From IMG/VR virus record IMGVR_UViG_3300029334_000087: DNA of 7,014 nucleotides; one strand, written 5' to 3'. Positions within the stretch are counted from its first letter, which is position 1. The number at the start of each line of letters is the position of its first letter. This document shows positions 1-7,014 of this stretch, in pieces. A program made the position numbers and the translations under genes. The stretch is from a virus. The notes under the pieces were generated by a model. It ran no database searches. It saw nothing but the letters and a program-made list of their open reading frames with translations, and was not told where the DNA came from.

Positions 1-103
1 ATTTCCGATACTTTTACGAGTATTAATAATGGTTTATTTACTTCGCGCGCTATTGAAACTGCTTCCTCTGTAGGTCAGAGTAACCCAAGTAGTATTTATC
101 TTT
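1..103. repeat. Terminal redundancy (copy 1) of a circular genome assembly
   Basis: Bases 1..103 (atttccgatacttttacgag...agtatttatcttt) match 6912..7014 exactly, at an offset of 6911. Confidence 0.97.
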
Positions 104-882
104 CGTTGCTCGACATCCGTATTGCAAAGTGTCTCCAGCGCTGGAAAGCTGTTTCACTTACCAATCGTATGGACTATAAGAACCAGGTAAAAGCGCATCT
201 TGGTGCTACCGTTCCTGATGGTCGTGTTGACCTTGCAGAATATATTGGCGGTCATTCCAATAGCTTAAATATTTCTGAGGTTACTAATACTGCTGAAAAT
301 CAAGGTAATATCAGTGGTAAGGGTACAATGTATTCTAATAATGATACTATTACTTTCGATGTTAAAGAACATGGTATTATTATGTGCATTTACCATCTTG
401 TCCCCGAAATCGATTACAGCGGTTATCAGCTCCAGCGTCAGCATACCAAGAGCCACTTTATGGATTATTTGCAACCCGAATATCAACACCTTGGTCTTGC
501 TCCAATGTATGTGCGTGATTATTCTACGGTTAATCTCGATACTGCGGATGATGTTATTATTAACCCCGATGTCCTTGTTGGTTATAATACACGTTATCCC
601 GAATATAAATGCCGTATCGATAACGCACACGGTGAGCTTACCCTTGGTGGCTCTCTCCAGTCTTGGACTATTCCAAGTAATCTTAGTAAATTTATTAACT
701 CGTTTAGTCCTAAGCGTGTCCAGCTCGATTATGGCGACTTAAAGATTGACCCTAATATTGATAGCACTATTTTCAAAACTGCTTTTAATGGTCAAGAGAA
801 TACCGACCATTATTATAGTAATTGTTATTTCAATATTTCTGCCATTCGCCCCCTCGATGCTGATGAATTGCCTTATCAGTAA
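1..882 (+). CDS. Major capsid protein (Microviridae VP1/F family), C-terminal 293 codons; continues from 5886..6911 across the circular junction
   Basis: Position 1 is in frame with the ATG at 5886 once the 6911-nt period is applied (1026 nt = 342 codons to the junction). The frame is open from base 1 (ISDTFTSINN...) and stops at TAA 880..882. The track start at 106 is an internal TTG. It contains the F-protein-like segment DIRIAKCLQRWKAVSL...DYKNQVKAHLGATVPDGRVDLAEYIGG, resembling the conserved Q-W-E...RY...FGV..D.RL.RPEYLGG block. Confidence 0.93.
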   Translation: MSDTFTSINNGLFTSRAIETASSVGQSNPSSIYLSLLDIRIAKCLQRWKAVSLTNRMDYKNQVKAHLGATVPDGRVDLAEYIGGHSNSLNISEVTNTAENQGNISGKGTMYSNNDTITFDVKEHGIIMCIYHLVPEIDYSGYQLQRQHTKSHFMDYLQPEYQHLGLAPMYVRDYSTVNLDTADDVIINPDVLVGYNTRYPEYKCRIDNAHGELTLGGSLQSWTIPSNLSKFINSFSPKRVQLDYGDLKIDPNIDSTIFKTAFNGQENTDHYYSNCYFNISAIRPLDADELPYQ

Positions 883-935
883 TGTTTAACCTTGGCCGAA
901 AGCGATTGTGAGTAGGCCTTTTAATTTTTTTTTTC

Positions 936-1322
936 ATGAGTTCCGTTAAAGAAAGTGCATTATATAGCCAATATATGGCCAAGGTGCAAGAAAATTCTCT
1001 TTATGAGCTGTGCAAGGATGAGCACGGACACGTTGTTAACGATATTGCTTTGTTGCTTAATATTGAACGACTTTCACCAAGTGACCAAAATCAGGTTAAA
1101 AAGATGTTTGCTGACAACCCTGACGTTGTTAACCCTAATGATGGTTTAAGTGATGAAGCTATTGAGCATACTATACTCCCTCGTTATGTTCAAACACGTT
1201 CAGAGATGGCACGTTATGCTGCTGCTCGTGAAAAGCAGTTTAATGAACATCTAAGCGAACAAAAGTACCAGCGTAAGCTGAAAGATATTGCTAAACAATT
1301 TGATGATTCCAAAACTGATTGA
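936..1322 (+). CDS. Hypothetical 128-aa acidic protein; by position a candidate internal scaffolding (VP3/B-like) protein
   Basis: ATG 936 to TGA 1320..1322. It lies between the capsid and pilot genes, shares their T-ending codon style, and its stop is 2 nt from the next ATG. It is charged and helical-looking (…RSEMARYAAAREKQFNEHLSEQKYQRKLKDIAKQFDD). I recognise no diagnostic motif, so the function is positional inference only. Confidence 0.7.
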   Translation: MSSVKESALYSQYMAKVQENSLYELCKDEHGHVVNDIALLLNIERLSPSDQNQVKKMFADNPDVVNPNDGLSDEAIEHTILPRYVQTRSEMARYAAAREKQFNEHLSEQKYQRKLKDIAKQFDDSKTD

Positions 1323-1324
1323 TT

Positions 1325-2875
1325 ATGAGTACTCTCGGTATTATTTCGGCTGTTGTTGGTTCCATATCGTCTATATCTGGTGCTATATCTTCCGGTTCAG
1401 ATAAAGCACGTAAACCAACTGATAGTGCAGCCTTACGTAGCAAGGACCCTTATCGCTTTGCTCAAAATGTTGGTGTTGAAGTCAATGGTAACTATGATTA
1501 TTATGTACAAGTAGCTCAACGTTATGGCATTCAGGTTCTTTCTAAAGAAGAATTTGCCCAAGAAATCGCTAACAATAAAAATGCCGATGCTAATGCCAAA
1601 TATGGTGCTTTGGTTAATGCTGGTTATAAGGATGTTGATGCTCTCGGTGACCATCTTGGTAAATCTTTTACTCAGCAGGACCAAGACGAGCTTCTTAGCT
1701 CTTCCACGCGTTCGGCTAATGATAGTGACCCTATAGGCCAAATGCTACAGCAACGCGGTGCTGGTGCTGTTCCGTCTTCTTTGATGCCGTTTGGTAGTGA
1801 TTTATATTATCAAGATGTTTTGAATCAACAAGCTGAACAACGCGCCTATGCTTACCAAACAGAGTTACGAGATTATGATAACGCCTATAATTCCGCTGCT
1901 GCTCAACGTCAACGGTTTGAAGCTGCTGGACTTAACCCCCAATTGATGTTTGGTGAGTCTGGAACTGCTGGTACTAGTACTAATAGTGGCGCACCTCGTA
2001 CCTCTGCTCCCGATGTCGCCGCAATGGGCAGTGCTGCCGCTGCTCAAAAAACAGCTGATACAAACAAATTCCAAGCCATAGTGCAAGGTGTTAACAGTGT
2101 CTTTCAGCTCGGTATTAATCTTTTTGGTGAAATCGTTAAGCAACACTTAGGTATCGAGCAAAATCAAATAGGTTGGGCTGATGTCCGCAACAAAGGTAAA
2201 GGTTTGGAAATTGATGCGAAAAATGCCCAAACAAATTATGAGAATGCCCAAACTAATATGAAGAATGCAGAAACTAATGCTTTTGCCGCTTCAAGTACTG
2301 CTAATCTTCAAGATGCTCTTGAAAACGAAAGCCGTGCACGGTATGCAACTGAGGTTCAAGAAAGCCTATTGAAACGTAAGTTAAACGAGACTTTTTTTTC
2401 TTCTTGGCAAAAACAACAAGCTTTGTATAATGCTCAGGTCTTTTCTTTGGTTACGCAAGGTAAGTTTAATGAAGCCAAGACATTGAGTGAAAATGTTGCT
2501 TATGCTCAGAATAAATTGTTATACAGGCAATTACAAATTGATACTCAATTAAACTATGGTTGGTTAATGAATATGACCTCTCAGGAAGCAACGGATTTTT
2601 TTAACGCCTTGGATAAACTTAATAAGGAGATTTTCGATTTACGAAAAAATACTGAGCTTTCTAAAGGTCAAATTGAGAAGCAAGAATCGCGTATTTATGC
2701 AAAATTTATGCAATCTAAATATGGTCAATATTGCACTAGTGCTGGCCTTGTTATAAACAAAACGCCTTTGTTAAAAGAAGGTCTTCAACTAAGTGGTCAA
2801 TTGTTGTTAAAAAAGTTAGGTAAAGTGCCGCCTCAATCTGCCCCTAGCGTTACACAAAATTATTACTCTTATTAA
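1325..2875 (+). CDS. Minor capsid / DNA pilot protein (Microviridae VP2/H-like), 516 aa
   Basis: The ATG at 1325 is preferred over the track's TTG at 1319; the stop is TAA 2873..2875. The N-terminus is hydrophobic and Gly/Ser-rich (STLGIISAVVGSISSISGAISSGS). It carries the VP2-typical block NAYNSAAAQRQRFEAAGLNPQLMF, Q/A/N-rich low complexity and a long coiled-coil-like C-terminal half. Confidence 0.88.
   Translation: MSTLGIISAVVGSISSISGAISSGSDKARKPTDSAALRSKDPYRFAQNVGVEVNGNYDYYVQVAQRYGIQVLSKEEFAQEIANNKNADANAKYGALVNAGYKDVDALGDHLGKSFTQQDQDELLSSSTRSANDSDPIGQMLQQRGAGAVPSSLMPFGSDLYYQDVLNQQAEQRAYAYQTELRDYDNAYNSAAAQRQRFEAAGLNPQLMFGESGTAGTSTNSGAPRTSAPDVAAMGSAAAAQKTADTNKFQAIVQGVNSVFQLGINLFGEIVKQHLGIEQNQIGWADVRNKGKGLEIDAKNAQTNYENAQTNMKNAETNAFAASSTANLQDALENESRARYATEVQESLLKRKLNETFFSSWQKQQALYNAQVFSLVTQGKFNEAKTLSENVAYAQNKLLYRQLQIDTQLNYGWLMNMTSQEATDFFNALDKLNKEIFDLRKNTELSKGQIEKQESRIYAKFMQSKYGQYCTSAGLVINKTPLLKEGLQLSGQLLLKKLGKVPPQSAPSVTQNYYSY
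2219..2281 (+). repeat. In-frame 3 x 21-nt (heptad) tandem repeat within the pilot protein
   Basis: The repeat reads KNAQTNY / ENAQTNM / KNAETNA, encoded by aaaaatgcccaaacaaattat gagaatgcccaaactaatatg aagaatgcagaaactaatgct. The 7-aa period fits a coiled coil. Confidence 0.8.
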
Positions 2876-2879
2876 TTTT

Positions 2880-2906
2880 AGGCTGGAAAATTTCCAGCCT
2901 TTTTTT
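2880..2906 (+). terminator. Rho-independent terminator T1, downstream of the pilot gene
   Basis: aGGCTGGaaaatttCCAGCCt forms a 7-bp G/C-rich stem, extendable by A-T pairs, followed by a T7 run (2900..2906). It starts 5 nt after the VP2 stop. Confidence 0.85.
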
Positions 2907-2922
2907 AAATTGTGTTAATAAA

Positions 2923-2954
2923 TTTGTTTATTTGAAATAAAAGTCGTACTTTTG
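2923..2954 (+). promoter_or_regulatory. Bacteroides-type promoter (-33 TTTG / -7 TAnnTTTG) for the orphan ORF
   Basis: TTTG at 2923..2926, a 20-nt spacer, then TACTTTTG at 2947..2954. This matches the published Bacteroides primary-sigma consensus TTTG-N19-21-TAnnTTTG. The ATG lies 42 nt downstream. Confidence 0.6.
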
Positions 2955-2996
2955 TACCATAGAAAAGAGAATAATAACATATTAATATTTACCATT

Positions 2997-3308
2997 ATGA
3001 CAACTTACAAAATTTACAAAAATTACATCTCTGTCTCTTTTGATGACAGTGAATTAATTATTAAGTCAGATTCTGAGTTGAAATTATTCTTTTCATATCT
3101 TTTGTCTGATTATTGTCTTTATTATCTTTCTTTGCCTGTTCCTGTTTGTCAGCATTATTATTATGTATATACGATGATTGAAAAAATACAGGTTCTTTCT
3201 GCTTCTCTTGATCATCAAGTTATTGTTGATATGTTGCGCAATCTTTTTGTTATTGTACATCGTTTTAATTATCCTGAATTTCGTATAATCTTTGTTAATG
3301 AAGTCTAA
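2997..3308 (+). CDS. Orphan hypothetical protein, 103 aa (moron-like cassette gene)
   Basis: The ATG at 2997 is preferred over the track's TTG at 2952, which overlaps the -7 box; the stop is TAA at 3306..3308. Sequence: MTTYKIYKNYISVSFDDSELIIKSDSELKLFFSYLLSDYCLYYLSLPVPVCQHYYYVYTMIEKIQVLSASLDHQVIVDMLRNLFVIVHRFNYPEFRIIFVNEV. I recognise no family. It is bracketed by a promoter and two terminators. G+C is 48/180 by hand count over 3001..3180, clearly lower than in the core genes. Confidence 0.6.
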   Translation: MTTYKIYKNYISVSFDDSELIIKSDSELKLFFSYLLSDYCLYYLSLPVPVCQHYYYVYTMIEKIQVLSASLDHQVIVDMLRNLFVIVHRFNYPEFRIIFVNEV

Positions 3309-3333
3309 TATACGTTATTATTCTTGTTTTCTT

Positions 3334-3359
3334 AGGCTGGCTTATTGCCAGCCTTTTTT
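3334..3359 (+). terminator. Rho-independent terminator T2, downstream of the orphan ORF
   Basis: AGGCTGGC ttatt GCCAGCCT is a perfect 8-bp stem with a 5-nt loop, followed by a T run to 3359. The stem arms (TTAGGCTGG ... CCAGCCTTTTTT) are identical to those of T1. Confidence 0.85.
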
Positions 3360-3376
3360 ATTGTCGGCCGTTAGGC

Positions 3377-3394
3377 GCAACGATTAGGAATCGC
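3377..3394 (+). repeat. Left copy of a 16/18 direct repeat flanking the GC island
   Basis: gcaaCGATTAGGAAtCGC here against gcatCGATTAGGAAaCGC at 3901..3918. The left copy can also fold as a small hairpin, CGATT-agg-AATCG. Confidence 0.6.
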
Positions 3395-3596
3395 ACGCTA
3401 TCTATACTATCTTTGGTCGCGACTTTTGGAGCGATATAATATACTAGAACTAATATATAAAAACCGACACACCCCGCCAACTCAACATTGGCGGCGGTCG
3501 TTATGGTGGTTTTCCATAGCAATTAGCTAATATTGGTCGAGGTCATCGACCTCGGCCGCTTCGCGTTAGCGAACATGTAGTCACGCAGTGACTTAT

Positions 3597-3643
3597 TGCA
3601 CGCGTGTGCGCGCGCGCGTCTCGTGTGTGCGTACATGCGTGCA
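3597..3643. repeat. Alternating purine-pyrimidine (Z-DNA-prone) tract
   Basis: 3597..3619, tgcacgcgtgtgcgcgcgcgcgt, is 23 nt of strict Y-R alternation. A 2-nt phase break (ct) follows, then 3622..3643, cgtgtgtgcgtacatgcgtgca, gives 22 nt more. The tract contains (GC)5 and (GT)n runs. Confidence 0.75.
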
Positions 3644-3762
3644 GTCAATGCGGCTTTGCCGCCCCAATACCATGAAAAACACCGGCCACCGGGGGCCGCT
3701 TCCCCGGTCGAGGGGGTTTGGGGGGAGCGACTCTCCCCCCATGTAATTGAAATGGTACAACT

Positions 3763-3785
3763 CGACTACATCTTTGATGTAGTCG
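3763..3785 (+). repeat. Perfect 10-bp inverted repeat (hairpin) with a TTT loop
   Basis: CGACTACATC ttt GATGTAGTCG is the longest perfect stem in the window. Confidence 0.85.
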
Positions 3786-3900
3786 CAAGTCTAATTCCTC
3801 AGGAGCCGCCCTCTCTTATAGGACTATCTATATATACTTTTATAAAACAAGGTTTTAGTTTAACTATGTTTATTAGTGTATAAATAAGGGTTTGAACAAC

Positions 3901-3918
3901 GCATCGATTAGGAAACGC
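3901..3918 (+). repeat. Right copy of a 16/18 direct repeat flanking the GC island
   Basis: gcatCGATTAGGAAaCGC lies 524 nt downstream of the left copy. The hairpin potential is weakened by the t-to-a change. Confidence 0.6.
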
Positions 3919-3973
3919 CCCCTAACAAATGTTAAAATAACGCTTAAAATATGGTTTTTTCAAATATTTAGTT

Positions 3974-3981
3974 TATATTTG
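3974..3981 (+). promoter_or_regulatory. Candidate Bacteroides-type -7 box (TATATTTG) for the lipoprotein-Rep-capsid operon
   Basis: It matches TAnnTTTG and ends 28 nt upstream of ATG 4010. There is no clean TTTG at -33, only a T-rich stretch at 3955..3960. It is the only such motif between T2 and the first core-operon gene, apart from 3408..3415. Confidence 0.45.
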
Positions 3982-4009
3982 CAGCGTTCAACTATAATTT
4001 TTATATATT

Positions 4010-4225
4010 ATGACAAAAAAAGAAATTATCAAAGGTGTGTTAACTATCCTTGCAGCTGCTATTGCCGCTGCTCTTAGTTTTTTCTTTGCTTCGTGCTCTA
4101 CTTCTGCTCATATGGAGTTGAAGCATAGTCAGGATAGTTTAATTATTCGTAAGGATGGTACCGCGTCTATGACTAAAATTATGTACCAACCGTCTAACTC
4201 TTTTTTAATCTATTTATCAAAGTAG
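4010..4225 (+). CDS. Small predicted lipoprotein, 71 aa (signal peptide plus lipobox Cys29; mature about 43 aa)
   Basis: MTKKEIIKGVLTILAAAIAAALSFFFAS|CSTSAH... has a basic n-region, a hydrophobic h-region and an A-S-C lipobox-like cleavage site. The TAG stop (4223..4225) is 1 nt from the Rep ATG, which suggests translational coupling. Confidence 0.7.
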   Translation: MTKKEIIKGVLTILAAAIAAALSFFFASCSTSAHMELKHSQDSLIIRKDGTASMTKIMYQPSNSFLIYLSK

Positions 4226-4226
4226 T

Positions 4227-5879
4227 ATGTACGAGGATATTCATTTTACAAATTGTGAACATCCACGATTAATCAGAAATCGTTATAGCGGTGAGTTTTT
4301 ATACGTTTCATGTGGTACGTGTGCTGTTTGTCGTAACCGCAAGTCTGCTATATTACAGCAACGTTTAACTTCTGAAATTGAACAGCATCTCTATAACTTT
4401 TTTTTCACTCTCACGTATGATGATGAATTCTTACCTACTGCACATTTTCACGTTTATCATGATTGTATTGCAGTTCTTGGTGTCAATCGTGTTAAATACA
4501 ATGCTGATAGAACTTATCAATCATACTATGAAGAAGATTTCGATTATGTTTCTGTCCCAATTGAAGAAGTTTCCGACAATGAAATTGATTGGCTTAAACG
4601 TACATCTTCTCATCGTCATGGTATTGTAAATCGTCATGATGTTATTTGTTTTATTAAAAGGTTAAACATTTATTTTCGTCGTAAATATGGAATATTGCAA
4701 AACGCATTTCGTTTCTTCGTTGCTTCCGAATACGGTCCCTCTACCTTTCGTCCGCATTATCATGGTGTACTCAGCACCGACCAGGCACTCGTTGCAAAAA
4801 ATCTGTACGCGGCTATATGTGCGTGTTGGAAAAATGGTTATATTGATTTCTCCGCCATCAACAGCTCCAGTAAGTGTTTGTCGTATATTACGAAATATGT
4901 CTCTAGCGATAGTTGTTATCCGAAAATTTTTGGCACAAAGATTAGCAAACCGTTCGTCCTTTATAGTAGAAGCCCGTCTCTCGGCTTTGTCTTCCCTGGT
5001 TCAACGACGCACAAAAAAATCGTCAATACGATATTACAGCACAGAGGTAATGGACATGATAAAGGCTTTCTCGATTTTGTCTCATGTCTGCCCTTGTATG
5101 TTAAGTCTTCGCTCTTCCCCAAGTGTAGGAAGTTTAGCTCGCAATCTCTTGCAGACTTACATAGAACTTATGCTACGTGCCAGCAACAACATTTCCCATT
5201 GACGTTTTTAACTGTTAACGATGATGTTGCAGAGTGGACTGTTTACCGTTCTGATAGCTTTTTCAAAGATTTGCTTAATAAAAATGATATTAACAATTAT
5301 AGATGTGATTTGTATTCTGATGAAATGATTTCTAAGCGTGTTAATAAACTTGCTAATCTTGTTGGTATATCGCGTGATGATTACGTTGATTGTATTTATA
5401 CGTTGTATGATGCTTGTCAATATAACCAGCTTATAAACGATTATCGTTTGCAAGAACTTTATACCTCGACTCGACCTAATACGGTTAAAAATCTTTGGTC
5501 ATTAAATGCTTCTTTGGTTCAACGTCTTTTTGATGCGTTGCTTATGGGTACTAAATGTCCTGTGTCTGAATACGAGTTCCTCGGTGAGCAATTCCGTAAT
5601 TTTGGTATCGAAATTCTTTTTACTGATTGGGATTATGTTCGTAATCGTTATATTTATTCTTTTAATCTTGAAGCTCTTGACAATTCGCAGTTTTCACTTC
5701 TTGTTTCAGAAATAAATTATATTGCTAAAAATAAACAAGTTGCCCATGATGCAGATAAAACTAAAAAGCTCAATGATAGCATGAATGTGCTTTCTCCCAC
5801 TTTTGATATGAAAGAGTATCTTAAACAAAAGAAACTTGTCAAAAAAGGTTTATTAAATAACATGTATCACTTAATTTAA
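4227..5879 (+). CDS. Rolling-circle replication initiation protein (Microviridae VP4 / phiX174 A-like HUH endonuclease), 550 aa
   Basis: There is an N-terminal Cys cluster (C10, C29-G-T-C32-A-V-C35). RCR motif 1 is FFFTLTYDD (4398..4424). The motif 2 HUH is H177-Y-H179 in RPHYHGVL (4755..4763). Motif 3 has two tyrosines, Y220-ITK-Y224 (4884..4898), as in phiX174 gpA YxxKY. The stop is TAA 5877..5879, 6 nt before the capsid ATG. Confidence 0.93.
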   Translation: MYEDIHFTNCEHPRLIRNRYSGEFLYVSCGTCAVCRNRKSAILQQRLTSEIEQHLYNFFFTLTYDDEFLPTAHFHVYHDCIAVLGVNRVKYNADRTYQSYYEEDFDYVSVPIEEVSDNEIDWLKRTSSHRHGIVNRHDVICFIKRLNIYFRRKYGILQNAFRFFVASEYGPSTFRPHYHGVLSTDQALVAKNLYAAICACWKNGYIDFSAINSSSKCLSYITKYVSSDSCYPKIFGTKISKPFVLYSRSPSLGFVFPGSTTHKKIVNTILQHRGNGHDKGFLDFVSCLPLYVKSSLFPKCRKFSSQSLADLHRTYATCQQQHFPLTFLTVNDDVAEWTVYRSDSFFKDLLNKNDINNYRCDLYSDEMISKRVNKLANLVGISRDDYVDCIYTLYDACQYNQLINDYRLQELYTSTRPNTVKNLWSLNASLVQRLFDALLMGTKCPVSEYEFLGEQFRNFGIEILFTDWDYVRNRYIYSFNLEALDNSQFSLLVSEINYIAKNKQVAHDADKTKKLNDSMNVLSPTFDMKEYLKQKKLVKKGLLNNMYHLI

Positions 5880-5885
5880 TTTTCT

Positions 5886-7014
5886 ATGTCTACAACTTTT
5901 GGTAAAATTCCGCACATTGCAGGAAAAGTTAGACGAAATGGTTTTGACCTTTCGCACAAACAAATGTTTACAGCCCCTTTAGGTATGCTTTTGCCTATCT
6001 ATTGCGAGGAAGTCGTACCCTCTGACCATTTTAAGATTTCGGTTCAGTCTCTCACTCGTACTTTGCCTCTAAATACGGCTGCCTTTGCCCGTGTTTCTGA
6101 GCATTTCGATTTCTTTTTTGTTCCATATCGTCGTCTTTATTCTGAGTTTGACGATTTTGTTATTGGAAACAATGAGAATGTCAATTTCTTTCGTTCTCTT
6201 GCCTTTGGAACCGCTGGTGAAGATGGTAAAGTAGTCTTATCTGCTCCACAGCTCAAAAACTCTGCTGGCGTTAACGTTTCAACTAAATCTGGTCAACGTC
6301 CATTGCTTTTTTCCTTACGTTATCTTGCTCAACAAGTTGTTTCTAGTCTTTATGCTAATCAAGAACATATAGAAGATGGTTCTTTCTTTGCTTCTTTTTC
6401 TGATGAACTCGGTTATCCTTTGCAGTTTGGAGCTCGTCGTTTACTCGACCTTTTAGGTTATGGTAATTATCATACCCCTCGTGGTGGTGGTGCTCCATCT
6501 TTTTATGGTACCCCTGATGTTGCAGAAGTTACTTCTACAGATAATCTTGTTAATCTTTTCGCTCTTCAAGCTTATCAAAAGATATACCAGGATTTTTATC
6601 GTAATACATATTGGCAAGCTGAAGATTTTAGCTTGTCCACCTCTAAATGGTATGATTATCTTACACGTACCTATACTAACGAGAGTTTACCTAATGATGT
6701 ATTAAAAGGTGATGTTGTTCCCTGGCTTCGTAAGTTGTTGACTATTCGTTATGCTGACTATAAAAAAGACATGCTTATGAGTATTAAACCTATGCAGCAG
6801 CTCGGCGATTTGACATTAATCTATAATGATACTGCCAATACTCGCAATATTGCTACTTATGACAATAGTGTCGATATGCAGTATAACTCCGAAAGTCCGC
6901 ATAATGGTGATATTTCCGATACTTTTACGAGTATTAATAATGGTTTATTTACTTCGCGCGCTATTGAAACTGCTTCCTCTGTAGGTCAGAGTAACCCAAG
7001 TAGTATTTATCTTT
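5886..7014 (+). CDS. Major capsid protein (Microviridae VP1/F family), N-terminal part, open at window end; full gene 5886..6911+1..882 = 635 aa
   Basis: I translated by hand from ATG 5886 and found no stop to 7014: MSTTFGKIPHIAGKVRRNGFDLSHKQMFTAPLGMLLPIYCEEVVPSDHFKISVQSLTRTLPLNTAAFARVSEHFDFFFVPYRRLY... and later LVNLFALQAYQKIYQDFYRNTYW. NGFDLS, the PxD motif, FFVPxR and AYQxIYxDxYR are hallmark Microviridae capsid motifs. It is absent from the ORF track only because it has no in-window stop. Confidence 0.93.
   Translation, partial: MSTTFGKIPHIAGKVRRNGFDLSHKQMFTAPLGMLLPIYCEEVVPSDHFKISVQSLTRTLPLNTAAFARVSEHFDFFFVPYRRLYSEFDDFVIGNNENVNFFRSLAFGTAGEDGKVVLSAPQLKNSAGVNVSTKSGQRPLLFSLRYLAQQVVSSLYANQEHIEDGSFFASFSDELGYPLQFGARRLLDLLGYGNYHTPRGGGAPSFYGTPDVAEVTSTDNLVNLFALQAYQKIYQDFYRNTYWQAEDFSLSTSKWYDYLTRTYTNESLPNDVLKGDVVPWLRKLLTIRYADYKKDMLMSIKPMQQLGDLTLIYNDTANTRNIATYDNSVDMQYNSESPHNGDISDTFTSINNGLFTSRAIETASSVGQSNPSSIYL
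6912..7014. repeat. Terminal redundancy (copy 2) of a circular genome assembly
   Basis: Exact copy of 1..103. The repeat lies inside the capsid reading frame and preserves it, as expected for circularisation overlap rather than a biological repeat. Confidence 0.97.

Follow-up and report, generated by a model that had tools for sequence, protein, structure and literature searches.

The window, by which we mean the whole 7,014-nt stretch of DNA analyzed here, represents the circular genome of a microvirus of 6911 nt, in which window position 1 is equivalent to position 6912. The Rep protein of this genome matches PF23343 and the capsid protein matches Phage_F. The full non-coding gap extends from 3360 to 4009, with an intrinsic terminator downstream of the ORF at 2952-3308 marking its upstream edge. 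The features of the gap and its flanks, all on the + strand, are:

2878-2905, +: intrinsic terminator T1 (hairpin 2880-2900), a 9-bp stem followed by a T-run, 3' of the VP2-like gene
3332-3359, +: intrinsic terminator T2 (hairpin 3334-3354), an 8-bp stem with six GC pairs followed by TTTTTT
3376-3400, +: direct repeat copy 1, CGCAACGATTAGGAATCGCACGCTA, which together with copy 2 at 3900-3924 flanks the island
3412-3515, +: Module C, a long imperfect hairpin (approximately 3460-3513) with a 5' leader, from the DNA fold
3534-3575 and 3650-3741, +: Module A, interrupted in the window by Module B
3534-3558, +: hairpin A1, TGGTCGAGGTC-ATC-GACCTCGGCCG, with 10 pairs and 98.6% of cells paired in seven sequences
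3562-3575, +: hairpin A2, TTCGC-GTTA-GCGAA, with an invariant stem
3579-3593, +: small hairpin AGTCAC-GCA-GTGACT, present in the window genome only
3595-3645, +: Module B, a hairpin of 24 bp with alternating (CG/TG)n sequence, a TCT loop and six G.T wobbles
3650-3662, +: hairpin A4, GCGGC-TTT-GCCGC (GCGGCC-CATA-GGCCGC in L002 and L003)
3670-3684, +: predicted single-stranded core motif CCATGAAAAACACCG, conserved, between hairpins
3677-3719, +: long imperfect hairpin A6, AAACACCGGCCACCGGGG / CCCCGGTCGAGGGGGTTT, with an inner 8-bp hairpin at 3688-3708
3719-3741, +: hairpin A7, TGGGGGGAG-CGACT-CTCCCCCCA, with eight pairs
3746-3830, +: tail, for which BLAST gave no block match outside the same virus
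3900-3937, +: direct repeat copy 2 (3900-3924) followed by ATGTTAAAA (3929-3937), in a pre-promoter position
3974-3981, +: -7 promoter box TATATTTG of the Bacteroidota type, 28 nt 5' of the first ORF
4010-4225, +: small lipoprotein-like ORF of 71 aa (...FFFASCS...), with 56 homologues

The two terminators are 86% identical and constitute repeat family D1. The copies of the direct repeat (family D3) are 84% identical at a spacing of 524 nt, and the core of this repeat, which occurs twice versus an expected 0.07 times, is specific to the window genome. The sequence ATGTTAAAA resembles a XerD-arm half-site, and a GC-rich element was seen by eye at a comparable pre-promoter position in L002, L016, L023 and L024. 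The motif TAnnTTTG, which we take to be the Bacteroides -7 consensus, was likewise recognized by eye at the equivalent place in L001, L002, L003, L009, L011, L016 and L023. As proposed from the sequence alone, the island is thus located between terminator T2 (3334-3354) and the promoter (-7 box at 3974-3981), and a terminator upstream and a promoter downstream of the island were also found in L009, the L040 group and L158. Since the island follows a terminator and precedes a promoter, a transcription-independent function fits all contexts. In a second lineage of microviruses (lineage 2), the island is located directly 3' of the Rep stop codon, without an intervening terminator, and it is therefore probably transcribed there. 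The ORF at 4010-4225 has 67-80% amino acid identity to its lineage 2 counterparts and is the only gene that is common to the window and the unrelated lineage bearing Modules A and B.

The G+C content of positions 3466-3815 is 56.9%, as compared to 36.6% in the rest of the genome, where no other 350-nt segment exceeds 48.6%. The sequence-only reading had described a non-coding, GC-rich island dense in hairpins, and the G+C content, the folds, the codon-phase test and the protein family searches all agree that it is real. Its hand count of 129 G+C in the 200 nt at 3541-3740 was exact on recount, and its minimum of nine stem-loops rose to 11 or more hairpins within 3460-3785 when enumeration was combined with folding. 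The limits of 3466-3815 enclose genuine structure but start too late, as the island begins at about 3412 with Module C. A chimeric assembly join, which had been named as an outcome that would undo the claim, was ruled out since two independent assemblies, Logan SRR5056833 (L020) and ENA ERZ28636758 (L021), carry a copy of the island and its flanks that is identical to the window.

We folded the segment 3440-3830 on both strands with RNA and DNA parameters and compared the energies with those of 100 dinucleotide shuffles. With RNA parameters, the + strand yielded -173.7 kcal/mol (z = -9.0) and the - strand -162.7 kcal/mol (z = -5.8), and with DNA parameters the corresponding values were -92.3 kcal/mol (z = -9.1) and -83.6 kcal/mol (z = -5.9). 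In each of the four runs, 0/100 shuffles matched the folding energy of the island, which thus folds better than its shuffled controls on both strands, and more so on the + strand. Many of the loops are of 3 nt or closed by G..A, such as GCGAAGC in lineage 2 and C-GCA-G and GTTA in the window. Loops of the G..A-closed type are stable in DNA.

Sequence comparisons show that the island is mosaic and composed of Modules A, B and C. Between the window and lineage 2, Module A shows 78-94% identity, and 97.5% of the cells in its alignment pair (7 sequences, representing approximately three independent clades). Double changes were observed at five pairs in these 7 sequences from about three independent clades versus 1.3 in shuffles, with 0/500 shuffles reaching five and slid controls giving 0-1. 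Hairpin A1 contains one covarying pair (C-G, U-A, U.G). The A2 stem reaches 9 bp in relatives, where GCC/GGC versus GAC/GTC covariation distinguishes L002 from L003, and its loop in lineage 2 is GAA (GCGAAGC). All 14 pairs of A6 are formed (100% paired), with a compensatory difference of CCGGGG/CCCCGG versus CCGCGG/CCGCGG, and A7 has one compensatory pair (A-U to G-C in L010). In Module C, the apical stem of which is formed by 3472-3480 with 3488-3497, the stem CCCCGCCAA/TTGGCGGCGG is replaced by CCCCACTAA/TTAGTGGTGG in L009 through two compensatory double changes. The covariation that was to be expected of a functional structure is thus present in Modules A and C, and also in the motif-flanking hairpins of a third group of microviruses. 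We infer that pairing in the island is maintained by selection.

The core motif is also conserved. Within it, ATGAAAAACACCG is invariant in 7/7 copies of Module A, and the full 15-mer is found in 6/7 (L001 has A at base 2). The motif CCATGAAAAACACCG is flanked by hairpins also in nine contigs of the third microvirus group, where the hairpins show compensatory changes and the place of A4 is taken by GCGAC/GTCGC, GCGGC/GCCGC or GCGC/GCGC. Read on the - strand, the motif presents a hairpin followed by GTGTTTTTCATGG. No antisense target of the core motif was found elsewhere in the genome. In a scan of IMG/VR with the 15-mer only, most matches were chance occurrences at gene starts, and the informative ones were microvirus-size contigs of one group.

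The remaining modules are distributed in a patchy manner. Module B is positioned within Module A in the window, where it replaces the middle segment of lineage 2, and hairpins of this type were identified at 13 loci in several groups of microviruses. Module C is common only to the closest relative, L009, with 74% identity to L009 2105-2224. The tail holds a 10-bp hairpin with a TTT loop at 3763-3785, and its motif GGTACAACTCG (3754-3764) recurs in the islands of L010, L023 and L024. L009 contains another element, Module D, with 93% identity to a copy in the lineage 2 genome L016. Modules A and B are absent from L009, Module A is absent from L011 and L015, and L023 carries a Module A with an internal deletion. 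Tandem duplications within islands were observed in L009 (two 37-nt units) and L011 (two 36-nt units).

The islands are also strand-specific. Modules of different genomes matched one another by BLAST in one orientation without exception, and the Module B stems at the 13 loci contain 77 G.T versus 4 C.A wobbles when read on the + strand, an excess that could partly reflect the C-to-T deamination bias of ssDNA genomes. The Module B pattern was on the coding strand in 12/12 IMG/VR contigs of microvirus size (approximately seven independent groups), and since the pattern itself was written with G.T on one strand, it is only its match with the coding strand that is informative. In 10/12 of these contigs it was non-coding by a loose ORF test. 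Strandedness and wobble asymmetry are compatible with ssDNA and mRNA-sense RNA alike, because a + sense RNA has the sequence of the virion strand.

A view of the island as unlike anything else in microviruses would be wrong, as gut microviruses commonly carry homologous or analogous islands. Their distribution does not follow that of the phage genes. A tblastn search with the capsid protein revealed no similarity between lineage 2 and the window, and their Rep proteins are only about 25% identical, whereas L009 has 83% amino acid identity to the window in the capsid protein and 61% in Rep. The comparisons show horizontal exchange of modules among microviruses that are otherwise unrelated. This decoupling from Rep and capsid argues for a site that is read by a host factor, and it is the reason for rejecting both a Rep nick site (plus-strand origin), as Module A is shared at about 25% Rep identity and absent at 61%, and a capsid packaging signal. 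Among GenBank phages, Module A was found in only three microviruses from pig faeces and Module B in a tortoise microvirus. A search for relatives with Rep alone returned none, and exact and gapped patterns of Module A in IMG/VR and JGI metagenomes gave matches without surrounding homology. There was no match to the island in the plasmid database and no convincing copy in a single exact-pattern scan of 185,579 species genomes. The lone match in the latter, to a Gemmatimonadales MAG, was taken as chance. The idea of captured foreign DNA is thus supported in the sense of exchange between microviruses, but not in the sense of acquisition from host genomes or plasmids, where no copy was found. The many copies in both orientations that characterize dispersed palindromic repeats (REP, MITE, GC clusters) were not found, with a single locus per genome and no plasmid match.

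An attachment site, which had also been proposed, does not coincide with the island. A dif-like site of approximately 28 bp has been described as the junction of Bacteroidota prophages of the Alpavirinae type of microviruses (PMC3091885). In the prophage relative L015, the duplicated junction core ATAATCACGAwwATGTTAAATA is located just downstream of the promoter and ahead of the first ORF, outside the GC-rich island, and no dif-like XerC/D motif was identified within 3466-3815.

Nor is the island likely to encode a protein. The island ORF had no protein family match, and substitutions were distributed over the codon phases as 7/5/5, without bias. The 95-aa ORF begins within Module B, which is placed elsewhere in relatives, and the mini-ORF MKNT..., which starts from the core motif, is broken by in-frame stops in L001-type genomes and L181. 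When used as a protein query, the translated island retrieved nothing but spurious ORFs predicted on this same DNA element; in GenBank MG945666 and MG945828 the element is annotated as "hypothetical protein". A coding function was rejected on these grounds. Known RNAs were not recognized either, in line with the initial impression: ARAGORN predicted 0 tRNA or tmRNA genes in the window, and a search of Rfam 15 (E<=10) with the window and nine related loci gave no match reaching the gathering score. The only Rfam matches were sub-threshold look-alikes of miRNA hairpins on Module B, the best with 36.5 bits versus a gathering score of 81.

Hairpins that flank a conserved unpaired motif are the design of the G4 oric and the Ff minus origin. 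The island resembles the G4 oric, with its DnaG-recognized hairpins, and the phiX174 primosome assembly site in having + strand hairpins beside an unpaired segment, the initiation site in those origins, in a member of the Microviridae, and the same replication step is proposed. Known microviral complementary-strand origins consist of one to three hairpins, amount to about 55-140 nt in total and have an ordinary base composition. Unlike these, the island has at least 11 hairpins, a G+C content about 20 points above that of the genome, and a modular make-up with exchange between lineages. The islands measure 350-870 nt, far above any characterized microviral origin, so the early remark that size and structural density exceed those of the known origin hairpins was a fair one. 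The intergenic region of the Ff phages (M13, f1, fd) spans about 500 nt from a terminator to the next promoter, forms five + strand hairpins and has cis functions that include an RNA-polymerase-primed minus origin. The island is similar in being located between a terminator and a promoter of an ssDNA phage and in forming + strand hairpins. It differs in that it belongs to another virus family and has no homology to the Ff region. The packaging signal and the plus origin of the Ff phages reside in that region too, whereas for the island its decoupling from Rep and capsid argues against both roles.

Different types of single-strand origin (sso) may be present within one replicon family and thereby behave as cassettes, and we know of no sso characterized in Bacteroidota. 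The island shares with ssoA, ssoT, ssoU and ssoW of rolling-circle plasmids and ICEs (150-300 nt) that it is non-coding, multi-stem-loop and constant in orientation, and by comparison it is, like a single-strand origin, a cis element with + strand pairing. The sso are orientation-specific sets of stem-loops that are active only when single-stranded and are read by host RNA polymerase or primase, and homologous copies occur in unrelated elements such as ICEBs1 and pBAA1 (PMC4595007). As for the sso, which are host-specific via RNA polymerase or primase (PMC4595007), related cassettes are present in otherwise unrelated elements. Unlike the sso, the island is 350-870 nt with several modules combined, and there is no sequence similarity. 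An origin of the ssoA type, which has conserved RSB and CS-6 (TAGCGT/A) elements, was not supported by the CS-6 comparison: TAGCGA occurs only in the A2 loop of the window, by chance, and is not conserved, with lineage 2 having GCGAAGC at the place of A2. Conserved intergenic hairpins of other microviruses have been read as putative minus origins (PMC9865509, section 3.8). The island is also like organellar GC clusters, in that GC-rich palindromic modules are found in an AT-rich compact genome and are patchy among relatives. Such a pattern, intergenic and palindromic with mosaic presence and absence, is seen for the GC clusters of yeast. The GC-rich hairpin elements of sponge organelles are likewise palindromic, intergenic and mosaic in an AT-rich compact genome (PMC2800124). 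Unlike organellar clusters, which have many dispersed copies in both orientations, the island is confined to a single locus and one orientation and contains a conserved unpaired motif.

Our preferred interpretation, with a probability of roughly 0.45, is that the island consists of exchangeable, host-specific elements that act in + strand ssDNA, most likely as a complementary-strand origin. Such an origin had been suggested at the outset and is the best supported reading, given the wobble asymmetry, the orientation, the decoupling from the phage genes and the position after a terminator; that these elements direct priming is what we infer from the sequence patterns. The + strand is the form in the virion, the entering genome and the late product of rolling-circle replication. 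The acting molecule would be this ssDNA rather than an RNA, and the GC-rich hairpins would remain folded on the SSB-coated entering circle. Together with the unpaired CCATGAAAAACACCG they could provide a landmark for host RNA polymerase, the DnaG primase or a PriA primosome, and the recruited enzyme would then make the primer from which the minus strand is synthesized. Different genomes would use alternative cassettes (A, D and others), and these could be swapped between unrelated microviruses of one Bacteroidota host, because the element would answer to a host factor and not to Rep or capsid. As no module is universal (see the gaps in L009, L011 and L015), an origin requires several interchangeable types.

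The same structures could instead function as + sense RNA, either as a processing or stabilizing element in a 3' UTR or between cistrons, with Module B as an RNase III-type site, or as phage ncRNAs such as swapped host-factor sponges or anti-defence RNAs. We consider this doubtful but worth serious attention. A GC-rich island in an AT-rich genome is a classic signature of ncRNA, long G.U-rich hairpins are typical of RNA, the z-score of -9.0 was obtained for the + strand with RNA parameters, and presence or absence in close relatives combined with sharing across lineages is the pattern of accessory or arms-race loci. The earlier suggestion of a structured ncRNA or long leader fits lineage 2, where the island follows Rep without a terminator and one appears only after Module B and a mini-ORF, but it is at odds with the lack of an Rfam family or tRNA/tmRNA in the searches above and with the location of the islands downstream of strong terminators in the window, L009, the L040 group and L158. 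Moreover, no conserved promoter precedes the island (TATCTTTG at 3408 is not kept in L009), and most loops are of 3 nt, a size that functional RNA hairpins seldom have. An RNA of the opposite sense, made or terminated at the core, is the least probable of the explanations considered; here the inner hairpin of A6 and GUGUUUUUCAUGG would act as a - strand intrinsic terminator for an antisense transcript of the RF or for an RNA polymerase primer, the latter being a special case of the complementary-strand origin. A terminator-like call on the - strand (3698-3683, tail GTGTTTTTCA), a short GC hairpin adjoining the T-run in 14/16 homologues from two families, and several homologues with - strand wobbles where the + strand has mismatches are in favor of it, although the search for - strand hairpins was biased because G.T was allowed only as read on that strand. 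These hairpins are, however, only 4-7 bp, their - strand energy advantage next to the A-run is small and varies with segment length, and there is no - strand TAnnTTTG promoter near the island.

It is unlikely that the modules are simply selfish GC-rich palindromes, akin to mitochondrial GC clusters, hairpin-forming repeats or REP/MITE-like sequences, that recombine among co-infecting microviruses and are tolerated in one harmless gap. Their mosaic make-up, the tandem duplications in L009 and L011, the internally deleted Module A of L023, the presence or absence between close relatives and the 25-nt direct repeat that flanks the island of the window would all be explained. However, there is one island at one position and in one orientation per genome, with no dispersed copies in the window and no convincing ones in species genomes or plasmids; stems have changed in a compensatory manner around a conserved 15-nt unpaired motif; and 5-12% of extra DNA should be costly in a T=1 capsid.

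Returning to the complementary-strand origin, a more specific and rather speculative version is that at least Modules A, B and D and the wider hairpin-CCATGAAAAACACCG-hairpin family are previously undescribed, host-specific origin cassettes that cross unrelated lineages, with minus-strand priming of the RNA polymerase type in which the A-run (a hairpin and U-run on the - strand) determines the 3' terminus of the RNA primer. An equally novel alternative would be that the cassettes represent a new class of phage non-coding RNA.

Bacteroidota microviruses rank with the most abundant phages in the gut of humans and animals. The present study assigns exact coordinates to conserved cis elements and identifies their 15-nt core and natural variants in the form of swaps, deletions and alternative cassettes, in a segment that constitutes 5-12% of these small genomes and is now unannotated or mis-annotated as "hypothetical protein." If the cassettes are RNAs, they would form a new phage ncRNA family. 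If they are origins, they would be horizontally moving determinants of host range and could provide parts for ssDNA vectors in Bacteroides or Prevotella.

The window, 7014 nt long with overlapping ends, represents a circular microvirus genome of 6911 nt (position 1 = 6912), in which every gene is encoded on the + strand.

Features of the window, including modules A to C of the GC-rich island (module boundaries are approximate)
5886 across the junction to 882, + strand: capsid protein (Pfam Phage_F)
936-1322, + strand: ORF
1319-2875, + strand: VP2-like gene
2880-2900 and 3334-3354: near-identical pair of intrinsic terminators
2952-3308, + strand: ORF
3412-3515: Module C, common to the window and L009 only
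3534-3575 and 3650-3741: Module A, 78-94% identity to lineage-2 genomes
3595-3645: Module B, (CG/TG)n hairpin of 24 bp, alternating purine-pyrimidine
3670-3684: core motif CCATGAAAAACACCG, between hairpins A4 and A6
3974-3981: Bacteroidota-type -7 box TATATTTG
4010-4225, + strand: lipoprotein-like ORF, 71 aa
4227-5879, + strand: Rep (PF23343)

The G+C content of the segment 3466-3815 is 56.9%, as compared to 36.6% elsewhere in the genome and at most 48.6% in any other 350-nt window. The hand count of 129 G+C among the 200 nt in 3541-3740, made in the sequence-only reading, was exact on recount, and its series of stem-loops was recovered as at least 11 hairpins within 3460-3785. The segment 3440-3830 folds better than 100 of 100 dinucleotide shuffles on both strands, with RNA as well as DNA parameters, and clearly favours the + strand (z = -9.0 with RNA and -9.1 with DNA parameters) over the - strand (-5.8 and -5.9). 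The existence of a GC-rich hairpin island was thus confirmed, but the structured region starts at about 3412 rather than at 3466. A chimeric assembly join was excluded, since two independent assemblies of the same virus, L020 and L021, carry an identical island with identical flanks. In L021, an ENA scaffold, a run of N (822-832) is located exactly at hairpins A2 to B, so assembly or sequencing across the hairpin block is difficult, a possible reason for the under-representation of such islands in contig collections.

A BLAST search of GenBank phages identified only three pig-faeces microviruses matching part of the island (about 89% identity), which have no further nucleotide similarity to the window genome-wide. 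Additional genomes were retrieved from public assemblies with the conserved lipoprotein-like ORF as the query. Lineage 1 consists of the window and L009, with amino acid identities of 83% for the capsid protein and 61% for Rep, and lineage 2 of L001-3, L010, L011, L014-16 and L022, whose capsid gave no tblastn match to the window and whose Rep is about 25% identical. What the two lineages have in common is limited to three things: the lipoprotein-like ORF (67-80% amino acid identity), 30 nt following the capsid gene and portions of the island. The 30-nt non-coding element (TTGGCCGAAAGCGATTGTGAGTAGGCCTTTT...), just past the capsid stop codon (window 893-922; L014 516-545; L010 5409-5442), is 86-93% identical across these unrelated lineages and is probably a terminator. 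The lipoprotein-like ORF (window 4010-4225; L001 2904-3128; L002 2340-2564; L015 10001-10276) encodes 70-74 aa (MxKKxIxxGVLTILAAAIAAALSFFFASCS...), for which 56 homologues were found and which belongs to no Pfam family. It is the sole gene moving with the modules, presumably has a role in host interaction, and may encode a lipoprotein of the lysis, spanin-like or exclusion type, horizontally mobile together with them.

Module B is placed within Module A in the window and about 100-330 nt downstream of it in lineage 2. L009 is devoid of Modules A and B and has at the corresponding position Module D, which matches the island of L016 (lineage 2) at 93% identity. Other GC-rich modules were found in L011, L015, L023 and L024, and in L023 (~4062-4100) Module A is internally deleted, with the 5' half of hairpin A1 (GGCTGAGGTCATCGAC) abutting the 3' end of A7 (TTTCCCCCCATATCAGC). 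This pattern of sharing indicates that the island is a mosaic of cassettes swapped between otherwise unrelated microviruses. It exceeds all proteins of these microviruses in conservation, yet differs among close relatives.

Tandem duplications within the islands of L009 (~2010-2100, two copies of CCGTATGCCGYGAYGGYCTTTAGRCCYGARCGGTAGG) and L011 (~1717-1795, two copies of CTAACCGAGCMAGGCCCGCGCCTTTGGAGCGGAATA) suggest that modules expand by local duplication. In the islands of three lineages, GC-rich modules are followed downstream by the recurring element GGTACAACTCG (window 3754-3764; L010 1781-1791; L023 3947-3957 and 4115-4125; L024 ~6401-6411). In lineage 2, Module B is followed by a conserved mini-ORF that encodes a hydrophobic peptide of about 35 aa (M..LL.LVCMFFxMKFIxKCILxxLxYIKDWMDRY) and has a terminator (GTGTAGCGCTGCAC and a T-run) after it. 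This mini-ORF is missing in the window; its positions are 1902-2014 in L001, 1953-2058 in L010, ~2004-2109 in L011, ~3946-4051 in L014 and ~15870-15989 in L015.

Seven Module A sequences, representing about three independent clades, were aligned (alignment A2), and the RNAalifold consensus contains six helices with 46 pairs, with 97.5% of the cells paired. Double-sided changes were observed in five pairs, as compared to 1.3 in column shuffles (five being reached in 0 of 500) and 0-1 in slid controls. One pair in A1 is C-G, U-A or U.G, the A2 extension is GCC/GGC or GAC/GTC, A6 is CCGGGG/CCCCGG or CCGCGG/CCGCGG, and A7 has A-U or G-C. Likewise, the apical stem of Module C changes from CCCCGCCAA/TTGGCGGCGG in the window to CCCCACTAA/TTAGTGGTGG in L009. 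The stems of Modules A and C are retained in the relatives through compensatory changes (for Module A, n = 7 from about three clades), which indicates that the structure is under selection.

Within the core motif, which is predicted to be unpaired, none of the seven Module A copies deviates from ATGAAAAACACCG, and the full 15-mer is present in six, with an A at the second base in L001. The same 15-mer recurs in a third group of microviruses, in nine contigs (L040, L041, L049, L050, L071, L072, L134, L158, L181), six of which were retrieved via Module B, independently of the motif. Here, it is directly flanked by two covarying hairpins, P1 (GCGAC/GTCGC, GCGGC/GCCGC or GCGC/GCGC) and P2 (GTCC/GGAC, GTCT/AGAC or GCCC/GGGC). 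A mini-ORF starting from the ATG of the motif was rejected as coding, because in-frame stops interrupt it in several members.

The stems of 13 Module B hairpins contain 306 Watson-Crick, 77 G.T and 4 C.A pairs on the + strand, of which the G.T excess could partly be due to C-to-T deamination bias. A hairpin scan of IMG/VR recovered at least 12 AT-rich contigs of microvirus size in about seven groups; the pattern strand was the coding strand in all, and 10 of 12 hairpins were outside ORFs of at least 100 aa on that strand. In the six contigs inspected (L031, L038, L040, L045, L051, L059), the hairpin lies in a multi-hairpin region with a G+C content 4-8 points above that of the genome, and such a hairpin is also present in Tortoise microvirus 22. 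Moreover, wherever modules match between genomes, they have the same orientation. The wobble bias, coding-strand placement and co-orientation together indicate that the functional entity is the + strand; this fits virion-sense ssDNA and mRNA-sense RNA alike and cannot separate them.

No tRNA or tmRNA was identified in the island, and no Rfam family (E<=10) in the window and nine related loci, where the sole hits, of Module B to models of miRNA hairpins, were below threshold. A protein-coding island was rejected, since its 95-aa ORF belongs to no family, the substitutions show no codon-phase bias (7/5/5) and the stem changes are compensatory. Spurious ORFs annotated as 'similar to hypothetical protein' cover the island in the GenBank records of L001 (MG945666, 1202-2014) and L003 (MG945828, 1519-1788), and translations of the island are also present in protein databases (P0057, P0058). 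An origin as a host-gene fragment gained no support: no plasmid matched the island, and the gapped Module A pattern matched just once among 185,579 species genomes, a hit to a Gemmatimonadales MAG that is taken as chance, in scans of metagenomes and genomes for exact patterns that diverged copies would escape.

The modules are distributed independently of Rep and the capsid, which speaks against a packaging signal or a nick site for Rep and favours a host-factor site. In four lineages the island is located where upstream transcription has ended at terminators, and in the third group and L158 it is downstream of an intrinsic terminator. Plasmid single-strand origins (sso) behave as host-specific exchangeable cassettes. 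The strand specificity, constant orientation, hairpins with an unpaired motif and post-terminator position of the island are properties of sso, and likewise of the intergenic region of the filamentous phages (Ff) and of the complementary-strand origins of G4 and phiX174. In its working, the island may be likened to an sso or to the Ff region, without sequence membership in any described origin type; the CS-6 element of ssoA is not conserved in it. Single-strand origins are orientation-specific regions of multiple stem-loops that are active only as ssDNA and attract the RNA polymerase or primase of the host (PMC4595007). The full-text literature yielded no account of such islands for Microviridae, the nearest being a general remark that intergenic hairpins in other microviruses are possible minus origins (PMC9865509).

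The comparisons show that the modules are structured, conserved, stranded and horizontally exchanged, and the best explanation, with a probability of roughly 0.45, is an sso-like origin for minus-strand synthesis, which a host factor would read as a + strand site. This is preferred because the strandedness, constant orientation, highly stable hairpins flanking an unpaired motif that is conserved, and post-terminator position match the properties of sso; that the molecule is DNA rather than RNA, what it does and which host enzyme reads it are what we infer from this match. A + sense structured RNA is less likely: in lineage 2 the island directly follows the Rep stop codon without a terminator, and hairpins that are long and rich in G.U pairs would be well suited to RNA and RNase III, but the position between terminator and promoter, seen in lineage 1 and beyond, loops of 3 nt and the lack of a conserved promoter speak against it. 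Selfish palindromic elements would account for the mosaicism, tandem duplications and deletion forms; their restriction to one locus and one orientation, the compensatory changes and the conserved unpaired motif make this explanation improbable. A further rival, also improbable but an intriguing lead, is a minus-sense reading of the core, in which a hairpin with GUGUUUUUCAUGG would be a terminator-like site and could mark the 3' end of a primer RNA; the advantage in energy of the - strand at this site is small and varies with the length of the segment.

One relative, L015, is integrated in a 91.5-kb bacterial scaffold as a complete lineage-2 microvirus (9113-16586), with an LplA-like gene on one side and a TetR-family gene on the other. 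On its flanks is a dif-like core, ATAATCACGAwwATGTTAAATA, a junction of XerC/D type. In the episomal relative L011, this core is located between the promoter and the first ORF, outside the GC-rich part; the island is therefore not the attachment site. The core in both agrees with the dif-like integration known for Bacteroidetes microvirus prophages (PMC3091885). In the window, a 25-nt direct repeat (3376-3400 and 3900-3924, 84% identity, 524-nt spacing) that is absent from all relatives brackets the whole island, and its core CGATTAGGAAWCGC occurs twice as compared to 0.07 times expected. The second copy adjoins ATGTTAAAA (3929-3937), which is similar to the XerD arm of the L015 core, and repeat and arm could be a trace of the acquisition of the cassette block. 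The putative host assignment is based only on the prophage relative and on promoter motifs, with TAnnTTTG boxes equivalent to TATATTTG located upstream of the first gene in the relatives. The L015 prophage directly connects a host with the lineage that has Modules A and B in common with the window.
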